In this document: piece after piece, positions 1-64,000 of the stretch
Position numbering within the stretch: the first letter of the stretch is position 1
How the letters are laid out: each line of letters begins with the position of its first letter
Source: a phage
Sequence record: PZ445524.1
DNA length: 64,000 bases
Direction: 5' to 3' (one strand)
Translations under genes and position numbers: made by a program
The notes under the pieces: model-generated
What the model was told of the DNA's origin: nothing
Databases searched by the model: none
Seen by the model: the letters and a program-made list of their open reading frames with translations, nothing else

Positions 1-32
1 AATATATTAAAGCATATTAAAGAGGATTAAAA

Positions 33-2012
33 ATGACTTTATTATCTCCGGGCATTGAGCTCAAAGAAACTACGGTTCAAAGCACCGTGGTTAATAACTC
101 TACTGGTACAGCAGCTTTGGCCGGTAAATTCCAGTGGGGTCCTGCTTTTCAGATTAAACAGGTTACAAACGAAGTAGATTTAGTTAATACTTTTGGTCAA
201 CCAACCGCTGAAACTGCTGACTATTTTATGTCTGCGATGAATTTCTTGCAGTACGGAAATGACTTACGAGTAGTTCGTGCTGTTGATAGAGATACCGCTA
301 AAAACTCATCTCCGATTGCCGGTAATATTGAATACACAATTTCTACCCCAGGCAGTAACTACGCAGTTGGAGATAAAATCACGGTCAAATATGTTTCAGA
401 TGCTATTGAAACTGAAGGTAAAATTACTGAAGTAGACACAGATGGAAAAATTAAGAAAATTAATATTCCTACCGCAAAAATTATCGCTAAAGCGAAAGAA
501 GTAGGCGAATATCCAGCATTAGGTTCTAACTGGACTGCGGAAATTTCTTCGTCTTCCTCTGGTTTAGCTGCAGTAATAACTCTTGGAAAAATTATTACTG
601 ATTCTGGTATTTTATTAGCTGAAATTGAAAATGCTGAAGCTGCTATGACAGCGGTTGACTTTCAAGCAAATCTCAAAAAATATGGAATTCCAGGAGTAGT
701 AGCTCTTTATCCAGGTGAGTTAGGCGATAAAATTGAAATTGAAATCGTATCTAAAGCTGACTATGCAAAAGGAGCTTCTGCATTACTCCCAATTTATCCA
801 GGTGGTGGTACTCGTGCATCTACTGCCAAAGCAGTGTTTGGATATGGACCGCAAACTGATTCACAGTACGCTATTATAGTTCGTCGTAATGATTCTATTG
901 TTCAAAGCGTTGTTCTTTCAACTAAGCGTGGTGAAAAAGATATTTACGATAGTAACATCTATATCGATGACTTTTTCGCAAAAGGTGGTTCAGAATATAT
1001 TTTTGCAACTGCACAAAACTGGCCAGAAGGCTTCTCTGGAATTTTAACTCTGTCTGGTGGATTATCATCAAATGCTGAAGTAACAGCAGGAGATTTGATG
1101 GAAGCTTGGGACTTCTTTGCTGACCGTGAATCAGTTGATGTTCAACTGTTTATTGCGGGTTCTTGTGCCGGTGAATCTTTAGAAACAGCATCTACTGTCC
1201 AAAAACACGTCGTTTCAATTGGGGATGCTCGCCAAGATTGCTTAGTATTGTGCTCACCACCGCGTGAAACTGTAGTTGGAATTCCTGTAACCCGTGCTGT
1301 TGATAACTTAGTCAATTGGAGAACCGCAGCAGGTTCATACACTGATAATAACTTTAATATCAGTTCAACCTACGCAGCAATTGATGGTAACTATAAGTAT
1401 CAGTATGACAAATATAATGATGTGAATCGTTGGGTTCCATTAGCAGCTGATATTGCGGGTTTATGTGCAAGAACTGATAACGTATCTCAGACTTGGATGT
1501 CTCCAGCTGGTTATAATCGTGGTCAGATTCTTAACGTTATTAAACTTGCTATTGAAACTCGCCAGGCTCAGCGCGACCGTTTATACCAAGAAGCTATCAA
1601 CCCGGTAACCGGTACAGGTGGTGATGGTTACGTATTGTATGGTGATAAAACAGCTACTTCTGTTCCTTCTCCATTTGATCGTATTAACGTTCGTCGTCTG
1701 TTTAATATGTTGAAAACGAATATCGGACGTAGTTCAAAATATCGTTTGTTCGAATTAAACAACGCGTTTACTCGTTCATCATTCCGCACAGAAACTGCCC
1801 AGTACTTACAGGGAATTAAAGCTCTCGGTGGAATTTATGAATATCGTGTAGTTTGCGATACAACAAATAACACTCCGTCAGTAATTGATAGAAATGAGTT
1901 TGTTGCAACATTCTACATCCAACCGGCGCGCAGTATAAATTATATTACTTTGAATTTCGTCGCAACTGCTACTGGTGCAGATTTCGATGAGTTAACTGGT
2001 CTTGCAGGTTAA
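33..2012 (+). CDS. 18: tail sheath protein gp18
   Basis: 659 aa; N-terminus MTLLSPGIELKETTVQSTVVNNSTG matches remembered T4 gp18; followed by gp19 in T4 order. Confidence 0.95.
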   Translation: MTLLSPGIELKETTVQSTVVNNSTGTAALAGKFQWGPAFQIKQVTNEVDLVNTFGQPTAETADYFMSAMNFLQYGNDLRVVRAVDRDTAKNSSPIAGNIEYTISTPGSNYAVGDKITVKYVSDAIETEGKITEVDTDGKIKKINIPTAKIIAKAKEVGEYPALGSNWTAEISSSSSGLAAVITLGKIITDSGILLAEIENAEAAMTAVDFQANLKKYGIPGVVALYPGELGDKIEIEIVSKADYAKGASALLPIYPGGGTRASTAKAVFGYGPQTDSQYAIIVRRNDSIVQSVVLSTKRGEKDIYDSNIYIDDFFAKGGSEYIFATAQNWPEGFSGILTLSGGLSSNAEVTAGDLMEAWDFFADRESVDVQLFIAGSCAGESLETASTVQKHVVSIGDARQDCLVLCSPPRETVVGIPVTRAVDNLVNWRTAAGSYTDNNFNISSTYAAIDGNYKYQYDKYNDVNRWVPLAADIAGLCARTDNVSQTWMSPAGYNRGQILNVIKLAIETRQAQRDRLYQEAINPVTGTGGDGYVLYGDKTATSVPSPFDRINVRRLFNMLKTNIGRSSKYRLFELNNAFTRSSFRTETAQYLQGIKALGGIYEYRVVCDTTNNTPSVIDRNEFVATFYIQPARSINYITLNFVATATGADFDELTGLAG

Positions 2013-2106
2013 TACGGTGCATTCTAAAGGCCTGTTTCGGCAGGCCATATAAATACACTATATCCTTAATTCTTTAATTCTATATGCCCTAGGTTAAACA
2101 TAGGGA

Positions 2107-2114
2107 TATAAATA
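2107..2114 (+). promoter_or_regulatory. T4-type late promoter TATAAATA upstream of gene 19 (second copy at 2048..2055)
   Basis: exact TATAAATA about 15 nt before gene 19 start. Confidence 0.7.
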
Positions 2115-2128
2115 CTACAGAGGCTAAT

Positions 2129-2620
2129 ATGTTTGTAGATGATGTAACACGAGCGTTTGAATCTGGTGATTTTGCTCGACCTAACTTATTCCAAGTAGAA
2201 ATTTCTTATCTTGGACAAAATTTTACGTTCCAATGTAAAGCTACTGCTCTACCAGCTGGTATTGTAGAAAAAATTCCAGTCGGATTTATGAACCGTAAAA
2301 TTAACGTAGCAGGCGATCGTACATTCGATGACTGGACTGTTACAGTAATGAACGATGAAGCTCATGATGCTCGCCAGAAGTTTGTTGATTGGCAAAGCAT
2401 TGCTGCGGGGCAAGGAAACGAAATTACTGGTGGAAAACCTGCAGAGTATAAAAAGAGCGCTATCGTTCGTCAATATGCTCGTGACGCTAAAACAGTAACA
2501 AAAGAAATTGAAATTAAAGGTCTGTGGCCTACTAACGTGGGTGAACTTCAATTAGATTGGGATTCAAACAATGAAATCCAAACATTTGAAGTAACTCTTG
2601 CTCTCGATTATTGGGAATAA
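2129..2620 (+). CDS. 19: tail tube protein gp19
   Basis: 163 aa, same length and position as T4 gp19. Confidence 0.95.
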   Translation: MFVDDVTRAFESGDFARPNLFQVEISYLGQNFTFQCKATALPAGIVEKIPVGFMNRKINVAGDRTFDDWTVTVMNDEAHDARQKFVDWQSIAAGQGNEITGGKPAEYKKSAIVRQYARDAKTVTKEIEIKGLWPTNVGELQLDWDSNNEIQTFEVTLALDYWE

Positions 2621-2626
2621 AATGAA

Positions 2627-2642
2627 TGGGGAGAAATCCCCA
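2627..2642 (+). terminator. hairpin TGGGGA-GAAA-TCCCCA after gene 19
   Basis: inverted repeat immediately after stop; weak T-tract. Confidence 0.4.
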
Positions 2643-2652
2643 TCCTGCTTAA

Positions 2653-4277
<1,625 letters not shown>

Positions 4278-4278
<1 letters not shown>

Positions 4279-4523
4279 TGGAAGGTTTAATTGAAGCTAT
4301 TAAATCAAACGACCTCGTAGCCGCTCGTAAATTATTTGCTGAAGCCATGGCTGCAAGAACGATTGATTTAATTAAAGAAGAAAAAATCGCTATCGCTCGT
4401 AATTTCTTAATCGAAGGTGAAGAACCTGAAGACGAGGATGAAGATGAAGATGATGACGAAGATAGCGATGATAAAGACGACAAAAAAGACAAAGACTCTG
4501 ACGAAGACGAGGATGATGAATAA
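4278..4523 (+). CDS. 67: prohead core protein gp67 with acidic C-terminal tail
   Basis: 81 aa, [20 protein letters not shown] then poly-D/E tail; start overlaps gp20 stop (TAATG). Confidence 0.9.
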
Positions 4524-4948
4524 TGCTTCTGATCCCTGAAACTCATGAATTAGTTCTCGAGAATGTCGAAGCACTTATTCCTGAAGCACAGGGTCGCTTT
4601 GACGAATTGTCTTCTGCTTTAAATAAAGACGATATAAATACAATTGTCGAGAATATGCTTGATGATGAAACTGATTTAGCGGTTGCATTAGCTTCTATTA
4701 ATGAAAATATGCCGTTAAATGAATTCATAGTTAAACATGTTTCTGCCCGTGGTGAAATTACTCGCACTAAAGATCGCAAAACCCGCGAACGAAATGCATT
4801 TCAAACCACTGGGCTGTCTAAAGCAAAACGTAGACAAATTGCTCGTAAAGCTACCAAAACGAAGATTGCCAATCCAGCAGGTCAATCTCGTGCTCAGCGT
4901 AAGCGTAAAAAAGCTCTTAAACGCCGTAAAGCATTAGGATTAAGCTAA
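4523..4948 (+). CDS. 68: prohead core protein gp68
   Basis: 141 aa, basic C-terminus; T4 order 67-68-21. Confidence 0.9.
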
Positions 4949-5586
4949 TGAATGAACCCCAATTACTAATTGAAACTTGGGGTCAACCTGGCGAAATTAT
5001 TGATGGCGTGCCAATGCTTGAATCCCATGATGGAAAAGACTTAGGTTTAAAACCGGGTTTATACATCGAAGGAATATTCATGCAAGCGGAAGTCGTCAAT
5101 AGAAATAAACGTCTTTATCCAAAACGTATATTAGAAAAAGCGGTAAAAGACTATATTAATGAGCAAGTTTTAACTAAACAAGCTCTCGGAGAATTAAATC
5201 ATCCTCCACGCGCTAATGTTGACCCGATGCAAGCCGCTATCATTATAGAAGATATGTGGTGGAAAGGAAATGACGTATACGGACGAGCTCGTGTTATTGA
5301 AGGTGACCATGGTCCTGGAGATAAATTAGCAGCTAATATTCGTGCCGGATGGATTCCAGGAGTTTCTTCTCGTGGATTAGGTTCATTGACTGACACAAAT
5401 AAAGGTTATCGTATCGTAAACGAAGGATTCAAATTAACTGTAGGTGTTGATGCAGTATGGGGTCCAAGTGCTCCAGATGCATGGGTAACTCCTAAGGAAA
5501 TTACCGAATCACAGACGGCGGAAGCCGATACAAGTGCCGATGACGCCTATATGGCTCTCGCAGAGGCCATGAAAAAAGCGTTATAA
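4948..5586 (+). CDS. 21: prohead core scaffold protein and protease gp21
   Basis: 212 aa, same length and position as T4 gp21. Confidence 0.93.
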   Translation: MNEPQLLIETWGQPGEIIDGVPMLESHDGKDLGLKPGLYIEGIFMQAEVVNRNKRLYPKRILEKAVKDYINEQVLTKQALGELNHPPRANVDPMQAAIIIEDMWWKGNDVYGRARVIEGDHGPGDKLAANIRAGWIPGVSSRGLGSLTDTNKGYRIVNEGFKLTVGVDAVWGPSAPDAWVTPKEITESQTAEADTSADDAYMALAEAMKKAL

Positions 5587-5589
5587 ATA
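5582..5589 (+). promoter_or_regulatory. late promoter TATAAATA upstream of gene 22
   Basis: exact TATAAATA about 28 nt upstream of ATG 5617. Confidence 0.7.
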
Positions 5590-5616
5590 TTATTATCTAA
5601 ACAACAGGACTACAAA

Positions 5617-6426
5617 ATGCTTAAAGAACAACTGATTGCCGAAGCGCAGAAAATTGATGCTTCCGTTGCTCTTGATAGTATTTTCGAATCAGTTAATATT
5701 TCTCCGGAAGCAAAAGAAACTTTCGGCACTGTATTCGAAGCTACCGTCAAGCAGCACGCCGTTAAATTAGCTGAATCTCATATCGCTAAAATTGCTGAAA
5801 AAGCAGAAGAAGAAGTAGAAAAAAATAAAGAAGAAGCCGAAGAAAAAGCTGAGAAGAAAATCGCTGAGCAAGCTTCTAAATTCATTGACCATCTTGCAAA
5901 AGAATGGCTCGCTGAAAATAAATTAGCAGTTGATAAAGGCATCAAAGCCGAACTGTTTGAATCCATGCTCGGTGGATTAAAAGAGCTCTTTGTTGAACAC
6001 AACGTTGTTGTTCCAGAAGAATCAGTTGATATTGTAGCTGAAATGGAAGAAGAGCTGCAAGAACATAAAGAAGAATCAGCTCGTCTGTTCGAAGAACTCA
6101 ATATGCGCGACGCATATATCAATTATGTGCAGCGTGAAGTGGCATTGAGCGAAAGTACTAAAGATCTGACTGAGTCTCAAAAAGAAAAAGTCTCTGCTCT
6201 GGTCGAAGGTATGGATTATTCAGATGCATTCTCAAGTAAATTGAGTGCAATCGTAGAAATGGTGAAGAAATCTAATAAAGATGAAAGCACTATTACTGAG
6301 GGTATAAATACTCCTGATACTGAAGCAGCCGGACTGAATTTCGTCACTGAAGCTGTAGAAGATAAAGCTGCACAGGGTGCAGAAGATATTGTAAGTGTAT
6401 ATGCGAAAGTCGCATCTCGTTTCTAA
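5617..6426 (+). CDS. 22: prohead core scaffold protein gp22
   Basis: 269 aa, acidic and coiled-coil rich, T4 gp22 length. Confidence 0.93.
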   Translation: MLKEQLIAEAQKIDASVALDSIFESVNISPEAKETFGTVFEATVKQHAVKLAESHIAKIAEKAEEEVEKNKEEAEEKAEKKIAEQASKFIDHLAKEWLAENKLAVDKGIKAELFESMLGGLKELFVEHNVVVPEESVDIVAEMEEELQEHKEESARLFEELNMRDAYINYVQREVALSESTKDLTESQKEKVSALVEGMDYSDAFSSKLSAIVEMVKKSNKDESTITEGINTPDTEAAGLNFVTEAVEDKAAQGAEDIVSVYAKVASRF

Positions 6427-6444
6427 TTTTAAAGGTTAACACAA

Positions 6445-8010
6445 ATGACTATCAAAACTAAAGCTGAACTTTTGAACAAATGGAAGCCATTACTGGAAGG
6501 TGAAGGTTTACCGGAAATTGCTAATAGCAAACAAGCGATTATCGCTAAAATCTTTGAAAACCAGGAAAAAGATTTCCAGACAGCTCCGGAATATAAAGAC
6601 GAAAAAATTGCTCAGGCATTCGGTTCTTTCTTAACAGAAGCTGAAATCGGTGGTGACCACGGTTACAATGCTACCAACATCGCTGCAGGTCAGACTTCTG
6701 GCGCAGTAACTCAGATTGGTCCAGCTGTTATGGGTATGGTACGTCGTGCTATTCCTAACCTGATTGCTTTCGATATTTGTGGTGTTCAGCCGATGAACAG
6801 CCCGACTGGCCAGGTATTCGCACTGCGCGCAGTATATGGTAAAGACCCGGTCGCTTCCGGTGCTAAAGAAGCATTCCACCCAATGTATGGTCCAGATGCA
6901 ATGTTCTCTGGTCAGGGTGCTGCTAAGAAATTCACTGCTCTGGCTGCTAGCACACAAACCACAGTAGGTGATATCTATACTCACTTCTTCCAGGAAACTG
7001 GTACTGTATATCTGCAAGCTTCTGCTCAAGTAACAATTAGTTCAAGTGCTACTGATGCTGCTAAATTAGATGCTGAAATTAAGAAACAAATGGAAGCTGG
7101 TGCACTGGTAGAAATCGCTGAAGGTATGGCTACTTCTATCGCTGAACTTCAGGAAGGTTTCAATGGTTCTACCGATAACCCATGGAATGAAATGGGCTTC
7201 CGTATCGATAAGCAAGTTATCGAAGCTAAATCTCGTCAGCTGAAAGCTGCTTACTCTATCGAATTAGCACAGGACCTCCGCGCTGTTCACGGTATGGATG
7301 CTGATGCTGAACTGTCTGGCATTCTGGCTACAGAAATTATGCTGGAAATCAACCGTGAAGTTGTTGATTGGATTAACTACTCAGCTCAGGTTGGTAAATC
7401 TGGTATGACCCTGACTCCGGGTTCTAAAGCTGGTGTATTTGACTTCCAGGATCCGATTGATATTCGTGGTGCTCGCTGGGCAGGTGAATCCTTTAAAGCT
7501 CTGTTGTTCCAGATTGACAAAGAAGCAGTTGAAATTGCTCGTCAGACCGGTCGTGGTGAAGGTAACTTCATTATCGCTTCCCGTAACGTAGTTAACGTTC
7601 TGGCTTCAGTTGATACCGGCATTTCTTATGCTGCACAGGGTCTGGCTACCGGCTTTAACACTGATACTACCAAGTCAGTATTTGCTGGTGTTCTGGGTGG
7701 TAAATACCGCGTATATATCGACCAGTATGCTAAACAGGATTATTTCACTGTAGGTTATAAAGGTCCGAACGAAATGGATGCTGGTATTTACTATGCTCCA
7801 TATGTAGCTCTGACTCCGCTGCGTGGTTCCGATCCGAAGAACTTCCAACCAGTAATGGGATTCAAAACTCGTTACGGTATCGGTATCAACCCATTTGCAG
7901 AATCCGCTGCTCAGGCTCCGGCTTCTCGCATCCAGAGCGGTATGCCTTCTATTCTGAATAGCCTTGGTAAAAACGCTTACTTCCGCCGTGTATATGTTAA
8001 AGGTATCTAA
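6445..8010 (+). CDS. 23: major capsid protein gp23
   Basis: 521 aa, T4 gp23 length; strong codon bias typical of a highly expressed late gene. Confidence 0.96.
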   Translation: MTIKTKAELLNKWKPLLEGEGLPEIANSKQAIIAKIFENQEKDFQTAPEYKDEKIAQAFGSFLTEAEIGGDHGYNATNIAAGQTSGAVTQIGPAVMGMVRRAIPNLIAFDICGVQPMNSPTGQVFALRAVYGKDPVASGAKEAFHPMYGPDAMFSGQGAAKKFTALAASTQTTVGDIYTHFFQETGTVYLQASAQVTISSSATDAAKLDAEIKKQMEAGALVEIAEGMATSIAELQEGFNGSTDNPWNEMGFRIDKQVIEAKSRQLKAAYSIELAQDLRAVHGMDADAELSGILATEIMLEINREVVDWINYSAQVGKSGMTLTPGSKAGVFDFQDPIDIRGARWAGESFKALLFQIDKEAVEIARQTGRGEGNFIIASRNVVNVLASVDTGISYAAQGLATGFNTDTTKSVFAGVLGGKYRVYIDQYAKQDYFTVGYKGPNEMDAGIYYAPYVALTPLRGSDPKNFQPVMGFKTRYGIGINPFAESAAQAPASRIQSGMPSILNSLGKNAYFRRVYVKGI

Positions 8011-8025
8011 TCTTTGACGATTTAA

Positions 8026-8054
8026 GGGACCTTCGGGTCCCTTTAGTTGTTTTT
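8026..8054 (+). terminator. intrinsic terminator after gene 23 (GGGACC-TTCG-GGTCCC plus T-tract)
   Basis: perfect 6-bp GC stem with UUCG tetraloop followed by TTTAGTTGTTTTT. Confidence 0.85.
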
Positions 8055-8058
8055 ATGG

Positions 8059-8066
8059 TATAAATA
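8059..8066 (+). promoter_or_regulatory. late promoter TATAAATA upstream of gene 24
   Basis: exact TATAAATA about 28 nt before ATG 8094. Confidence 0.7.
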
Positions 8067-8093
8067 AATCATATAAACCAAAAGGAAAGCGCA

Positions 8094-9377
8094 ATGGCTA
8101 AAATCAACGAACTTCTGCGCGAATCAACCACAACGAATAGCAACTCAATTGGTCGCCCAAATCTCGTTGCTTTGACTCGCGCTACCACTAAATTAATATA
8201 TTCTGACATTGTAGCAACGCAAAGAACTAATCAACCTGTTGCTGCTTTTTATGGTATCAAATACCTTAACCCAGACAACGAATTTACATTTAAAACTGGT
8301 GCTACTTATGCTGGCGAAGCTGGATATGTAGACCGAGAACAAATCACAGAATTAACAGAAGAGTCTAAATTAACTCTTAATAAAGGCGATTTATTCAAAT
8401 ATAATAATATCGTTTATAAAGTATTAGAAGATACTCCATTTGCTACTATCGAAGAAAGTGATTTAGAATTAGCTCTTCAGATTGCAATCGTTCTTTTAAA
8501 GGTTCGTCTATTTTCTGACGCAGCGTCAACAAGCAAATTTGAAAGCTCTGATAGTGAAATTGCGGATGCTAAATTCCAGATTAATAAATGGCAAACCGCG
8601 GTTAAATCTCGTAAACTTAAAACTGGCATCACAGTTGAATTAGCGCAAGATTTAGAAGCAAATGGATTCGATGCTCCTAATTTCTTGGAAGATTTGCTTG
8701 CAACTGAAATGGCAGATGAAATCAATAAAGACATTCTGCAGTCTTTGATTACAGTGTCAAAACGCTATAAAGTTACAGGAATTACTGATAGTGGATTCAT
8801 CGATTTGAGTTATGCATCTGCTCCTGAAGCTGGTCGTTCATTATACCGAATGGTATGTGAAATGGTTTCGCATATCCAAAAAGAATCAACTTATACAGCA
8901 ACGTTCTGTGTTGCTTCTGCTCGTGCCGCTGCGATTCTTGCTGCATCAGGTTGGTTAAAACATAAACCAGAAGATGACAAATATCTTTCACAAAATGCCT
9001 ACGGGTTATTAGCTAATGGTTTACCGCTTTATTGCGATACTAACAGCCCGTTAGATTATGTAATCGTTGGTGTAGTAGAAAATATCGGTGAAAAAGAAAT
9101 TGTTGGATCAATTTTCTATGCTCCGTATACAGAAGGTCTCGACTTAGATGACCCTGAACATGTAGGCGCATTTAAAGTTGTTGTTGATCCAGAAAGCTTA
9201 CAACCGTCTATCAGTTTATTAGTTAGATATGCTTTATCAGCAAATCCTTATACCGTAGCAAAAGATGAAAAAGAAGCAAGAGTAATTGATGGTGGAGACA
9301 TGGATAAAATGGCGGGTCGTTCAGATTTGTCTGTTTTATTAGGTGTTAAATTACCAAAAATTATTATTGATGAATAA
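8094..9377 (+). CDS. 24: head vertex protein gp24 (gp23 paralog)
   Basis: 427 aa, T4 gp24 length and position. Confidence 0.93.
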   Translation: MAKINELLRESTTTNSNSIGRPNLVALTRATTKLIYSDIVATQRTNQPVAAFYGIKYLNPDNEFTFKTGATYAGEAGYVDREQITELTEESKLTLNKGDLFKYNNIVYKVLEDTPFATIEESDLELALQIAIVLLKVRLFSDAASTSKFESSDSEIADAKFQINKWQTAVKSRKLKTGITVELAQDLEANGFDAPNFLEDLLATEMADEINKDILQSLITVSKRYKVTGITDSGFIDLSYASAPEAGRSLYRMVCEMVSHIQKESTYTATFCVASARAAAILAASGWLKHKPEDDKYLSQNAYGLLANGLPLYCDTNSPLDYVIVGVVENIGEKEIVGSIFYAPYTEGLDLDDPEHVGAFKVVVDPESLQPSISLLVRYALSANPYTVAKDEKEARVIDGGDMDKMAGRSDLSVLLGVKLPKIIIDE

Positions 9378-9383
9378 AACAAA

Positions 9384-9409
9384 GGGACCTTTCGGTCCCT
9401 TTTTATTTA
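9384..9409. terminator. bidirectional terminator between convergent genes 24 and rnlB
   Basis: GGGACC-TTTC-GGTCCC hairpin with T-tracts on both strands. Confidence 0.8.
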
Positions 9410-10411
9410 GCTCACCAACTCAATCCAAGCTGGACGAAGTACATCTTGTACCATTTTAACTAATTCCTTCTTAATCAAAGAAGGATTATCCGCTTGAGTT
9501 AGAGTAATACCTTCACGAGAAGTTTCTTCCAAAATATCTTGAACAGTTAGACCCATCACCTTTCCAAAATCCTTTGGACCAATTTCGCCAATTTTAGAAA
9601 TAACGTTATTTACCCGGTTCAGTGTAACGTAACAAGCTAAAATTCCTACCAATTTGTTATCAGCTTCTGATAGCTCAACTTTAGCTTTAATAGGCTTATC
9701 AGATTTTTTCTTTTCACTAAATTTGGAATTCTTGCATTTAATTGCTACACGATTTCCATTACGAAGCCAAGAAGGATAACAAGGTTTCAATACATATCCT
9801 TCAGCGGTAAATACTTCGCCTTTTGCTTCGGCATTCCAAACGCATTTATTTGCATCAACTAATCCAGCATGGTCTACTGTAAAATTATAATCTTGGACGA
9901 CAGAATCTAAATCATTTGGCAATTTAATAAGCTCTTCAAATTTACCGCGACCTAAAAGTGGAGCAATTTTAAATTTAAATGTATTACAGAATGATTCCAT
10001 CATATAATCATCGACATAAGTCACATCACCACTTTCTGTAGTAACAATAATGTCAAATACATAAAAATCTTTATCACCATAATCAACATTCTTCTGAATG
10101 CCAGGTCCAGCGAATTCGCCAAAGACTTGATAAGATACAACTGCTGAAGTTTCCATAATATCTTGTACTGCTTTAATGGAATCAGCGTAATTCTTTAGAA
10201 TAATTTCATACCCAAAGAAATCTTCAGCAGGAAGAATAGGGCCAGTACGTTTAGCGCAAGTTACCTTATCACGCTCAATAATCAATGAGAAATTTGTGCC
10301 GTGAATCTTTTCACGAGCTACCCACTCCCCACCAGTCAATCCCAAGCTATAAAGTTTTTCAATAAATTTAGAGTTGTAATGATTTTCAAGACTGCTATAC
10401 TTTTTAAACAT
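9407..10411 (-). CDS. rnlB: RNA ligase 2 (Rnl2)
   Basis: 334 aa; [16 protein letters not shown]...KIHGTNF with the nucleotidyltransferase motif I lysine; T4 position after gene 24. Confidence 0.92.
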
Positions 10412-10420
10412 AATTAATCC

Positions 10421-10699
10421 TCAAAATGTAATTTCTAACCAATCACCATCACGCTGATCACTATTGACTTTAAAGCTAAATCCTTCTTTTCTCAGCCAAT
10501 CACCAATTTCTTCAGTAATCAATTTATCACGAGCAATACAATAATAATTAAAATGTGTTTTACCTTGTTCAGCTGCTTTATTAGCAAGTTCCGAAAAATC
10601 TTTAATAAAACACTCTAGCTTAAACTGTTTACTTTTTAATGCTTTTTCGCGTAATTGATTAGCAAAAGATTCATTTTCATAAAGATCATACTGTTCCAT
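10421..10699 (-). CDS. hypothetical protein (T4 24.2 position)
   Basis: 92 aa ORF between rnlB and hoc. Confidence 0.7.
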   Translation of the reverse strand: MEQYDLYENESFANQLREKALKSKQFKLECFIKDFSELANKAAEQGKTHFNYYCIARDKLITEEIGDWLRKEGFSFKVNSDQRDGDWLEITF

Positions 10700-10901
10700 T
10701 TTTCACCTTTTTATTGATATGTCTTTTTCTATAGACAACTTTTTCTCGAGTTTCAAATTTATTCTTAGCAGTCATAGCTCGAGCCCATAATACAGCCACT
10801 TCTTTTGCCTGTAAGTTTAATTCACGAGCAATTTCAATGAATGACTTTCCAGACTCATGAAGAGTAAACACCACAACCTCAGTTCTCATAATCAATCTCA
10901 T
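10686..10901 (-). CDS. hypothetical protein (T4 24.3 position), possible helix-turn-helix
   Basis: 71 aa ORF; segment KSFIEIARELNLQAKEV resembles an HTH. Confidence 0.6.
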   Translation of the reverse strand: MRLIMRTEVVVFTLHESGKSFIEIARELNLQAKEVAVLWARAMTAKNKFETREKVVYRKRHINKKVKNGTV

Positions 10902-10960
10902 GTTATCGAGTTGGTGCCATTATATACATCATTTTCTGATTGTGTTTTGTGTGCTTTCAA

Positions 10961-10985
10961 AATGAAGAAAGGGGCCGAAGCCCCT
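10961..10985 (-). terminator. intrinsic terminator after hoc
   Basis: GGGGC-TTCG-GCCCC hairpin followed by T-rich run on minus strand. Confidence 0.75.
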
Positions 10986-10990
10986 TATGA

Positions 10991-12409
10991 TTATGGATAG
11001 GTATAGATGATACCAGTTTCTAAAGCAGTTTTATGAATGATGTATCCATTACGCGATTCTTGGACATCAACTTCTGGATAATCTTTCATCATCTTCTGGA
11101 GAGTGTAACGATGCAAGTAGTACTTACTATCTGGATCGTCAGTTTTCCAATCTTTACCTTCTTCAGTCATTTTTTGGATTTCATCCATAACCCACCAACC
11201 GCACCAGATGTAAGCTGAGCTACGGTGTGGAAGAGGATGAACATAAGGTAATTCACCTTCTGGTTCTGGAGCAACTTTATCAGTTACCTGAACTTGACCT
11301 TCTGCCGTAATAGTTTTGCTATCATAATCAGTTGCTGTAACAGTTGCAGTAACTTCAATAGTTTGACTTCCAATAGATGAGGTATCAACGGTGTATACAT
11401 TAGTTGACCCTTCTACAGGAGAAGAATCTTTCTTCCATGAATACGCAATTTGCGCTTCTTCTGGAGCATTAGTGACATTAGCGGTAAATGTAGCCGAAGC
11501 ATCTTGTTGAACGTTAATAGAAGGAGGAGTCAATGTAACCTGTGGATTCATTGTCTTCTTATTAACCGTTAATGTTACTTCATTAGAAGTAACTTCCTTT
11601 TCATTGTAATTTTCAGCAGTTACTTGAGCTACACACTTGATTTTTTTAACTCCACTTGTAGTTGGAGTATAGCTAAATGTAGAGTTAGTTTCTCCACCAA
11701 CTTGTGAATCATCTACATACCACTGATACGTAGCAGACGCTCCATCAGGTTGAGAAGCTAAGGCAGCAGTAAATTGAACTGGGGTTCCAATTACTCCAGC
11801 TGAAGGACTATTAGGAGTTACTGCCAAGGTAGTCGTCTGTGTCTTTTTATTAACAGTCAGTGACACTTCATTAGAAGTAACTTCCTTTGCATCATAATCT
11901 GTCGCGGTTACTTGAGCCACACACTTAATTCTTTTTACCCCGCTTTCGGCAGGAGTGTAATTGAATGTAGCAGAAGTTGCTTCGCCCACAGGAGAACCGT
12001 CAACGTGCCATTGATACGTAGCAGATGCACCTGATGGCTGCGAAGCTAAAGTAGCGGTAAATTCAACAGCTGTTCCGATTACTCCTTCCGGAGGACTATC
12101 AGGAGTTACAGATAAAGTAGTTGTTTGTGTCTTATTTTGAACTGTGATAGTTGTAGTAGCTTCTGCTGTTTCAGCTTCAGCTTCTGGAACTGTATTTGTT
12201 GCAACTACTTTAATAGTCTTTTGACCGGCAGGTCCTTTTAGTACATAACTAAAAGTTGCTTCAGCTCCATCTTGTGGAACATCATCTACAGTCCAAGCAT
12301 ATGTAATAGGTCCATCTCCAGTTTGACCACTGGGTGTAGCAGTAAACTGCTGAGTCTGATCTATAACTCCAGTAGGTGTTTTAGGAGTTATATCAACTGT
12401 AAAAGCCAT
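10991..12409 (-). CDS. hoc: head outer capsid protein Hoc with four Ig-like domains
   Basis: 472 aa; N-terminus and C-terminal capsid-binding region match remembered T4 Hoc (376 aa), plus one extra 96-aa Ig-like unit. Confidence 0.9.
   Translation of the reverse strand: MAFTVDITPKTPTGVIDQTQQFTATPSGQTGDGPITYAWTVDDVPQDGAEATFSYVLKGPAGQKTIKVVATNTVPEAEAETAEATTTITVQNKTQTTTLSVTPDSPPEGVIGTAVEFTATLASQPSGASATYQWHVDGSPVGEATSATFNYTPAESGVKRIKCVAQVTATDYDAKEVTSNEVSLTVNKKTQTTTLAVTPNSPSAGVIGTPVQFTAALASQPDGASATYQWYVDDSQVGGETNSTFSYTPTTSGVKKIKCVAQVTAENYNEKEVTSNEVTLTVNKKTMNPQVTLTPPSINVQQDASATFTANVTNAPEEAQIAYSWKKDSSPVEGSTNVYTVDTSSIGSQTIEVTATVTATDYDSKTITAEGQVQVTDKVAPEPEGELPYVHPLPHRSSAYIWCGWWVMDEIQKMTEEGKDWKTDDPDSKYYLHRYTLQKMMKDYPEVDVQESRNGYIIHKTALETGIIYTYP
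11558..12133 (-). repeat. tandem duplication of a 288-bp Ig-like domain unit inside hoc
   Basis: aa 93-188 and 189-284 are about 80 percent identical (KTQTTTL...VKCVAQVTA...TLTVNK twice). Confidence 0.85.
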
Positions 12410-12418
12410 AAGTTATCC

Positions 12419-13099
12419 TTATTTTAATGTTACGAAAGAAGAATTGCGTGTTTCACGAATTAAAACTGATCCATCGCGATTAATGTAATAAATTAAGCTA
12501 AATAAAGTTTGGTGTGCTGACGCATGCTCAAAACTTGTTGGGTGAGATTTCCAATCCGGAGTTTCAGCAATCCATTGATAAATCCACCATGGAACAGTGC
12601 AGAATCCTGGATTTTTTCCAATCAGCTGAAGATTTGGGCTAAAGTTTTCCGGAAGAGTAAATACAGACGGCTTTTCAGATTCAATAATCTCAGCTACAGC
12701 CTGTTCAAACTTTTCTTCAACAAAGGGAGTATCTTCAATCAAAACTGAGGTATTTTCAGGAATTTTATCCGTTTCTACTACTTCAATTTTAATATCAGAT
12801 TTAACCGGAGAATCAATCAGAAGTGCTGCTTCTGGATTGACTTCTTCATCGTCATATTTTAATCCCTCTGCGGCATCAGCAGCATCAATTAAGTCTTTAA
12901 TAGATAACCCATCAGTCTCTGGCATAGGTTCACTAGCGAGCTTCTGGAGGGCTTCTTCAATATCAACAACGATATTATCAAAAGATTTATTCTTTTTGAC
13001 CTTTATACCAAACTGTTCAGCATATTCAGCTAATTTAGCTTTAGCTTCTTTGTTATCATCAAGAGCCTTCAGCTCTGCAATATAATCTTTATCTATCAT
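12419..13099 (-). CDS. inh: inhibitor of prohead protease Inh
   Basis: 226 aa, T4 Inh length and position after hoc. Confidence 0.85.
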   Translation of the reverse strand: MIDKDYIAELKALDDNKEAKAKLAEYAEQFGIKVKKNKSFDNIVVDIEEALQKLASEPMPETDGLSIKDLIDAADAAEGLKYDDEEVNPEAALLIDSPVKSDIKIEVVETDKIPENTSVLIEDTPFVEEKFEQAVAEIIESEKPSVFTLPENFSPNLQLIGKNPGFCTVPWWIYQWIAETPDWKSHPTSFEHASAHQTLFSLIYYINRDGSVLIRETRNSSFVTLK

Positions 13100-13112
13100 A
13101 ATATTTCCTCAG

Positions 13113-13120
13113 TATAAATA
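13113..13120 (+). promoter_or_regulatory. late promoter TATAAATA upstream of uvsW
   Basis: exact TATAAATA about 30 nt before ATG 13150. Confidence 0.7.
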
Positions 13121-13149
13121 TAGATATATTTATTACATGGTATTTAGAC

Positions 13150-14661
13150 ATGACTGACATTAAAGTACATTTTTATGATTTTAGTCACGTGAGAATTGAT
13201 TGTGAAGAAAGTACATTTCATGAACTCCGTGATTTCTTTAGCTTTGAAGCTGATGGGTATCGTTTTAATCCGAAATACAGATATGGCAACTGGGATGGAC
13301 GAATCCGTCTTTTAGATTATAATCGTCTTCTTCCATTCGGCTTAGTCGGGCAAATTAAAAAGTTCTGTGATAACTTTGGCTATAAAGCCTGGATTGACCC
13401 ACAAATTAACGAAAAAGAAGAATTATCAAGAAAAGATTTTGATGAATGGCTTTCTAAATTAGAAATCTATTCAGGAAATAAAAGAATTGAACCACACTGG
13501 TATCAAAAAGATGCAGTGTTCGAAGGATTAGTTAATCGTCGTAGAATTCTTAATCTTCCAACATCCGCTGGTAAATCGTTAATTCAAGCTTTGCTTGCGC
13601 GATATTATTTGGAAAATTATGAAGGTAAAATTCTTATCATTGTTCCAACAACTGCTTTAACAACTCAGATGGCTGATGACTTCGTTGACTATCGTTTATT
13701 CAGTCATGCAATGATAAAGAAAATTGGCGGCGGAGCATCAAAAGATGATAAATATAAAAATGATGCACCAGTCGTTGTTGGTACATGGCAAACTGTAGTT
13801 AAACAACCAAAAGAATGGTTCTCACAGTTTGGAATGATGATGAATGATGAATGTCATCTTGCTACAGGAAAAAGTATTTCATCCATCATATCAGGTTTAA
13901 ATAACTGCATGTTCAAATTCGGTTTGTCTGGTTCATTACGTGATGGCAAAGCCAATATCATGCAGTATGTTGGAATGTTTGGTGAAATATTTAAGCCAGT
14001 AACGACTTCTAAGTTAATGGAAGATGGACAAGTAACTGAGCTAAAAATTAATAGTATTTTTCTTCGCTATCCCGATGAGTTCACTACTAAATTAAAGGGA
14101 AAAACTTACCAAGAAGAAATAAAAATTATTACTGGGCTCAGTAAAAGAAATAAATGGATCGCTAAATTAGCTATTAAGCTTGCGCAAAAAGATGAAAACG
14201 CTTTTGTCATGTTTAAACATGTATCGCATGGTAAAGCTATTTTCGATTTAATTAAAAATGAATACGATAAAGTTTATTACGTATCAGGGGAAGTTGATAC
14301 CGAAACCCGCAACGTAATGAAAACCTTAGCTGAAAATGGTAAAGGAATAATTATAGTAGCGAGTTATGGTGTATTTTCTACTGGTATTTCAGTTAAAAAT
14401 CTGCATCATGTTGTTTTAGCGCACGGCGTTAAATCAAAAATCATTGTATTACAAACAATCGGTCGTGTATTACGTAAGCATGGTTCTAAAACAGTCGCAA
14501 CAGTCTGGGACCTCATAGATGATTGTGGTGTTAAGCCAAAATCTGCTAATACGAAAAAGAAATATGTTCATTTGAACTATCTTTTAAAACACGGCATTGA
14601 TCGTATTCAGCGCTACGCAGATGAAAAATTTAATTACGTAATGAAAACAGTTAATTTATAA
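13150..14661 (+). CDS. uvsW: UvsW RNA-DNA and DNA-DNA helicase (SF2)
   Basis: 503 aa; Walker A LPTSAGKS and DECH box; T4 UvsW length. Confidence 0.93.
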   Translation: MTDIKVHFYDFSHVRIDCEESTFHELRDFFSFEADGYRFNPKYRYGNWDGRIRLLDYNRLLPFGLVGQIKKFCDNFGYKAWIDPQINEKEELSRKDFDEWLSKLEIYSGNKRIEPHWYQKDAVFEGLVNRRRILNLPTSAGKSLIQALLARYYLENYEGKILIIVPTTALTTQMADDFVDYRLFSHAMIKKIGGGASKDDKYKNDAPVVVGTWQTVVKQPKEWFSQFGMMMNDECHLATGKSISSIISGLNNCMFKFGLSGSLRDGKANIMQYVGMFGEIFKPVTTSKLMEDGQVTELKINSIFLRYPDEFTTKLKGKTYQEEIKIITGLSKRNKWIAKLAIKLAQKDENAFVMFKHVSHGKAIFDLIKNEYDKVYYVSGEVDTETRNVMKTLAENGKGIIIVASYGVFSTGISVKNLHHVVLAHGVKSKIIVLQTIGRVLRKHGSKTVATVWDLIDDCGVKPKSANTKKKYVHLNYLLKHGIDRIQRYADEKFNYVMKTVNL

Positions 14662-14676
14662 GGGCTTCGGCCCTTT
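14662..14676 (+). terminator. hairpin GGGC-TTCG-GCCC after uvsW
   Basis: short GC stem with UUCG loop and TTT; weak. Confidence 0.4.
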
Positions 14677-14686
14677 GGAGAAAAAG

Positions 14687-14917
14687 ATGTTACTAGGATT
14701 TAAACAATTTCTTTATGAAGCTTCTATTGATGAATTTATGGGTAAAATTGCCTCTTGTCAAACATTAGAAGGTTTAGAAGAACTTGAAGCTTATTATAAG
14801 AAAAGAGTCAAAGAAACTGAATTAAAAGATACTGATGACATCTCTGTGAGAGATGCTTTGGCAGGAAAAAGAGCTGAATTAGAAGATTCAGACGATGAAG
14901 TAGAAGAAAGCTTTTAA
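14687..14917 (+). CDS. uvsW.1: UvsW.1 small protein
   Basis: ORF track starts at TTG 14675; in-frame ATG at 14687 gives 76 aa as in T4 UvsW.1. Confidence 0.8.
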   Translation: MLLGFKQFLYEASIDEFMGKIASCQTLEGLEELEAYYKKRVKETELKDTDDISVRDALAGKRAELEDSDDEVEESF

Positions 14918-14972
14918 ATTAAAAAAGGCCCAACCAAAAAGGAAGGGCCAAAACTATAGACTAAAGGTCACA

Positions 14973-15140
14973 CTATAGCAAAAGTTGTGTTTCATTTAAT
15001 TGTTCTTCCGAACTTTCTGAAACTGGTAGTTCTTTAATGTAATTATAGCAAGGCCCAGGATGTACAGGACCTCTGTCTGTTTCAACAACCAATGCAGAAT
15101 CGATTGGAGTTTTACAGACAACACAAATCTTATCTGACAT
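14973..15140 (-). CDS. small hypothetical protein (T4 uvsY.-2 position), Cys-rich
   Basis: 55-aa ORF below the 60-aa track cutoff, found by translation (MSDKICVVCKTPID...); late promoter at 15164..15171. Confidence 0.55.
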   Translation of the reverse strand: MSDKICVVCKTPIDSALVVETDRGPVHPGPCYNYIKELPVSESSEEQLNETQLLL

Positions 15141-15163
15141 GATTGTCTCCTCTGAATTATATC

Positions 15164-15171
15164 TATTTATA
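15164..15171 (-). promoter_or_regulatory. late promoter TATAAATA (minus strand)
   Basis: reverse complement TATAAATA 24 nt upstream of the 14973..15140 ORF. Confidence 0.6.
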
Positions 15172-15391
15172 CAACTCTCATATGCATATCAATGCCCATA
15201 TCTTTAGAATAAAAATATTCATCAAGATATCCGGCAAATTTTCCTTTAATATAAAGGACATCTTCACCACACGGGTGGTCGGCCAGGATACGAATATCCT
15301 GACGCTTAAGATTATGCTTTTTCATTAAGAATTGAATTTCCGTTTCAAATTCTTCTTCATAATTAAAAGCATCATCAATGCTATATCTCAT
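15167..15391 (-). CDS. hypothetical protein (T4 uvsY.-1 position)
   Basis: 74 aa ORF directly downstream of uvsY. Confidence 0.7.
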   Translation of the reverse strand: MRYSIDDAFNYEEEFETEIQFLMKKHNLKRQDIRILADHPCGEDVLYIKGKFAGYLDEYFYSKDMGIDMHMRVV

Positions 15392-15804
15392 TATTTTCCA
15401 GCCTCAAATGCTCGCATGTCTTGAATATGCTTAATAGCAAATCCACGTGATTTAATAGCATCAAGAGCTCCGCTACAGAAATCTAATAAAATTCCCCAAT
15501 ATTGTAATGAAGTATCAACCTTTAAAACATCCTTATCAGCTGATAGAACTGTCTTCATTTCTGATTTCTCGTAACGATCCATACTAAATTCATCACCATC
15601 TCCTCGTCCCGAGTAGTAGTCTAATTTAGCTTTAAGAGCAACTTTTTTCTGTGCATCAATTCTAAGCATTTCCTTTTTAATACTTGAATGCTTATTAAGC
15701 CATTTACTATATAACATCACATTATTAGCTGCTTCATACTGTAATTTAGTCGAATCTATAAACACATCTTTCTTCAATTCTTCTTGAAGATCTTCTAATC
15801 TCAT
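15391..15804 (-). CDS. uvsY: UvsY recombination mediator
   Basis: 137 aa, MRLEDLQEELKKDVFIDSTKLQYEAANN matches remembered T4 UvsY. Confidence 0.93.
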   Translation of the reverse strand: MRLEDLQEELKKDVFIDSTKLQYEAANNVMLYSKWLNKHSSIKKEMLRIDAQKKVALKAKLDYYSGRGDGDEFSMDRYEKSEMKTVLSADKDVLKVDTSLQYWGILLDFCSGALDAIKSRGFAIKHIQDMRAFEAGK

Positions 15805-15854
15805 ATTGTTCTCTATTCAATTGTTATTGGTTGTTATTGGATGGACTTAGATTC

Positions 15855-15880
15855 ATTATACCACGTTTTAACGTGAAGCA
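15855..15880 (-). promoter_or_regulatory. MotA-dependent middle promoter upstream of uvsY
   Basis: minus strand TGCTTCA, 13-nt spacer, then TATAAT. Confidence 0.65.
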
Positions 15881-16279
15881 TTATACTCTATTACTGGAAG
15901 CCAATTGCAGTTTTATCTGCTCAATATCATCAGGATTATCGATGACCGAAAAGCGTATTTCTACTATCAGAGTATAATCATCATAAACGGGTATCACATT
16001 AACTGATAATTTATCAATACGTGGCTCATAGTTTCTTACTGCGCTTTCGATATTGCGTTCAACCGTGTCAGCAGTAAGAGGAGTCATATTTTCAAAAAGC
16101 TGGTCTGATAAATCACAACCAAATTCAGGGTCAAACGGTCTTGAACCTTTTCTTGTTGTAATAATTCCCAAAAGACTGTTTTTAATTGACCTTAATCCAA
16201 GCGATCTGGAAACGTCTTTGTTCCAATCCATTTTCATTTCCGGGTCAATGTCAGAATAAAGCTTATTAATATTTGACAT
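15881..16279 (-). CDS. 25: baseplate wedge subunit gp25
   Basis: 132 aa, T4 gp25 length. Confidence 0.92.
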   Translation of the reverse strand: MSNINKLYSDIDPEMKMDWNKDVSRSLGLRSIKNSLLGIITTRKGSRPFDPEFGCDLSDQLFENMTPLTADTVERNIESAVRNYEPRIDKLSVNVIPVYDDYTLIVEIRFSVIDNPDDIEQIKLQLASSNRV

Positions 16280-16905
16280 TATAGTAACTCAAAGAACTCT
16301 TTGAGGCCTCTTATTACGTGAGCATGGGTTTTTCCACACTCTGGACACTTAATTGGAACAGCCAAATAAACGGTAGGCTTTAAAAGCATATCTTTTATAG
16401 CTACAATATCTGACTCTGTGATGATAGAATATAAATCTTCCAGTTCTTTTTCATTTAAGTCTTCAACTGGAATGCTTTCACCGTTAGCATGAATCGTTTC
16501 TATGCATGATACTATCATGTGGGCTATATTTTTATCATCAAAAATTTTAGGGTATCGGAATTTAATTTTAATGTCACCCAGTGTATACCAGAGGTCTTCT
16601 GGTGCATCTATTTGTGTATGTAATAGATTTATATGGGTTGGTATTTCAGTTCCACAGGTGCACTTCCAGGAGTTTTCGTGATTAACTTCGCCGAGAGAAT
16701 GTGCCCATAAATGAATCAGCAGTAGTTCTGATTCTTGGCGGTTTAAATCTTTTGCATTTGTGCAGTCTTTGATTAGCTTTTTAACAATTACTTCTACAGA
16801 ACCATTATTTTTGGCAGTAATAAGTTCTAGATATTCTTTAAGCGTGAATGCGCGACAATTGATTATTTTAGAACCAACTCTCACATCAAATTTGTATTCA
16901 TACAT
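16279..16905 (-). CDS. 26: baseplate hub subunit gp26
   Basis: 208 aa, T4 gp26 length and position. Confidence 0.9.
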
Positions 16906-16926
16906 ATTTAGCTCCTTTATTTATCA

Positions 16927-16938
16927 TATTTATAAATA
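16927..16938. promoter_or_regulatory. overlapping divergent late promoters for genes 26 (-) and 51 (+)
   Basis: TATTTATAAATA contains TATAAATA on both strands (minus 16927..16934, plus 16931..16938). Confidence 0.65.
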
Positions 16939-16955
16939 GAATAAAAGGAGCATCT

Positions 16956-17705
16956 ATGGCAAACATTATTCGTTGTAAATTACCAGATGGTGTTCATCGT
17001 TTTAAACCATTTACGGTAGAAGATTATCGAGATTTTTTGTTAGTTCGAAACGATATAGAACATCGGTCACCACAAGAACAAAAAGAAATAATTACTGATT
17101 TAATTGATGATTATTTTGGAGACTATCCGAAGACTTGGCAACCATTTATATTTTTGCAGGTATTTGTAGGGTCGATAGGTAAAACTAAAGTACCGGTCAC
17201 ATTTGTATGTCCAAAATGTAAAAAAGAAAAGACAGTTCCATTTGAAATATATCAAAAAGAATTAAAGGAACCTGTTTTTGATGTAGCTAATGTTAAAATT
17301 AAATTAAAGTTTCCTTCTGAGTTTTATGAAAATAAAGCAAAGATGATTACTGAAAATATTCATTCTGTTCAAGTAGATGAAACTTGGTATGATTGGAAGG
17401 AAATTAGCGAGTCCAGTCAAATAGAACTCGTTGACGCCATCGAGATAGAAACATTAGAAAAAATTCTCGATGCAATGAATCCTATTAATTTAACTCTACA
17501 TATGTCATGCTGTAATAAGTACATTAAAAAATACACTGATATAGTAGACGTGTTTAAGCTATTAGTTAACCCAGATGAGATATTTACTTTTTATCAAATT
17601 AATCACACACTCGTAAAAAGTAATTATAGCTTAAATTCAATAATGAAAATGATTCCTGCTGAGCGCGGATTCGTATTAAAACTGATTGAGAAGGATAAAC
17701 AATAA
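16956..17705 (+). CDS. 51: baseplate hub assembly catalyst gp51
   Basis: 249 aa, T4 gp51 length. Confidence 0.9.
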
Positions 17706-18880
17706 TGAGTATGTTGCAACGCCCCGGATATCCAAATCTCAGCGTTAAATTATTTGATAGCTACGACGCTTGGAGTAATAATAGATTTGTTGAATTAGCT
17801 GCTACTATTACCACATTAACTATGCGGGATTCTCTTTATGGACGAAATGAAGGAATGCTGCAGTTTTATGATTCTAAAAACATCCATACAAAAATGGATG
17901 GAAATGAAATAATTCAGATTTCTGTAGCTAATGCAAATGATATTAATAATGTTAAAACACGAATTTATGGATGTAAACATTTTTCCGTGTCAGTAGATTC
18001 AAAAGGTGATAACATCATTGCTATTGAATTGGGAACTATTCATTCTATAGAAAATCTTAAATTTGGTCGACCATTTTTCCCTGATGCAGGTGAATCTATA
18101 AAAGAAATGCTTGGCGTCATTTATCAAGACCGCACATTATTAACTCCAGCAATAAATGCTATAAATGCTTATGTTCCTGATATTCCATGGACCAGCACAT
18201 TTGAAAACTATTTGTCATATGTAAGAGAAGTTGCTCTAGCTGTAGGAAGCGACAAATTTGTATTTGTATGGCAAGACATCATGGGAGTTAACATGATGGA
18301 CTATGATATGATGATAAATCAAGAACCATATCCAATGATTGTCGGTGAGCCATCTTTAATAGGTCAATTCATCCAAGAATTAAAATATCCATTAGCATAT
18401 GATTTCGTTTGGTTGACTAAATCGAATCCTCACAAACGTGACCCAATGAAAAATGCTACTATCTATGCTCATTCATTTTTAGATTCTTCAATACCAATGA
18501 TTACTACAGGAAAAGGTGAAAACTCTATTGTGGTGTCAAGGTCAGGTGCTTATTCTGAAATGACTTATAGGAATGGATATGAAGAAGCTATTCGTCTTCA
18601 AACTATGGCGCAATACGATGGCTATGCTAAATGTTCTACTGTCGGTAATTTTAACTTGACACCTGGCGTTAAAATTATTTTTAATGATAGTAAAAACCAA
18701 TTTAAAACAGAATTTTACGTTGATGAAGTCATCCATGAATTATCCAATAATAATTCAGTAACTCATCTATATATGTTCACTAATGCAACGAAACTGGAAA
18801 CAATAGACCCAGTTAAGGTTAAAAATGAATTTAAATCTGATACTACCACTGAAGAAAGTAGTTCTTCCAATAAGCAATAA
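17705..18880 (+). CDS. 27: baseplate hub subunit gp27
   Basis: 391 aa, T4 gp27 length. Confidence 0.92.
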
Positions 18881-19358
18881 AGAAGTTTCTATTCCTAAAA
18901 TGGGTCTTAAACACTATAACATTTTAAAAGATGTTAAAGGTCCTGATGAAAATTTAAAACTTCTTATTGATTCTATTTGTCCGAATTTATCACCGGCAGA
19001 AGTTGATTTCGTTTCTATTCATTTATTGGAATTTAATGGAAAGATTAAATCTCATAAAGAAATAGATGGTTATACTTATGACATTAATGATGTCTATGTA
19101 TGCCAAAGATTAGAATTTCAATACCAAGGAAATACATTTTATTTTAGACCTCCTGGAAAATTTGAACAATTTTTAACAGTGAGCGATATGTTATCTAAAT
19201 GCTTGCTTAAGGTCAATGATGAAGTTAAAGAAATTAATTTTCTTGAGATGCCAGCATTCGTTTTAAAATGGGCAAATGATATTTTTACAACTTTAGCAAT
19301 TCCTGGCCCTAATGGTCCAATAACTGGAATTGGCAATATTATTGGATTATTTGAATGA
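18825..19358 (+). CDS. 28: baseplate hub distal subunit gp28
   Basis: 177 aa, overlaps 3' end of gene 27 as in T4. Confidence 0.85.
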
Positions 19359-21127
19359 AAAAGCCACAAGAAATGCAAACGATGCGTAGAAAAGTTATTT
19401 CAGATAATAAACCAACACAGGAAGCGGCTAAATCCGCTTCCAATACTTTATCTGGACTTAATGATATATCTACGAAATTGGATGATGCTCAAGCTGCTTC
19501 TGAATTAATAGCTCAAACTGTTGAAGAAAAATCGAATGAAATAGTTGGAGCAATTGACAACGTAGAAAGCGCAGTGAGTGATACTACTGCCGGTTCTGAG
19601 TTAATTGCTGAAACTGTCGAAATTGGCAACAATATTAATAAAGAAATCGGTGAATCACTCGGAAGCAAATTAGATAAATTAACAAGTTTACTAGAGCAAA
19701 AAATTCAGACAGCTGGAATTCAACAGACTGGGACTAGTTTAGCCACAGTTGAAAGCGCTATTCCTGTTAAAGTCGTTGAGGATGATACTGCTGAATCTGT
19801 GGGTCCTTTATTACCAGCTCCCGAAGCAGTTAATAATGATCCTGACGCTGATTTTTTCCCTACCCCTCAACCAGTTGAACCCAAACAAGAATCACCAGAA
19901 GAAAAACAGAAAAAAGAAGCATTTAACTTAAAATTATCTCAAGCTTTAGATAAATTAACAAAGACAGTTGATTTTGGATTTAAGAAATCTATTTCAATTA
20001 CTGATAAAATATCAAGCATGCTATTTAAGTACACCGTCAGTGCTGCTATTGAAGCTGCTAAAATGACTGCAATGATATTGGCTGTTGTTGTTGGAATAGA
20101 CCTGTTGATGGTTCATTTTAAATACTGGTCAGATAAATTTTCACAAGCCTGGGATTTATTTAATACTGACTTTACTAAATTCTCTAGCGAAACCGGAACA
20201 TGGGGTCCTTTATTACAGAGCATCTTTGGTTCTATTGATAAAATTCAACAATTTTGGGAAAAGGGAGATTGGGGTGGATTGACAGCAGCTATCATAGAAG
20301 GACTCGGAAGTGTTCTTTTTAATTTAGGAGAGCTTATTCAATTAGGTATGGCTAAATTATCTGCTGCAATTCTTCGAGTCATTCCTGGCATGAAAGACAC
20401 TGCTGATGAAGTAGAAGGAAGAGCACTGGAAAATTTCCAAAATACTACTGGAGCATCTCTCAATAAAGAAGACCAGGAAAAAGTTGCAAATTATCAGTAC
20501 AAAAGAATGAATGGAGACCTTGGCCCGATAGCAAAAGGATTAGACAAAATTGCGAACTGGAAAACTCGTGCATCTAACTGGATTCGTGGTGTAGATAATA
20601 AAGAAGCACTAACAACTGATGAAGAGAGAGCAGAGGAAGAAGAAAAATTAAAGCAGCTTTCTCCAGAGGAAGCTAAAATTGCTTTAATGAAAGCTAATGA
20701 AGCTCGTGCTGCTATGAATCGTTTTGAAAAATATGCTGATTCAGCTGATATGAGTAAAGACTCAACGGTTAAATCTGTTGAATCTGCCTATGAAGACCTT
20801 AAAAAACGGATGGATGACCCGGATTTAAACAATTCACCGGCAGTTAAAAAAGAACTTGCTGCTAGATTTTCTAAAATTGATGCTACTTATCAAGAGCTCA
20901 AGAAAAATCAGCCTAATGCCAAACCTGAAACTTCTGCTAAATCGCCAGAAGCGAAACAGGTCCAGGTTATTGAAAAGAACAAAGCACAGCAAGCTCCTGT
21001 TCAGCAAGCATCTCCTTCAATCAGTAATACTAATAATGTTATTAAGAAAAATACTGTCGTTCATAATATGACACCTGTCACAAGCACAACTGCTCCTGGT
21101 GTATTTGATGCGACTGGAGTTAATTAA
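19355..21127 (+). CDS. 29: baseplate hub subunit and tail length determinator gp29
   Basis: 590 aa, T4 gp29 length. Confidence 0.92.
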   Translation: MKKPQEMQTMRRKVISDNKPTQEAAKSASNTLSGLNDISTKLDDAQAASELIAQTVEEKSNEIVGAIDNVESAVSDTTAGSELIAETVEIGNNINKEIGESLGSKLDKLTSLLEQKIQTAGIQQTGTSLATVESAIPVKVVEDDTAESVGPLLPAPEAVNNDPDADFFPTPQPVEPKQESPEEKQKKEAFNLKLSQALDKLTKTVDFGFKKSISITDKISSMLFKYTVSAAIEAAKMTAMILAVVVGIDLLMVHFKYWSDKFSQAWDLFNTDFTKFSSETGTWGPLLQSIFGSIDKIQQFWEKGDWGGLTAAIIEGLGSVLFNLGELIQLGMAKLSAAILRVIPGMKDTADEVEGRALENFQNTTGASLNKEDQEKVANYQYKRMNGDLGPIAKGLDKIANWKTRASNWIRGVDNKEALTTDEERAEEEEKLKQLSPEEAKIALMKANEARAAMNRFEKYADSADMSKDSTVKSVESAYEDLKKRMDDPDLNNSPAVKKELAARFSKIDATYQELKKNQPNAKPETSAKSPEAKQVQVIEKNKAQQAPVQQASPSISNTNNVIKKNTVVHNMTPVTSTTAPGVFDATGVN

Positions 21128-21135
21128 GGAATAAT

Positions 21136-22230
21136 ATGGCAATTGTTAAAGAAATGACTACTGATTTAATTAAAAAGTCCGGTGAGAAAATTTCAGCCGG
21201 ACAGAGCACTAAATCAGAAGTAGTAACTAAAACATACACTGCCCAGTTTCCAACTGGGCGTGCTAGTGGTAATGACACTACAGGGGACTTCCAGGTAACA
21301 GATCTATATAAGAATGGATTATTATTTACTGCATACAATATGTCATCTAGGGATTCTGGAAGTCTTAGATCGATGAGATCTAACTACTCTTCTTCATCTT
21401 CGAGTATTTTAAGTACAGCTAGAAACACTATTAGTAGTACAGTATCAAAACTATCAAATGGATTAATATCAAATAATAATTCAGGAACAATAAGTAAAGC
21501 TCCTGTCGCAAACATTCTTTTACCGAGATCTAAATCTGATGTTGACACATCATCACATAAATTTAATGATGTTCAAGAAAGCCTTATTAGTAGAGGCGGA
21601 GGTACTGCTACTGGTGTGCTAAGTAATATTGCTTCAACCGCAGTATTTGGGGCACTGGAAAGTATAACACAAGGTATAATGGCTGATAATAATGAGCAGA
21701 TTTATACGACAGCCAGAAGTATGTATGGTGGTGCTGAAAATAGAACTAAAGTGTTCACTTGGGATTTGACTCCACGTTCAACAGAAGATTTAATGGCTAT
21801 TATTAATATCTATCAATATTTTAACTATTTTTCTTATGGTGAAACAGGTAAATCTCAATACGCTGCTGAAATAAAGGGGTATTTAGATGATTGGTATCGT
21901 TCTACGTTAATTGAACCTTTATCTCCGGAAGACGCAGCTAAAAATAAAACACTATTTGAGAAAATGACAGCAAGTTTAACGAACGTTCTTGTAGTTTCAA
22001 ACCCGACAATTTGGATGGTGAAAAACTTTGGTGCAACATCTAAGTTTGATGGAAAAACGGAAATATTTGGTCCATGCCAAATACAGAGCATTAGATTTGA
22101 TAAAACACCTAATGGTAACTTTAACGGATTAGCTATTGCTCCAAACCTCCCTAGTACATTTACTCTCGAGATTACTATGAGAGAAATTATCACGTTAAAC
22201 CGTGCTTCTTTATATGCGGGGACTTTTTAA
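21136..22230 (+). CDS. 48: baseplate tail tube cap gp48
   Basis: 364 aa, T4 gp48 length. Confidence 0.9.
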   Translation: MAIVKEMTTDLIKKSGEKISAGQSTKSEVVTKTYTAQFPTGRASGNDTTGDFQVTDLYKNGLLFTAYNMSSRDSGSLRSMRSNYSSSSSSILSTARNTISSTVSKLSNGLISNNNSGTISKAPVANILLPRSKSDVDTSSHKFNDVQESLISRGGGTATGVLSNIASTAVFGALESITQGIMADNNEQIYTTARSMYGGAENRTKVFTWDLTPRSTEDLMAIINIYQYFNYFSYGETGKSQYAAEIKGYLDDWYRSTLIEPLSPEDAAKNKTLFEKMTASLTNVLVVSNPTIWMVKNFGATSKFDGKTEIFGPCQIQSIRFDKTPNGNFNGLAIAPNLPSTFTLEITMREIITLNRASLYAGTF

Positions 22231-23195
22231 TGTATTCTTTAGAGGAATTTAATAATCAAGCAATAAACGCAGATTTCCAACGTAATAATATGTTTAGCTG
22301 CGTTTTTGCAACAACTCCATCAACTAAAAGCTCTTCGTTGATAAGTTCAATTAGCAACTTTTCTTATAATAACTTGGGCCTAAATTCAAATTGGTTAGGA
22401 TTAACTCAAGGTGATATTAATCAGGGAATTACCACGCTAATTACAGCTGGCACACAAAAACTGATAAGAAAATCAGGGGTTAGTAAATATCTTATTGGTG
22501 CCATGAGTCAACGTACAGTTCAAAGTTTATTAGGCTCATTTACAGTTGGTACATATTTAATTGACTTCTTTAACATGGCATATAATTCATCTGGATTGAT
22601 GATATACTCTGTAAAAATGCCAGAGAATAGATTATCCTATGAAACTGACTGGAACTATAATTCTCCTAATATTCGTATAACTGGGAGAGAATTAGACCCT
22701 TTGGTTATTTCATTTAGAATGGATTCAGAAGCTTGTAACTATCGTGCAATGCAAGACTGGGTTAACTCTGTTCAAGACCCAGTAACTGGACTGCGTGCTT
22801 TGCCGCAAGATGTCGAGGCAGATATTCAGGTTAATCTTCATTCTCGCAATGGATTGCCTCATACTGCGGTGATGTTCACCGGATGCATTCCAATATCAGT
22901 GAGCGCTCCTGAGTTATCATATGATGGAGATAACCAAATAACTACATTTGATGTTACTTTTGCGTATAGAGTGATGCAGGCTGGAGCAGTTGATAGGCAA
23001 GCTGCGCTTGAATGGCTTGAATCTGCTGCTATAAATGGTATTCAAAGCTCTTCTGGAAATAGTGGAGGTGTTACTGGACTATCTAATTCGCTTTCACGAC
23101 TTAGTAGATTAGGAGGGACTGCAGGAAGCATTTCAAACATTAATACTATGACAGGAATTGTCAATTCGCAAAGTAAAATATTAGGAGCAATATAA
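22230..23195 (+). CDS. 54: baseplate tail tube initiator gp54
   Basis: 321 aa, T4 gp54 length and order. Confidence 0.9.
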   Translation: MYSLEEFNNQAINADFQRNNMFSCVFATTPSTKSSSLISSISNFSYNNLGLNSNWLGLTQGDINQGITTLITAGTQKLIRKSGVSKYLIGAMSQRTVQSLLGSFTVGTYLIDFFNMAYNSSGLMIYSVKMPENRLSYETDWNYNSPNIRITGRELDPLVISFRMDSEACNYRAMQDWVNSVQDPVTGLRALPQDVEADIQVNLHSRNGLPHTAVMFTGCIPISVSAPELSYDGDNQITTFDVTFAYRVMQAGAVDRQAALEWLESAAINGIQSSSGNSGGVTGLSNSLSRLSRLGGTAGSISNINTMTGIVNSQSKILGAI

Positions 23196-23198
23196 CAA

Positions 23199-23230
23199 TG
23201 GGGACCGAAAGGTCCCCATATTTTTATTTA
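23199..23230. terminator. bidirectional terminator between gene 54 and the convergent minus-strand ORF
   Basis: GGGGACC-GAAA-GGTCCCC hairpin flanked by T-runs. Confidence 0.8.
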
Positions 23231-23514
23231 CGGAATGAAATGAAAGCAGCAACTGAAGCAACTAAACTGTCTTCAATATAAACTTCAATTTTTACAGGAG
23301 CTTCTGACTCAAATTTACCTGTTACTACACCCTGAAAAATACTTTCAGTCTGTTCTGGCTTTGAAAAATTTTCAGAAGGAAAAATTCCGAACTTTTTATC
23401 TGTTCCAAAAATTTTAATAAATTCATCGTAAACTGCTTCATTAAAAGCATTATCAGCAGGAATAACGCCTTCAACTACAAGTTCTTGACCTAAAAAGCGC
23501 AAAGAAGATTTCAT
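23224..23514 (-). CDS. hypothetical early protein (T4 alt.-2 or alt.-3 position)
   Basis: 96 aa ORF with GAGGA RBS, directly downstream of an early promoter. Confidence 0.7.
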   Translation of the reverse strand: MKSSLRFLGQELVVEGVIPADNAFNEAVYDEFIKIFGTDKKFGIFPSENFSKPEQTESIFQGVVTGKFESEAPVKIEVYIEDSLVASVAAFISFRK

Positions 23515-23521
23515 TTTGTGT

Positions 23522-23575
23522 TCCTCATGTTATGTCAGTAAGACTACTATAACACAACACGAGGGACTTGTAAAC
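23522..23575 (-). repeat. 54-bp exact direct repeat, copy A (copy B at 36428..36481)
   Basis: identical 54 nt at both loci spanning -35, -10 and 5' leader. Confidence 0.9.
23546..23575 (-). promoter_or_regulatory. T4-type early promoter (copy A of the 54-bp repeat)
   Basis: minus strand GTTTAC, 18-nt spacer, TGtTATAGT, then GAGGA and ATG. Confidence 0.7.
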
Positions 23576-23931
23576 TACATTTTGAACTTTTTAGTACGCG
23601 GAATAGGCATGCGTCGATTTTATACTGTTTCATTGTTTGAAGAGCAGTATCAAAACAGCATTAATGACACCAATTGGATTTCCACCCAAGTTTCTAAGCT
23701 TAACCAGTGATAATTTCTCATTAACACCTATCATTACGATATGCATCATTTTATCGCCCGGCTTAACGTTTTATTCGTATCACCGCCAGAGGTGTATGTA
23801 CAAAATCTAAATCCAGGAAGCACACTTTCTTCACCGGCTTGAATAGCAAAAATTTGAGGTATTTTATGCTTAGGATTTAAGTTAACAACCGGCGCCGAAG
23901 CGCCGTCAAATAATTCTGTAATAAGTTCCAT
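23576..23931 (-). pseudogene. decayed duplicate of the alt 5' end; intact first 61 codons at 23746..23931
   Basis: 61-aa ORF MELITELFDGASAPVVNLNPKHKIPQIF... parallels Alt residues 2-60; downstream DNA still translates to GDKMMHIV...YKIDACM-like stretches with frame breaks. Confidence 0.75.
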
Positions 23932-23934
23932 GAT

Positions 23935-25986
23935 TTATCCTTGAACGAACTTGTAAGGCATGTTTGCAATATCTATGCAAGACGCAATAATTCCAAGAGA
24001 TGATTCTACTTTCTGTTTAACATTTGACGAAACAAATGATGCAAAGTCAACTCTGTCTTCTATATCACCTGTCATTGTAACCAATTCACCAGTTTCCATT
24101 AAATGGTCTCCGTCATAGATTACCGATTCGGTGAGTTCTTCTGTGGTCATAACTTCAGCTTGAATAAGCTTGTTGTTAGTTCTAACTGTTCCATCATTGT
24201 AAGATGCATCGGTTATTTTATTAACTTTGACCATTAATCCACGTGGCAAAATGACTTCCATTTCATTTGAAGGCGCTAAACTTCCACCGGGTAAAACAAC
24301 ATTGACTTTATCAGCCCCAGTAATAACCCATCCAATTCCAACTAAATTATCGCTAGAATTTACAAGTCCTTCATCAGTTTTATCAATAGAAACGCTTAAA
24401 CGCTTTTCGTCTGGTAAAACACCCACAGATGAATCAGTCATCCAAGTACCAAAAATATTTGGATATAATGATGTTGACACAAAGTTTCTAAAATAAAAAA
24501 CTCGATTTTTTACCATTGCTTCATATATTGAAGGTAACATTCGTTGTGAACGATACAAAGTAATACCTTTTGGTAATCGTTCACCATTTTTAAAGGCTGA
24601 ATCTAAATTATCAATGGCTTGTTCTATTTCAGGTGCTGTTAAAATACTTGTACGCTCATCTGGATTATATAATCCCAAAAGAGCATTATTCATGTCTACA
24701 TATCCTGAACCTACATATTCACGAATTCCGCGTTTTTGCGCTGGTGTGTATTTAGATGAATCTTTATTTTCGACTATAGGATGTAATGACCATCCAGCGG
24801 TAAGAGCATATCCACGTAATTCTCTTCGAATAATCTTTGTTTTTATTGCATTCCAAGAATTTTGTACTAACTCATTTGCAGCATCTTGGTTTAAATGCGA
24901 ATGTTTGTTAATATTTCTTTCAAACCAAGCACCTTTATATTTTTCTAAGGTATCATCGACGATAGAAGCAATAGTTTCTAAAGTTTTTATTGAAGTAATA
25001 GATTCTTTTTTTAATTTTTCTAAAGCTTTATTTTTTATTTCTGCATTAATAATGGATTCTTTATCTTCAGGAATTATAGAAGCTTCTCTGAATGCCATCC
25101 CAGCTGTAACACTACTAAGAGCATTCTCTAATGCAAATCCTGAAGTAGAAATAACAGTTAATTCATTAGCATCAGAAATTAAAGGAGCGTCAGCAGGTTT
25201 ATTTAATTCTGCTGCTGAAGCCTCAAATTTTTGAAACATCGGCGTTTCAAATCTAGAAGATTCCAACGACTGACTTTGTGCAATTGCTCTACGGGAAATT
25301 TTAACTTTAACGATTACAGCTTGGTCAGAACGTTTATCATTTTCTTGTGCAATAGATGCTGCAATTGCCTCATTTTTAGTTACTTGAGCTCCAGTATCTT
25401 TATTGATATAAACATCACCGACCTTCGATTCAACTTTAGTAAAGAGCTCGGTACTAATTTCCGGAACTCCTGGAATGTCTTCTAGTGATACATTTTTGCG
25501 ATGTATAAGAATATATGCATACTTTTTATCATAATCCCAGAGTTCCTTAAGAAGGACGTATCTGCCACCTGAACGACTACGGATAAGTCTATCAGCAATA
25601 ACTTGAATTTGTCGAGCTTGACCAGCAGTTTTAGACTTAAGAATACGAAGCATGCAGGCATCAATTTTATACTGACGCATTGTTTGCATTGCAACAGTAA
25701 AAACCGAATTGATATAATTAATTGGGCTTGGACCAAGACCTTTCAATTTAGCAATTGAACCTTTAGCAGTTAATGTAAAAGGAACAATATGCATCATTTT
25801 ATCGCCCATTTTTAAATCGCGATTAGTATCACCTCCAGATGTATAGGTACATAAACGAAAGCCTGGTTGTTCAATTGCATCATCAACATGAACTGAAAAA
25901 ATTTGCGGTATTTTCTTCTTTGGATGTAAGTTTGTAATTGGAAGAGTAGTATCTTCGTCAAATAATTCTGTAATAAGTTCCATCAT
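23935..25986 (-). CDS. alt: Alt ADP-ribosyltransferase (packaged, modifies host RNA polymerase)
   Basis: 683 aa ORF (682 aa from second Met); T4 Alt length and position; late promoter at 26008. Confidence 0.9.
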   Translation of the reverse strand: MMELITELFDEDTTLPITNLHPKKKIPQIFSVHVDDAIEQPGFRLCTYTSGGDTNRDLKMGDKMMHIVPFTLTAKGSIAKLKGLGPSPINYINSVFTVAMQTMRQYKIDACMLRILKSKTAGQARQIQVIADRLIRSRSGGRYVLLKELWDYDKKYAYILIHRKNVSLEDIPGVPEISTELFTKVESKVGDVYINKDTGAQVTKNEAIAASIAQENDKRSDQAVIVKVKISRRAIAQSQSLESSRFETPMFQKFEASAAELNKPADAPLISDANELTVISTSGFALENALSSVTAGMAFREASIIPEDKESIINAEIKNKALEKLKKESITSIKTLETIASIVDDTLEKYKGAWFERNINKHSHLNQDAANELVQNSWNAIKTKIIRRELRGYALTAGWSLHPIVENKDSSKYTPAQKRGIREYVGSGYVDMNNALLGLYNPDERTSILTAPEIEQAIDNLDSAFKNGERLPKGITLYRSQRMLPSIYEAMVKNRVFYFRNFVSTSLYPNIFGTWMTDSSVGVLPDEKRLSVSIDKTDEGLVNSSDNLVGIGWVITGADKVNVVLPGGSLAPSNEMEVILPRGLMVKVNKITDASYNDGTVRTNNKLIQAEVMTTEELTESVIYDGDHLMETGELVTMTGDIEDRVDFASFVSSNVKQKVESSLGIIASCIDIANMPYKFVQG

Positions 25987-26007
25987 ATCCTCTCTAGTGT
26001 TTATTCT

Positions 26008-26015
26008 ATTTATAA
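26008..26015 (-). promoter_or_regulatory. late promoter TATAAATA upstream of alt
   Basis: minus strand TATAAATA about 22 nt upstream of alt ATG. Confidence 0.7.
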
Positions 26016-26020
26016 AATTA

Positions 26021-26038
26021 AAGGCCCGAAGGCCTTTA
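26021..26038. terminator. hairpin AAAGGCC-CGAA-GGCCTTT between the 62-aa ORF and alt
   Basis: perfect 7-bp inverted repeat. Confidence 0.6.
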
Positions 26039-26224
26039 ATAATCTATTGGTAAGAGAGTACGATATATTTCAAACTTTGGACCTTTTTCATAAGCATCAA
26101 AAGTTTCTGTGAATTTATTATAAGCATATGCATCTATAAATTCAATCATGATTTGTGATACAGAAGTAGAAACATCTCCACCTTCTTTTTGAGCCACGAC
26201 AATTGTTTCTAAGTAAGCTTTCAT
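26036..26224 (-). CDS. hypothetical protein
   Basis: 62 aa ORF between gene 30 and alt; overlaps ligase stop. Confidence 0.55.
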   Translation of the reverse strand: MKAYLETIVVAQKEGGDVSTSVSQIMIEFIDAYAYNKFTETFDAYEKGPKFEIYRTLLPIDY

Positions 26225-27684
26225 AGACCAGTTACCTCATGAAAATCACCAAATACATCCTCGAATGTATTAGCTTTAGTTTTATCTTCACGCAAACGAA
26301 TCGCAATCGGAAGAAATAATTTAACGTAATCAGTGCGGCCATCAGATTTTAACCAACCGTTGCATTCGCACTCTAGAATTTTTCCAATATAATAATTTTG
26401 GTTTTCCATAATGCGAGTACGGTCAAGTTCATGTGATTTTACACCGGCTTTATCTTTTAAGCCTGAACCAGCATTTACTTTAATTTTTCCACACTCTGAC
26501 TCAAGAATAAATCCACCCGCTTTAGTAGGGTCTTTACGGTGAGGATAAATTCCTACAATTTTTAAATCAACATCAATTACTTCTTTAAATTTATAGAGAT
26601 TTTTTGAACGAGCATTTTCCCATAATCCATCGATATTTTTAAGAATAATACCTTCAAGACCTTGGTCAATATACTTTTTATAAATTACCTTAGCTTCATC
26701 TAGGTTATTTACTACCTGGTTTTCAATTAAAATTACTTTATCATAGCCTGATGTCATTTGTTCTAGTTTAGAAAAACGTACATCATATTTCAAACGAAAT
26801 GCAGGAAGACCGTATATTTCTACCAACGGAACATAATCCCAGACCTGAAACTTCATGCATTGAGCTTCTTTTTCAGAAATGGTTCCCTTTAAAGATTTAT
26901 TGGCGATGCCATTAGATGCAGTACGTGATTCAGCTACTTCTGTGAAGTCTTTAACTTTACTGTTTTCAGGATGAGCATCAAAAAGAAAATCTAGGCCTTC
27001 TGGCTCCTTTTTAACTTGCTCATGGTATACCAATTCGCCATCAATTAACACGCCTTCTGGATGAATCTGGCGGGCTTCAGCGGTCATTTTGATTAATTCT
27101 TCCTTAAGAAGATCTAATCCTAGATATTCATTACCGGCTCGTGATAAAAGACGAACATCATCTAATTCATCACCTCTGACTTCGGCAAAGCACCGAGCCC
27201 CATCAGCTTTTAACTGGGCAAAGGCTGGAAATTTGATATTCTTATTAATGCCTTTTTCATCATAAGAACTTGCAAGCATTTGAGGTTGTTCAGGAATTAA
27301 ACCTGGCCAAACTTTGTTCGCAATAGATACTGAAGCACCACATTCAAGGTCTCGCATCATCACTCGACGCAAAACTTCAACATCATCTTTTTTACCATCG
27401 GTGATATATCCAGTTAATTCCTCAATTGCTGCATTTCCAGTCAATTTCCGAGTAGCTAATGTGAATTCAATGAAGTCAAGCATATCGGTAAGAGTCAACA
27501 TTCCAAAACTCTGGGTAGCAATACCAGGTTTAGGCCATTTCTTGATATAATACTGCAACCCACGAGAATAAGTCAGACGATATACTCGTTTAAGCAATTC
27601 ATTATCTTTATTCTTTTCAAGAATTGCTTGCTTCTGCTTAGTTGAACCAATAGATGCTATTTCGTTCAGAATTTTAAGAATCAT
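26221..27684 (-). CDS. 30: ATP-dependent DNA ligase gp30
   Basis: 487 aa; KADGAR adenylation motif; T4 ligase length. Confidence 0.95.
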   Translation of the reverse strand: MILKILNEIASIGSTKQKQAILEKNKDNELLKRVYRLTYSRGLQYYIKKWPKPGIATQSFGMLTLTDMLDFIEFTLATRKLTGNAAIEELTGYITDGKKDDVEVLRRVMMRDLECGASVSIANKVWPGLIPEQPQMLASSYDEKGINKNIKFPAFAQLKADGARCFAEVRGDELDDVRLLSRAGNEYLGLDLLKEELIKMTAEARQIHPEGVLIDGELVYHEQVKKEPEGLDFLFDAHPENSKVKDFTEVAESRTASNGIANKSLKGTISEKEAQCMKFQVWDYVPLVEIYGLPAFRLKYDVRFSKLEQMTSGYDKVILIENQVVNNLDEAKVIYKKYIDQGLEGIILKNIDGLWENARSKNLYKFKEVIDVDLKIVGIYPHRKDPTKAGGFILESECGKIKVNAGSGLKDKAGVKSHELDRTRIMENQNYYIGKILECECNGWLKSDGRTDYVKLFLPIAIRLREDKTKANTFEDVFGDFHEVTGL

Positions 27685-27950
27685 TATTCATCCTTCAGAG
27701 TTTGGTTTACAGCTCTATTATAAATCAATTCATCATTAAGCTCAGTCAAAGACTTATGATATGTGGTTCTAACTTTATTTCCTTGCATCCAGTGCTTGAT
27801 ATAAATGAAACATTGCTCTACGCATTTTTTAAAAATTCGTTCGTCTTTTTGAGCTCGGAATTCTGGATTGCATCTAAAAAATTGATTTACGTGACCGTAA
27901 TCACGTGTAGTATTACCTTCATTTTCATAAATAGTATGAACAACAAACAT
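27684..27950 (-). CDS. hypothetical protein (T4 30.1 position)
   Basis: 88 aa ORF. Confidence 0.7.
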   Translation of the reverse strand: MFVVHTIYENEGNTTRDYGHVNQFFRCNPEFRAQKDERIFKKCVEQCFIYIKHWMQGNKVRTTYHKSLTELNDELIYNRAVNQTLKDE

Positions 27951-28786
27951 TAGAATGCTCCTTGGAAAATATTATCACCACAAGTAGGTCTATTATACAA
28001 ATACTCTATGCCACCGGGTTTAATATAGTTCCATGTCTGAAACGGATGCGTCTGATATGGATGATATAGATTATAAGGATTAAATCCAGGAGTTCTCCAG
28101 GTAGTGTTCCAAGGAAAAGAATCGTTTTTAATCATCTTCTCGATTGCATCTTTTATAGCTTTTTCACGATCAAAACTTTCTTCATTTTCCTTCGGTGAAA
28201 AAAGCTTATTCTCTACATCATTCCATGTATAAACTCGCTGTGCAGTTTTTGGAATACTGTCACGCTCCCCTCGAGCCATCCAATAAACAGGAACACTTAA
28301 TATTTCACTCGCGTGATCGCAGTGGTGAGCGAGATCGTCAATATAACAAATTACGTTATATTTCTCTTTTGCCTTTTTGAACAACTCTTCTTTTGAAGAA
28401 TCATGACCACACATCAGTACTTCTGAGAAGGCACCAGGAAAAAGAGCATTCAAATTAAATTGACGATTCAGCAGAGCGTCAATAGAATCACCCAGTGCTG
28501 TAACAGCTACAAAATTATAATCTTCTTTTAATTTGTTAATTACACACAGAGCATCTTTATATGGAGACAAGTAACGAATAAAATCTGAACGATTGTATTT
28601 TTCAATTAACTTGACGCCAAGTTCTTCATCACAATTAAAAAGTTTACCAGGAGAAATAAATTTTTCATCTTGGATCATTTTTAAAATATGTTCCAACGGA
28701 AGATTATATTTCTGAGCAAAATAAGGAAGGCCTGATTGCCAGCTTAAACATACTCCATCAATATCAGTTAAAATAGTAGGCTTCAT
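27950..28786 (-). CDS. HAD-superfamily hydrolase-like protein (T4 30.2 position)
   Basis: 278 aa; N-terminal DIDGV resembles HAD motif I. Confidence 0.7.
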   Translation of the reverse strand: MKPTILTDIDGVCLSWQSGLPYFAQKYNLPLEHILKMIQDEKFISPGKLFNCDEELGVKLIEKYNRSDFIRYLSPYKDALCVINKLKEDYNFVAVTALGDSIDALLNRQFNLNALFPGAFSEVLMCGHDSSKEELFKKAKEKYNVICYIDDLAHHCDHASEILSVPVYWMARGERDSIPKTAQRVYTWNDVENKLFSPKENEESFDREKAIKDAIEKMIKNDSFPWNTTWRTPGFNPYNLYHPYQTHPFQTWNYIKPGGIEYLYNRPTCGDNIFQGAF

Positions 28787-29247
28787 AGAGAGTCTCTTAA
28801 TAGGTTTAACACATCAATAAATTCAGCTTCGGTTAGTATTGTATCATCTTTTGTTAGACCACTAGCCATGCTGTGCTTCAAAACTTTTCCTTTCGAGGCT
28901 TGTAATGCATCACGAAAGCCCTTGTTTTGGATCGCTGCTTCAAAATATGCATTTGTGTATAATTCTTTCCACGCCGGGGAGTATCTTGAAAACGGAACTC
29001 CAAGCCAGAAGAGGGTCCCACGGTCCTGAGCTCTAGCATAAGACCTTCCAGCTTGTTGAGCGGCAAGCCCGGATAACCCAAATATACGACGTTGTTGTTC
29101 AACGTTTTTCACCTTGCATCCTTGGAGGAATCCTTCAAGACCTCCAAATTGAATACCATCCATAACGAAAGGCCAATGGGCGAAATTACTTAATGCACAT
29201 GATGGCCACCTAAAATTACTTCTAATCTCTAACTCAGACATTTTCAA
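28783..29247 (-). CDS. NADAR/YbiA-like domain protein (T4 30.3 position)
   Basis: 154 aa; SNFAHWPFVMDG and EGFLQGCK resemble the YbiA/NADAR motifs SNFAAWP...DG and EHYFQAQK. Confidence 0.6.
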   Translation of the reverse strand: MKMSELEIRSNFRWPSCALSNFAHWPFVMDGIQFGGLEGFLQGCKVKNVEQQRRIFGLSGLAAQQAGRSYARAQDRGTLFWLGVPFSRYSPAWKELYTNAYFEAAIQNKGFRDALQASKGKVLKHSMASGLTKDDTILTEAEFIDVLNLLRDSL

Positions 29248-29440
29248 TGCTTATAATTTCAACATCAGCCCAATGACCATAGTTTGGTAGACGAAATTCA
29301 ACTGGCCAGTCACTGCCTTTTTCTAATATAATAGACTTAACTTGTGGTTCTTCGTGTTCATCAGTATACGGATTTTTATCTGTTACTTTATATGTGACCT
29401 TAATGTACTGAATTCCAAAAATCTTATTAATTATATTCAT
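29234..29440 (-). CDS. hypothetical protein (30.x cluster)
   Basis: 68 aa ORF. Confidence 0.6.
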   Translation of the reverse strand: MNIINKIFGIQYIKVTYKVTDKNPYTDEHEEPQVKSIILEKGSDWPVEFRLPNYGHWADVEIISIENV

Positions 29441-29634
29441 ACTAATTCCTTTAATCCGTAGATAGGAGATAATTCATCGCCCATACGAAGGTCTTCATTT
29501 CCATCTACCCAGGAAACAATATAAGCCTCTTTTATTTGAATACCACTCCATTTAAATGGAGGTAGAACCTTAGAAATTAATCCAGGTATACCAACTCCCT
29601 TTAATTCAACAGTTTGACCTAAAAAGAATTTCAT
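29437..29634 (-). CDS. hypothetical protein (30.x cluster)
   Basis: 65 aa ORF. Confidence 0.6.
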   Translation of the reverse strand: MKFFLGQTVELKGVGIPGLISKVLPPFKWSGIQIKEAYIVSWVDGNEDLRMGDELSPIYGLKELV

Positions 29635-29921
29635 TAGAACCTCATCTGAAAACCGTGCGATTTAACATTACCGCCGCCAATATCAGAAATGTTAATTTCA
29701 CGCGCAATTGAAGGGTCAATGTCAATTTCGCGATTGAGTTTAGTGATAGCTAAAGTATCACGCCCATTTACTGTACGGAATTCTAAAGGACAAACCACAT
29801 CAACGTAGTTTTTAATCGATTCGCTAGTAGGTTGCAAATGTGCAGGAAGGTCTTTAGGTGCCTTTGAGAAAACAACTTCACAGAAATTTTTGCGGGTATC
29901 AAAATAAGTAGTCATAAACAT
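29634..29921 (-). CDS. hypothetical protein (30.x cluster)
   Basis: 95 aa ORF. Confidence 0.65.
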   Translation of the reverse strand: MFMTTYFDTRKNFCEVVFSKAPKDLPAHLQPTSESIKNYVDVVCPLEFRTVNGRDTLAITKLNREIDIDPSIAREINISDIGGGNVKSHGFQMRF

Positions 29922-29962
29922 AATATTTTCCTCAATAGGGGGCCGAAGCCCCTCATTTTATT

Positions 29963-30340
29963 TTAAATATCAAATTCGTTAAGAACTACATCAAAGATTG
30001 CTTCAAGATGCTCAGGTTTAGCTCTGTTACTCAGAATATGACGAATCCAAGTTTTAACTAAGAGTTTACGATTAGCACCATTCCAGCAAGGATGAGTCCC
30101 TAAATCGCGTTGACGGAAATCATCATCCAGAGCGATTTTGAAGTTGGAACCTTCCATCGTGATTGAAACTGTAATACCGTTTTCAAATCGCATATAAACG
30201 TAATTAGGAGTCATATACTGATCGATTTCGCATACTGATCCGTTTTGATGTTTCCAGAGGCAAATAGTATCAATAGAACCTGCAATACCATTAGAAACAT
30301 ATTTACGTTCAAAGTTAATGTAGTTCATTTTATTCTCCAA
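29963..30340 (-). CDS. hypothetical protein (30.x cluster)
   Basis: 125 aa ORF preceded by early promoter 30365..30393. Confidence 0.7.
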   Translation of the reverse strand: MENKMNYINFERKYVSNGIAGSIDTICLWKHQNGSVCEIDQYMTPNYVYMRFENGITVSITMEGSNFKIALDDDFRQRDLGTHPCWNGANRKLLVKTWIRHILSNRAKPEHLEAIFDVVLNEFDI

Positions 30341-30364
30341 GATGTTTAATTGCGGTATAGGTAT

Positions 30365-30393
30365 ATAATATCATGTCCTGTACCAAAGTAAAC
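30365..30393 (-). promoter_or_regulatory. T4-type early promoter
   Basis: GTTTAC, 17-nt spacer, TGaTATTAT, then GGAGAATAAAATG. Confidence 0.65.
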
Positions 30394-30395
30394 AA

Positions 30396-30728
30396 TTATT
30401 TTACTACTTTCCAATGCTGCATGTCAAGTTTACCAACTTTTTTCATCTTCTCAATTAAGCGTTCGGCACGTTGGCGAGCTGTAACATAATGCCATTCGCC
30501 TAATTCATTTTGTTCAATTTTTCCAACGATTACTGTATTCAATTCATAAATCCAACTAGTAAAGAAATTATGAACTTGAATTGTAAAGGTGAAATCTGTT
30601 CCCATACCTTCTGTTGTTTCTACTTCAATGATATCACCTTCAACTGCCATTAAGAACCACATAGTTTCATTATATTTACCATTGAAGCATTTAGTTTTAA
30701 CTGTAGCGTTCAGATTAATCGTTTTCAT
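30396..30728 (-). CDS. hypothetical protein (30.x cluster)
   Basis: 110 aa ORF preceded by early promoter 30756..30785. Confidence 0.7.
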   Translation of the reverse strand: MKTINLNATVKTKCFNGKYNETMWFLMAVEGDIIEVETTEGMGTDFTFTIQVHNFFTSWIYELNTVIVGKIEQNELGEWHYVTARQRAERLIEKMKKVGKLDMQHWKVVK

Positions 30729-30755
30729 TTTATTCTCCTTTGTTTGTGTAAGATA

Positions 30756-30785
30756 ATACTATCACAAAGGAGCTATACTGTAAAC
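30756..30785 (-). promoter_or_regulatory. T4-type early promoter
   Basis: GTTTAC, 18-nt spacer, TGaTAGTAT, then AAAGGAGAATAAAATG. Confidence 0.65.
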
Positions 30786-30802
30786 AACTTTGTGCAATCT
30801 TT

Positions 30803-30833
30803 GGAAAATAAAAAAGGACTCCCGAAGGAGTCC
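30803..30833 (-). terminator. intrinsic terminator after the basic small protein gene
   Basis: GGACTCC-TTCG-GGAGTCC perfect 7-bp stem followed by TTTTTTATTTT. Confidence 0.85.
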
Positions 30834-30838
30834 TCAAC

Positions 30839-31057
30839 TTATGCTTTCTGCTTACCAAAACGAGAAGCATCATCTCGAAGAACCGCACGTGCTCGGCGCA
30901 TGATCTTCTCAACAGTTTGATTGATACGAGAGTTCGACCCACGCTTGTAACCAGCGCGTTTAGAATCACCAACTTTCTTTTCAACTGCTTTCTTTGCTTT
31001 AGCTTGTTTTGCCATTATAAATTCTCTTTTAAACGAAAATGCAGGACTTATTGGCAT
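30839..31057 (-). CDS. small highly basic protein (T4 30.9 position); alternative start at 31015 gives 58 aa
   Basis: listed as + in the ORF track, but the plus strand at 30839 reads ATGCTTTCT (not the listed protein); the listed protein is the reverse-complement translation from 31057. Confidence 0.7.
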   Translation of the reverse strand: MPISPAFSFKREFIMAKQAKAKKAVEKKVGDSKRAGYKRGSNSRINQTVEKIMRRARAVLRDDASRFGKQKA

Positions 31058-31260
31058 TGCCTGCGCAAGCCCTCAAGGGGAACATAGGTTTTTGGATATT
31101 TAACGACCAGGATAACCATAAACCCGTCATCATTCACATTCAAGAGGTACACCATAAAACTGCCGGGGTCTTAAAACTATAATGATTCGCAAATCATTAA
31201 TCAGACAGTTCGATGGCTCCTCGATTTTAGCTCACACTAAGGCAGTGAATCTCCAATAAA

Positions 31261-31509
31261 TTACTTCAATGTTACCACAAAGTGACGAACTGCTTTTCGT
31301 GCAGCAGAAGCCAAAGGCTTAGCATATTTAAGTTCATCTTTTTCCTGAAGCTCAGCAGCTAATGCAGTTTGAGCAGGATTCAGATGTTTGAAATAACGCA
31401 GGATTTCAAGAGCTTCGGCTTCAACATCAATAGATGCGCCATAGTTTTCGTGACCATTATTCCATGCGTTTCGTTGCAGTTCAAGAGCGTGTTGTAATTG
31501 TTTAATCAT
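31261..31509 (-). CDS. rIII: rIII lysis inhibition accessory protein
   Basis: 82 aa, T4 rIII length and position upstream of 30.x. Confidence 0.85.
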   Translation of the reverse strand: MIKQLQHALELQRNAWNNGHENYGASIDVEAEALEILRYFKHLNPAQTALAAELQEKDELKYAKPLASAARKAVRHFVVTLK

Positions 31510-31648
31510 TTAAAAATTCTCGTTAGAGATTAAAACTCGGTAGTCACGTTCTTCTGAATTTCATCTTCTTTCGACAGATCTCTCAGTTGTAGACTACCAC
31601 ATAGAATTGTTCGGTTAACTTATTATTCCGACACCCAATTCATATTAT

Positions 31649-31656
31649 TATTTATA
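31649..31656 (-). promoter_or_regulatory. late promoter TATAAATA upstream of rIII
   Basis: minus strand TATAAATA immediately after gene 31 stop. Confidence 0.6.
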
Positions 31657-31992
31657 TCACTTATAAAGACACGGAATAGCTTTATAGTGACAGGTAACAA
31701 ATTTTTGTTTAATTTCTTTTGGCTGCTTAAGACCCAGAGCTACAAAAGGATGCGGAACATTTCGAATTTGACCAACTGGAAGAGAAGTCAAATCACCAAC
31801 TTCGCAGAAACCTTCAGGAACATCAGGACCGACAGAGTGAACTACACACAGTTCAGGAACTTCACCTTGAACACGTTTACCGATAATAAGTCCTGATTCT
31901 GTAACTTCTTCATCACCGGCTTGTGCAGGTTCAGAAACTAAAATAACATATTCACCGACAGCACGAATTGGTAGCTGTTGTACTTCAGACAT
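31657..31992 (-). CDS. 31: co-chaperonin gp31 (GroES analog)
   Basis: 111 aa, [19 protein letters not shown]; T4 gp31 length. Confidence 0.93.
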
Positions 31993-32022
31993 CGTTTTTC
32001 CTTTTTGTTAACAGATGAATTA

Positions 32023-32047
32023 ATAATAACAAATAATTCTTAAAGCA
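32023..32047 (-). promoter_or_regulatory. MotA-dependent middle promoter upstream of gene 31
   Basis: minus strand TGCTTTA, 12-nt spacer, then TATTAT. Confidence 0.65.
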
Positions 32048-32048
32048 T

Positions 32049-32357
32049 TTATTTACCAATAAATTGAAGCAAATGCTCAACTTTCATACCATTAACAGAA
32101 ATCAATTTGTCAATAGAAAAACCTCGCCATGCACCAAGCTCAACATCAAATACTGGAATCATGTCAGTAGATTCTTTCCGAGTAGATTCAGTCAATTTAC
32201 CAGTTTGCATGGTTGGCATAAAGTCTGCATCACGAGTACCTTTCATAGTACGAATAGTACCATCAGACTTTTCAAAAACTACGTTTGAAACACCCATGGA
32301 CAATTTAGTTTTCAAAATTTCACGAATTGCTACTTTCTGCTCAGTTGTTAGTTTCAT
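32049..32357 (-). CDS. hypothetical protein (T4 31.1 position)
   Basis: 102 aa ORF. Confidence 0.7.
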   Translation of the reverse strand: MKLTTEQKVAIREILKTKLSMGVSNVVFEKSDGTIRTMKGTRDADFMPTMQTGKLTESTRKESTDMIPVFDVELGAWRGFSIDKLISVNGMKVEHLLQFIGK

Positions 32358-32594
32358 TTATTTACCTATTACAGTTTTAATATGAGTTGTTCCACGTTCT
32401 TTAAGGGTGGAAAGTAATTTTTGGCATTTTTCTAAATCAGATTTCCAACTATATGGTTTATCAATACAAACCCAATTTGTCTTATAATACTGTTTCCATT
32501 TAGAGAAAAAATATTTCTTATACTCTACAGCAAACGAGATGTTCTCATTAGAATAAGAACTAATTGCTGTGAGCTTTACCAAACGAAATTTCAT
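32358..32594 (-). CDS. hypothetical protein (T4 31.2 position)
   Basis: 78 aa ORF. Confidence 0.65.
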   Translation of the reverse strand: MKFRLVKLTAISSYSNENISFAVEYKKYFFSKWKQYYKTNWVCIDKPYSWKSDLEKCQKLLSTLKERGTTHIKTVIGK

Positions 32595-33175
32595 TATTCA
32601 CCACAGAATTCGTTGATATTTTCCCAATTTAACTTATTCAAGTTTTTCTTAGGAACATTGAACACTTCAATACCCGCATTTCGCAGAATATCATCCCAGC
32701 CAGGTTTATTTTTATCATATGTTTCGCAATAAACCAGCTTTTTAATTCCAGATTGAGCTATCGCTTTTGCGCAATCCGGACATGGAGAAAGTGTTACATA
32801 CATAGTAGCACCTTCAATTGAAGAACCGTTTCGTGCAGCAAACAAAATTGCATTTAGTTCAGCATGAATTTCATTTTTAGATGACCATTCCGAGTGAGCG
32901 CTGCGGTGTTCTTTCGCCAAAACAAAACGATCAGTTGAACCAAATGATACGCATTCAGGCTTATGACCTTGAATGATAGTATGTTTAGGCTTATTCAACA
33001 ACCAACCTTGCTCAGCAGCATAATCACAACAGTTCACTCCCCCTGCGGGTGAACCATTATACCCAGTAGAAATAATACGTCCATTCTTTTCAATTACTGC
33101 TCCTACCTTCCAGGAGCAACATTTTGATTCCTGCGATACTAAATATGCAATTTGAAGTACTGTACTCGCTTTCAT
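32594..33175 (-). CDS. cd: dCMP deaminase
   Basis: 193 aa; zinc-binding HAE and PCxxC motifs. Confidence 0.92.
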   Translation of the reverse strand: MKASTVLQIAYLVSQESKCCSWKVGAVIEKNGRIISTGYNGSPAGGVNCCDYAAEQGWLLNKPKHTIIQGHKPECVSFGSTDRFVLAKEHRSAHSEWSSKNEIHAELNAILFAARNGSSIEGATMYVTLSPCPDCAKAIAQSGIKKLVYCETYDKNKPGWDDILRNAGIEVFNVPKKNLNKLNWENINEFCGE

Positions 33176-33510
33176 TTCATAATCACCAGATAAGCAGATT
33201 TAGCAGTTTCAACACGATAAATTTCGTGACGAAGTTTAGTTATACTTTTAATAACAGAACTAATTATATTCTGCCCATCTTTAAAGCGGTTTTTCTTATC
33301 AATAAAAACTGCGCCAGTCATCTTTTTGTGAAGCTCAATTGGATACTTCGTCACAATAATAGCATCATACACAGAAGGATGAATACTATTCACCAGAGTA
33401 TCATTCATTAAAGTTATTCTAATGAACTTTGCTGTTTCAGAGTCAAGCGCTCTATGATCACCAGTATCATTTTTAAGACAATTATCAATTATATCAGTTA
33501 AATTCATCAT
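33172..33510 (-). CDS. hypothetical protein (cd.x cluster)
   Basis: 112 aa ORF. Confidence 0.65.
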   Translation of the reverse strand: MMNLTDIIDNCLKNDTGDHRALDSETAKFIRITLMNDTLVNSIHPSVYDAIIVTKYPIELHKKMTGAVFIDKKNRFKDGQNIISSVIKSITKLRHEIYRVETAKSAYLVIMK

Positions 33511-33746
33511 AGTACGCCATACACCCTTTGTGCTTCAACTAATCCATCAAAATCCAATTTAAGATGCGATATTTGATCGCCATCGCCTGGATTCACAATT
33601 ACTAATACTGAACGAGGAGTTTCGGTAATAACACGAACCGATGTTTCAGGAAATCGTTCAGAAACCTTATTTACCAATTCCTGTGCAAATAGCTTAACTT
33701 TTTCTTGGAATTCTTTAACAGTAATCGGTTTTTCACTTAGCAGCAT
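33507..33746 (-). CDS. hypothetical protein (cd.x cluster)
   Basis: 79 aa ORF preceded by early promoter 33776..33805. Confidence 0.65.
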   Translation of the reverse strand: MLLSEKPITVKEFQEKVKLFAQELVNKVSERFPETSVRVITETPRSVLVIVNPGDGDQISHLKLDFDGLVEAQRVYGVL

Positions 33747-33775
33747 TTTGTTTTCCTCATTTGTTTGGTAGAGCT

Positions 33776-33805
33776 ATAATATCACAACTCTACCGTAAAG
33801 TAAAC
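33776..33805 (-). promoter_or_regulatory. T4-type early promoter
   Basis: GTTTAC, 18-nt spacer, TGaTATTAT, then TGAGGAAAACAAAATG; inverted repeat GGTAGAG/CTCTACC flanks the -10. Confidence 0.65.
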
Positions 33806-33807
33806 TA

Positions 33808-34083
33808 TTAAATTGCTTTGAATTCTGCTGTCTGCGATTCAAAACGAATATCGCCTTTGATGACTAGCTCAGCATCAAGACCGAATACAACAATGATATG
33901 CGCGGAACCTGGATACAGCGTAATGGCAACAGAATCCACCTGGTCTGGAAGCAAAGTGTTCAATACATGAGTCACTTGAGCATGGATTCGAAGCTCAGCT
34001 GCGTTATCAAGTTTTTCAAACATATTATTAGCGATAATTTGGCTAAACACTACTTCTACGATTTTAGAGTAAGTCGGAAACAT
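33808..34083 (-). CDS. hypothetical protein (cd.x cluster)
   Basis: 91 aa ORF. Confidence 0.65.
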   Translation of the reverse strand: MFPTYSKIVEVVFSQIIANNMFEKLDNAAELRIHAQVTHVLNTLLPDQVDSVAITLYPGSAHIIVVFGLDAELVIKGDIRFESQTAEFKAI

Positions 34084-34147
34084 ATTTACCTCACATAATT
34101 TTCTTCAAGCCAATTAATAATATCCCAAGTTTTATGATGCAAAGCCA

Positions 34148-35276
<1,129 letters not shown>

Positions 35277-35280
<4 letters not shown>

Positions 35281-35576
35281 TTACATTTATCCTCTTTTAA
35301 CTCTTGACGATAATAACATATCATAGTTTTCTGGTCATGTACATATCGTTTTACATCATTAAGCCAAATACGAAATTCCTGAGAATCTTCAAATGGCATA
35401 CCGACCCAAGCTTTACCATCGATAACTTTAACTTGCCAAGATAGTTTAGCTTCATCATATGACTTTATTTGTACAGGCCAATTAGGATGAACTGTTTCTT
35501 TCTTTACTTCTAGAGGCTTTGTCGAACAACCAACTAGAAGACCAATAGATAATATTACTGCTGATAGTTTAATCAT
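35277..35576 (-). CDS. outer-membrane spanin lipoprotein (T4 pseT.2 position)
   Basis: 99 aa; signal peptide with lipobox LVGC; overlaps upstream TM/coiled-coil partner. Confidence 0.75.
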
Positions 35577-35926
35577 TTAGAAAGGTCCTGGATGTCTTCT
35601 GCGAACTTGTTGAAGGAGTTGTTGATTTGTTTTTCAACCAATCCTGGCTTATGAGCCACCACATCCGCCTTCTTTGCATCTTTGCGCAGTTTTTCATTTT
35701 CACGCTCAATAGCAGCAATTGCCTCACGATTTTTAGTATTCATCGCATCAATATAATTATACTGAATTCGCAAATTATTTAATGCTAAGGCGTTTTCATT
35801 GGCCGTTTTTGTAATTTCTACAACAGACGTTTCTAATCTTTCAATTTTATTTTTTAAAATTAAAGAAGTTCCGCCTAATGCAATTACAATTAATAGCAAA
35901 CCTGCTGTCGTATTACTTAATTGCAT
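35573..35926 (-). CDS. inner-membrane spanin (T4 pseT.3 position)
   Basis: 117 aa; N-terminal transmembrane helix followed by coiled-coil region. Confidence 0.75.
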   Translation of the reverse strand: MQLSNTTAGLLLIVIALGGTSLILKNKIERLETSVVEITKTANENALALNNLRIQYNYIDAMNTKNREAIAAIERENEKLRKDAKKADVVAHKPGLVEKQINNSFNKFAEDIQDLSK

Positions 35927-36423
35927 AAAGTTTTAATAACCTCTATAATATCGTCTTGAGAAAGACCGTTAATTAAAATATGATGTTCAGCTGGAGATTT
36001 AGAAATTTTAAAGCATGCCGCAACATCTTCTGCCATATCTGATGCACTACGATTTGGATTACTAATTCCAAGACGATGCTTTCCAGTCAAAGGATTGACG
36101 ATGATATAGCATTTGCAGCTATTGATATGAACATTAGGTTGAGTCTGATTAATGAATACTTCGCACTCATACTTAGCGAGTTGATTTTCTAAAAAGACTT
36201 TCATCTCTTCAACCGCATCAGGAAGCATATCACGGGCTTGCTCAAGACGACGATTTCGATATTCTTTAATGGTCGTTTTCCGCTTGACTTGCTTAGCTAA
36301 ATCTTTCTTAAGATCAGTGATATATCCAACTCGACGATTTCCTTTGAATACAGAAATCCCATCTGTAGTATCACCGTATGCTTCAACGACCATTTCAGTA
36401 GTAATAAGTTGTAAATCCATCAT
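35917..36423 (-). CDS. alc: Alc host transcription shutoff protein
   Basis: 168 aa ORF (167 from second Met); T4 position between pseT.3 and rnlA. Confidence 0.8.
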   Translation of the reverse strand: MMDLQLITTEMVVEAYGDTTDGISVFKGNRRVGYITDLKKDLAKQVKRKTTIKEYRNRRLEQARDMLPDAVEEMKVFLENQLAKYECEVFINQTQPNVHINSCKCYIIVNPLTGKHRLGISNPNRSASDMAEDVAACFKISKSPAEHHILINGLSQDDIIEVIKTLCN

Positions 36424-36427
36424 AAAG

Positions 36428-36481
36428 TCCTCATGTTATGTCAGTAAGACTACTATAACACAACACGAGGGACTTGTAAAC
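36428..36481 (-). repeat. 54-bp exact direct repeat, copy B
   Basis: identical to 23522..23575. Confidence 0.9.
36452..36481 (-). promoter_or_regulatory. T4-type early promoter upstream of alc (copy B of the 54-bp repeat)
   Basis: identical to 23546..23575. Confidence 0.7.
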
Positions 36482-36484
36482 AGC

Positions 36485-38072
<1,588 letters not shown>

Positions 38073-38094
38073 AATAAAATGGGCCTTGCGGCCC
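38073..38094 (-). terminator. hairpin GGGCC-GCAA-GGCCC plus T-run between nrdB and denA
   Basis: perfect 5-bp GC stem followed by ATTTTATT on minus strand. Confidence 0.65.
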
Positions 38095-38099
38095 ACTCC

Positions 38100-38602
38100 T
38101 TAAAAGTATTTTTTAAAACTCATCATAACTTTATCATCAACATCATTATCAATCTGTGCAACAAGGTAAGATGACAGTTCTACTTCTTGTGGCGCGGATT
38201 GAACATTATCAGAATTAAGATATTCACGAATCCAAGGATATGGATGTTTAACCGGAGCATCGGTAATTGGGCATGGAAGACCACACTGTTTCATACGAGA
38301 TACAGTTAAGTAATCAATAAAGCTCCACATGCTATTTGTATTTAATCCAGGAACATCGCCATCTTTAAATAAATGAACTGCCCAATCTTTTTCTTGGCGG
38401 TTAACTTCCATGAAAATATCAACTGCTTCTTGTTCACACTCTTGAGCAATTTTAACCCATTCATCGCCATCAGTACCGGATTGAAGTTGACGAATAATAT
38501 ATTGAGTGCCTTTAAGGTGAAGCTGCTCATCACGTGCAATGAACTTCATAATCTTGGCATTACCTTCCATGATTTCCATGTTCTTATGGAAGTTAAAGGT
38601 AC
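38100..38602 (-). CDS. nrdB: ribonucleotide reductase beta subunit NrdB, exon 2
   Basis: splice inferred from protein continuity: exon 1 T plus GT gives Cys, yielding FYVSFA-C-TFNF...MEGNAK, the conserved R2 motif; intron ends in G. Confidence 0.75.
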
Positions 38603-39691
38603 CGTATGTTCGATTGAGCTCGCTAATTCTCAACCCGTTCTCTTATGAACTGCTGCATGTTACCATGCAGTCCAGACTATATCACAATCCCGGAGGGATT
38701 CTCCCCATTTCGAGTCGCTTGACCCTACGTCCGAAGACTAGTCGTTGAACCTTGCTTTGCAATTGTCGCCGTGCCATCGTTTATATGTTGATGGTGATAA
38801 ATCTTTCTTACCACAATATGGACAATTCAATTGAATTCTATTTGGATTTAATTTACATCTGTCATTATGTTTTAGATAAAATCCAGGACCTTTACCAATG
38901 TGACCACAGAAATCACATGTGATTTCTTTTTGTGCAGGATGGGTCCCGTTCTTAACCATTTCTAATGTTTTTGCTGATGTTCTTTTCTTATGGTCTTCTG
39001 ATAAGAAATGATGTGAACCGTCATTTACCCGTTTTGATTGAGTTTCTGACTGCATTTTACCACCGCAAAATACATGAGTACCTTCTTTTATAGCTGCAAT
39101 ATTGCGTTCTTTAACTTTTGCAATATGCTCAGCTTGTTGAAAATTATGTATACCTAATGCAACTCTATTTAAATTAGATTTACGCTGTATTTCACCATCT
39201 AAAAGATGAAATGTACCATTTTCTATCTTAGATTTAATAGAGGCAATATTTTTAGCTCGTACTTCAGGGATATTAAAAATCTGGATTTCTCTAGATTTTG
39301 CGGCTTTAGAAGCTAATTCAGAAATTTCTTCAGGAGAATATTTCATTCTAAGCTTTATAGCATGACAAGCCTGGTAATCTTTTTGAGCTAAATGTATATC
39401 ATAATGTTCCTGTATAGAAAGGCACATCAAATTATCTAAATCATTATTTTCACGGTTACCGTCTTTATGATGGATTTCGTATGTTCTTCCATCAGAATCT
39501 TTAGGTATAGGTCCGTTAGCATCTATCCAAATTTTTCTATAGTTCAATTGTGCATCCTCTTAAAAGTATAATCATATTTATATTATACTAATTAAAGGTG
39601 CAAGCAAAACCTTGGCTGCTAGTTTTCCATAAAGGACTTTCCAGCAATTAAAGGAGTTTTCGATAAACGTTACCGTTTAAAGGCGCATTTT
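38603..39691 (-). mobile_element. group I intron in nrdB (about 1089 nt) carrying the I-TevIII ORF
   Basis: interrupts conserved NrdB motif; 5' exon ends in U; P1-type pairing of exon GCGU with intron GCGC; 3' core resembles the td intron. Confidence 0.8.
38738..39547 (-). CDS. I-TevIII: I-TevIII HNH homing endonuclease, full length
   Basis: 269 aa; HNH motif EIHHKDGNRENNDLDNL...H and C-terminal Cys-rich zinc-finger region; apparent TTG start, exact start uncertain. Confidence 0.85.
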   Translation of the reverse strand: MNYRKIWIDANGPIPKDSDGRTYEIHHKDGNRENNDLDNLMCLSIQEHYDIHLAQKDYQACHAIKLRMKYSPEEISELASKAAKSREIQIFNIPEVRAKNIASIKSKIENGTFHLLDGEIQRKSNLNRVALGIHNFQQAEHIAKVKERNIAAIKEGTHVFCGGKMQSETQSKRVNDGSHHFLSEDHKKRTSAKTLEMVKNGTHPAQKEITCDFCGHIGKGPGFYLKHNDRCKLNPNRIQLNCPYCGKKDLSPSTYKRWHGDNCKARFND

Positions 39692-40367
39692 ACGCAAAAG
39701 ATACATAAAAACGAATAGCTTCCAATGCGTTGATTACATGGAGGCAAAGGTAAAGAGATTTCATTAAAGCACGTTTAGCTTCGGCTTCTTGTTTAATAGC
39801 TCGGTTTAAACGAAAGACGGCATCAGGAGATTCTTTAGCTAGTTCTACAAATTCTTTAGCATTTTCCCATTCACGGGTTTTAATCAGAACATCATCATAA
39901 TAACGCCCAATGGATTCAGCACGTTTCATAATAGCTTCATCTAATACAATCTCATCAAATACCTTCGATGGATCAGTATAAAGATTTCGCATGATATGTG
40001 TATATGAACGGCTGTGAATAGTTTCACTAAAAGTCCACGTAGCAACCCATGTATCAAGACTTGGGTCTGAAATTAATGACATAAGTACAGCAGATGGCGC
40101 ACGACCCTGAATGCTATCCAAAAGTGATTGATACTTCAGGTTGTTAGTAAAAATATTTTGCTGATACTGAGGAAGCTTATTAAACTGTGCAGCATCCATC
40201 ATTAAGTTTACTTCTTCCGGGCGCCAGAAAAATGATAATTGCTTTTCGGTCAAATCTTCAAAAACTTTATGGCGTTGAATGTCATAACGCGCAATACCAA
40301 GACCTGAACCAAAAAACATAGGTTCTTTTAAAACATCAACTGGATTTGTATTAAAAACTGTAGACAT
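39692..40367 (-). CDS. nrdB: ribonucleotide reductase beta subunit NrdB, exon 1
   Basis: 225 codons ending ...EAIRFYVSFA; next in-frame codon is TAA inside the intron. Confidence 0.8.
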
Positions 40368-40401
40368 ATTATTCTCGCTTATTATAGGTTTAAATATTTA
40401 A

Positions 40402-41205
40402 TCACATATTATGTATAAGCACTTCAGTCTGAAATGATGCACCTTTCTTTTGCTTCCTATACATGGTTTCAAAATATTCAATTTTGAAATTATTAGAAAG
40501 GGCCCAATCTTTTAAAATATAATTATTAATATCGTCCGATAGATTATTAGTGATAATAAATTTAGACTTTGACCGTTTAATTTTATCTAATAATTCTAAT
40601 TCATCCTTTTCTTCCCATCCTGAATATTTAAATTTAGTAGAAAGATAAGGCGGGTCAATGAATAAATTTTTGTTTTCAAAATCTAAATCTCTGAATGATT
40701 TATTACTAAATGTAAATCGGTGTTGTCTATTTTTAAATTCAGAAAATTTATCCTGTTGAGACTTATTAAAAGAAGTTCTGGAATACTTGGCTCTGTTGGC
40801 GAAAGCCGCGTTATAGTTCCCATTACTAGAAAATCGGATTAATGAACTGAATGAAAATAAATGTAGAACATAAAGATATAGTCCGTTTTTGGTTTTATCG
40901 TATTCTTTTGACAGATTATAAAAAGGTGCTGAATCTTTGTCATTCAAATTGAAGTCTTCAATAATTTTAACTATATCATTAATTGAAGATGATTTCATCT
41001 TTTTATACATGTCTATAAGAGGAGTATTAATATCATTACATATAACATTTCTTTGACAATTCATAGAAAATCCAAGACCGCCACAAAAAGCATCCAAAAC
41101 GGGCTTATCATCAAAGCAGTTTGAAAATTGTCTAATAAATGGCATATACTTATGCTTTGCACCTGGATATGTTATGGCAGGTAGGTCTTTCATATTATTT
41201 CTCAT
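40402..41205 (-). CDS. Dam-family DNA N6-adenine methyltransferase (diverged paralog)
   Basis: 267 aa; motif I DAFCGGLG, NDINTPLIDMYKKM, motif IV FIDPPY; same motif order as E. coli and T4 Dam. Confidence 0.8.
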   Translation of the reverse strand: MRNNMKDLPAITYPGAKHKYMPFIRQFSNCFDDKPVLDAFCGGLGFSMNCQRNVICNDINTPLIDMYKKMKSSSINDIVKIIEDFNLNDKDSAPFYNLSKEYDKTKNGLYLYVLHLFSFSSLIRFSSNGNYNAAFANRAKYSRTSFNKSQQDKFSEFKNRQHRFTFSNKSFRDLDFENKNLFIDPPYLSTKFKYSGWEEKDELELLDKIKRSKSKFIITNNLSDDINNYILKDWALSNNFKIEYFETMYRKQKKGASFQTEVLIHNM

Positions 41206-41212
41206 TTGTTAG

Positions 41213-41230
41213 TGACTCGTCCGTGAGTCA
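41213..41230 (-). other. hairpin TGACTC-loop-GAGTCA between nrdA and the methyltransferase gene
   Basis: 6-bp inverted repeat just downstream of nrdA stop. Confidence 0.4.
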
Positions 41231-41237
41231 AATTATA

Positions 41238-43502
41238 TCATAATTTACAGGATGAACAATCTTCAGCTTTTGGAGTTTCTATTTCATAATCATCAGTACC
41301 AGAACCATCACGGGTATTATGATAATAGAAATTTTTAATGCCATAATACCATCCGTATAGCATGTCATCAATCATTATTGACATTGGAACCTTTCCCTTT
41401 GGAAAAATCTGCGGGTCATAGTATGTATTCGCTGAAGCTGATTGACATACCCATTTCAGCATAATAGCTACCTGCGTAAGATAAGGTTTATTACCTTTCT
41501 TAGCTAATTTCCATGTATAATCATATAGGTCTATGTTATGCTCAATATTGGGCACGACTTGATTAAAGGAGCCCTCTTTTGATTCTTTAACAGAGACTGG
41601 TCCACGTGGAGGCTCGATGCCGTTTGTACTGTTAGAAACTTGGGAAGATGACTCACATGGCATAAGTGCTGATAATGTGCTATTACGGATGCCAAATAGC
41701 TTAAGGTCTTCCCGCAGCGACGACCAGTCACAAACGTATTTTGGAGCTGCGATTTGGTCAATCTTTTTATTGTACCAGTCGATAGGTAATTCGCCTCGAG
41801 ACCAACGAGTGTCTGAATAATATTCGCAAGGTCCTTTTTCTTTGGCGAGCTTAATGGATGCTTTAATGAGTCCATACTGTAATCTCTCAAATAGTTCATG
41901 TGTTAAATCGTTAGCATCTTCATAAGAAGCAAAGTTACTTGCCAGCCAAGCTGCATAGTTAGTAACACCTACACCAAGGTTACGACGCTTTTTAGCTTTT
42001 TCTGCTTCAGGAACTGGATATCCTTGGTAATCCAACAGATTATCAAGAGCACGAACTTGAACTTCTGCCAATTCATTAATTTTATCTTGGTCTTGCCAGT
42101 CAAAATTATCCAGTACGAAGGCAGAGAGAGTACACAACCCAATTTCAGCATCAGGACTATTCACATCATTTGTTGGAATAGCAATTTCACAGCACAAGTT
42201 ACTCTGACGAATAGGTGCCTTTTCACGAATAAACGGAGTATAGTTATTCGTATTATCAATGAACTGTACATAAATCCTTGCTGTTCCTGAACGTTCAGTC
42301 ATGAGCAATTCAAATAGTTCACGGGCTTTAATACGCTTTTTACGAATATTAGGGTCTTTTTCTGCTGCTTCGTATAATTCACGGAAACGGTCTTGGTCTT
42401 TAAAATAAGAATAATAAAGCTCTCCACCCATTTCATGCGGACTGAACAAAGTAATGTAATCGTTCTTTCCAAAACGTTCCATCATCAAATCATTCAGTTG
42501 AACGCCATAATCCATATGACGAATGCGGTTTTCTTCTACGCCTTTGTTATTTTTCAAAACGAGAAGATTTTCAACTTCCAAATGCCAAATAGGATAATAA
42601 GCAGTAGCAGCGCCGCCACGAATTCCACCCTGTGAGCATGATTTAACTGCAGTCTGAAAATGTTTCCAAAAAGGAATAACACCGGTATGGCGTACTTCAC
42701 CCATGCCAATCTTAGAACCTTCGGCACGAATCATACCAACGTTAATACCAATTCCAGCGCGTTTAGAGATATATTCAACAATTGAAGCGGAAGCCTTATT
42801 GATAGACTTCAGCGAATCACCTGCCTCAATAACAACACATGAACTAAACTGTCGAGTCGGAGTACGACAACCAGCCATAATAGGAGTTGGCAATGAAATC
42901 TGTCGAGTAGATACTGCTTCATAAAAACGAATAACATGTTTTAATCTATCAACAGGTTCATCTTGATGCAATGCCATTCCAATAGTCATAAATGCAAACT
43001 GTGGAGTTTCATAAATTTGACCAGTGGTTTTATCTTTAACTAGATATTTTTCTTTTAATTGCATCGCCCCGGAATAAGTAAATTCCATATCCCGCTCGTG
43101 CTTAATTTTTGATTCTAAAAATGTAATTTCTTCTGCTGAATATTTTGACAATAATTCAGGGTCATATTTACCTTCATTTACACAGTAAGAAATATGGTCA
43201 ATAAATGAACGTGGTTCATACTGCCCATAAACATGCTTACGAAGAGCGAACATTAAACAGCGTGCAGCTACATATTGATAATCAGGTTCTTCAACCGAAA
43301 TAGAATTCGCAGCAGCCTTAATGACAATAGTCTGAATATCATCAGTTGTCATTCCATCACGGAGATAAGATTTAATATTTTCATATAATTCATAAGGATC
43401 TACTGATGTTCCTTCAGCTGCCCAAGATAAAACTTTAATAATTTTTTGTGGGTCAAAGCTCTGAGAAACACCACTACTTTTGATAACATTAATTAATTGC
43501 AT
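41238..43502 (-). CDS. nrdA: ribonucleotide reductase alpha subunit NrdA
   Basis: 754 aa, T4 NrdA length; class Ia RNR large subunit. Confidence 0.95.
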   Translation of the reverse strand: MQLINVIKSSGVSQSFDPQKIIKVLSWAAEGTSVDPYELYENIKSYLRDGMTTDDIQTIVIKAAANSISVEEPDYQYVAARCLMFALRKHVYGQYEPRSFIDHISYCVNEGKYDPELLSKYSAEEITFLESKIKHERDMEFTYSGAMQLKEKYLVKDKTTGQIYETPQFAFMTIGMALHQDEPVDRLKHVIRFYEAVSTRQISLPTPIMAGCRTPTRQFSSCVVIEAGDSLKSINKASASIVEYISKRAGIGINVGMIRAEGSKIGMGEVRHTGVIPFWKHFQTAVKSCSQGGIRGGAATAYYPIWHLEVENLLVLKNNKGVEENRIRHMDYGVQLNDLMMERFGKNDYITLFSPHEMGGELYYSYFKDQDRFRELYEAAEKDPNIRKKRIKARELFELLMTERSGTARIYVQFIDNTNNYTPFIREKAPIRQSNLCCEIAIPTNDVNSPDAEIGLCTLSAFVLDNFDWQDQDKINELAEVQVRALDNLLDYQGYPVPEAEKAKKRRNLGVGVTNYAAWLASNFASYEDANDLTHELFERLQYGLIKASIKLAKEKGPCEYYSDTRWSRGELPIDWYNKKIDQIAAPKYVCDWSSLREDLKLFGIRNSTLSALMPCESSSQVSNSTNGIEPPRGPVSVKESKEGSFNQVVPNIEHNIDLYDYTWKLAKKGNKPYLTQVAIMLKWVCQSASANTYYDPQIFPKGKVPMSIMIDDMLYGWYYGIKNFYYHNTRDGSGTDDYEIETPKAEDCSSCKL

Positions 43503-43819
43503 AAGTCCTCAACTTGAAAATCGTCTTTAAACAATCGGTTAACTATATGAGCTATTATATCACCATGACACGGCTTTGGTTTACATGTGCATCCTAGCCT
43601 CATTCCACGTAAAGGCTCTAAATGTGCTTTAGTTATTTCTCCGGATTTAATTCGACGTATAAAATCTTTTTTGAATAATTCAATGGCAGCCGGGAGGCTG
43701 CCAGCATCTTTACCGACGTAATTTCCCCAAAATGTACCGCGGTGAATATTAACATCAAAGTCGGATTTGTATTTATTCACTACCCGGCATAGACGGCCCA
43801 CGCTGGAATAATTCGTCAT
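43493..43819 (-). CDS. small Cys/His-motif protein (WGN...CxCxPxPCHGD, DUF4326-like)
   Basis: 108 aa; motifs FWGNYV and [15 protein letters not shown]. Confidence 0.6.
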
Positions 43820-44036
43820 ATTGTTTTTCCGTTAATACAGTAATATCGTAGTAACAGTCAGAAGAAGTTTTAACTGTGGAAATTTTATTATCAAAATACT
43901 CACGAGTCATTTTATGAGTATAGTATTTTTTACCATAAATGGTAATAGGCTGTTCTGGTCCTGGAACTTCTAACTCGCTCGGGTTAGGAAGTGTAAAAAG
44001 AACTACACCAGAAGTATCTTTAAATCGTAAAATCAT
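43773..44036 (-). CDS. hypothetical protein
   Basis: 87 aa ORF between td exon 2 and nrdA. Confidence 0.55.
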
Positions 44037-44055
44037 ATATCCTCACAATTAATAA

Positions 44056-44367
44056 TTACACCGCCATCTTTCCTTTAATAGGAGGGTGTGATACATAGTT
44101 GTTAAGAACGAAATCTTTAGGCCTAAGTTTAAGAACATATTTTAATTGTTCTTTAGTAGAAAGATATCGGAATTTATAAGGTAGACCACTTATTACCAGC
44201 TCACAAAGCTCTTTAGGTTCACGCCTCAAAATTTCTTTACATTGTTCTACGTGATTCATATAGATATGAGTATTACCACCAGAAAATATCAAATCCCCTG
44301 GAATAAGATTACACATCTTAGCTACAATATGAACTAACGTAGCATATGATGCAATATTAAACGGTAG
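44056..44367 (-). CDS. td: thymidylate synthase, exon 2
   Basis: 103 codons LPFNIASYATLVHIV...; intron ends ...ATAATG with terminal G at 44368. Confidence 0.9.
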   Translation of the reverse strand, partial: LPFNIASYATLVHIVAKMCNLIPGDLIFSGGNTHIYMNHVEQCKEILRREPKELCELVISGLPYKFRYLSTKEQLKYVLKLRPKDFVLNNYVSHPPIKGKMAV

Positions 44368-45383
44368 CATTATGTTCAGATAAGGTCGTTAATCTTACCC
44401 CGGAATTATATCCAGCTGCATGTCACCATGCAGAGCAGACTATATCTCCAACTTGTTAAAGCAAGTTGTCTATCGTTTCGAGTCACTTGACCCTACTCCC
44501 CAAAGGGATAGTCGTTAGGCATTTATGTAGAACCAATTCCATTTATCAGATTTTACACGATAAGTAACTAATCCAGACGAAATTTTAAAATGTCTAGCTG
44601 CATCTGCTGCACATTCAAAAATAACCCCATCACATGAAATCTTTTTAATATTACTAGGCTTTTTACCTTTCATCTTTTCTGATATTTTAGATTTAGTTAT
44701 GTCTGAATGCTTATGATTAAAGAATGAATTATTTTCACCTGAACGATTTCTGCATTTACTACAAGTATAAGCAGAAGTTTGTATGCGAACACCGCACTTA
44801 CAAAACTTATGGGTTTCTGGATTCCAACGCCCATTTTTACTTCCGGGTTTACTGTAAAGAGCTTTCCGACCATCAGGTCCAAGTTTAAGCATCTTAGCTT
44901 TAACAGTTTTAGAACGTTTCTTAATAATTTCTTCTTTTAATGGATGCGTAGAACATGTATCACCAAACGTTGCATCAGCAATATTGTATCCATTAATTTT
45001 AGAATTAAGCTCTTTAATCCAAAAATTTTCTCGTTCAATAATCAAATCTTTCTCATATGGAATTTCTTCCAAAATAGAACATTCAAACACATTACCGTGT
45101 TTGTTAAAAGACCTCTGAAGTTTTATAGAAGAATGGCATCCTTTTTCTAAATCTTTAAAATGCCTCTTCCATCTCTTTTCAAAATCTTTAGCACTTCCTA
45201 CATATACTTTATTGTTTAAAGTATTTTTAATCTGATAAATTCCGCTTTTCATAAATACCTCTTTGAATATAGAAGTATTTATTAAAGGGCAGTCCTACAA
45301 TTTAGCACGGGATTGTCTACTAGAGAGTTTCCCCGTTTAGATAGATTACAAGTATAAGTCACCTTATACTCAGGCCTCAATTA
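44368..45383 (-). mobile_element. group I intron in td (1016 nt) carrying I-TevI
   Basis: 5' splice after ...CTTGGGT; intron begins TAATTGAGGCCTGAGTATAAGG; length equals the T4 td intron. Confidence 0.9.
44515..45252 (-). CDS. I-TevI: I-TevI GIY-YIG homing endonuclease
   Basis: 245 aa; GIYQIKNTLNNKVYVGSA GIY-YIG motif; zinc finger and C-terminal DNA-binding region. Confidence 0.93.
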   Translation of the reverse strand: MKSGIYQIKNTLNNKVYVGSAKDFEKRWKRHFKDLEKGCHSSIKLQRSFNKHGNVFECSILEEIPYEKDLIIERENFWIKELNSKINGYNIADATFGDTCSTHPLKEEIIKKRSKTVKAKMLKLGPDGRKALYSKPGSKNGRWNPETHKFCKCGVRIQTSAYTCSKCRNRSGENNSFFNHKHSDITKSKISEKMKGKKPSNIKKISCDGVIFECAADAARHFKISSGLVTYRVKSDKWNWFYINA

Positions 45384-45932
45384 ACCCAAGAAAACATCTA
45401 CCGAACGTTGATACCACTGCAAATCCAAATAGCCATTACGAACATTAAATTGATAAAACATATGACAAGGCGGTAATGCCATCTGCTTGAGTTCAGCTGG
45501 ATTCCATGCTGAAACAATTTGACGCCTATCATTTGGCAGTTTTTTAATACGATCAATAACTTCTATAATTTGGTCTACACCACCAAAATCACGCCACTGT
45601 TTTCCATAAATTGGACCAAGTTCACCGCTATGGTATCCTAAATCTTTTGCTTGATTTTCGTAATTTTCATCCCAAACTGTTTTGCCTTGGATTAACGAAT
45701 CATGCTGAATTAATCGTAAATCATTGACATTTGTGCTTCCTGATAAAAACCATATTAACTCGGCAATGCAAGCTTTCCAGGCGAGCTTTTTAGTTGTTAC
45801 TGCAGGAAAACCTTTGGTTAAATCCCAACGCAATTTAGTACCGAACAAAGCAATTGTTCCTGTGCCTGTTCGGTCATCGGTTTCATAACCATTTTCAAAA
45901 ATGTCTTTAATTAAATCTTGGTATTGTTTCAT
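45384..45932 (-). CDS. td: thymidylate synthase, exon 1
   Basis: 183 codons MKQYQDLIKDIFENGYE...; catalytic PCH; exons total 286 aa. Confidence 0.92.
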
Positions 45933-45977
45933 TTAGTACCTTATATAAATTATAATACATTTTATGAAGCTAAATAA

Positions 45978-46325
45978 TCAATACGGTTTAGCATCAAATT
46001 TTCTCTCAATTTCAGGTGTGAAATATAATTCTTTACCACGTTTGGAAAAGCGACCAATAATATGATAATTATTCTCATCAAACGTGATATTACCAATATC
46101 CATAGCTTTCAACCAAATATCGATATTTCTATCCAGCTTTATGTCAAAATTCCAATACGGAGAACTATTACCGAAAATACTGCAAGCGGATTCAGTGAAA
46201 CAACTGCTATAAATCTTGTCTTTAGGAACTACTAATTGATAGACACCTTTAATAAACTGAGGACCTTGCCATTTTGGCTGTTTCGCGTCTTTTTCTAATA
46301 GAATAGGGTAATAATTAAAATTCAT
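45978..46325 (-). CDS. hypothetical protein inserted between frd and td
   Basis: 115 aa from ATG 46325 (track starts at GTG 46337); no recognisable motif. Confidence 0.6.
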   Translation of the reverse strand: MNFNYYPILLEKDAKQPKWQGPQFIKGVYQLVVPKDKIYSSCFTESACSIFGNSSPYWNFDIKLDRNIDIWLKAMDIGNITFDENNYHIIGRFSKRGKELYFTPEIERKFDAKPY

Positions 46326-46345
46326 ATTTTCAGCCACGCGTTATT

Positions 46346-47172
<827 letters not shown>

Positions 47173-47182
47173 ATTATTTTCC

Positions 47183-47425
47183 TTAAACAGACTTTTTCAC
47201 AATTTTCCAATCAGCTTTAAACTGCTCGACGTCAGAATGGTAAATCCAAAATCCTGCGCTTTCTCCGTCTTCATAAAGAGGACATCCATCGCATTCATCT
47301 TCCCATCCCATATCGCGTAAAAGATGTTCAGCTTTTTCAACAAGTTCAGAATCTTTACCGATGATATTAAAATACCATTTACCTCTAACTTCCGAATCTT
47401 TGATGCTCTGACGTTGTAATCTCAT
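47183..47425 (-). CDS. hypothetical protein (frd.x cluster)
   Basis: 80 aa from ATG 47425 preceded by GAGGAGAATAAA; track N-terminal extension overlaps the early promoter. Confidence 0.65.
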   Translation of the reverse strand: MRLQRQSIKDSEVRGKWYFNIIGKDSELVEKAEHLLRDMGWEDECDGCPLYEDGESAGFWIYHSDVEQFKADWKIVKKSV

Positions 47426-47453
47426 TTTATTCTCCTCAGTAGTTGATAAGGCT

Positions 47454-47483
47454 ATAGTATCATTACCATAGCCTGTTGTAAAC
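47454..47483 (-). promoter_or_regulatory. T4-type early promoter
   Basis: GTTTAC, 18-nt spacer, TGaTACTAT, then TATCAACTACTGAGGAGAATAAAATG; inverted repeat AGGCTAT/ATAGCCT around the -10. Confidence 0.65.
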
Positions 47484-47485
47484 AT

Positions 47486-47713
47486 TTATTTTTGGATTAA
47501 GCCCATATAAAATTTAGCATCTTCAGGATACATGCCATCACAATACTCATTGGTCATAAAACTAATAAGGTCTTCAAGAGGACCTTGGACTTCAATTTGA
47601 ATACTAAAGAATTGGGTGTCTTTAATGTAAGCCATACTCAAAGAAGGATAACGATTGCGGATAACTTCGTAAGTGTATTCAAAATCAACAATATCAATAT
47701 TAACCTTAGCCAT
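47486..47713 (-). CDS. small protein, paralog of 48197..48424
   Basis: 75 aa from ATG 47713 ([13 protein letters not shown]...NEYCDGM), about 50 percent identical to the other copy. Confidence 0.7.
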
Positions 47714-47742
47714 TTTATTTTCCTCATGTAGTTGATAGGGTA

Positions 47743-47772
47743 ATAGTATCACACTACTACCCTACTGTAAAC
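47743..47772 (-). promoter_or_regulatory. T4-type early promoter
   Basis: GTTTAC, 18-nt spacer, TGaTACTAT, then TATCAACTACATGAGGAAAATAAAATG. Confidence 0.65.
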
Positions 47773-48152
47773 TACTTTTTGAAAGTTTTTCGCAAAAGTT
47801 CAATGATTTCGTCTACATTGTTTTCGTCTACAATGCAGTGAATTTTTGTTACGCCAGAAACCAGGTCTTTGACTTCATCTTTTTCAGAAGTCGGTTCTTT
47901 ATACTCACGAAAACAATGAAATTCGTCTTCGCAAATTTCTAAAAGTCTATCTTTGAGGTAAAAATGCTTTCCATTTGCGCATTCAATGTGTTTTACTGCT
48001 TTATATCCATTAGCGACGGAAACTTCTTTAACTTCAAACCATCCGCCATTATCTCGAATGGCTTTAACTATTGATGAATTAGAACGTGGGCTATAATTAA
48101 TAAATGTATCAATAAGTCTTGGAACAAGTTCATACTTTTTACCGGTATACAT
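47772..48152 (-). CDS. hypothetical protein (frd.x cluster)
   Basis: 126 aa ORF. Confidence 0.65.
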   Translation of the reverse strand: MYTGKKYELVPRLIDTFINYSPRSNSSIVKAIRDNGGWFEVKEVSVANGYKAVKHIECANGKHFYLKDRLLEICEDEFHCFREYKEPTSEKDEVKDLVSGVTKIHCIVDENNVDEIIELLRKTFKK

Positions 48153-48196
48153 TACGTTTTCCTCATTTTAATAGGGGCTTGATAGCCCCTTGATAA

Positions 48197-48424
48197 TTAC
48201 TGTTCAATAAATCCTGTGTAAAATTCTACATCTTCAGCATCCATACCGTCGCAGTATTCATTAACCATAAACTGTTTAAGACGATTTAAAGGACCTTCAA
48301 TAACAACTGAAACATTACAATTAGGATCATTTAGTGCGCTTATGATACTAAGTTCAGGATAACGATTACGAATAATTTCTTCAATATATTCAAAATCAAC
48401 AACATCAATATCAATTTTAGCCAT
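48197..48424 (-). CDS. small protein, paralog of 47486..47713
   Basis: 75 aa ([13 protein letters not shown]...NEYCDGM). Confidence 0.7.
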
Positions 48425-48467
48425 ATTATTTTCCTCTTTAATTATCAGCAGTATTGCCGATAGTTGT

Positions 48468-48497
48468 ATATTACCACAGTATGCTTTGGTTGTAAAC
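48468..48497 (-). promoter_or_regulatory. T4-type early promoter
   Basis: GTTTAC, 18-nt spacer, TGgTAATAT, then AAGAGGAAAATAATATG. Confidence 0.6.
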
Positions 48498-48518
48498 AGT
48501 TTTGTGAAAAATTTTTAA

Positions 48519-48547
48519 AATAAAAAAAGGGGACCCTAGAGGTCCCC
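48519..48547 (-). terminator. intrinsic terminator after gene 32
   Basis: GGGGACC-loop-GGTCCCC hairpin followed by TTTTTTTATTTT on minus strand. Confidence 0.85.
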
Positions 48548-48569
48548 AATTAATTAGTAATATAATCTA

Positions 48570-49478
48570 TTAAAGGTCATTCAAAAGGTCATCCAGGTCC
48601 GTGTCATCAGCACTAGATGAACTGCTAGAGCTTGAGCTCATAAAATCATCTTCAGTTTTTGTATTGAAGTCATCAACATTGAATGCATCCAAATCATCAG
48701 CAACTTTATCAGCTTTCTTAGCGGCAGTTGCTGCGGCACCGCCCATCACAGCAGTTCCCATAACTTGACCGAATTTAGTGCTCAGTTCTTCAAACGATTT
48801 GAATTTATCTTTAGAAGTCATTTCAGAAAGGTCAACCATTTGTTCGAACAGTTCTTTCTGGAAAGATTCATCATCAATGTTTGGAATCGCAGATTGATTC
48901 AGGAATTTAGATTCATCGTAGTTACTAAATCCAGAAACCTGTTTAACTTTCAGTACAAAGTTAGCACCTTCCCACGGACAAGTTACATCAACCGGAGTTT
49001 CACCCATTTCAACATCAACTGCAATCATTGCATTGATTTTATCCCAGATTTTCTTACCGAAACGGTATTTAAATACTTTACCTTCATTTTCTGGAGCAGC
49101 TGGGTCTTTTACAACAAGAATATTAGCCCAGTAAGAAGTTTTACGTTTAACAAGACTGTACTCTTTATTGTCAGTGTTGTACAGATCATTTTTACTGATG
49201 TACTGACATACTGGGCAAGAATCGTAATCACCGTGGGTAGATGAACATGTTTCAATATACCATTTACCATTTTTCTTGAAACCGTGATTTACAAGAATTG
49301 CGAATGGTGCTTGTTCATCATTTTTAGACGGAAGAAAACGAATTACTGCTTGACCGTTACCCGCATTGTCGAGTTTCAGTTTCCACTCGCCTTTATCTTC
49401 AGAAGAAAAACCACCTTTATTTCCAGCCAGTTTAGCCATTTGCGCAGCGAGTTCAGCAGTAGATTTACGTTTAAACAT
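48570..49478 (-). CDS. 32: single-stranded DNA-binding protein gp32
   Basis: 302 aa; [17 protein letters not shown]...; zinc-binding Cys/His; acidic poly-Ser C-terminus. Confidence 0.96.
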
Positions 49479-49545
49479 TTTTATTTCCTTTTTAATTTAA
49501 TTAACAGTTGGTGCTATGACGATGTATGACCTCATAGCTGGTCAG
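49479..49545 (-). promoter_or_regulatory. gene 32 translational operator (5' pseudoknot-forming segment plus A/U-rich gp32-binding leader)
   Basis: leader reads ...GCUAUGAGGUCAUACAUCGUCAUAGCACCAACUGUUAAUUAAAUUAAAAAGGAAAUAAAAAUG, matching the remembered T4 gene 32 autoregulatory site. Confidence 0.75.
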
Positions 49546-49561
49546 TGAGATAATTATAATC

Positions 49562-49569
49562 TATTTATA
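49562..49569 (-). promoter_or_regulatory. late promoter TATAAATA upstream of gene 32
   Basis: minus strand TATAAATA about 85 nt upstream of the gene 32 ATG. Confidence 0.6.
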
Positions 49570-49577
49570 ATAAGCAA

Positions 49578-50231
49578 TTAATACTTGCAAGATTTCACAG
49601 TTTCAATAAAAACACTTTTAGCTTTCTGTGAATCAATATTTAAAATTTTTCTATAAGCCTTTAACTTTATAGAATAATTATTCCAGACTAAATTATCAGT
49701 CTGTTCATCATGTTTATCAATTATATTTAAAAACGAATCAAGCAAGATAAACGTCTCAAACGAAATTATGTTCGATTGCAGAAGTTTAAAAATATAACTT
49801 GATTGAACTTTTGGATTATACTCAAAAATTTCTTTAAAAGCAGAAACTTCAACTTTTTTACTAAAATAATAAATGTTGCGAATATCTTCTTCAAACTTAA
49901 ATTTAATTTGCTTTAAGCGTCCGATATATTCACGATAAAACACAAGTGCATCAGCGTCAGAGATGTCACCAATCCAAGCATCTTGGTTAGCAACCAAATT
50001 GCTTATAAAGATTAAAGCAAGTTCCTTTAATTTATATTTTTCTGATAACTTCTGGAAAAAATACTTATCCCTTCGCTTTTGATAAGCGGCATCAGACACC
50101 CGCATGCACCAATTATACTTAATAACATCATACTTTCCATTCATATGCTGTTTTATCATTAAGTATAATTTATAAACTGATTTACCATCAATGTATCTTT
50201 CACCACCAGCAGGCATGCGGAGTTTAATCAT
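49578..50231 (-). CDS. 59: helicase loader gp59
   Basis: 217 aa, T4 gp59 length and position. Confidence 0.92.
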   Translation of the reverse strand: MIKLRMPAGGERYIDGKSVYKLYLMIKQHMNGKYDVIKYNWCMRVSDAAYQKRRDKYFFQKLSEKYKLKELALIFISNLVANQDAWIGDISDADALVFYREYIGRLKQIKFKFEEDIRNIYYFSKKVEVSAFKEIFEYNPKVQSSYIFKLLQSNIISFETFILLDSFLNIIDKHDEQTDNLVWNNYSIKLKAYRKILNIDSQKAKSVFIETVKSCKY

Positions 50232-50566
50232 AGTAGAAAATCTAATGTATTAGTTTTTTCACAGCGAACAACAGAAGGACGTAAAAGATTTTCGTCAATA
50301 GCTTCTGACTGAATTTTTTCAATTATACCCGAAGGAATAAATTTAGCAAATTGAGTTTCAGGAATAGAGTTTTCTTCCAAGAATGCTGTCGTAGCTTCAA
50401 GATAACTCATTCCAAACTCTTCTACCATTTTTTCAATAATAAATCCATTTTCTTGACGATCAAGAAGCTTTGCTATTTCATCCTTTTCTTTCTTGATTGA
50501 GAGTTCTTTTTCTGAAAGACCGGTCTCATCGACCGGACGAATATCATTTAGAGAAAACTGTGTCAT
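50228..50566 (-). CDS. 33: late transcription co-activator gp33
   Basis: 112 aa from ATG 50566 (MTQFSLNDIRPVDETGLSEKEL...). Confidence 0.9.
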   Translation of the reverse strand: MTQFSLNDIRPVDETGLSEKELSIKKEKDEIAKLLDRQENGFIIEKMVEEFGMSYLEATTAFLEENSIPETQFAKFIPSGIIEKIQSEAIDENLLRPSVVRCEKTNTLDFLL

Positions 50567-50813
50567 AAAGTTCAACTACCTCTTCAGTTTCAGCTTCAAA
50601 CACATCACGGTTATCTTTATGATACAAAGCTAATAGACGATTAAACATCTTACCATCAACACCAAGTTCATCTTTAGCACGAATTCGAATATCTTTAATC
50701 AGTTCATTATAACCGGAAATTTTCAGTTTATGATCAGATGCTTCTTTAATAAATTTAGCCAAGTCTTCGCCATGGATAGCTTCATCAAATTCAACCATTT
50801 CTTTTTTAGCCAT
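50544..50813 (-). CDS. dsbA: double-stranded DNA-binding protein DsbA
   Basis: 89 aa, T4 DsbA length and position. Confidence 0.88.
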   Translation of the reverse strand: MAKKEMVEFDEAIHGEDLAKFIKEASDHKLKISGYNELIKDIRIRAKDELGVDGKMFNRLLALYHKDNRDVFEAETEEVVELYDTVFSK

Positions 50814-50821
50814 TATTCACC

Positions 50822-51739
50822 TCAAAATTCATTAATGCTATTAGTTAATTTAGAAAGACCCGCTTTTACAAAATATGAATAAATTTTGCCACGCGGTGGT
50901 AATTTATATGAATTATAGTAATTCACAATGTTTGAAGCAATATTATCAGGAATATAATCAAAATCAATTAGAACTAAATTTTCTTTATATCGATTATATT
51001 CAGATTCAGTGAGAAGCACCTTAGCTTGCTCACGGTCATTAGCAATAGCTTCAACGATTGAAGTTTTCATTGAAGGAGTTCGTTCACCTTCAACTCTGGT
51101 AAACCAAAAGTCAGATCGTACTTTAACTGAAGCAACGTTATCCTTTTTGTCGCCTTTAAGGATTTTAGTCATACAGTCAATTTCAGCAGAACCGCTTTTA
51201 ATTTTAACCCATTTCTTGTGCATCGGTGACCATTGCTTAACATTTGGGTATTTGTGAAGTTGAGTAAAGTCACCATCCGACGAAATGATTAAAATCTTAT
51301 GTCCTTCTAAAGAGAACTTTTTAACAAGAACAGCAATGTGGTCATCTGCTTCATACTTATCAATATCCATAACAATGTATGGCATATAAGCTTTCAATTC
51401 ATCTATAACTTTATGGCTGGATTCAAAATAACCTTCCCAGTCCCAAGTAGATTCTTCTCGTGCTTTTCCACGGTTTTTCTTGTAATAATACGCGAAATCA
51501 CGACGCCAGTATCCAGATTTCGCGTTATCAATACACAGTACAATTTTAGTGTATCCAAGCGTTTTTGCTTTTTTGACATTAAACTTAATTGAGTTCAATA
51601 TCAAATGACGAACCATTGATAAATTAATTTTTTCTTTATCTGGGAAGTTTACCAGAGCAGTTGAAAGCGCAATTTGACTAAAGTCAATTAAGCAGATTCC
51701 TTCTTTGTAATCTTCATCCAACATCATTTCTAAATCCAT
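50822..51739 (-). CDS. rnh: RNase H (5'-3' exonuclease, FEN-1 family)
   Basis: 305 aa from ATG 51739 (MDLEMMLDEDYKEGICLIDF...). Confidence 0.92.
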   Translation of the reverse strand: MDLEMMLDEDYKEGICLIDFSQIALSTALVNFPDKEKINLSMVRHLILNSIKFNVKKAKTLGYTKIVLCIDNAKSGYWRRDFAYYYKKNRGKAREESTWDWEGYFESSHKVIDELKAYMPYIVMDIDKYEADDHIAVLVKKFSLEGHKILIISSDGDFTQLHKYPNVKQWSPMHKKWVKIKSGSAEIDCMTKILKGDKKDNVASVKVRSDFWFTRVEGERTPSMKTSIVEAIANDREQAKVLLTESEYNRYKENLVLIDFDYIPDNIASNIVNYYNSYKLPPRGKIYSYFVKAGLSKLTNSINEF

Positions 51740-51801
51740 ATGAACCTCGTTCAATTAGTGAGATTTCTATTATATACCATCCAAATCTTAAAGTAAACAA
51801 G

Positions 51802-51809
51802 TATAAATA
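51802..51809 (+). promoter_or_regulatory. late promoter TATAAATA upstream of gene 34
   Basis: exact TATAAATA about 35 nt before ATG 51844. Confidence 0.7.
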
Positions 51810-51843
51810 CTTATTATTGAAAACACAATAGGAGCCCGGGAGA

Positions 51844-54800
51844 ATGGCCGAGATTAAAAGAAAGTTCAGAGCAGAAGATGGTCTGGACGCAGGTGGTGAT
51901 AAAATAATCAACGTAGCTTTAGCTGATCGTACCGTAGGAACTGACGGTGTTAACGTTGATTACTTAATTCAAGAAAACACAGTTCAACAATATGATCCAA
52001 CTCGTGGATATTTAAAAGATTTTGTAATCATTTATGATAACCGCTTTTGGGCTGCTATAAATGATATTCCAAAGCCAGCAGGAGCTTTTAATAGCGGACG
52101 CTGGAGAGCATTACGTACCGATGCTAACTGGATTACGGTTTCATCTGGTTCATATCAATTAAAATCTGGTGAAGCAATTTCGGTTAACACCGCAGCTGGA
52201 AATGACATCACGTTTACTTTACCATCTTCTCCAATTGATGGTGATACTATCGTTCTCCAAGATATTGGAGGAAAACCTGGAGTTAACCAAGTTTTAATTG
52301 TAGCTCCAGTGCAAAGTATTGTAAACTTTAGAGGTGAACAGGTACGTTCAGTACTAATGACTCATCCAAAGTCACAGCTAGTTTTAATTTTTAGTAATCG
52401 TCTGTGGCAAATGTATGTTGCTGATTATAGTAGAGAAGCTATAGTTGTAACACCAGCGAATACTTATCAAGCGCAATCCAACGATTTTATCGTACGTAGA
52501 TTTACTTCTGCTGCACCAATTAATGTTAAACTTCCAAGATTTGCTAATCATGGCGATATTATTAATTTCGTAGATTTAGATAAACTAAATCCGCTTTATC
52601 ATACAATTGTTACTACATACGATGAAACGACTTCAATACAAGAAGTTGGAACTCATTCCATTGAAGGCCGTACAACGATTGACGGTTTCTTGATGTTTGA
52701 TGATAATGAGAAATTGTGGAGATTGTTTGACGGGGATAGTAAAGCGCGTTTACGCATTATAACGACTAATTCTAATATTCGTCCAAATGAAGAAGTTATG
52801 GTATTTGGTGCGAATAACGGAACAGCTCAGACAATTGAACTTCAGCTTCCGACTGATATTTCTGTTGGTGATACTGTTAAAATTTCCATGAATTACATGA
52901 GAAAAGGACAAACAGTTAAAATCAAAGCTGCCGGTGAAGATAAAATTGCTTCTTCAGTTCAATTGCTGCAATTCCCAAAACGTTCAGAGTATCCGCCTGA
53001 AACTAAATGGGTTACAGTCCAAGAATTAGTTTTTAATGGTGAAACTAATTATGTACCAGTTTTAGAGCTTGCTTATATTGAAGATTCTGATGGAAAATAC
53101 TGGGTTGTACAGCAAAACGTTCCAACTGTCGAAAGAGTAGATTCTTTAAATGATTCTACTAGAGCAAGATTAGGCGTAATTGCTTTAGCTACACAAGCTC
53201 AAGCTAACGTCGATTTAGAAAATTCTCCACAAAAAGAATTAGCAATTACTCCAGAAACATTAGCTAACCGTACTGCTACAGAAACTCGTAGAGGTATCGC
53301 AAGAATAGCAACTACTGCTCAAGTGAATCAGAACACCACATTCTCTTTTGCAGATGACCTTATCATTACTCCTAAAAAGCTGAATGAAAGAACTGCTACA
53401 GAAACTCGCAGAGGTGTTGCTGAAATTGCTACGCAGCAAGAAACTAATGCAGGTACTGATGATACTACAATCGTCACTCCTAAAAAGCTTCAAGCTCGTC
53501 AAGGTTCTGAATCATTATCTGGTATTGTAACCTTTGTATCTACTGCAGGTGCTACTCCAGCTTCTAGCCGTGAATTAAATGGTACGAATGTTTATAATAA
53601 AAACACTAATAATTTAGTTGTTTCACCTAAAGCTTTGGATCAGTATAAAGCTACGCCTACTCAACAGGGTGCAGTAATTTTAGCAGTTGAAAGTGAAGTA
53701 ATTGCTGGACAAAGTCAGCAAGGATGGGCAAATGCTGTTGTAACGCCAGAAACGTTACATAAAAAGACATCAACTGATGGAAGAATTGGTTTAATTGAAA
53801 TTGCTACGCAAAGTGAAGTTAATACAGGAACTGATTATACTCGTGCAGTCACTCCTAAAACTTTAAATGGTCGTAAAGCAACTGAAAGTTTAAGTGGTAT
53901 AGCTGAAATTGCTACGCAAGTTGAATTCGACGCAGGCGTCGACGATACTCGTATCTCTACACCATTAAAAATTAAAACTAGATTTAATAGTACTGATCGT
54001 ACTTCTGTTGTTGCTCTATCTGGATTAGTTGAATCAGGAACTCTCTGGGACCATTATACCCTTAATATTCTTGAAGCAAATGAGACACAGCGTGGTACAC
54101 TTCGCGTAGCTACACAAGTTGAAGCTGCTGCAGGAAAATTAGATAATGTTTTAATAACTCCTAAAAAGCTTTTAGGTACTAAATCTACTGAAGCACAGGA
54201 AGGTGTTATTAAAGTTGCAACTCAGTCTGAAACTGTGACTGGAACATCAGCAAATACTGCTGTATCTCCAAAAAATTTAAAGTGGATTGTGCAGAGTGAA
54301 CCTACCTGGGCAGCTACTACTGCGGTAAGAGGTTTTGTTAAAACTTCATCTGGTTCAATTACATTCGTTGGTAATGATACGGTAGGTTCAACACAGCCAT
54401 TAGAATCATATGAGAAAAATAGCTATGCGGTATCACCATATGAATTAAACCGTGTATTAGCAAATTATTTGCCGTTAAAAGCAAAAGCTGCTGATACAAA
54501 TTTATTGGATGGTCTAGATTCATCTCAGTTCATTCGTAGGGATATTGCACAGACGGTTAATGGTTCACTAACCTTAACCCAACAAACGAATCTGAGTGCC
54601 CCTCTTGTATCATCTAGTACTGGTGAATTTGGTGGTTCATTGGCCGCTAACTCAACATTTACTATCCGTAACACAGGAACTATGACGCCCCGTATCGTTT
54701 TCGAAAAAGGTCCTGCATCTGGTGCAAACCCGGCACAGTCAATGAGTATTCGTGTATGGGGTAACCAATTTGGTGGCGGTAGTGATACGACTCGTTCGAC

Positions 54801-55719
54801 AGTGTTTGAAGTTGGCGATGATACATCTTATCACTTTTATTCTCAACGTAATAAAGACGGGAATATAACGTTTAGCATTAATGGTACTGTGATGCCAAAA
54901 AATGTTAACGCTTCAGGCACGTTGAATGCGAATGGCGTAGCAACATTTGGTAGTTCAGTTACAGCCAATGGTGAATTCATTAGCAAGTCTGCAAATGCCT
55001 TTAGAGCAATAAATGGTAATTATGGATTCTTTATCAGGAATGATGGCGGCAGCACATATTTTATGCTTACTGCATCGGGTGATCAGACTGGCGGATTTAA
55101 TGGATTACGTCCATTATCAATTAATAATCAATCTGGACAGGTTATAATTGGTGAAAGCTTAATCATTGCTAAAGGTGCTACTATAAATTCAGGCGGTTTG
55201 ACTGTTGTTAACTCGAGAATTCGTTCTCAGGGTACTAAAACATCTGATTTATACACCCGTGCACCAACATCTGATACTGTAGGATTCTGGTCAATCGATA
55301 TTAATGATTCAGCTACTTATAACCAATTCCCGGGTTATTTTAAAATGGTTGAAAAAACTAATGAAGTGACTGGGCTTCCATACTTAGAACGTGGCGAAGA
55401 AGTTAAATCTCCTGGTACACTGACTCAGTTTGGTAATACACTTGATTCGCTTTACCAAGATTGGATTACTTATCCAACGACGCCAGAAGCGCGTACCACT
55501 CGCTGGACACGTACATGGCAGAAAACCAAAAACTCTTGGTCAAGTTTTGTTCAGGTATTTGACGGAGGTAACCCTCCTCAACCATCTGATATCGGTGCTT
55601 TACCATCTGATAATGCTACAATGGGGAATCTTACTATTCGTGATTTCTTGCGAATTGGTAATGTTCGCATTGTTCCTGACCCAGTGAATAAAACGGTTAA
55701 ATTTGAATGGGTTGAATAA
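51844..55719 (+). CDS. 34: long tail fiber proximal subunit gp34
   Basis: 1291 aa; internal beta-repeat motifs; T4 gp34 length about 1289. Confidence 0.93.
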   Translation: MAEIKRKFRAEDGLDAGGDKIINVALADRTVGTDGVNVDYLIQENTVQQYDPTRGYLKDFVIIYDNRFWAAINDIPKPAGAFNSGRWRALRTDANWITVSSGSYQLKSGEAISVNTAAGNDITFTLPSSPIDGDTIVLQDIGGKPGVNQVLIVAPVQSIVNFRGEQVRSVLMTHPKSQLVLIFSNRLWQMYVADYSREAIVVTPANTYQAQSNDFIVRRFTSAAPINVKLPRFANHGDIINFVDLDKLNPLYHTIVTTYDETTSIQEVGTHSIEGRTTIDGFLMFDDNEKLWRLFDGDSKARLRIITTNSNIRPNEEVMVFGANNGTAQTIELQLPTDISVGDTVKISMNYMRKGQTVKIKAAGEDKIASSVQLLQFPKRSEYPPETKWVTVQELVFNGETNYVPVLELAYIEDSDGKYWVVQQNVPTVERVDSLNDSTRARLGVIALATQAQANVDLENSPQKELAITPETLANRTATETRRGIARIATTAQVNQNTTFSFADDLIITPKKLNERTATETRRGVAEIATQQETNAGTDDTTIVTPKKLQARQGSESLSGIVTFVSTAGATPASSRELNGTNVYNKNTNNLVVSPKALDQYKATPTQQGAVILAVESEVIAGQSQQGWANAVVTPETLHKKTSTDGRIGLIEIATQSEVNTGTDYTRAVTPKTLNGRKATESLSGIAEIATQVEFDAGVDDTRISTPLKIKTRFNSTDRTSVVALSGLVESGTLWDHYTLNILEANETQRGTLRVATQVEAAAGKLDNVLITPKKLLGTKSTEAQEGVIKVATQSETVTGTSANTAVSPKNLKWIVQSEPTWAATTAVRGFVKTSSGSITFVGNDTVGSTQPLESYEKNSYAVSPYELNRVLANYLPLKAKAADTNLLDGLDSSQFIRRDIAQTVNGSLTLTQQTNLSAPLVSSSTGEFGGSLAANSTFTIRNTGTMTPRIVFEKGPASGANPAQSMSIRVWGNQFGGGSDTTRSTVFEVGDDTSYHFYSQRNKDGNITFSINGTVMPKNVNASGTLNANGVATFGSSVTANGEFISKSANAFRAINGNYGFFIRNDGGSTYFMLTASGDQTGGFNGLRPLSINNQSGQVIIGESLIIAKGATINSGGLTVVNSRIRSQGTKTSDLYTRAPTSDTVGFWSIDINDSATYNQFPGYFKMVEKTNEVTGLPYLERGEEVKSPGTLTQFGNTLDSLYQDWITYPTTPEARTTRWTRTWQKTKNSWSSFVQVFDGGNPPQPSDIGALPSDNATMGNLTIRDFLRIGNVRIVPDPVNKTVKFEWVE

Positions 55720-55727
55720 GAGGTATT

Positions 55728-56843
55728 ATGGAAAAATTTATGGCAAAGTTTGGACAAGGATATGTCCAAACGCCATTTTTATCGGAAAGTAATTCAGTAA
55801 GATATAAAATAAGTATAGCGGGTTCTTGCCCGCTTTCTACAGCAGGACCATACGTTAAATTTCAGGATAATCCTGTAGGAAGTCAAACATTTAGCGCAGG
55901 CCTTCATTTAAGAGTTTTTGATCCTTCCACCGGAGCATTAGTTGATAGTAAGTCATATGCTTTTTCGACTTCAAATGATACAACATCAGCTGCTTTTGTT
56001 AGTTTCATGAATTCTTTGACGAATAATCGAATTGTTGCTATATTAACTAGCGGAAAGGTTAATTTTCCTCCTGAAGTAGTATCTTGGTTAAGAACCGCCG
56101 GAACGTCTGCTTTTCCATCTGACTCTATATTGTCAAGATTCGACGTATCATATGCTGCTTTTTATACTTCTTCTAAAAGAGCTATCGCATTAGAGCATGT
56201 TAAACTGAGTAATAGAAAAAGTACAGATGACTATCAAACTATTTTAGATGTTGTATTTGACAGTTTAGAAGATGTTGGAGCTACCGGGTTTCCAAGAAGA
56301 ACGTATGAAAGCGTTGAGCAATTCATGTCAGCGGTTGGTGGAACTAATAACGAAATTGCGAGATTGCCAACTTCAGCTGCTATAAGTAAATTATCTGATT
56401 ATAATTTAATTCCTGGAGATGTTCTTTATCTTAAAACACAGCTATACGCCGATGCTGATTTACTTGCTCTTGGAACTACGAATATATCCATTCGATTTTA
56501 TAATGCATCTAACGGATATATTTCTTCAACACAGACTGAATTTACCGGGCAAGCTGGGTCATGGGAATTAAAGGAAGATTATGTAGTTGTTCCAGAAAAC
56601 GCTGTAGGATTTACGATATACGCACAGAGAACTGCACAAGCTGGCCAAGGCGGCATGAGAAATTTAAGCTTTTCTGAAGTATCAAGAAACGGCGGCATTT
56701 CGAAACCTGCTGAATTTGGCGTCAATGGTATTCGTGTTAATTATATCTGTGAATCCGCTTCACCTCCGGATATAATGGTACTTCCTACACAAGCATCGTC
56801 TAAAACTGGTAAAGTGTTTGGGCAAGAATTTAGAGAAGTATAA
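55728..56843 (+). CDS. 35: long tail fiber hinge connector gp35
   Basis: 371 aa, MEKFMAKFGQGYVQTPFLSESNSVRYK close to remembered T4 gp35. Confidence 0.92.
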   Translation: MEKFMAKFGQGYVQTPFLSESNSVRYKISIAGSCPLSTAGPYVKFQDNPVGSQTFSAGLHLRVFDPSTGALVDSKSYAFSTSNDTTSAAFVSFMNSLTNNRIVAILTSGKVNFPPEVVSWLRTAGTSAFPSDSILSRFDVSYAAFYTSSKRAIALEHVKLSNRKSTDDYQTILDVVFDSLEDVGATGFPRRTYESVEQFMSAVGGTNNEIARLPTSAAISKLSDYNLIPGDVLYLKTQLYADADLLALGTTNISIRFYNASNGYISSTQTEFTGQAGSWELKEDYVVVPENAVGFTIYAQRTAQAGQGGMRNLSFSEVSRNGGISKPAEFGVNGIRVNYICESASPPDIMVLPTQASSKTGKVFGQEFREV

Positions 56844-56848
56844 ATTGA

Positions 56849-56875
56849 GGGAGCCTTCGGGTTCCCTTTTTCTTT
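56849..56875 (+). terminator. hairpin GGGAGCC-TTCG-GGTTCCC plus T-tract after gene 35
   Basis: 7-bp stem (one G-U) with UUCG loop and TTTTTCTTT. Confidence 0.7.
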
Positions 56876-56882
56876 ATAAATA
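56875..56882 (+). promoter_or_regulatory. late promoter TATAAATA upstream of gene 36
   Basis: exact TATAAATA about 24 nt before ATG 56906. Confidence 0.7.
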
Positions 56883-56905
56883 CTATTAAAATAAAGGGGC
56901 ATACA

Positions 56906-57565
56906 ATGGCTGATTTAAAAGTAGGTTCAACAACCGGAGGCTCTGTCATTTGGCATCAAGGAAATTTTCCATTGAATCCGGCCGGTGACGATGTACTCTA
57001 TAAATCATTTAAAATATATTCAGAATATAATAAACCACAAGCTGCTGATAACGATTTCGTTTCTAAAGCTAATGGCGGTACTTATCTAAACCGAGTTACC
57101 TTTAACCGGGGTATTCAAGTCCCGGGAGCCGGCAATGGTCTGACCGGGATGTTTGTTGGGCCAGGTGATGGAGCAACTTATGATAATGTTAACCTTGATA
57201 TAATATCTTGGTATGGTATCGGATTTAAATCATCTCAAGGAACAGGACCCAGGACAATTGTTTTTAACGTTCGTGATGGTGAAATTTCGGCCCGTGGTAA
57301 TATAAATTCACAGCGTCAGGTGCGAGCCGAAGCCGCAGCGCCCATTGCCGCAAATGACCTTACTAGAAAGGACTATGTTGATGGAGCAATAAATACTGTT
57401 ACAGCAAATGCGAACTCTAGAGTGTTACGATCTGGCGACACTATGACGGGTAACTTAACCGCACCAAACTTTTTTTCGCAGAATCCTGCATCTCAACCTT
57501 CACATGTTCCACGATTTGACCAAATCGTAATTAAGGATTCTGTTCAAGATTTCGGCTATTATTAA
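56906..57565 (+). CDS. 36: long tail fiber distal connector gp36
   Basis: 219 aa, T4 gp36 length. Confidence 0.9.
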   Translation: MADLKVGSTTGGSVIWHQGNFPLNPAGDDVLYKSFKIYSEYNKPQAADNDFVSKANGGTYLNRVTFNRGIQVPGAGNGLTGMFVGPGDGATYDNVNLDIISWYGIGFKSSQGTGPRTIVFNVRDGEISARGNINSQRQVRAEAAAPIAANDLTRKDYVDGAINTVTANANSRVLRSGDTMTGNLTAPNFFSQNPASQPSHVPRFDQIVIKDSVQDFGYY

Positions 57566-57573
57566 GAGGACTT

Positions 57574-60500
57574 ATGGCTACTTTAAAACAAATACAATTT
57601 AAAAGAAGCAAAACCGCAGGTGCACGTCCTGCTGCTTCAGTATTAGCCGAAGGTGAATTGGCTATAAACTTAAAAGATAGAACACTTTTTACTAAAGATG
57701 ATTCAGGAAATATCATTGATTTAAGCATTTCCGCTGGCGGTAATATCAGTGGAAATATCACTCAAACTGGTGATTATACACAGACTGGAAAATTTAATTT
57801 AATTGGTCCGCAAATTGTAGCAAGCGGTGGATATATTGAGTTTAATTATCGTACTACTGGAAGTGGGGCTTGGTCCGGTCAACATACTGCGAAAGCTCCA
57901 ATTTTTGTAGATTTAAGCTCAGCTACTTCCACATCTGAATATAATCCTATAATTAAACAGCGCTTTAAAGATGGAACTTTTTCTGTTGGTACGTTAGTAA
58001 ATGAAGGAAGTTTTAAGATTCATTATATCAATGAAACTGGGGATTCGAAATATTGGACTTTTAATCGTAATGGTAATTTCCAAGTTGTCACGGGCGATTT
58101 ATTTGTCAGCAACGGTAATATTTCCGCTTCAGGCAATATTAACTCGGCAACTGGATTTGTTTCTGCACCGCAGATTAATACAAAAACCATAGTTTTTGAT
58201 ACAAAAGCATTCGGACAATACGATTCGCAGTCATTAGTTCAATATGTTTATCCTGGAACCGGTGAAACAAACGGAATCAATTACCTTCGTAAAGTTCGAG
58301 CTAAATCAGGCGGAACCATTTACCATGAAATCGCTTCTGCGCAGACCGGTAAGAATGATGAAATTTCTTGGTGGACCGGAAATACACTTACTACTAAATT
58401 AATGGGTCTTCGTAATGATGGCGCAATGGTATTACGTCGTTCACTTGCTATTGGCACAATTACCACCGATGAAAATACTAACAACTATGGTTCTCCTACT
58501 CCAATGGGAGAAAGATATATTGCTTTGGGCGATGCTGCCACTGGTTTAAAATACATTAAGCAGGGTGTTTATGATTTAGTAGGTAATTGGAATTCTGTTG
58601 CTTCTATTACTCCTGATAGTTTCCGTAGTACTCGTAAAGCATTATTTGGACGTTCCGAGGACCAAGGCGGAACGTGGATTATGCCTGGAACGAACGCTGC
58701 TCTCTTGTCTGTTCAAACCCAGGCAGATGTGAATAACGCAGGTGATGGTCAAACCCACATTGGATATAATTCTGGCGGTAAAATGTCCCACTATTTCCGC
58801 GGTAAAGGCCAAACTAATATTAATACTCAAGAAGGCATGGAAGTTAACCCTGGTATTTTGAAATTGGTAACTGGCTCTAATAACGTACAGTTTTATGCCG
58901 ACGGAACAGTATCTTCAATACAAAGAATTAAATTTGATAACGGATTAGTTCTTACTGGTGCTAGACCCGACGGTATTCAACTTGACGCTCCTACAACAAC
59001 AGATGGCACTAAAACTATATTGTGGGCCGGCGGTACTCGCCCAGGTCAGAATAAAAGTTATCTATCTATCAAAGCATGGGGTAATGCCTTTAATGCATCT
59101 GGCGATCGTGCTCGTGAAACGGTTTTTGAGGTAGGTGATGGACAAGGTTACCATTTTTATTCTCAACGAGTTGCTCCCGGATCAGGTTCTACCGTCGGAC
59201 CTATTCAATTTCGAGTTAATGGTGGTTTATTAACTGCAGGTAGTATTGTTGCTTCTGGTTCTATTACAACTGAATCTTCTTTGAGTGTTAATAATGGCAT
59301 GTCAGTAATCGGTGAATTAAAGGTTGGTGGTACCGCAGATAACTTCCGTATTTGGAACGCTAAATACGGCGCTATTTTCCGTCGTTCAGAAGATTCCTTG
59401 TATATAATTCCTACAGCCATTAACCAAGGCGAAAGCGGTGGAATAAGCGATATAAGACCGTTCAGTATTAACCTTGGCACTGGCTCTGTTGCAATGGGTA
59501 ACCATACTCAAGCGGGTAAAAACCTTTTCACGGTTGATAACGTTTCTAAATTAGTACAAACTGATGTTCGTTTCCGTGTTAACATGGATTCCGACGGTAT
59601 TGTTTTGAATGCTTCTTCTCAAGCAGCGTCTAACTTTATCCAAGGACGTAAAGCAGATGCTCCGAAATGGTATCTCGGTATTGGCGACGGTGGTAACGTT
59701 GTTCGTTTACATAACTATACCTATTCCCACGGTATTGCATTAAACTCTGATACTGTAGATATTACTAAGCCTCTTAAAATTAATAATATTCGAATTGGTA
59801 CAGATGGCAACATCACAGGTGGTACTGATAATTTTGCCAATTTAAATACAACGTTAAACAATAAAGTCAATGTTGGTGGTTGGTCAGGCGGAGCTACAAC
59901 TGGGTGGTATAAGTTTGCGACAGTTAATATTCCTCAATCTACTGGAACAGTATCATTTAAAATATATGGTGGTTCAGGATTTAATTTTAAAAGTTATGGG
60001 CAAGCTTCTGTCGCAGAAATAATTCTTAGAACTGGAAATAATAATCCTAAAGGACTTAACGCTACATTATGGAACAGAACTTCTGAAGCATTTTCACAAA
60101 TTGCTACAGTTAACACAAGCAATGATACATATGACGTTTATGTTTATGTGGGAGGATATTCAAATGCTTTAGTCGTCGAATATTCATGTACCAGTAATAG
60201 TACAGTAACTGTGGTTGGTGTTAATGGAGGAATTCAACCTATTGTTGAAACACTTCCAGAAGGTCATGTAGTAGGTAAAACTGTAAAATTATTGAATAAC
60301 ATTGATGGAATGTTTTCAGCTGGTGAATCTGATATTATTACTCGCGGTGAATTTGTTACCAATAACCAAAAAGGTTTACGCATTAAATCTAGAGGCAACG
60401 ATATTGATTCTAATGCTGTTATTATTCGAAATGATGGTGGAAGTTTTTATATTCTAGCTACAGATAAGAATACATCATCAAATCCTGATGCTGCATCAGG

Positions 60501-61467
60501 TAATTGGAATAATTTAAGACCTTTCTCCATTAATATGGCTGATGGTCGCGTTGGTATGAACCATGGTCTAAATATTACCGGCGGTGGCTTGAATGTTACT
60601 GGTGGCTTGAATGTTACTAGTGGTAATACTAGTTTAGGTAATATCTCGTCTCGTGTAGTAGCAGGTTGGCGAGGAGCGTCTGGTTGGGCTGATAACTCGG
60701 ATACAATGAAATCTAAAATCACCTTTATGGCAGACCATGGGGATTTATCTAATTCAGGCAGTTATTATCCTATTGTAGGTGCATACAGCAACTATGGTTC
60801 AGCGGGTTATCGTCAAACCTTTGAATTTGGATGGGTCGGCTCTGGTACCACCGCTGGATGGCGAGAAGGTATTATTCGTATTCGCGGAGATAGTTCTAGC
60901 GGCCAGCAAGCAAGATGGCGATTTACAATGGATGGTATTTTAGATTGCCCGGGTAAAGTACAGATGCCACAAACAAGTGCATTTGGTGTCAATACAACAA
61001 ACGCACTTGGTGGAAACAGTATAACATTTGGTGATAGCGATACTGGTATTAAGCAAAATGGCGATGGATTATTAGACATATATGCGAACAACGTACAAGT
61101 ATTCCGTTTCCAAAACGGTGATTTGTACTCATACAAAAATATAAATGCTCCAAACGTTTATATTCGTTCTGATATTCGTTTAAAATCCAACTTTAAGCCT
61201 ATCGAAAATGCACTTGATAAAGTTGAAAAACTTAACGGTGTCATTTACGATAAAGCTGAATACATCGGTGGAGAGGCAATTGAAACTGAAGCAGGTATTG
61301 TGGCTCAAACGTTACAAGACGTTTTACCAGAAGCTGTCCGTGAAACAGAAGATAGCAAGGGTAATAAAATACTCACTGTTTCTTCTCAAGCCCAGATTGC
61401 TCTTCTAGTTGAAGCTGTGAAAACACTTTCTTCTCGTGTAAAAGAACTTGAATCTAAACTTATGTAA
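57574..61467 (+). CDS. 37: long tail fiber distal subunit gp37 with C-terminal intramolecular chaperone domain (T2-type)
   Basis: 1297 aa; shares FEVGDxxxYHFYSQR block with gp34; last about 100 aa (SDIRLKSNFKPIE...VKELESKLM) resemble the self-cleaving chaperone domain of endosialidase/T5 fiber type. Confidence 0.9.
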   Translation: MATLKQIQFKRSKTAGARPAASVLAEGELAINLKDRTLFTKDDSGNIIDLSISAGGNISGNITQTGDYTQTGKFNLIGPQIVASGGYIEFNYRTTGSGAWSGQHTAKAPIFVDLSSATSTSEYNPIIKQRFKDGTFSVGTLVNEGSFKIHYINETGDSKYWTFNRNGNFQVVTGDLFVSNGNISASGNINSATGFVSAPQINTKTIVFDTKAFGQYDSQSLVQYVYPGTGETNGINYLRKVRAKSGGTIYHEIASAQTGKNDEISWWTGNTLTTKLMGLRNDGAMVLRRSLAIGTITTDENTNNYGSPTPMGERYIALGDAATGLKYIKQGVYDLVGNWNSVASITPDSFRSTRKALFGRSEDQGGTWIMPGTNAALLSVQTQADVNNAGDGQTHIGYNSGGKMSHYFRGKGQTNINTQEGMEVNPGILKLVTGSNNVQFYADGTVSSIQRIKFDNGLVLTGARPDGIQLDAPTTTDGTKTILWAGGTRPGQNKSYLSIKAWGNAFNASGDRARETVFEVGDGQGYHFYSQRVAPGSGSTVGPIQFRVNGGLLTAGSIVASGSITTESSLSVNNGMSVIGELKVGGTADNFRIWNAKYGAIFRRSEDSLYIIPTAINQGESGGISDIRPFSINLGTGSVAMGNHTQAGKNLFTVDNVSKLVQTDVRFRVNMDSDGIVLNASSQAASNFIQGRKADAPKWYLGIGDGGNVVRLHNYTYSHGIALNSDTVDITKPLKINNIRIGTDGNITGGTDNFANLNTTLNNKVNVGGWSGGATTGWYKFATVNIPQSTGTVSFKIYGGSGFNFKSYGQASVAEIILRTGNNNPKGLNATLWNRTSEAFSQIATVNTSNDTYDVYVYVGGYSNALVVEYSCTSNSTVTVVGVNGGIQPIVETLPEGHVVGKTVKLLNNIDGMFSAGESDIITRGEFVTNNQKGLRIKSRGNDIDSNAVIIRNDGGSFYILATDKNTSSNPDAASGNWNNLRPFSINMADGRVGMNHGLNITGGGLNVTGGLNVTSGNTSLGNISSRVVAGWRGASGWADNSDTMKSKITFMADHGDLSNSGSYYPIVGAYSNYGSAGYRQTFEFGWVGSGTTAGWREGIIRIRGDSSSGQQARWRFTMDGILDCPGKVQMPQTSAFGVNTTNALGGNSITFGDSDTGIKQNGDGLLDIYANNVQVFRFQNGDLYSYKNINAPNVYIRSDIRLKSNFKPIENALDKVEKLNGVIYDKAEYIGGEAIETEAGIVAQTLQDVLPEAVRETEDSKGNKILTVSSQAQIALLVEAVKTLSSRVKELESKLM

Positions 61468-61469
61468 AA

Positions 61470-61497
61470 GAGGGCTTCGGCCCTCTAAGGATTTTTA
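61470..61497 (+). terminator. hairpin GAGGGC-TTCG-GCCCTC after gene 37
   Basis: perfect 6-bp GC stem with UUCG loop; modest T-run; gene 38 ATG follows. Confidence 0.55.
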
Positions 61498-62283
61498 ATG
61501 GCAATTGTAGGTGTTCCTGGCTGGATTGGTGAATCTGCCGTGAATGAAACTGGACAACGTTGGATGGATGCTGCGATGAAAGCTGTTCGTGTTTCAGTTC
61601 CCGGCTGGATGAGCTCAATGGCTGGGCAATCTAAAGAAGTATATTATAGCGTTGGTGCTAGTAATTCTTATAATAAAGACACACTAATAAATTGGATAAA
61701 AGCCCAAGGTAGTACTCCTGTTGTTATTACAATTACAGGAAATATTGTTTCTCAATCTACAGGTGTTCCATGCTTAGATTTTCCTAGCTCATTAACTAAT
61801 GCATACGTGACACTTAATATCAATTCAGGCGTGTATGTTTGGGGTCGCGGCGGTAATGGTGGAAATAACTCTGCTGGTGGAGCAGGAGGAACTGCAATAA
61901 ATAACGGAATTGGAACTAGATTACGTATTAACAACAATGGTGTTATCGCAGGCGGTGGCGGCGGTGGCGGTGGTGGGTATTATTCTCCTATGTCACAAAT
62001 GAAATTAACCTTTGGCGGTGGCGGCGGTCGTCCGTTTGGTGCTGCTGGTGGATCTGCCAACATGCAATCAGGCGCAACTGCTGGTACTATTTCCGCGCCA
62101 GGTAAAGGGTCTGTCAACGGTGTCTATAATGGCGGAAACGGCGGTGATGCTGGTGCCGCAGGTGGTAAATGTAATATTCGTGGTCAAGGATCAGAATATA
62201 ACGGCGGTGCTGCGGGTAAAGCTGTTACTGGTAATGCTCCAACTTGGACTAAAGTTGGTACAATATACGGTTCAAGAGTATAA
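61498..62283 (+). CDS. 38: gp38 receptor-recognising adhesin with glycine-rich motifs (T2/K3-type, not the T4 183-aa chaperone type)
   Basis: 261 aa; conserved N-terminus then poly-Gly motifs (GGGGGGGGG, GGGGG) separated by variable segments. Confidence 0.88.
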   Translation: MAIVGVPGWIGESAVNETGQRWMDAAMKAVRVSVPGWMSSMAGQSKEVYYSVGASNSYNKDTLINWIKAQGSTPVVITITGNIVSQSTGVPCLDFPSSLTNAYVTLNINSGVYVWGRGGNGGNNSAGGAGGTAINNGIGTRLRINNNGVIAGGGGGGGGGYYSPMSQMKLTFGGGGGRPFGAAGGSANMQSGATAGTISAPGKGSVNGVYNGGNGGDAGAAGGKCNIRGQGSEYNGGAAGKAVTGNAPTWTKVGTIYGSRV

Positions 62284-62313
62284 TTTGAATAAATATCCTT
62301 AAAAGGAGGGTCT

Positions 62314-62970
62314 ATGGCAGCACCTAGAATATCATTTTCGCCCTCTGATATTCTGTTTGGTGTTCTAGATCGCTTGTTCAAAGATAACGCTACCGGGAAG
62401 GTTCTTGCTTCCCGGGTAGCTGTCGTAATTCTTTTATTTATGATGGCGATTGTTTGGTATAGGGGAGATAGTTTCTTTGAGTACTATAAGCAATCAAAGT
62501 ATGAAACATACCGTGAAATTATTGAAAAGGAAAGAACTGCACGCTTTGAATCTGTCGCCCTGGAACAACTCCAGATAGTTCATATATCATCTGAGGCAGA
62601 CTTTAGTGCGGTGTATTCTTTCCGCCCTAAAAACTTAAACTATTTTGTTGATATTATAGCATACGAAGGAAGATTACCTTCAACAATAACTGAAAAATCA
62701 CTTGGAGGATATCCTGTTGATAAAACTATGGATGAATATACAGTTCATTTAAATGGACGTCATTATTATTCCAACTCAAAATTTGCTTTTTTACCAACTA
62801 AAAAGCCTACTCCCGAAATAAACTACATGTACAGTTGTCCATATTTTAATTTGGATAATATCTATGCTGGAACGATAACCATGTACTGGTATAGAAATGA
62901 TCATATAAGTAATGACCGCCTTGAATCAATATGTGCTCAGGCGGCCAGAATATTAGGAAGGGCTAAATAA
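62314..62970 (+). CDS. t: holin T
   Basis: 218 aa; N-terminal transmembrane segment, large periplasmic domain; T4 T length. Confidence 0.92.
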   Translation: MAAPRISFSPSDILFGVLDRLFKDNATGKVLASRVAVVILLFMMAIVWYRGDSFFEYYKQSKYETYREIIEKERTARFESVALEQLQIVHISSEADFSAVYSFRPKNLNYFVDIIAYEGRLPSTITEKSLGGYPVDKTMDEYTVHLNGRHYYSNSKFAFLPTKKPTPEINYMYSCPYFNLDNIYAGTITMYWYRNDHISNDRLESICAQAARILGRAK

Positions 62971-63243
62971 TTATTTGTTCGTATACATCTCTAGATATCG
63001 ATATACACCCTCAAAACCCTCGTTGAATTCGTCGATGAGGGTTTTCTTATCTTCCTGAGTTAATTCAGAAACAATTTTACGGAATGAATTCTGATTTAAT
63101 TTTCTACCTTCATGCGTTACTCCAATCTCATTCAGAAATGCAATAAAATTAGCACGATTCTCAACAATATCTTCTCTGGAAAATTTAATCAAAATAGACG
63201 CAACAGTAATAATTTCACGAACTGTATCAATATTTTTATTCAT
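62971..63243 (-). CDS. asiA: anti-sigma70 factor AsiA
   Basis: 90 aa, MNKNIDTVREIITVASILIKFSREDIVENRANFIAFLNEIG. Confidence 0.92.
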   Translation of the reverse strand: MNKNIDTVREIITVASILIKFSREDIVENRANFIAFLNEIGVTHEGRKLNQNSFRKIVSELTQEDKKTLIDEFNEGFEGVYRYLEMYTNK

Positions 63244-63255
63244 TAACTATACCAC

Positions 63256-63408
63256 TCAATTAGTTGACTTTGTTATAATATCATCAGACGCTTGATTTGT
63301 AAACTGGTCTGTGTTATTTTCTTTAAAAATTTTTTCTACGAATTCCTTGAACGACTCACGTTCCTGAGCTACATTATGCTCGATTACCTTTTCAAGATTA
63401 TGACTCAT
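63256..63408 (-). CDS. small hypothetical protein between arn and asiA
   Basis: 50-aa ORF below track cutoff (MSHNLEKVIEHNVAQERESFKEF...); ATG overlaps arn stop (ATGA). Confidence 0.45.
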   Translation of the reverse strand: MSHNLEKVIEHNVAQERESFKEFVEKIFKENNTDQFTNQASDDIITKSTN

Positions 63409-63683
63409 TCGAAATAATCTTCAATTTCGTAATCATGGACATAAATCATTATAGTTTTTAATACATCATCGATACTTTTTCCTGGTGCTGGAATTACGTA
63501 AAAATACCCTGCTTTTGAGAGGTCTTTATAAGTTCCAATCAAGAAATCATTATTCTCAAGATGTAGTTCTTCAACTAATTCATTGACAATTGAGTGGTAT
63601 AAATTTGGTAGAAACTTATATAGCTTTTCTAGAATATCAATTTTGATTGTATATTGAACCACGGACTGAGAATCAATAATCAT
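63405..63683 (-). CDS. arn: Arn anti-restriction protein (McrBC inhibitor)
   Basis: 92 aa, acidic; T4 position next to asiA. Confidence 0.8.
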   Translation of the reverse strand: MIIDSQSVVQYTIKIDILEKLYKFLPNLYHSIVNELVEELHLENNDFLIGTYKDLSKAGYFYVIPAPGKSIDDVLKTIMIYVHDYEIEDYFE

Positions 63684-63766
63684 AGACCTTCCCCTTATGT
63701 TTCTGTTTGCGATTAGATTCTTTAAACGCTTTCTTCTTATCCTTATGAACAGAAGCTTTATTAAAA

Positions 63767-63985
63767 TTATGCTTTGCGACTAAATTGTTCATAGTGCTGA
63801 ATTACCTCTCTCAAACATTTGCATGTGAATGAAAACTTTTTAGCTACACCACATTCAAATATATGTTCTCTTAAATCGTGTGTATCGGTATATCCCATCT
63901 CAACAATAAAATGCCGTATTAGATTTTTATCTTTATCATTGAGAGAATTAAAATAATCAGATTTTGAATTAATTTCCCTGGCCAA
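63767..63985 (-). CDS. hypothetical protein (T4 arn.1 position)
   Basis: 72 aa ORF with several Cys/His residues. Confidence 0.55.
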   Translation of the reverse strand: MAREINSKSDYFNSLNDKDKNLIRHFIVEMGYTDTHDLREHIFECGVAKKFSFTCKCLREVIQHYEQFSRKA

Positions 63986-64000
63986 ATTGAATCACCTTCA

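Follow-up and report, generated by a model that had tools for sequence, protein, structure and literature searches.

A Tequatrovirus hoc allele with two tandem domain-2 units: a predicted four-Ig fibre from an ancient duplication of a probably recombining module

Hoc is used as a display and vaccine scaffold on phage T4, and is a proposed mucus-adherence factor. In the account of Fokine, Rao and co-workers, 650 Hoc homologues combine a conserved capsid-binding domain with a variable string of Ig-like domains (PMC10385173), the maximum in that survey being the ten Ig domains of the Hoc of Serratia phage Muldoon (Fokine et al. 2023, PMC10385173). T4 Hoc is present at one molecule per gp23* hexamer and 155 per prolate head, forms a four-domain fibre of ~180 Å, and has a capsid-binding domain that was defined experimentally at its C terminus (PMC10385173). 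Fokine et al. also lay weight on the charge of Hoc and on its pH-dependent clustering (PMC10385173), and a role in charge-based dispersion has been proposed for the protein. Mucin binding has been described for PNJ-9 Hoc, which has two Ig-like domains and binds MUC2 via S183/L184/T185 of domain 2, and for PNJ-6 Hoc, in which the MUC2 contacts are E29/G33 in domain 1 (PMC11853027). The function of Hoc in relatives is treated in PMC11150434 and PMC9271167; a further paper, PMC10580926, proved to have no relevance to domain number. We found no explicit account of a series of one, two and three domain-2 units within Tequatrovirus in the portions of the literature that were searched.

We analysed a 64,000-nucleotide stretch of phage DNA (PZ445524.1; hereafter the window), in which hoc lies on the minus strand (10991..12409) and encodes, according to the list of open reading frames, 472 residues followed by a stop codon. 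The product matches PHROG 1149, 'Hoc-like head decoration' (E 1e-139), and, in a phmmer search of solved structures, T4 Hoc (5vf3_Z, 376 aa; E 2e-218). The earlier note on this DNA had set 472 aa here against 376 aa in T4, and both lengths were confirmed, from the open reading frame and from the T4 Hoc sequence respectively. The nearest genome over 25 kb is that of the Tequatrovirus e11/2 (vB_EcoM_112), at 97.8% identity, and by this measure the gene is a Tequatrovirus hoc. The gene order, in which inh is followed by hoc and then by homologues of 24.3, 24.2 and rnlB, with uvsW on the opposite strand, is the same in T4, in e11/2 and in RB27, a phage of the classic RB collection. Set beside the annotated genes of e11/2, T4 and RB27, the open reading frames of the window place the gene at the conserved genomic position expected of Hoc.

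The hoc start lies 9 nt past the inh stop and is preceded by a GGA ribosome-binding motif. At the other end of the gene, 5 nt past the hoc stop, we identified an intrinsic-terminator-like hairpin on the minus strand (10969..10986; AAGGGGC-TTCG-GCCCCTT, then a T-rich tail), and a terminator is annotated at the equivalent position in e11/2. No exact copy of the T4 late-promoter consensus, TATAAATA, was found on the minus strand in the interval separating hoc/inh from uvsW; only a 7/8 match to it, AATAAATA, occurs upstream of inh, for which we claim no promoter. The spacer between inh (12419-13099, minus) and uvsW (13150-14661, plus) is only 50 nt long (13100-13149), and segE, the GIY-YIG homing endonuclease gene found between inh and uvsW in T4, is missing in the window, e11/2 and RB27. 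The 24.3 homologue (10686-10901, minus) encodes 71 aa in the window and measures 216 nt in e11/2, compared with 171 nt for the annotated 24.3 of T4, a minor difference in length or start site.

In the phmmer alignment, the window protein matches T4 Hoc 1-106 with its own residues 1-106, and T4 Hoc 93-376 with its residues 189-472. The first Ig-like domain (aa 1-92; 12134..12409, minus strand, as are all the following) is identical to T4 domain 1 at 79 of 92 residues. It is followed by two units in codon register, which we term copy A (aa 93-188, Ig-like domain 2a; 11846..12133), absent from T4, and copy B (aa 189-284, Ig-like domain 2b; 11558..11845), equivalent to T4 domain 2. A fourth Ig-like domain (aa 285-380; 11270..11557), equivalent to T4 domain 3 and identical to it at 80 of 92 residues, leads into the capsid-binding domain at the C terminus and the stop codon (aa 381-472; 10991..11269), within which PHROG 21694 covers residues 408-472. 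The last 96 residues of the protein are identical to T4 Hoc 281-376 at 95 of 96 positions.

Copies A and B form a tandem array, reported by Tandem Repeats Finder at 11552-12133 (period 288, 2.0 copies, 76% matches, score 668), and a second repeat search of the window likewise found two copies of 288 nt, spaced 288 apart. The two copies are identical at 72 of 96 residues (75%) and at 215 of 288 nucleotides (74.7%), with no indels. The earlier note had placed tandem copies of about 80 percent identity at residues 93-188 and 189-284, spanning 11558-12133; the internal repeat was recovered in each self-comparison (Tandem Repeats Finder, the repeat search and the codon-register alignment) and its register was exactly as proposed, with the identity to be corrected to 75% at both the amino acid and the nucleotide level. 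In a control of 10,000 shuffles, nucleotide identity was 25.8 +/- 2.5% with a maximum of 36%, placing the real copies at z = 19, and the remaining pairs of Ig-like domains in the window Hoc are just 26-38% identical in amino acids, compared with 75% for A and B. The copies are adjacent, in frame and of equal length, and their edges coincide with domain boundaries (93-187 and 189-283 in the AlphaFold2 (AF2) model). The longest exact match between them, at the conserved end of the unit, is just 24 nt long, so that recombination between the copies in this phage should be infrequent.

PKD-type and Ig-type Pfam domains span both copies and the domain that follows, with PKD, PKD_3 and BiPBP_C above the curated cut-offs and Ig_3, Ig_2 and I-set below them. 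Copy A is matched by PKD and BiPBP_C, copy B by PKD (195-268), and the fourth Ig-like domain by Ig_3 and I-set (289-373, under the cut-offs). The AF2 model, built on 46 homologues and with a mean pLDDT of 83, contains four all-beta domains, at residues 1-91, 93-187, 189-283 and 285-378, in which the pLDDT of ten-residue blocks is 80-96: 81-93 in the first domain, 83-96 in copy A, 92-96 in copy B, and 88-94 in the fourth domain, dropping to 80 in its final block. A Foldseek search of the PDB returned strings of Ig domains, namely the N-terminal 4-Ig of Dscam, ICAM-5 D1-D4 and NCAM Ig1-3, and also RB49 Hoc (3shs, E 4e-11). The four confident beta domains and the Foldseek matches to Ig strings support the prediction that the window Hoc consists of four Ig-like beta-sandwich domains, then a capsid-binding domain; the proposal that a 288-bp duplication gives this Hoc four Ig-like domains is upheld by Pfam, PHROG, phmmer, AF2 and Foldseek together. 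The capsid-binding domain itself is poorly modelled (pLDDT 32-62) because the alignment columns there are almost invariant, and its attachment to the capsid is therefore predicted from the 95/96 identity to T4.

We investigated the distribution of this form of hoc among related phages. A megablast search of 50,697 GenBank phage records matched 657, and all of the best 40 of these 657 contain a full-length hoc of ~1419 bp at 93.8-95.7% identity. In a sample of 60 records spaced evenly along the ranking, 18 have matches spanning 1419-1420 bp and most of the others 1131 bp, the T4 type. A query spanning the copy junction gave a rougher estimate of 13-18 multi-copy records in 40, ambiguous in that half-matches of single-copy genes were joined and weak one-piece matches may represent the junction of domain 1 with a unit. 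From these rank-spaced samples, which are no full census, the two-unit allele appears to be present in roughly 30-45% of the ~650 related GenBank records. An additional scan of IMG/VR recovered 21 loci, mostly distant Hoc genes of 279-545 aa, and was unfit for a census. The hoc of RB27 is annotated, at 1419 nt. Hocs with four and with up to ten Ig domains have been described before, and by its occurrence in these records the window hoc is a common, long-sequenced allele, not a novel one.

At the protein level, in a search of 5.8 billion clusters, the best 120 fall by length into classes of 376 aa (79 clusters), 472 aa (29) and 568/570 aa (8), with a few of odd length, and within these 120 the 376-, 472- and 568-aa Hocs hold exactly one, two and three units in identical register. 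The comparison of Hoc length across relatives that had been suggested thus yields three classes, of 376, 472 and 568 aa, and this series, together with chimeric single units in relatives (see below), fits the suggestion that the repeat lends itself to expansion or contraction. The exact sequence of the window Hoc had no match in a collection of 15 billion proteins, the nearest cluster being 94% identical.

Some of the matching records show irregular hoc loci. In FriedrichMiescher (MZ501066.1), 'Hoc part 1' and 'part 2' are annotated over 1420 nt, with an apparent frameshift; one T2 record (PV958097.1) has three Hoc-like fragments over 1117 nt; and in KNP5 (KX452698.1) the hoc match is spread over 2072 nt, a possible insertion. 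The phage mobillu (L001, MN850622.1) is filed as a Mosigvirus, and its hoc is 93.7% identical to that of the window, with domain 1 at 98.9%, a sign either of hoc having been exchanged laterally or of a taxonomic oddity.

The units found in different phages are not all of one kind. T4 domain 2 is closer to copy B (89.9% of nucleotides, 86/96 aa) than to copy A (76.4% of nucleotides, 76/96 aa), and copy B is 95.8% identical in nucleotides to domain 2 of RB3. The Hoc of e11/2, by contrast, has 376 aa and a single unit that is 95.5% identical in nucleotides to copy A and 78.8% to copy B. The unit of e11/2 is thus A-type and that of T4 B-type, indicating that the middle domains of three-Ig Hocs are not equivalent. 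Nine genes were examined at the DNA level, and five multi-unit genes were entered into a comparison by unit position, which gave nucleotide identities of 86.6% between first units, 89.8% between second units and 76.5% between first and second units. Average-linkage clustering of the protein units produced three clusters: an A-type of the first units of two- and three-unit genes and 48 single units; a B-type of most second units and 27 single units; and a C-type of third units, with a small number of second units and 3 single units. As far as these alignments and clusters reach, the order of units is kept, first units clustering together and later units clustering together, with single units in either group.

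Of the 73 nucleotide differences between copies A and B, 44 are at third codon positions, and the Nei-Gojobori method gives pS 0.615, dS 1.29 (saturated), dN 0.149 and dN/dS 0.12. The saturated dS and the dN/dS of 0.12 indicate that the copies have long been maintained as constrained domains, and exclude a recent event. On these substitution estimates, the duplication is ancient and purifying selection has acted on both copies. We additionally considered a recent duplication private to this phage, which is ruled out by the saturated dS, by the grouping of units by position, and by the hundreds of records that share the array. As an ancient duplication common to hundreds of phages, including RB27, the array is no peculiarity of this genome.

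The four-Ig state could nonetheless be recent in this particular lineage, if copy B had been inserted beside copy A from a co-infecting phage of B-type or A-B type. The nearest genome, e11/2, carries A only, and the window hoc is a patchwork on a scale of ~300 bp, in which domain 1 is closer to mobillu (98.9% identical) than to e11/2 (96.0%), copy A is closer to e11/2 (95.5%) than to mobillu (86.5%), and copy B is 93.8% identical to mobillu, all of which would suit such an insertion. The loss of B from e11/2 by unequal crossover would, however, be an easier event that accounts for the same data from the two genomes compared, and the flanks are 96.0% and 97.4% identical to e11/2, with no sharp break around the insertion. 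We consider such a recent gain of copy B a genuine possibility, albeit not the probable course of events. The explanation that we favour overall, and hold to be very probably correct, is that the window carries a Tequatrovirus two-unit hoc allele, encoding a four-Ig fibre and derived from an ancient duplication, of a module whose number varies, likely by recombination.

Present-day phages vary in the number of modules, which is one, two or three. Under the favoured explanation, the likely cause is homologous recombination in which units pair out of register, together with exchange when phages co-infect a cell. The single units of relatives carry traces of this kind. An initial set of chimera markers, of 5 diagnostic positions only, was uninformative and was replaced by frequency-based painting, in which single units were painted with residues typical of the first or of the later units of arrays. 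Among the 81 single units painted, 35 are purely first-type, 9 purely later-type and 13 complex, and the chimeras comprise 19 with a first-type left and later-type right part and 5 with the reverse polarity. Of 86 array units, only 2 show the left-first/right-later pattern. The excess of 19 over 5 has a binomial p of 0.007, and the Fisher p is 3e-5, values to be read in light of the facts that cluster representatives are not phylogenetically independent and that the arrays themselves supplied the markers. This polarity is the expected trace of out-of-register crossing-over in an A-B array, and the chimeric single units suggest that unequal recombination has contracted arrays repeatedly.

In T4 (hoc at L004:1187-2318), nucleotides 1-72 of the unit are slightly nearer to first units (94 vs 90%) and nucleotides 73-216 are plainly second-type (97-99 vs 74-76%), a weak hint in the nucleotide pattern that the three-Ig hoc of T4 is the product of an unequal crossover in a two-unit array. 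T4 and other three-Ig forms may well represent a contracted state, and not the baseline. We tentatively extend this to a broader reading, to which we give a little less than an even chance: that the domain-2 module is a cassette of one to three copies in the fixed order A, B, C, which has repeatedly expanded and contracted out of register, with T4 Hoc as a contracted form. Under this cassette reading, the 'domain 2' of three-Ig Hocs would differ between phages, with type A in e11/2, type B in T4 and RB3, and type C in a few, and copy number would tune both the reach of the fibre and the number of its mucin-binding sites.

In the mechanism that we propose, the C-terminal domain of Hoc would attach at the centre of each hexamer of the major capsid protein, and the window Hoc would project four Ig-like domains, not three, because the 96-residue domain-2 module occurs as in-frame tandem copies, A then B. 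Extrapolating from T4, PNJ-6 and PNJ-9, the extra domain would lengthen the fibre, here of five domains, by about one Ig domain and, from published work, would add ~155 Ig domains per capsid; the surface motif of domain 2 for which binding of fucosylated MUC2 has been reported would be present a second time. The contact triplet of PNJ-9 corresponds to S183-L184-T185 in copy A (11855-11863, minus strand) and to T279-L280-T281 in copy B (11567-11575, minus strand). It sits in the best-conserved stretch of the unit, NEV[S/T]LTVNK, which also contains the 24-nt exact match between A and B, so that the triplet is present twice in the window Hoc; with the contact-bearing motif present twice, each fibre may plausibly offer a second, weak site for binding glycans. 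At the positions that contact MUC2 in PNJ-6, the window Hoc retains G33 and has Q instead of E at residue 29. By analogy with these phages, an effect of the extra domain on reach and on mucin binding is plausible.

The extra domain might instead be neutral padding, with a copy number that drifts and leaves adherence unchanged; the acidic charge of Hoc, controlling dispersion and aggregation, would then be its main means of action, and not specific binding. In the laboratory Hoc can be dispensed with, and Fokine et al. place emphasis on charge and on pH-dependent clustering (PMC10385173); every domain of the window Hoc is acidic, with a pI of 4.1-4.8 (4.5 for the whole protein), in keeping with the proposed role of Hoc in charge-based dispersion; and phages that are nearly identical carry one-, two- or three-unit forms. 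Against neutrality, the dN/dS of 0.12 between the copies indicates that each has long been kept as a folded, constrained domain, and domain 2 is the MUC2 binder in PNJ-9 (PMC11853027), its motif being SLT in copy A and the conservative TLT in copy B. We therefore regard neutral padding as unlikely, and continue to favour a four-Ig fibre maintained under constraint.

The hoc allele itself is annotated in RB27 and present in about a third of related public genomes, so that its discovery value is little. The modest added value of the present analysis lies in the proposed picture of a copy-number-variable domain-2 cassette, and in the point that the three-Ig form of T4 may be a contracted state. 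This bears on comparisons of 'domain 2' mutations or sites across T-even phages, in which three-Ig Hocs bear non-equivalent types of domain 2, and the natural one-, two- and three-unit alleles are potential isogenic, ready-made tests of fibre length and valency.

Compared with the closest known systems, the window Hoc shares with T4 Hoc the same gene at the same locus between inh and 24.3, a capsid-binding domain identical at 95 of 96 residues, and counterparts of T4 domains 1, 2 (copy B) and 3 that are 86-90% identical, and differs from it in having a further 96-aa unit, copy A, which lies between its domain 1 and the counterpart of T4 domain 2. The 472-aa Hocs of RB27, VEc74, mobillu and slur02 have the same A-B arrangement and register at 88-94% amino acid identity, and differ from the window Hoc by point differences only. 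A fault of assembly or sequencing, for instance a chimeric assembly of the hoc alleles of two co-infecting phages, is conceivable as a mis-join in a mixed sample in so far as the copies resemble different single-copy alleles (A that of e11/2, 95.5%; B that of RB3, 95.8%), but is ruled out for practical purposes by the 73 differences in 288 positions, which speak against an error of repeat collapse or expansion, by the intact frame with the copy junction exactly in register, and by the recurrence of A-B at the same length and register in many independently sequenced genomes (among them RB27, mobillu, VEc74, slur02 and an IMG/VR contig), so that the sequencing error the earlier note had named as a possible refutation was not borne out. 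The 568/570-aa Hocs of the Escherichia phages UGKSEcP1 and UGKSEcP2 contain the same unit in the same register and, unlike the window Hoc, have three units (A-B-C) and hence five Ig-like domains.

The window Hoc also conforms to the survey of Fokine et al. 2023, in combining a conserved capsid-binding domain with a variable number of Ig domains (PMC10385173, PMC11853027); the available parts of those two papers do not describe the series of one, two and three copies of domain 2 within Tequatrovirus. Outside this group, the Hocs of the Klebsiella phages PMBT63 (468 aa; PMC13435897, in which the extra domain relative to T4 is noted) and Marfa (471 aa) likewise consist of a capsid-binding domain and four Ig-like domains, and are only ~48-50% identical to the window Hoc. 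A further Hoc, L010, has the Marfa layout at 57% identity, and Klebsiella phages related to Marfa gave shorter matches of ~1076 bp. We identified in Marfa (MN044033.1, L011:601-2016) a tandem Ig duplication of residues 183-276 and 277-370, 78% identical, which involves a different Ig domain from that of the window and is thus an independent event. This parallel indicates that changes in domain number by tandem duplication are recurrent in the Hoc family.

Follow-up and report, generated by a model that had tools for sequence, protein, structure and literature searches.

An early-promoter cassette with a predicted hairpin over the Shine-Dalgarno sequence is present in two identical copies upstream of alt.-3 and alc in a T4-like phage

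Background

Phage T4 serves as the reference for how phages time the expression of their genes. Among its relatives, intergenic cassettes known as PeSLs combine a sigma-70-like early promoter, a stem-loop and a Shine-Dalgarno (SD) sequence with start codon, as set out in the text of two papers (PMC2839356; PMC4122927). The promoter of the T4/PST PeSL is given in the same texts as TTTACW-N17-TAYWAT, and the stem-loop is placed between the -35 and -10 elements or overlapping the -10 in that of PMC2839356. According to both texts PeSLs recombine with one another, and a terminator or attenuator role has been proposed for them.

A second class of T4 elements hides ribosome binding sites. For genes e, soc, 49 and I-TevI, long RNAs from upstream promoters hold a helix that sequesters the SD and/or the AUG, and a promoter within the region of the 5' arm gives a shorter RNA in which the ribosome binding site is free (PMC3014915).

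The DNA analysed here is a stretch of 64 kb (64,000 nt of record PZ445524.1; hereafter the window) from a Tequatrovirus with about 98% identity to T4. It carries one 54-nt promoter-leader cassette twice, upstream of alt.-3 and of alc. The alc product terminates transcription on cytosine DNA (PMC2988021); alt.-3 is nonessential, and mutants with a C-terminal extension of its product escape the CmdTAC defence (PMC11618068). With a probability of roughly 60% we read the element as a PeSL-type early-promoter cassette whose hairpin would mask the SD in read-through RNA, and which would be ancestral at alc and have been copied to alt.-3 at the base of Tequatrovirus.

The repeated cassette

An earlier note on this DNA had described two identical 54-bp cassettes 12.9 kb apart, and both coordinates and identity are borne out by realignment and search. 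The 54-mer, which reads GTTTACAAGTCCCTCGTGTTGTGTTATAGTAGTCTTACTGACATAACATGAGGA on the functional minus strand, occurs exactly twice in the window. The copies agree at 54/54 positions, no third match is found at up to 3 mismatches, and no match arises in 100 shuffles of the window. Among exact dispersed repeats in the window, none is longer than this pair and no other reaches such a size. Similarity runs from the G of GTTTAC to the last A of GAGGA, with sharp borders and flanks at chance level. Nor is the 54-mer, as might have been the case, present at early promoters generally: other early-promoter-like cassettes of the window have 16-40 of 54 positions in common with it or with one another. 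All genes at both loci lie on the minus strand, and the ORFs directly downstream of the two copies correspond to T4 alt.-3 and alc. The features are as follows.

23224-23514, minus strand: alt.-3 ORF, 96 aa (ORF list; Alt.-3 in the T4 annotation)
23522-23575, minus strand: cassette copy A, 54 nt from -35 to SD, upstream of alt.-3; exact match to copy B
23522-23526, minus strand: SD of copy A, GAGGA (sequence)
23523-23540, minus strand: 3' arm of the copy A hairpin, element nt 36-53, leader with the GAGG of the SD
about 23539 (an A), minus strand: predicted +1 of copy A, placed from the -10 spacing alone
23545-23564, minus strand: 5' arm of the copy A hairpin, element nt 12-31, covering spacer, TGn and -10 (MFE and centroid)
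23546-23554, minus strand: extended -10 of copy A, TGT plus TATAGT (promoter scan and sequence)
23569-23575, minus strand: -35 of copy A, GTTTACA, in which TTTACA aligns with TTGACA (promoter scan)
23746-23931, minus strand: alt.-1 remnant, upstream of copy A and after alt
23935-25986, minus strand: alt, upstream of copy A
35917-36423, minus strand: alc ORF, 168 aa from the first ATG of ATGATG; 97-100% identity to Tequatrovirus Alc by tblastn
36428-36481, minus strand: cassette copy B, 54 nt, upstream of alc; its -35 begins 3 nt after the rnlA stop
36428-36432, minus strand: SD of copy B, GAGGA
36429-36446, minus strand: 3' arm of the copy B hairpin, including the SD (predicted fold)
about 36445, minus strand: predicted +1 of copy B, from spacing
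36451-36470, minus strand: 5' arm of the copy B hairpin (predicted fold)
36452-36460, minus strand: extended -10 of copy B, TGT plus TATAGT (promoter scan)
36475-36481, minus strand: -35 of copy B, GTTTACA (promoter scan)
36485-37645, minus strand: rnlA (gene 63), upstream of copy B; a read-through RNA would hold the whole hairpin

The earlier description as an early sigma-70-type promoter with a leader extending to the SD is in agreement with the promoter scan, which returns TTTACA-17-TATAGT with TG before the second hexamer at both sites, a layout that recurs in 30 T4 cassettes. From upstream to downstream the element consists of the -35 GTTTACA, a 17-bp spacer, TGT-TATAGT, a predicted start about 7 nt further on (A37) and an 18-nt leader that ends in GAGGA; it has the -35, TGn and -10 of the T4 early promoters (PMC2988021) and a start region (CTTAC...) that is conserved in other early promoters of the window. 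GAGGA occupies element nt 50-54, with 4-7 nt to the ATG at alc and 8 nt at alt.-3. The sequence upstream of the -35 is A/T-rich at both sites (AAAAATTATAAAAAATTTAT... and ACTAAAAAGTTCAAAATGTA) and at alc constitutes the coding 3' end of rnlA. The alc copy is labelled 'predicted early promoter' in one GenBank Tequatrovirus record; start-site (5'-end) data for the alc and alt.-3 promoters were not found in the literature searched.

Two details concern the genes themselves. Gene alc starts with ATGATG (36418-36423), the first ATG lying 4 nt and the second 7 nt after GAGGA; the T4 annotation uses the second (36420), and the 168-aa reading of alc probably exceeds the true gene by one codon. Genes 54 and alt.-3 converge, and in the gap between them a bidirectional terminator-like hairpin (23198-23219, ATGGGGACCGAAAGGTCCCCAT) has T-runs on both strands, and alt.-3 transcripts are expected to end there.

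The two 54-mers are plausible in principle as a substrate for recombination. The 12.9 kb between them hold genes that are in part essential, and a deletion from one copy to the other would remove alt, 30 (DNA ligase), 31, rIII, cd, pseT and alc. T4 genetics has established 30 and 31 as essential, and such deletions should therefore be lethal. No relative with one fused copy was found; the 999 places in 500 records (see below) leave one record with a single place.

A hairpin across promoter and leader

The spacer and -10 half of the element (nt 12-31) is an inverted repeat of the leader and SD half (nt 36-53). Folded as RNA, the 54-mer gives an 18-bp interrupted hairpin, in which nt 12-25 pair with 40-53 and nt 28-31 with 36-39. 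Its energy is -22 kcal/mol, whereas shuffles average -8.7 and none of 200 is as stable (z = -5.39). The earlier note had suspected an RNA-level element but had not seen this hairpin. Its 3' arm takes in the GAGG of the SD, and these four bases are all paired in the MFE structure. The hairpin persists in read-through contexts of 121-175 nt at both loci, and in the alc context the stem is extended to -24.4 kcal/mol. The ensemble probability of an unpaired SD in the read-through RNA is 0.002 at alc and 0.19 at alt.-3. RNA beginning at the predicted +1 (A37) does not contain the 5' arm, and its local structure amounts to -1.8 to -2.2 kcal/mol (to +30; first 48 nt). In the alt.-3 own transcript with 60 nt of coding sequence the SD lies in a weak 5-bp helix (GAGGA/UCUUC), which makes unpaired probabilities ambiguous for alt.-3; own-transcript structure is for this reason given as energies.

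These predictions suggest the following course of events. Polymerase arriving from upstream (from rnlA into alc; from alt, alt.-1 and alt.-2 into alt.-3) would transcribe both arms, the read-through RNA would form the 18-bp hairpin at about -22 to -24 kcal/mol with the SD buried, and the downstream gene would be poorly translated from such middle or late transcripts. RNA initiated at the promoter within the cassette would start in the loop or the 3' arm and would be without the 5' arm, the -10 being part of the 5' arm and the predicted +1 part of the 3' arm; its SD would be essentially unstructured (about -2 kcal/mol). With the SD masked in read-through RNA only, translation of alc, and in Tequatrovirus of alt.-3, would be tied to the immediate-early burst from its own promoter. 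The hairpin may also attenuate upstream transcripts or stabilise their 3' ends, as proposed for PeSLs.

It is unlikely that such an effect on rnlA and alt is the main one, that is, that the stem-loop is an attenuator, terminator or 3'-end stabiliser with SD masking as a secondary matter. An RB49 PeSL stem-loop inserted between a promoter and lacZ lowered expression to an extent similar to that of the rrnB T1 terminator, in the experiment described in the text of PMC2839356, and the hairpin here does lie at the end of the upstream gene, the rnlA stop being 3 nt before the -35. However, no U-tract follows the stem (ACUUUAUGAUG and AACACAAAAUG in the window; A-rich sequence in other genera). The terminator scan is silent at both cassettes, yet it calls canonical terminators nearby. 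The 3' arm, moreover, ends exactly on the SD in 8 lineages (see below), which termination alone does not need. No Rfam covariance model reached its gathering score anywhere in the window. Cleavage of the SD by RegB was considered and set aside, as the Tequatrovirus SD at these sites is GAGGA and contains no GGAG.

Conservation and divergence in Tequatrovirus

Within GenBank the 54-mer was found at 999 places in 500 phage records, about two per genome across the T4 genus. Recent copying, proposed in the earlier note, has to be given up on this count, and with it a recent duplication in this phage, as two copies are present in about 500 relatives. Both copies occur in essentially every sequenced Tequatrovirus and the duplication is therefore old; from this distribution we infer that it dates to about the base of the genus.

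For closer comparison both loci were recovered from 11 genomes or metagenome assemblies, the window included; IMG/VR searches with Alc and Alt.-3 supplied 5 loci each and one metagenome pattern scan 10 loci. The two copies are identical in 2 of the 11, one of them being the window, and differ at 1-4 positions in the others; in T4 there is one difference, G40A in the alt.-3 copy. Variants are mostly locus-specific, e.g. T27C at alc and G29A together with G32A at alt.-3, which indicates, as far as the sequences go, independent descent of two old paralogues with occasional conversion at most. An ongoing gene conversion that keeps the copies identical within each genome is quite unlikely. Two cases resemble it, namely vB_ECOLIGBLB0003 with G16A and T27C in both copies and one metagenomic alc copy with the G32A otherwise typical of alt.-3 copies, but the low number of identical pairs does not, and the mostly locus-specific variants have the pattern of orthologous independent descent. 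Concerted evolution in its strict form was rejected, with copies that differ in 9/11 genomes, mostly by locus-specific variants.

Nucleotide diversity is 0.032 and 0.046 in the cassettes against 0.019-0.048 in adjacent coding sequence. Exceptional purifying selection on the 54-mer is accordingly not supported, diversity being no lower than in the flanks. Thus the suggestion in the earlier note of strong selection on an RNA-level element is upheld for the element, by the strong hairpin, and lacks support for selection as the cause of the identity. The identity in the window would simply reflect that both copies retain the genus consensus, and no special selection is needed.

Several of the Tequatrovirus variants fall on paired positions. 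Pair 15-50 passes from C-G through U.G to U-A, G16.U49 is replaced by A-U and U25.G40 by U-A; four variants break a hairpin pair. Covariation within Tequatrovirus is not significant, with one compensatory pair and 95 of 500 shuffles reaching the observed value.

The cassette upstream of alc in other genera

The regions upstream of alc were compared in 12 further lineages. The architecture of Tequatrovirus recurs in seven of them: in Dhakavirus, Roskildevirus, Gelderlandvirus, Karamvirus, phage Ursula, Jiaodavirus and Winklervirus (with Tequatrovirus, 8 Tevenvirinae lineages) GTTTACA is followed by a spacer that holds the 5' arm, a loop that holds the -10, and a 3' arm with the SD. The stem sequences differ by lineage and covary, for example TCTCCGTTTAGTT/AACTAAACGGAGA and TCCTCATCAGAG/CTGATGAGGA. 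Kanagawavirus and Tegunavirus have a -10-centred hairpin that ends before the SD, Mosigvirus has a short spacer hairpin only, pairing in Marfavirus is weak, and 44RR (Biquartavirus) has a local hairpin at the SD only. The Ac42 alc upstream region has no GTTTAC promoter or comparable hairpin, and vB_EcoM_RZ (Gaprivervirus) carries between rnlA and alc an additional ORF of 267 nt with an alc-like annotation, and no early promoter directly upstream of alc. 44RR and Ac42 are the two most distant phages compared. From this distribution we infer that the hairpin design is ancestral at alc.

Alignment of the alc cassettes of the 8 lineages with MAFFT and RNAalifold gave no consensus structure, because the 3' arms stand in different registers. 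A test of own against cross-lineage arm duplexes and a pair table indexed on the spacer were used in its place. Duplexes between the two arms of one lineage average -17.7 kcal/mol and those between arms of different lineages -9.8 (permutation p = 5e-5). Double-sided changes occur at 14 of 16 spacer positions, in a table that is built on each sequence's own MFE and in which Karamvirus and Ursula are close relatives.

Strand preference of the fold differs between Tequatrovirus and the other genera. In Tequatrovirus the sense MFE is -24.4 kcal/mol and the antisense MFE -15.4, the 9 kcal/mol being due to three G.U pairs, which favours action of the predicted hairpin at the RNA rather than the DNA level there. 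In the other genera sense and antisense alc folds are about equal, and most stems are perfect Watson-Crick duplexes. The latter could suit an inverted repeat that works as DNA, either by adjusting promoter opening through a cruciform or hairpin or by mobilising cassettes as a hot spot of recombination; recombination between PeSLs has been seen in experiments, by the text of PMC2839356, and cassette exchange between alc and alt.-3 is evident (see below). A DNA-level role of this kind is nevertheless very unlikely. Apart from the strand difference in Tequatrovirus, natural variants pass through U.G intermediates, and G.U or U.G pairs are typical of RNA and unfavourable for a cruciform. The SD within one arm is also without an obvious rationale at the DNA level.

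Other early promoters of the window and of T4

In about 147 of the 169 kb of T4, the 54-mer has only its two copies, even at 12 mismatches. The same 147 kb contain the 30 early-promoter cassettes referred to above, each directly before an SD and ORF, and many of these cassettes have a hairpin that encloses the -10. Strong hairpins that include the SD precede motB.2 (8218), regB (62797), denV (65413), nrdC.8 (53943), 30.8 (130310) and a small ORF of the ndd region (166807). The promoter and leader of one cassette fold at -14.4 kcal/mol, chimeras of different cassettes at -9.5 (p < 5e-5). The SD is fully paired to the promoter arm in 9 of 30 real cassettes and in 25-27% of chimeras, and is thus not enriched, because pyrimidine-rich spacer starts pair with any SD. 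Among the T4 cassettes, it is only the predicted folding energy that is specific.

Near-identical cassettes are not restricted to alc and alt.-3. Families of this kind in T4 (AF158101) are found at 20612/57990, 53943/166807, 2458/50973 and 55384/146875, so that the alc/alt.-3 pair stands at the far end of a general pattern. Between dmd and mobD.2 (20612/57990), both arms of the stem have changed, CTGACAAGACT..AGTCTTGTCGG versus TTGACAAGATT..AATCTTGTCAA.

Within the window, the minus-strand cassette at 30726-30785, upstream of a 110-aa ORF (T4 30.8), is of the same design and unrelated sequence, and is the one seen in T4 at 130310. Pairing of its spacer, CTCCTTTGTG, with the leader, CACAAACAAAGGAG, would bury the SD (-14.6 kcal/mol, z = -3.2). 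Three further minus-strand cassettes, with -35 elements at 47771, 47482 and 33804, have strong -10-centred hairpins (z of -3.0 to -4.4) that end just before the SD; the inverted repeat enclosing the -10 is therefore a general feature and not one specific to alc.

Two other repeats of the window may be recorded. One, of 92 nt and 82% identity (47634-47725 and 48345-48436, minus-strand genes), covers the ribosome binding sites and 5' ends of two 75-aa ORFs, each with an early-promoter cassette to itself; the two are probably small paralogues in the frd-32 interval. The other consists of two tandem 288-nt units, 75% identical, at 11552-12127 in the late structural gene region.

Taken as a whole, could the pair be a plain duplication of a promoter, its identity due to ancestry and to constraint on promoter and SD, with an incidental hairpin and no function as RNA? 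The equal diversity of cassettes and flanks, the non-significant covariation within the genus, the alt.-3 genes of other genera, which have no such hairpin, and the frequent pairing of the SD with a pyrimidine-rich spacer in chimeric cassettes are all in its favour. An 18-bp stem with z = -5.4 is, however, not a chance expectation, eight alc lineages keep the geometry with different stems, and T4-wide the own promoter and leader fold 5 kcal/mol better than chimeras. This explanation is accordingly considered improbable.

Exchange between alc and alt.-3

The alt.-3 genes of Jiaodavirus, Karamvirus, Dhakavirus and Mosigvirus each have their own early promoter, and the cassette is of another type: its hairpin is short and lies within the spacer (e.g. 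CGCCAAGGATGGTG, Dhakavirus), and the SD is not masked. An alc-type cassette at alt.-3 is seen only in Tequatrovirus among the genera compared, and the Tequatrovirus ancestor probably copied the alc cassette to alt.-3. The hairpin at alt.-3 may have come along as a passenger of this copying. An exchange seems to have taken place elsewhere too. Of 14 positions in the Mosigvirus (Shf125875) alc spacer AACACCAAGGATGG, 13 agree with the Dhakavirus (Bp7) alt.-3 spacer. The Tequatrovirus 5' arm CCTCGTGTTGTG would pair almost perfectly with the 3' leader of Mosigvirus alc, CAACAACACGAGG, as if that leader had been left behind when its own 5' arm was replaced. These sequences are most simply read as an exchange of entire promoter-leader cassettes between alc and alt.-3, in both directions.

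On the preferred reading of the pair in the window, a copy of the alc cassette would have taken the place of the cassette then present at alt.-3 in the ancestor of Tequatrovirus, through recombination or gene conversion that began and ended within the -35 and SD motifs. As these motifs are common to all cassettes, end points of this kind would account for the abrupt limits of identity. Since then, both copies would have drifted slowly and mostly independently, this phage keeping the consensus at both.

The surroundings of copy A have a history of their own. As in T4, copy A lies between a decayed alt paralogue (alt.-1/alt.-2) and alt.-3, and in many relatives, among them T6, PP01, P8, BLB0003 and Bp7, the alt.-1 position is occupied by a full-length second alt, of about 2.06 kb in these five. 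The TAG stop of the second alt gene in those relatives overlaps the first G of the cassette. In the window, a 31-nt repeat (97% identity; 23904-23934 and 25956-25986) marks the starts of alt.-1 and alt, which we take to be the known partial duplication of alt. No ORF of alt.-2 size, at 40 aa or more, was seen in the window in the 23576-23931 region.

Implications

For the window alone the finding is an ordinary one: the sequence belongs to a well-studied group of T4 relatives, and both promoters are conserved across the genus. If the hairpin works as proposed, immediate-early genes would follow a protein-free rule by which the promoter of origin decides on translation, and the confinement of Alc synthesis to the first minutes of infection would in part be explained. 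We advance tentatively, as a possibility that goes beyond the two copies, that anti-SD hairpins embedded in early promoters are a conserved device of translational insulation in Tevenvirinae. Immediate-early genes (alc, and probably regB, denV, 30.8 and motB.2) would be translated only from RNA of their own promoters, later read-through would be silent, and the cassettes would hop by gene conversion. No description of an early-promoter version of ribosome binding site masking, or of the alc/alt.-3 identity, was found in the literature searched, the main T4 genome review aside. For the engineering of T4-like phages and for promoter annotation, a spacer sequence constrained by the leader is to be expected.

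Comparison with described systems

In comparison with PeSLs, as the text of PMC2839356 and PMC4122927 describes them, the alc and alt.-3 cassettes have the same parts, i.e. an early promoter, a stem-loop that encloses the -10, and the SD and start codon at the 3' end. They are likewise repeated (two per genome) and linked to insertions, deletions and exchanges, here the border of the alt paralogue and the swaps between alc and alt.-3, and the sharp ends of identity at the -35 and the SD fit an exchange between PeSL cassettes as these papers' text presents it. There are also differences. In the T4/PST PeSL of PMC4122927 the stem-loop, in the part of the text that deals with it, stands just upstream of the promoter and is treated as a terminator, whereas here the stem encloses the -10, the 3' arm takes up the SD and a U-tract is absent. 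Unlike the shuffled ORFan genes associated with PeSLs in these texts, the DNA flanked by the present copies is 12.9 kb of partly essential genes. The text of PMC2839356 and PMC4122927, figures aside, contains no mention of the alc/alt.-3 pair or of SD masking. PeSL cassettes may thus be more than units of terminator plus promoter, and the case of alc and alt.-3 documents the exchange of a whole promoter-leader cassette between two fixed loci in different genera.

The comparison with e, soc, 49 and I-TevI concerns function. As in these genes, the SD is predicted to be paired in read-through RNA, and the proximal promoter to start inside the hairpin. In the described class, however, the internal promoter is a late one (TATAAATA) and expression is delayed, whereas here it is an early sigma-70 promoter and the predicted outcome is the mirror image. 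On the folding models the cassette would work like the class of e, soc, 49 and I-TevI, of which, as described in PMC3014915, it is not a member.

Follow-up and report, generated by a model that had tools for sequence, protein, structure and literature searches.

The Alt-like sequence that lies between alt and alt.-3 is very probably a pseudogene: a tandem second gene for an Alt ADP-ribosyltransferase, here reduced to a stump. We have named its full-length form alt2. It was found in a stretch of phage DNA of 64,000 nucleotides (sequence record PZ445524.1), which is referred to here as the window. The feature is a known pseudogene, as T4 RefSeq already calls the T4 genes alt.-1 and alt.-2 a duplication of alt, and Nolan et al. 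(2006; PMC1524935) describe them as paralogous duplications of that gene. What is added here is the direction of the change and its apparent mechanism, a microhomology deletion of a full-length gene, together with allele frequencies and a selection test.

The locus and the Alt-like remnant

The window belongs to a close relative of T4. Positions 23200..24000 matched T4 records at 97.5-98% nucleotide identity, and 503 Tequatrovirus records matched this interval in total. The minus-strand genes run from DNA ligase (gene 30) through alt.1, alt and the Alt-like remnant to alt.-3, with genes 54 and 48 on the plus strand beyond alt.-3 (Table 1). The position of the remnant matches that of T4 alt.-1 and alt.-2, between alt and alt.-3 on the same strand and starting 4 nt past the alt stop (3 nt separate the alt TAA from the ATG of alt.-1/alt2). 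An AAGGA sits 8 nt 5' of the ATG of the 61-aa ORF, and the same start context precedes intact alt2 in T2, T6 and RB51.

Table 1. Features at the alt to alt.-3 locus (positions in the window)
Feature	Position	Strand	Remarks
alt, intact, 683-aa ORF	23935..25986	-	orthologue of T4 alt; paralogue of the remnant
AAGGATAAATCATG, Shine-Dalgarno-like AAGGA and ATG of alt.-1/alt2	23929..23942	-	overlaps alt stop TAA
alt.-1 ORF, 61 aa	23746..23931	-	alt2 codons 1-54 and 7 out-of-frame codons past the A-run frameshift
C(UUCG)G tetraloop hairpin, CGGCGC-TTCG-GCGCCG	23890..23905	-	26 nt into the ORF, 30 nt past alt stop
Run of four A (five in intact alt2)	23769..23772	-	-1 frameshift, makes the alt.-1 stop
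39-aa ORF, first part of T4 alt.-2	23630..23749	-	alt2 codons ~62-92, shifted frame
Run of four T (five elsewhere)	23652..23655	-	second -1 frameshift, splits alt.-2
28-aa ORF, remainder of alt.-2 (MKQYKIDACLFRVLKS)	23547..23633	-	reads through beyond the deletion junction
Deletion junction, sole copy of the 9-bp direct repeat CTAAAAAGT	23586..23594	-	by alignment to intact alt2
Final 11 nt of alt2 (TCAAAATGTAG)	23575..23585	-	by alignment; includes the original TAG stop
Early-promoter-like TTTACA-17-TATAGT, TG before the -10	23546..23574	-	best in scan, 10/12; upstream of alt.-3
alt.-3, 96 aa, DUF5498	23224..23514	-	Pfam PF17602, E 1.4e-64; downstream bound of the locus
ORFs antisense to alt2-derived sequence	23516..23710 and 23637..23810	+	without supporting evidence

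The first ORF of the remnant, annotated in T4 as alt.-1, reads MELITELFDGASAPVVNLNPKHKIPQIF...FCTYTSGGDTNKTLSRAIK. As the first-pass annotation had proposed, it parallels the N-terminus of the adjacent Alt, with 35 of 57 residues identical (61%; BLASTP, E = 3e-23) and the first nine, MELITELFD, the same in both. The Alt-like stretches that had been noticed downstream of it (GDKMMHIV, QYKIDAC) also proved real, with frame breaks at the A and T runs. When the nucleotides of 23540..23940 were aligned with the 5' end of alt, 69% of the 348 columns were identical. The aligned part reaches from the ribosome-binding site as far as the YKIDAC codons, and its best 210 nt gave E = 8e-28 (blastn). Alt-family sequence stops at 23575, one base from the limit of 23576 given originally. 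BLASTP identified homology to the Alt N-terminus, and the remnant holds no ART catalytic domain.

Alt of the window carries an ADPrib_exo_Tox domain (PF03496) at residues 375-615 (Pfam, E 1.2e-33). This T4-type Alt shares 69.9% protein identity with T2 Alt (2473..4566 of the T2 locus) and is 14 residues shorter, despite flanking DNA that is ~96-98% identical. On this comparison, alt is itself hypervariable among closely related T-even phages.

Origin of the remnant from a full-length alt2

In T2, T6 and RB51 the slot of the remnant holds an intact second Alt-like gene, alt2 (2,058 nt, 685 aa), which begins 4 nt past the alt stop and is followed by alt.-3. The whole 23200..24000 query was covered by no more than 91 of the 503 records that matched; in about 400 the match ended at window position 23586, and two Alt-like genes are annotated there. 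At least 80% of T2 alt2 is present in 402 records of the phage collection, and a 70-nt stretch spanning the deletion junction was found in 90. Aligned end to end, Alt and Alt2 are 40.9% identical; a 2026 paper describes two Alt-like paralogues of ~43% identity in SHFML-11 and 6phi13 (PMC13600099).

Compared with nt 1-348 of intact alt2, the remnant shows 96-97% identity, and residues 1-54 of the 61-aa ORF are identical to those of T2 Alt2. The 69% identity to alt therefore reflects an old divergence of functional paralogues and is no product of decay following truncation.

Alignment of the window with T2 gave two blocks, one covering the end of alt and nt 1-348 of alt2 (96.6% identity) and the other the final 20 nt of alt2 with all the sequence beyond it (96.4% identity). 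The blocks overlap by 9 nt, CTAAAAAGT, a sequence that occurs twice in intact alt2, at codons 114-116 and again 11 nt before the stop, with 1,699 bp from copy to copy; the window therefore carries a 1,699-bp deletion between direct repeats. On these alignments, the deletion has evidently removed everything past codon 116, including the ART domain (PF03496, residues 416-620 of Alt2). Of the gene, codons 1-116 are left, fused out of frame to its final 11 nt. The ancestral order was alt, alt2 (2,058 nt) and alt.-3, which most Tequatroviruses still hold.

From anchor to anchor, the locus spans 2,118 nt when intact. Sixteen deleted alleles were measured; 14 of them gave 418-419 nt and the remaining two 417 and 425 nt. 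All 18 deletion alleles sampled, the window included, have the identical junction, which points to a single origin.

These results bear on two descriptions of the region in the first-pass annotation. That it is a relic of a tandem alt duplication is borne out by the intact 685-aa paralogue in the same slot in T2, T6, RB51 and about 400 other records. That it is a truncated, decaying duplicate of the alt 5' end is correct as to truncation, which the 1,699-bp deletion accounts for, and mistaken as to a copy of the 5' end only, since the whole gene was once present and its last 11 nt are kept.

In the lineage of T4 and the window, one event of illegitimate recombination or replication slippage between the two CTAAAAAGT repeats thus caused the loss of 1,699 bp. 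A -1 slip in the run of five A then produced the 61-aa alt.-1 ORF, and in the window a further -1 slip in the run of five T split alt.-2 into the 39-aa and 28-aa ORFs.

Other structural alleles were also seen at this locus. Yersinia phage PST (KF208315) has a single, chimeric alt gene (960..3020 of its locus), which matches T2 alt at 98-100% identity up to about nt 300 and from there on matches T2 alt2 at 92-100% in 100-nt windows. This looks like the product of an unequal crossover between the tandem paralogues, which would make it a third structural allele. FJ1 (MZ170040.1) has 19% of alt2 covered, in two pieces, and sutha (PV245934.1) has the final 128 nt only, suggesting further, independent rearrangements of alt2 besides the T4-type deletion.

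Lesions and selection after the deletion

To follow the remnant across phages, 29 alleles were aligned, 18 bearing the deletion (window included) and 11 intact. Twenty-four alleles were taken from the phage collection; IMG/VR, used with an Alt.-3 anchor, gave five loci, which is not enough to survey a population.

Phage SYGD1 has the deletion without any secondary lesion and retains a 128-aa ORF, which is 62% identical to Alt residues 2-118 (BLASTP, E = 7e-49). Neither the 61-aa ORF nor the unbroken 128-aa remnant gave a Pfam match. Besides the window, 13 of the 17 deletion alleles sampled have the A-run slip, T4 included, and it is absent from fPS-2, EC128, 215Ecol030PP and SYGD1. Of all alleles sampled, the window and CE1 alone have the T-run slip. 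Single-base homopolymer differences of this kind may in part be sequencing errors in individual records. An ORF of the same 39-aa length as that of the window is annotated in CE1. Nine of the 18 deletion alleles have a stop at codon 6 (GAA to TAA, E6 stop), HY03 has a 7-nt duplication, and F25 has lost one A from the A run at the junction. The codon-6 stop and the A-run slip occur in all four combinations among the deletion alleles, which indicates recombination or recurrent mutation.

At least five different secondary lesions were thus present across the deleted alleles, and the substitutions gave the pattern of a pseudogene under relaxed constraint. Over codons 1-116, the 11 intact alleles showed 39 synonymous variants and 1 nonsynonymous variant, whereas variants private to the 18 deleted alleles numbered 2 synonymous and 12 nonsynonymous or nonsense (Fisher's exact test p = 3e-9), 'private' variants being ones that might also occur in unsampled intact alleles. 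This is the signature expected if alt2 is strongly constrained while whole and unconstrained once truncated. In the window itself, true decay comes down to the 1,699-bp deletion, a 1-nt slip at each of two sites and a small number of substitutions.

Expression of the stump and possible residual use

The motif TATAAATA at 26007..26014 was read from the sequence as a late-promoter motif of alt, by the established T4 late-promoter consensus. A bidirectional terminator is located at 23198..23219. The terminator scan found no terminator-like site between alt and alt.-3, and the stump is therefore expected to be transcribed together with alt. In T4, RNA of alt.-1 and alt.-2 has been detected and classed as 'middle', and in the infection time-course proteome of the same study Alt.-1 and Alt.-2 were not detected ('NA'), which is weak evidence as shotgun proteomics easily misses small peptides such as Alt.-1, an example tryptic peptide of which is IPQIFAIQAGEESVLPGFR (PMC9697503, Table S2).

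We consider it unlikely that the stump is partly still in use, whether as an alt-coupled 61-aa prohead peptide or through a hairpin that defines or stabilises the 3' end of alt mRNA. For the second of these, which by itself we hold to be very unlikely, the stump would be kept for a role of its RNA: the C(UUCG)G hairpin near the start of the 61-aa ORF would act as a 3' stabiliser or partial terminator of alt mRNA, and the rest of the stump would be a spacer ahead of the control region of alt.-3. This hairpin has a six-pair, all-GC stem and a UUCG loop (-12.8 kcal/mol), is of the same class as the terminator hairpin at 26017..26040 just upstream of alt, and is unchanged in 29 of 29 aligned alleles; if its putative function were real, a working cis element would have survived the T4-type deletion. 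However, it lies inside the intact alt2 coding sequence in about 400 phages, so that it is older than the deletion and leaves the remnant unexplained. No T run lies 3' of it, the terminator scan did not flag it, and the conservation of its six invariant codons is not significantly above that of the rest of the stretch. Over its full 420 nt, the sequence is predicted to fold only a little more stably than shuffled versions of it (z = -2.05), which is not convincing for a structured RNA, and an Rfam scan of 23100..26100 gave nothing meaningful (one chance match to IRES_APC, E = 0.48).

Hairpins with TTCG loops are over-represented in the window, with 12 observed against 2.2 expected from shuffles. 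Other GC-rich C(UUCG)G hairpins are at 26017..26040, 29939..29952, 30815..30834 and 10969..10986 on the minus strand and at 8024..8043, 14660..14675 and 61469..61486 on the plus strand. The hairpin in the stump and the terminator at 26017..26040 bracket alt.

Less probable still is a functional Alt.-1 peptide, the co-packaged product that the first-pass annotation had suggested, which would depend on coupling to alt for its translation and on the shared Alt N-terminus for its entry into the prohead core, and which the gp21 protease would trim before it was co-packaged or injected; a packaging signal in the Alt N-terminus is assumed as its premise. The 61-aa ORF is unbroken in the window, with its Shine-Dalgarno-like AAGGA, its start close behind the alt stop and its MELITELFD in common with Alt; the intact ORF and the retention of AAGGA and MELITE also count against the pseudogene reading, as translation is possible. 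MELITE, the same in the 61-aa ORF as in Alt, fits I-x-E, a form of the gp21 processing motif (L/I)-x-E. In gpAlt, gp21 is known to cut off a small N-terminal peptide (review, PMC9958956). Against a functional peptide, the codon-6 stop falls on the last residue of MELITE in half of the deletion alleles, and of the private variants that deleted alleles have over codons 1-55, 9 change or truncate the protein (nonsynonymous or nonsense) and 1 is synonymous. The C-terminus of the 61-aa ORF is a frameshift read-out, its length varies by allele (128 aa in SYGD1), and Alt.-1 went undetected in T4 proteomics, as given above. The suggestion of a co-packaged peptide is thus unsupported.

That the 5' end of alt alone was duplicated in place and then diverged to 69% has next to no probability. 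In its favour, the T4 RefSeq record, in the part of its note available, says of alt.-1 and alt.-2 that together they look like a 'duplication of the first part of gene alt' that has acquired a stop codon, and the T6 record labels the full-length gene an 'apparent insertion in alt.-2'. Against it, the remnant matches an intact 2,058-nt gene at its 5' end and keeps the last 11 nt and stop of that gene, the junction has deletion-type microhomology, and full-length alt2 is the majority state, with its own ART domain and with strong purifying selection acting on it (39 synonymous variants to 1 nonsynonymous). This candidate is ruled out by the alignment in two blocks and by the alt2 3' end that is still present.

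As a pseudogene, the stump would still be transcribed, as the tail of alt-containing RNA, and the 61-aa ORF could be translated through coupling to alt. Any Alt.-1 product would then have no role and would not be maintained by selection.

The promoter-like site at the far end of the stump (Table 1) is native to the spacer between alt2 and alt.-3 and lies outside the pseudogene. A strong hairpin at 23523..23564 on the minus strand (-22 kcal/mol, z = -6.2) pairs the Shine-Dalgarno GAGG of alt.-3 (23523..23526) with a CCUC upstream of the -10, and an RNA begun at this promoter would have no 5' arm and folds at 0 kcal/mol. From the folding, read-through RNA from alt would be predicted to occlude the ribosome-binding site of alt.-3. 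The arrangement looks like the T4 habit of promoter-dependent translation, and by analogy may here favour early expression of alt.-3. In T4, alt.-3 is early by both RNA and protein (PMC9697503, Table S2). C-terminal extension mutations of alt.-3 let T4 escape the CmdTAC defence system (PMC11618068); alt.-3 of the window has the normal 96-aa form.

Comparison with known Alt-family genes

The remnant result itself matters little beyond confirming and sharpening the existing T4 annotation. In fPS-2 the region is already annotated as 'similar to N-terminal of ... Alt, putative pseudogene'. It follows from our reading that alt.-1 and alt.-2 are better treated as one pseudogene, the alt2 stump, than as two hypothetical proteins, and that the T6 note of an insertion has the direction reversed, the deletion being T4's. 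T4 is without a second head-type Alt-like enzyme that ~80% of the genus keeps under strong purifying selection. No function of Alt2 is recorded in the annotations and literature examined, and for research on phage ADP-ribosylation Alt2 is a more interesting object than the remnant.

The parent gene alt2 is represented by T2 AYD82791.1 (noted 'alt.-1'), T6 AXN58232.1, RB51 YP_002854151.1, SHFML-11 and others. Unlike intact alt2, with its 685 aa and PF03496 domain, the window keeps only nt 1-348 and the last 11 nt. T4 gpAlt is the head-packaged, injected ADP-ribosyltransferase of RNA polymerase, and the remnant is its paralogue: the first 116 residues are 62% identical to T4 Alt and MELITELFD is the same in both, but unlike T4 Alt the remnant has no catalytic domain and shows no sign of a protein product. 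The closest counterparts are T4 alt.-1 (T4p199, NP_049810, UniProt P39495) and alt.-2 (T4p198, NP_049809, P39494), with which the remnant shares the locus, 97.5-98% nucleotide identity, the deletion junction and the A-run frameshift. Unlike T4, the window has lost one further nucleotide from the T run, so that the 67-aa alt.-2 of T4 is represented by the 39-aa and 28-aa ORFs.

Follow-up and report, generated by a model that had tools for sequence, protein, structure and literature searches.

An adfN orthologue and a neighbouring putative HAD-fold phosphatase gene in the DNA ligase region of a T4-like phage

Introduction

The AdfN protein of phage T4 (gp30.3) removes ADP-ribose from guanine-modified DNA and protects T-even phages from DarTG1 (PMC11825919, PMC11125620), and its action as a counter to DarTG1 has been shown experimentally (Nat Commun 2025; Toxins 2024). 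In the published work, T4 AdfN stripped ADP-ribose off DNA in vitro, hydrolysed guanosine-ADP-ribose and not thymidine-ADP-ribose (PMC11125620), was impaired by the mutations E36A and K43A, and gave no two-hybrid interaction with DarT1. AdfN was required for the DarTG1 resistance of T4, and phage RB69, the AdfN of which is truncated with loss of the C-terminal helix and reduced activity, was fully rescued by ectopic adfN alone. T4 AdfN did not rescue uninfected cells from DarT1, and its full activity was obtained only during T-even infection; this dependence on T-even infection means that a phage partner of AdfN exists or is plausible.

The DarG1-type NADAR antitoxins and Escherichia coli YbiA (PF08719; PDB 8bat, 8bau and 2b3w) have in common with AdfN the fold, the E-x-x-x-Q-x-x-K catalytic motif and, according to the literature, the guanine-ADP-ribose chemistry, and a histidine at the position of AdfN H123 has been described as the defining mark of phage NADARs (Toxins 2024, PMC11125620). 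For the product of the adjacent gene 30.2, a literature search by name and phrase returned the AdfN paper only and no published function or assay.

Here, we analysed a window of 64,000 nucleotides (PZ445524.1) that comes from a T4-like phage (Tequatrovirus). We consider it very probable that gene 30.3 of this phage encodes AdfN, that gene 30.2 encodes a HAD phosphomonoesterase, that the two proteins function independently of each other, and that their proximity to alt is a matter of gene order.

Organization of the gene 30.4 to gene 30 region

The two ORFs singled out in a preliminary description of the window are both present on the minus strand. The first, a 154-aa ORF at 28783..29247, begins with a TTG codon at 29247 and is 6 nt longer than gene 30.3 (adfN, anti-DarT factor NADAR; 28783..29241), because both the annotation of T4 and the residue numbers in the literature start from the ATG located two codons past the TTG, which gives a protein of 152 aa. 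The second is gene 30.2 (27950..28786), which encodes 278 aa, and its start codon overlaps the stop codon of gene 30.3 in an ATGA read from the sequence at 28783..28786 (minus strand). Upstream, gene 30.4 (29234-29440) encodes a 68-aa protein, and its stop codon overlaps the gene 30.3 ATG at 29241 (ATGTCTGA). Gene 30.1 and the DNA ligase gene (gene 30; 26221..27684) are located directly downstream of the 30.3/30.2 pair, and alt is found at 23935..25986. Both ORFs are within 3 kb of alt, as had been described.

The junctions are tight throughout the run from 30.4 to 30, with an 8-nt overlap at 30.4/30.3 and TAATG at both 30.2/30.1 and 30.1/30. No terminator-like sites were found at the gene junctions of this run, and from 30.4 to gene 30 the minus strand has a single such site, a weak hairpin within the 30.3 coding sequence. 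We regard genes 30.3 and 30.2 as adjacent, co-transcribed early genes, and their functions are proposed to be mutually independent.

Gene 30.3 is an orthologue of T4 adfN

The gp30.3 proteins of the window and of T4 are of equal length and identical at 150 of 152 residues (99%), the sole substitutions relative to T4 AdfN being Q22H and I125M. The C-terminus is the same as that of T4, and the full-length, 152-aa protein retains the C-terminal helix. The residues corresponding to the catalytic Glu36 (codon GAA, 29134..29136; E38 in the 154-aa numbering), the catalytic Lys43 (codon AAG, 29113..29115; K45) and the phage-type His123 (28873..28875; H125), all encoded on the minus strand, are invariant in the family alignment. 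The window protein and T4 AdfN therefore have E36, K43, H123 and the C-terminal helix in common, as well as the slot between 30.4 and 30.2, and nothing in the sequence suggests a functional difference between them.

In Pfam, gp30.3 matched PF08010 (Phage_30_3) with an E-value of 7.7e-70 and a score of 233.5 bits, where the cutoff is 36. The preliminary description had reported NADAR-like motifs and had proposed a search with PF08719 (NADAR) as a check; there was no direct Pfam match of the window protein to PF08719 at E ≤ 1, whereas three of nine gp30.3 family members matched it weakly (best E = 0.0031). Because a direct PF08719 match was absent, the connection to NADAR proteins was made through the family profile, the relatives and the structure. 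A PDB search with the single gp30.3 sequence gave matches at the level of noise only. With the family profile, the top match was YbiA (2b3w; E = 0.057); the profile segment LSNFAxWPFxxDGxxFGGxEGFLQGxK aligned with YbiA FSNFAAWPIKVDGKTWPTSEHYFQAQK, and within it the AdfN motif E-G-F-L-Q-x-x-K aligned with the YbiA motif EHYFQAQK.

An AlphaFold (AF2) model of gp30.3 had a pLDDT of 81 and a pTM of 0.80. When this model was compared with the PDB using Foldseek, the top three matches were the NADAR structures 2b3w (YbiA; E = 1.6e-4), 8bat and 8bau, with match probabilities of 1.00, 0.97 and 0.93, and all later matches had probabilities of 0.06 or less. In the model, H125 (154-aa numbering) lies within the last strand (E122-125), and the C-terminal helix spans 140-153. 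On the strength of this model, gp30.3 is predicted to have the NADAR fold; the profile and model searches led to NADAR proteins (YbiA, 8bat, 8bau) and not to an unrelated fold, which upholds the motif assignment that had been made from the ORF. The structural alignments with the DarG1-type NADARs and YbiA show 12-18% identity, and the last-strand residue differs: gp30.3 has His where, according to the literature, DarG1-type proteins have Asp and those of the YbiA type have Glu. Unlike the DarG1-type antitoxins, gp30.3 is an orphan without a partner toxin.

The 154-aa ORF is gene 30.3, an orthologue of T4 AdfN, which is a NADAR-fold guanine-ADP-ribose DNA glycohydrolase. The near-identity to T4 AdfN and the intact catalytic residues suggest that the mechanism demonstrated for the T4 protein would also operate in the window phage. 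Host DarTG1, once triggered, would block replication through the ADP-ribosylation of guanine bases of the phage DNA by DarT1. AdfN would then act as a stand-alone ADP-ribosylglycohydrolase that cleaves the N-glycosidic bond between ADP-ribose and guanine by means of Glu36, Lys43 and His123, with release of ADP-ribose and restoration of replicable DNA, and presumably without binding the toxin.

gp30.2 has the HAD fold and all four catalytic motifs

The N-terminus of gp30.2, MKPTILTDIDGV, contains the DxDGV motif (D8-I-D10-G11-V12) that had led to the preliminary assignment of this ORF as HAD-type. The assignment was confirmed by an alignment of 38 homologues (mean column identity, 34%), in which no variation occurs at D8, D10, G11, K132, D150 and D151 and T96 is almost always retained (Ser in a few), and by the predicted structure, the core of which was modelled confidently as a HAD fold with a Rossmann-like core and, following motif I, an inserted helical cap (C1-type). 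The HAD-fold core corresponds to aa 1-200 (28187..28786, minus strand) and contains motif I (D8-I-D10-G-V), motif II (T96), motif III (K132) and motif IV (D150-D151). As judged from the alignment, this conservation goes far beyond a chance match to DxDGV, and gp30.2 combines a HAD fold with the full set of catalytic motifs.

Searches with curated models were less informative. No HAD model in Pfam or NCBIfam matched gp30.2 above threshold, a PDB search with the single sequence gave noise-level matches, and neither NCBIfam nor PADLOC gave a useful result. Distant relatives of gp30.2 matched PF00702, PF13419 and PF06941 (NT5C), all below the gathering score, and the N-terminal fusion parts of four such relatives (P0170, P0229, P0124 and P0164) contained no Pfam domain or functional hint. 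The lack of a match to a curated HAD model lowers confidence in a named subfamily for gp30.2, but not in the fold. Some GenBank records of 30.2 carry the names "HAD-like hydrolase", "putative phosphatase" or "5' nucleotidase". Members of the family occur in 1453 phage records and in 1341 cluster representatives.

The best structural matches of gp30.2 were small-molecule HAD enzymes, the best TM-scores being those of 5'(3')-deoxyribonucleotidases, and mouse cdN was the top match in a sequence-profile search of the PDB. cdN, mdN and the bacterial NT5C-like enzymes (PF06941; 2jao, 2i7d and 3bwv) have in common with gp30.2 the HAD core, the helical cap, motif I DxDGV, motifs II-IV, and an aromatic residue 8 positions past the nucleophile; in the profile alignment, W16 of gp30.2 pairs with the Phe of cdN at this position. 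The identity to these enzymes is 17-21%, and gp30.2 differs from them in the absence of a PF06941 match and in an additional disordered tail of about 80 aa. gp30.2 is most likely a Mg2+-dependent HAD phosphomonoesterase; the fold and motifs are found in the protein, and its activity and substrate are deduced. Asp8 would act as the nucleophile, with Asp10 serving as the general acid/base, and by analogy with the 5'(3')-deoxyribonucleotidases, its nearest relatives, the substrate is most likely a small nucleotide-like phosphoester.

That gp30.2 is instead catalytically inactive despite its HAD fold, or has been recruited to a binding role, would accord with the absence of Pfam and NCBIfam matches above threshold and with published T4 Tn-seq results, in which both 30.2 and 30.3 were non-essential on K-12 and insertions in 30.2 were obtained at 72 of 72 TA sites. 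However, the residues of HAD motifs I-IV are all invariant or nearly so, as selection on catalysis would give, and we regard an inert gp30.2 as very unlikely.

The C-terminal extension of gp30.2 (aa 201-278 plus the stop codon; 27950..28186, minus strand) is disordered, Pro- and aromatic-rich, and clade-variable. The model has pLDDT values below 50 at aa 225-235, 239-259 and 269-278. The tail is absent or little developed in 44 of 100 homologues and at least 40 aa long in the other 56, and these tails are heterogeneous, with at least three unrelated types. A motif of the form [ED][YWF]x(3-5)P[TRK] was found in 26 of the 100 homologues, mostly as G-I-E-Y-L-x-x-x-P-T. The T4 sliding-clamp-binding motif is of the LDFLF type, and the IEYLY of the gp30.2 tail was considered as such a motif; this idea was dropped in view of the heterogeneity of the tails and the large share of homologues with little or no tail.

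Gene order and Tn-seq data separate gene 30.3 from gene 30.2

Direct adjacency of 30.3 and 30.2 was found only in the T-evens and Lazarusvirus among the lineages examined. In RB43, four ORFs lie between the two genes; in phiR1-RT, Klebsiella Phi_KR1 and Aeromonas SW69-9, 30.3 is located inside tRNA clusters, far from 30.2; and in Vibrio K567, 30.3 adjoins sbcCD, with no gp30.2 homologue detected at this locus. Gene 30.2 adjoins the ligase gene in the related phages Klebsiella Roth77 and Aeromonas avDM9-HANS, and five lineages (T4, RB43, Lazarusvirus, Klebsiella Roth77 and Aeromonas Biquartavirus) share the arrangement 30.2-(30.1)-ligase.

The conserved proximity to the ligase gene would fit a gp30.2 that acts as a DNA-end 3'-phosphatase or other repair-linked phosphatase, readying nicks for the adjacent ligase in the manner of the HAD domain of T4 polynucleotide kinase/phosphatase (1ltq, 5uj0), which like gp30.2 is phage-encoded and has a HAD catalytic core. 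A weak PHROG match of gp30.2 to polynucleotide kinase (E = 0.0036) points in the same direction, and the disordered tail, with its short conserved motifs, could provide a tether to a partner. On the other hand, gp30.2 has a helical cap after motif I, its best structural matches act on small molecules, and the polynucleotide kinase phosphatase ranks lower among the matches and aligns over only 126-130 residues. Furthermore, T4 already possesses Pnkp, the tail is missing in about half of the homologues, and adjacency in the core regions of T4-like phages often is plain synteny. We consider a DNA-end phosphatase unlikely relative to the reading of gp30.2 as a phosphatase of small nucleotide-like molecules.

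The preliminary description had also proposed that the two genes could form an ADP-ribose-handling or anti-defence module in the vicinity of alt. In its joint form, this would mean that alt, 30.2 and 30.3 make up one module in which the HAD phosphatase acts on what the NADAR enzyme or the ADP-ribosyltransferase Alt uses or produces. Consistent with such a module, the three genes lie within 3 kb on the same strand, with the ATGA overlap of 30.3 and 30.2; the order 30.3-30.2-ligase-alt occurs also in Acinetobacter Lazarusvirus; T4-like NADAR genes are, in a survey paper, expressed early alongside ARTs; and the full activity of AdfN depends on the T-even context. Nevertheless, stop/start overlaps are the norm across the 30.4-to-30 run, and 30.3 is unlinked from 30.2 in phiR1-RT and in the Klebsiella and Aeromonas phages. 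Moreover, NADAR enzymes release free ADP-ribose, a molecule that offers a HAD phosphatase no phosphomonoester to cleave.

The published Tn-seq of T4 under DarTG1 (HIDEN-SEQ table) bears directly on this question. Gene 30.3 was strongly depleted (log2FC -7.25, adjusted p = 0), whereas 30.2 (log2FC -0.12) and alt (log2FC -0.01) were not (adjusted p = 1 for both), and 30.2 was likewise unchanged in the first resampling sheet (log2FC 0.34, adjusted p = 1), the null result for 30.2 covering one DarTG1 system, one host and rich medium. The complete rescue of RB69 by adfN by itself also argues against a joint function. We conclude that gp30.2 takes no part in the anti-DarTG1 mechanism and that 30.2 and 30.3 owe their location near alt to the conserved order of genes in the ligase region rather than to a common ADP-ribose pathway. 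For DarTG1, the joint module is largely refuted, and we now view it as extremely unlikely; what stands of the proposal is the anti-DarT function of gp30.3, by virtue of its orthology to T4 AdfN, and what falls, on the Tn-seq data and the synteny, is a role shared with 30.2 and alt.

Discussion

On the Tn-seq data and the broken synteny, we also rejected the idea that gp30.2 is the T-even cofactor on which AdfN would depend. Besides 30.3, the only gene depleted significantly under DarTG1 was 30.4, and this depletion, which was weak and specific to DarTG1, could be due to polarity or to a real contribution. gp30.4 was found in enterobacterial T-evens only, and it would be a better candidate than gp30.2 as the source of the T-even dependence of AdfN. 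The reading to which this belongs holds that a co-translated gene of the cluster supplies this dependence and that gp30.2, separately, represents an uncurated, phage-wide, ligase-linked HAD family with a role in the nucleotide pool or at DNA ends; as a whole, we think this improbable.

The anti-DarT role of gp30.3, which had been put forward as an open lead, is already published. Apart from the prediction that this phage resists DarTG1, nothing new follows from the presence of AdfN in a further T4-like genome. As for gp30.2, it belongs to a widespread family of putative phosphatases, encoded beside the DNA ligase gene in the five lineages examined and otherwise ordinary.

Gene Order and Identity of the Two Open Reading Frames

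The 1.9-kb stretch around the two open reading frames (ORFs) matched 661 phage records, mostly Escherichia, Shigella and Yersinia Tequatrovirus genomes, and the best match was to Shigella phage SHFML-26 (98.1% identity). The minus-strand gene order in the window was found to be the same as that of phage T4: alt (23935-25986), alt.1 (26036-26224), gene 30 encoding DNA ligase (26221-27684), 30.1 (27684-27950), 30.2 (27950-28786), 30.3 (28783-29241) and 30.4 (29234-29440, 68 aa), with 30.5, 30.6 and onward lying beyond 30.4. Therefore, the 154-aa and 278-aa ORFs, both of which are present as the preliminary description had them, are T4 genes 30.3 and 30.2. Overlaps of 1-8 nt occur throughout the run from 30.4 to 30, and so the ATGA stop/start overlap of 30.3 and 30.2 is not distinctive. 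The sole terminator-like site on the minus strand of this run is a weak hairpin within the 30.3 coding sequence. Farther along are two strong GC-rich hairpins, one at 30814-30835 (minus strand; GAGGACTCCTTCGGGAGTCCTT) that is terminator-like, with a T-run after it on the gene strand, and one at 29938-29953 between 30.7 and 30.6 (GGGGGCCGAAGCCCC) with its T-run on the opposite strand.

Gene 30.3 Encodes the NADAR Protein AdfN

The 154-aa reading of 30.3 uses a TTG start at 29247, and the start annotated in T4 is an ATG two codons downstream at 29241, giving 152 aa. The stop codon of 30.4 overlaps this ATG by 8 nt, within ATGTCTGA, and the published residue numbers E36 and K43 are consistent with the ATG start only. 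The window protein is identical to T4 gp30.3 at 150 of 152 positions (the changes are Q22H and I125M). A 74-aa out-of-frame ORF inside 30.3 (28878-29102, minus strand) has its T4 counterpart in 30.3', annotated there as "internal translation, in a different reading frame".

The Pfam family of the window protein was PF08010 (Phage_30_3, 7.7e-70). The NADAR family PF08719, proposed as a check of the preliminary assignment, was not matched directly by the window protein in the Pfam search, although three of nine gp30.3 family members matched it weakly (best E = 0.0031). A PDB search with the profile of these nine members gave E. coli YbiA as the top match (2b3w, E = 0.057), in an alignment spanning the LSNFAxWP...EGFLQxxK motif. 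The AlphaFold2 model of gp30.3 (pLDDT 81, pTM 0.80) matched 2b3w, 8bat and 8bau with probabilities of 1.00, 0.97 and 0.93; these are exactly the three solved NADAR structures, and later matches had probabilities of ≤0.06. Glu36, Lys43 and His123 are invariant in the family alignment, and His123 lies within the last β-strand of the model; a His in the last strand is the hallmark of phage NADARs (PMC11125620). The window protein retains, intact, the C-terminal helix that the inactive RB69 allele has lost. Taken together, the YbiA profile match, the top structural matches to NADAR proteins and the invariant E/K/H residues confirm the NADAR assignment.

The function suggested for this ORF, removal of ADP-ribose from guanine modified by a DarT-type toxin, is also correct and had previously been demonstrated for T4 gp30.3, so that the core finding is not new. 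T4 30.3 was given the name adfN, for anti-DarT factor NADAR, by Johannesman et al. (Nat Commun 2025; PMC11825919). In that work, T4 and T2 lacking adfN formed no plaques on cells carrying the DarTG1 defence system, RB69 was rescued by ectopic adfN expression, and purified AdfN stripped ADP-ribose off DarT1-modified DNA; AdfN was impaired by E36A, K43A and an RB69-like truncation, and AdfN-DarT1 binding was absent in a two-hybrid assay. Guanosine-ADP-ribose is a substrate of T4 gp30.3 hydrolysis, and thymidine-ADP-ribose is not (Toxins 2024; PMC11125620); both studies note that the protein gives uninfected cells no protection against DarT1. Independent transposon sequencing of T4 (HIDEN-SEQ; bioRxiv 10.1101/2025.11.20.689424) showed a loss of insertions in 30.3 when DarTG1 was present. 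According to the methods of PMC11125620, the construct named "E. coli T4 phage NADAR (gp30.3)" spans residues 1-208, compared to 152 aa for gp30.3 in the T4 reference genome; tag residues may be included in this range, or the construct may represent another homologue.

Gene 30.2 Encodes a Candidate HAD Phosphatase

Window gp30.2 is identical to T4 gp30.2 at 271 of 278 positions. No Pfam or NCBIfam family was matched above threshold, and its PHROG (420) carries no function label. Homologues were found in 1453 phage records at the protein level, and a profile search of a 1.84-billion-protein representative library returned 1341 clusters at E ≤ 0.001, most of them stand-alone and roughly 200 aa long. 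Across 38 aligned homologues, with identities as low as 34%, D8, D10 and G11 (motif I), K132 (motif III) and D150 and D151 (motif IV) were invariant, and T96 (motif II) was nearly so. AlphaFold2 modelled residues 1-200 very confidently (pLDDT above 90), with disorder at 225-235, 239-259 and 269-278. The complete motif set and the confident model bear out the earlier HAD assignment.

The top PDB sequence match of the family profile was mouse cdN (E = 0.08), with the invariant W16 aligned opposite the cdN Phe eight residues past the nucleophile position, and distant relatives gave sub-threshold matches to PF06941, PF00702 and PF13419. Several GenBank records already name the product "HAD-like hydrolase", "putative phosphatase" or "5' nucleotidase"; a literature search found no paper on gp30.2 function. 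The fold and motifs are established here, and our best inference is that gp30.2 would be a phosphomonoesterase that depends on Mg2+, its predicted substrate being small and nucleotide-like.

The C-terminal tail (aa 201-278; window 27950-28186, minus strand) is disordered, contains many aromatic residues and prolines, and varies between clades; 44 of 100 homologues lack it or have only a short version. Its short motif GGIEYLYNRPT recurs in many, not all, homologues, as G-I-E-Y-L-x-x-x-P-T in the tails of T4-like and Klebsiella-phage versions; in other clades the tail is unrelated or absent.

The Proposed Joint Module of Genes 30.2, 30.3 and alt

Although both family assignments stood, the proposal that 30.2, 30.3 and alt form a joint ADP-ribose-handling module was not supported, with genetics, synteny and chemistry all against it. 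In the HIDEN-SEQ control-versus-DarTG1 table for T4, the log2 fold change was -7.25 for 30.3 (adjusted p = 0), -0.12 for 30.2 (adjusted p = 1) and -0.01 for alt (adjusted p = 1); on a plain K-12 host, 30.2 and 30.3 were both dispensable.

Gene 30.3 adjoins 30.2 in the T-evens and an Acinetobacter Lazarusvirus, and four ORFs separate the two in RB43. In Yersinia phage phiR1-RT, Klebsiella phage Phi_KR1 and Aeromonas phage SW69-9, the 30.3 homologue (4001-4438 of loci L002, L004 and L005, respectively) lies within a tRNA gene cluster and not in the ligase region. In a KVP40-like Vibrio phage it adjoins sbcCD, and no gp30.2 homologue was found within that locus. Gene 30.2 directly precedes (30.1 and) DNA ligase in T4, RB43, the Lazarusvirus, Klebsiella Roth77 and Aeromonas Biquartavirus. 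The Roth77 order is 30.6-30.5-x-30.2-30.1-30-alt, and therefore 30.3 and 30.4 are absent from that slot. The NADAR gene has relocated, and the 30.2-ligase pair has kept its place. As to chemistry, it is established that the NADAR reaction yields free ADP-ribose, and this product carries no phosphomonoester on which a HAD phosphatase could act. Gene 30.2 encodes an ordinary, uncharacterised HAD phosphatase candidate.

Directly downstream of the gp30.3 homologue in Vibrio phage K567 is a 168-aa gene (4453-4959 of locus L006) whose N-terminus weakly resembles that of gp30.2 (aa 2-20, E = 0.79); this gene may be a second HAD-like one. In related Vibrio phages, the better gp30.2 homologues lie elsewhere in the genome.

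Gene 30.4 and the T-Even Context of AdfN

Besides 30.3, the only gene significantly depleted under DarTG1 in the published T4 transposon sequencing was 30.4, and this depletion was modest (log2 fold change -1.79, adjusted p = 0.014; HIDEN-SEQ). Homologues of gp30.4 are confined to enterobacterial T-evens (720 phage records, compared to 1511 for gp30.3), and none was found beside gp30.3 in six distant T4-like loci. AdfN rescued non-T-even phages only weakly, and an additional T-even factor was suggested as a possible need (PMC11825919). The simplest reading of the 30.4 depletion is polarity on the overlapping adfN start, and it could alternatively reflect an accessory role of gp30.4.

Follow-up and report, generated by a model that had tools for sequence, protein, structure and literature searches.

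The nrdB gene of the phage DNA analysed here is interrupted by about 1.09 kb of sequence that contains an open reading frame of its own, and the question raised by this locus is whether the interruption is a spliced group I intron and, if so, whether the endonuclease gene within it is intact and could still render the intron mobile. The original prediction, made from the letters alone, placed such an intron at 38603–39691 and read its ORF as an apparently intact, 269-aa I-TevIII of the HNH type. The window, i.e., the whole stretch of DNA that was analysed (64,000 nt of record PZ445524.1), is a segment of a Tequatrovirus, a T4-like phage, in which nrdB lies on the minus strand. On the evidence set out below, positions 39691–38603 of the minus strand very probably constitute an RB3-type, full-length T-even nrdB group I intron with an intact I-TevIII gene in its P6a loop.

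The boundaries were determined by global alignment of window positions 40367–38100 (minus strand) with the intronless nrdB of phage RB27. This alignment contains a single insertion of 1089 nt, 39691–38603 on the minus strand, which cannot be slid in either direction; thus, the predicted coordinates are exact. The splice sites, which had been placed at 39692/38602 from the continuity of NrdB motifs and the rule that the exon ends in U and the intron in G, follow unambiguously from the same alignment, and a structure model with covariation now supports the assignment as a group I intron. The last base of exon 1 is U (39692) and that of the intron is G (38603); exon 1 ends in ...UUUUGCGU, exon 2 begins with GUACCUUU, and the intron itself starts with AAAAUGCGCC and ends in ...ACAUACG. 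Removal of the insertion restores a frame of 1179 nt that encodes a 392-aa NrdB, identical to RB27 NrdB at 369/392 positions (94%) and reading ...YVSFA-C-TFNFHK... across the restored junction. The same procedure yields an intron of 598 nt for T4 and of 1091 nt for RB3, and both sets of coordinates reproduce the joined-CDS lengths in the curated records. Window and T4 have the same 12 exon bases to either side of the junction, so that the splice junction determined experimentally for T4 can be applied directly to the window. The features of the locus are collected in Table 1. ORFs of the plus strand within the intron, as given by the ORF list, are all of 91 aa or less and are unsupported.

Table 1. 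Positions of the nrdB locus features in the window
Feature	Coordinates	Strand	Basis or remark
Gene order: td (intron-split), nrdA, methyltransferase ORF, nrdB, denA, rnlA		−	
nrdA	43502-41238	−	
D12-class (Dam-like) DNA adenine methyltransferase ORF, 267 aa	41205-40402	−	Pfam PF02086, E = 1.4e-23; PHROG 56
nrdB exon 1, 676 nt	40367-39692	−	ATG at 40367; RB27 alignment, ORF list
Group I intron, 1089 nt	39691-38603	−	Insertion relative to RB27; structure and covariation
5′ core half	39695-39600	−	Pairing counts; Rfam alignment of ORF-less homologues
P1	39695-39692/39686-39683	−	
P2	39679-39664	−	
P3, 5′ strand	39656-39651	−	
P4	39646-39641/39622-39617	−	
P5	39636-39626	−	
P6, 5′ strand	39615-39614	−	
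P6a, 5′ strand	39607-39600	−	
Homing-site-like "operator" (putative)	39609-39583	−	21/27 identical to spliced junction TTTTGCGT/GTACCTTTAACTTCCATAA
RNA hairpin, -14.3 kcal/mol	39601-39552	−	GCACCUUU pairs with AAGAGG(A)UGC
T4 late-promoter motif TATAAATA	39582-39575	−	In loop of RBS hairpin
Shine-Dalgarno AAGAGGA	39561-39555	−	7 nt upstream of TTG
ACAATTG repeat, copy 1	39551-39545	−	Includes TTG start
I-TevIII ORF, 810 nt, 269 aa	39547-38738	−	TTG start, TAG stop; looped out of P6a
H-N-H catalytic codons, H26, H27, N39, H48	39472-39404	−	All four kept
Two zinc fingers CX2CX12-13HX3C, residues 211-231 and 242-263	38917-38759	−	Regular-expression match; DNA-binding domain
ACAATTG repeat, copy 2	38766-38760	−	Near ORF 3′ end, start of P6a′
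3′ core half	38760-38612	−	Pairing counts; partial Rfam match
P6a′/P6′	38760-38750	−	
P7	38743-38739/38679-38675	−	
P7.1	38738-38729	−	
P7.2	38725-38712	−	
P3′	38706-38701	−	
P8	38700-38686	−	
P9	38670-38653	−	
P9.1	38650-38637	−	
P9.2	38635-38612	−	
nrdB exon 2, including stop codon	38602-38100	−	RB27 alignment

A side observation concerns the exon flank. Exon 1 ends in GCGU, which is needed for P1, in all 11 intron-bearing alleles, while the intronless RB27 has GCAU, a synonymous difference at window position 39694, i.e., at position -2 from the splice site. With this single intronless allele as the comparison, the difference fits co-conversion or selection of the exon flanks along with the intron.

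The second line of evidence is the structure of the intron RNA. The ORF-less core was aligned for 11 natural variants (window, RB3, AV119, T4, S16, SG1, HY03, CJY920, AV114, G8, and DCP80), and 14 helices were drawn by hand: P1, P2, P3, P4, P5, P6, P6a, P7, P7.1, P7.2, P8, P9, P9.1, and P9.2, with P7 pseudoknotted with P3. The 73 pairs of these helices are standard in 99.5% of 801 cells, and eight of them show compensatory double changes (P2 with three, P9.2 with two, and P5, P7.2, and P9 with one each). In a control in which the 3′ partners were slid by 1–3 columns, pairing was 35–42% with zero compensatory pairs, and the observed covariation score was reached by 0/500 shuffles. Since the structure was drawn on the same sequences, the percentage of paired cells is partly circular, whereas no such circularity attaches to the compensatory changes. 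P1 (GCGU/GCGC) does not vary among the 11 sequences; within it, U39692 of exon 1 pairs with G39686 (intron G6), forming the canonical U-G pair. Judged by this architecture, the 1089-nt insertion is a group I intron and is predicted to splice; for the T4 allele, guanosine-dependent self-splicing is established in work cited in PMC1865063.

The covariance-model search that the original prediction had proposed as a check gave a divided answer. At the gathering threshold (Intron_gpI, RF00028, 50 bits), Rfam has no match on the whole window, and likewise none at the T4, SG1, RB3, and S16 loci. With permissive filters, window positions 38893–38653 are matched at 36.3 bits (E = 2.9e-7), a hit that is meaningful for the 3′ half of the core; the 5′ half of that alignment was set aside, as the model is there forced onto the 3′ end of the ORF. 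The score falls below the threshold because the 810-nt ORF splits the core, and the other four loci are missed because an ORF or an ORF remnant splits it there as well. By contrast, the ORF-less nrdB introns of CJY920 and DCP80, each of 309 nt and, respectively, 95% and 92% identical to the non-ORF core of the window, score 71.7 and 74.1 bits. A similar 3′ core is present in more than 600 phage records, with Staphylococcus, Bacillus, Pseudomonas, and others as hosts.

The Rfam register of P6a (G93 with position 116) was dropped for its mismatches, and an alternative P6a with a bulged A was used. In this alternative, the pair C99-G116 is intact in the window and broken in T4, AV119, HY03, and DCP80 by a G-to-A change, which is also the source of the A265T substitution in I-TevIII. 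It should be noted that coding sequence and ribozyme overlap at this end of the ORF: the last seven codons of I-TevIII and the stop codon (CKARFND and stop, 38760–38738, minus strand) coincide with the first 23 nt of the 3′ core, covering P6a′, P6′, J6/7, and the 5′ P7 strand and reaching one base into P7.1. P5 has three pairs instead of four, owing to a 1-nt deletion near window position 39630 that is common to the window and T4 and absent from RB3, AV119, and S16. The lost fourth pair covaries as U-A, A-U, or G-C in other variants (alignment column 74).

The third line of evidence is the ORF itself. It is free of frameshifts, and its product is identical to RB3 I-TevIII at 267 of 269 positions without gaps, the two differences being Y23 (D23 in RB3) and G246 (D246 in RB3); it shares 268/269 residues with the AV119 protein (A265T) and differs from that of S16 at 29. 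Pfam HNH_3 is matched by residues 4–48 (E = 6e-13), and PHROG 12324 ("intron-like DNA endonuclease") is matched end to end (1–269/269, 638.8 bits). In the RB3 enzyme, for which cleavage, zinc binding, dimerization, and intron homing have been demonstrated, alanine at H26, H27, N39, or H48 abolishes cleavage, and C211, C214, C242, and C245 are zinc ligands required for DNA binding (PMC1865063). The window protein retains the four cysteines as well as the catalytic residues, and the Cys-rich C-terminal region noted in the original prediction corresponds to the two zinc-finger motifs. Nei-Gojobori dN/dS is 0.10 versus HY03 and 0.12 versus S16, which indicates that the ORF is under purifying selection. 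In terms of its sequence, the ORF is a full-length, intact I-TevIII gene, and the allele that it encodes is presumably active.

The two substitutions deserve a closer look. Y23, three residues before the catalytic H26, is also found in AV119 and S16, RB3 alone having D among the copies compared; G246, which directly follows the zinc ligand C245, is also G in AV119 and is D in RB3, T4, and S16. Thus, neither is a private lesion of the window. G246 may affect DNA binding, and the main residual uncertainty is whether the G246 allele is fully active. A sequence search of the PDB with I-TevIII returned no solved relative at E ≤ 0.01. A Pfam match to FlgM (anti-sigma-28) at residues 74–114 (window 39326–39206; 26.2 bits against a cut-off of 25) was discarded as probably spurious, the segment being a charged helical linker.

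The original prediction took the ORF to start at TTG and regarded this as unusual. The start codon stands, while its unusual character does not, since TTG is the annotated I-TevIII start in RB3, AV119, and S16. An in-frame TAA lies four codons upstream of it, and the next in-frame ATG, at Met41, is located downstream of H26, H27, and N39; a start at Met41 would drop these residues, which leaves TTG as the sole start giving an active enzyme. To judge from the annotated relatives, the TTG start is a conserved feature of the gene rather than an anomaly of the window.

The surroundings of the start codon conform to a known scheme. Three T4 intron endonucleases have an intron-internal late or middle promoter, a hairpin that hides the ribosome-binding site, and a homing-site-like operator that overlaps the promoter, the operator being a proposed site of autorepression (PMC2988022). 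The promoter motif, the hairpin, and the operator of this scheme are all found in the window. The hairpin is kept in 11/11 intron variants examined, and the operator has a local alignment score of 15, whereas shuffled sequences average 7.4 (sd 1.2) and 0/500 of them score as high. The conservation of these motifs, together with the scheme published for T4 and RB3, suggests that the three elements are functional in the window as well. In U5, SG1, and G8 the hairpin loop is 6 nt shorter and devoid of TATAAATA, the motif being retained in the window, RB3, T4, and S16; an alternative U5 hairpin is mentioned in a review (PMC2988022). A generic scan for sigma-70 promoters and terminators was uninformative, with 10 sites found versus 11.8 expected.

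Together, these observations suggest the following course of events. The intron RNA would fold into the P1–P9.2 core, its catalytic capacity being suggested by sequence and structure; guanosine would attack after the exon-1 U of the P1 U-G pair, the terminal G (38603) would set the 3′ splice site, and ligation of the exons would lead to the 392-aa NrdB. In early and middle transcripts that read through nrdB, the Shine-Dalgarno sequence of I-TevIII would be locked in the hairpin, and late transcripts starting just past TATAAATA would be without the 5′ arm of the hairpin and could be translated from the TTG. The enzyme may then repress its own promoter through the mimic of the homing site beside it. 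In cells co-infected by an intronless phage, the I-TevIII dimer would use its two zinc fingers to bind the intronless nrdB junction, and the recipient would acquire a copy of the intron, along with adjacent exon sequence, through double-strand-break repair; this course is suggested by the 99% identity to the RB3 enzyme. The host genome of the intron would be protected, as the intron splits the target there. Weighed against this course were the shortened P5, with which the T4 intron splices all the same, and the modest homing of the RB3 intron.

The I-TevIII gene has been lost repeatedly in other phages, in which at least four independent internal deletions were found, each bounded by 4–8 nt of microhomology. 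Those of T4, AV114, G8, and SG1 were mapped relative to positions 168–831 of the window intron: T4 and G8 have a 491-nt deletion at an imperfect GAAGAMCATA repeat, AV114 a 504-nt deletion at AAGAACAT, and SG1 a 664-nt deletion at AGATG. The original prediction had stated that T4 carries a deleted, inactive I-TevIII, which is borne out both by the alignment and by the literature (PMC2988022; PMC2790892). The 309-nt introns of CJY920 and DCP80 correspond to a 785-nt deletion between the two ACAATTG direct repeats that flank the window ORF. Since they keep the promoter, the hairpin, the Shine-Dalgarno sequence, and the TTG, these short introns are derived by loss of the ORF and are not ancestral. 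The recurrent deletions fit repeated decay of the homing endonuclease gene, and the window allele, seen beside the deleted variants, illustrates the invasion-decay cycle of such genes.

This decay lends some substance to an alternative in which the intron splices and the full-length I-TevIII allele is dead, in catalysis or in DNA binding, for example through G246 next to C245, which would leave the intron immobile or dependent on mobilization in trans. The allele does differ at two residues from the one enzyme that has been tested, that of RB3, and homing endonuclease genes decay often, as the deletions among relatives attest. However, all eight experimentally essential residues are kept, G246 recurs in AV119 and Y23 in AV119 and S16, a dN/dS of about 0.1 places the ORF under selection in these lineages, and the promoter, Shine-Dalgarno sequence, hairpin, and TTG are intact. 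Moreover, with no adjacent mobE to provide trans-homing, persistence of the intron is more simply explained by the activity of its own I-TevIII. We therefore consider a dead allele improbable, with a small chance of being correct.

The remaining alternatives dispute the intron itself. For AV119, S16, SG1, and other phages, automatic annotation gives two NrdB fragments ("nrdB_1" and "nrdB_2") and a separate endonuclease, as would be appropriate if nrdB were truly a pair of genes, each translated on its own, on either side of a free-standing HNH gene and without RNA splicing. Exon 2, however, has no start codon at the junction, and the frame continues only after removal of exactly 1089 nt; the sequences on either side of the ORF pair into a group I core that shows covariation and is recognized by Rfam in the ORF-less relatives. 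A joined CDS is given in the curated entries for T4 and RB3, and splicing of T4 nrdB has been shown experimentally in work cited in PMC1865063 and PMC2790892. On the grounds of structure and reading frame, two separate genes were rejected as a next to impossible arrangement. Nor is it credible, beyond the slightest chance, that the intron is in fact deleted as in T4 and owes its full-length ORF to chimeric assembly or to a sequencing artefact. Nothing specific speaks for this, except that the exact 269-aa sequence is absent from a collection of 15 billion proteins and differs by at least one residue from those deposited there; against it, the 1301-nt region is colinear, at 98–99.8% identity, with dozens of independently sequenced phages, and the surrounding 8 kb are colinear with Escherichia phage vB_Eco_BGP at 96% identity. 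A full-length nrdB intron with an intact I-TevIII gene thus remains the reading that we prefer.

Besides vB_Eco_BGP, many other Tequatrovirus genomes are colinear with the 8-kb neighbourhood of the intron, at 97–98% identity over about 90% of its length, and nrdA of the window is uninterrupted. The gap between nrdA and nrdB, which is occupied by the homing endonuclease gene mobE in T4 and RB3 and by hef in U5, holds a Dam-like methyltransferase ORF in the window; no mobE was found adjacent to the window nrdB in the ORF list or with Pfam. The methyltransferase ORF is present in only 8 records of the phage collection. Five records have a version that is about 96% identical, and the one inspected, 236Ecol005PP, has an intronless nrdB and a nrdA annotated as two pieces with a "putative mobile endonuclease" in between; the methyltransferase (82% identical) and the full nrdB intron occur together only in vB_Eco_BGP besides the window. 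The ORF looks like another cargo at the known insertion hot spot between nrdA and nrdB. The window also contains a second endonuclease-bearing group I intron, in the thymidylate synthase gene td (45932–44056, minus strand), which is split into exon 1 (45932–45381) and exon 2 (44370–44056); the intron ORF (45252–44515, minus strand) encodes an I-TevI-like GIY-YIG protein of 245 aa. Rfam at the gathering threshold has no match to the td intron.

As to prevalence, nrdB is detectable by megablast in 946 records of the phage collection, 128 of which (~13%) contain the 5′ segment of the intron. A 1301-nt query spanning the full intron is covered to at least 80% by 85 records, and 88 records encode at least 80% of I-TevIII; the full ORF is thus kept in about two-thirds of the intron-bearing records (85–88/128). 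RB3, RB5, RB6, RB7, RB9, and RB10 are annotated with "I-TevIII: homing endonuclease". According to reports cited in PMC1865063 and PMC2988022, the full-length form was first described in RB3 by Eddy and Gold (1991). Mobility of the RB3 intron was demonstrated by Robbins et al. (2007), with a homing frequency of 4.3% per recipient, which exceeds that of the T4 intron donor more than 40-fold (PMC1865063). With such a relative, "potentially mobile", the wording of the original prediction, seems fair. Its observation is confirmed and its interpretation supported, and no new insight is gained beyond it: the nrdB intron with a full-length I-TevIII is a feature already known and well studied. In our opinion, the region merits annotation as one spliced nrdB CDS and I-TevIII rather than as a pair of NrdB fragments with a hypothetical protein, as in many database records. 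Beyond correct annotation it matters little, being one more natural full-length allele that opens no new question.

Among known introns, that of RB3 (KM606994/AY262130) is a direct counterpart, occupying the same insertion site of the same gene. The two are 99.1% identical (1091 nt in RB3 versus 1089 nt in the window), the window having a 1-nt deletion in the P5 loop and another in the 3′ tail. They share the 269-aa ORF in P6a, the TTG, the Shine-Dalgarno sequence, the hairpin, and the late-promoter motif, and the tested catalytic and zinc-binding residues are identical. They differ in their neighbours, mobE in RB3 versus the Dam-like methyltransferase in the window. The AV119 intron is still closer, with 99.8% identity. 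AV119/AV120, TadeuszReichstein, vB_EcoM_G2285, WilhelmHis, and about 80 Tequatrovirus and Gelderlandvirus records are 99.2–99.8% identical to the window over 1301 nt, the named phages and their like showing only point differences. Most of the records with a full-length intron are annotated automatically, as a split nrdB with a "homing endonuclease" or a "hypothetical protein".

The T4 intron, in turn, equals the window intron minus positions 209–699. The retained positions agree at 596/598 (99.7%), including the T4-type deletion in P5, and the 491-nt deletion takes residues ~22–185, and with them the HNH domain; the resulting frameshift leaves an annotated remnant of 97 aa. This close match, together with the P5 deletion that RB3, AV119, and S16 lack, hints that the window allele and a few near-identical ones (e.g., that of TadeuszReichstein) represent the undeleted progenitor form of the laboratory T4 nrdB intron, a tentative suggestion to which we assign somewhat less than an even chance. 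The T4 intron relies on the neighbouring mobE for trans-homing (PMC2790892), whereas in the window the ORF is complete and mobE is absent next to nrdB; a genome of this kind would be a natural case of nrdB-intron spread that depends solely on I-TevIII.

The other intron endonuclease systems of T4, td/I-TevI and nrdD/I-TevII, have the same design, in which a phage group I intron resides in a gene of nucleotide metabolism and the ORF is looped out; they also share the late or middle promoter and the hairpin that sequesters the ribosome-binding site, and their cleavage site likewise lies some distance away from the point of insertion (PMC2988022). The enzymes themselves differ: I-TevI and I-TevII are of the GIY-YIG type and monomeric, while I-TevIII is of the HNH type, dimeric, and binds DNA by zinc fingers (PMC1865063).
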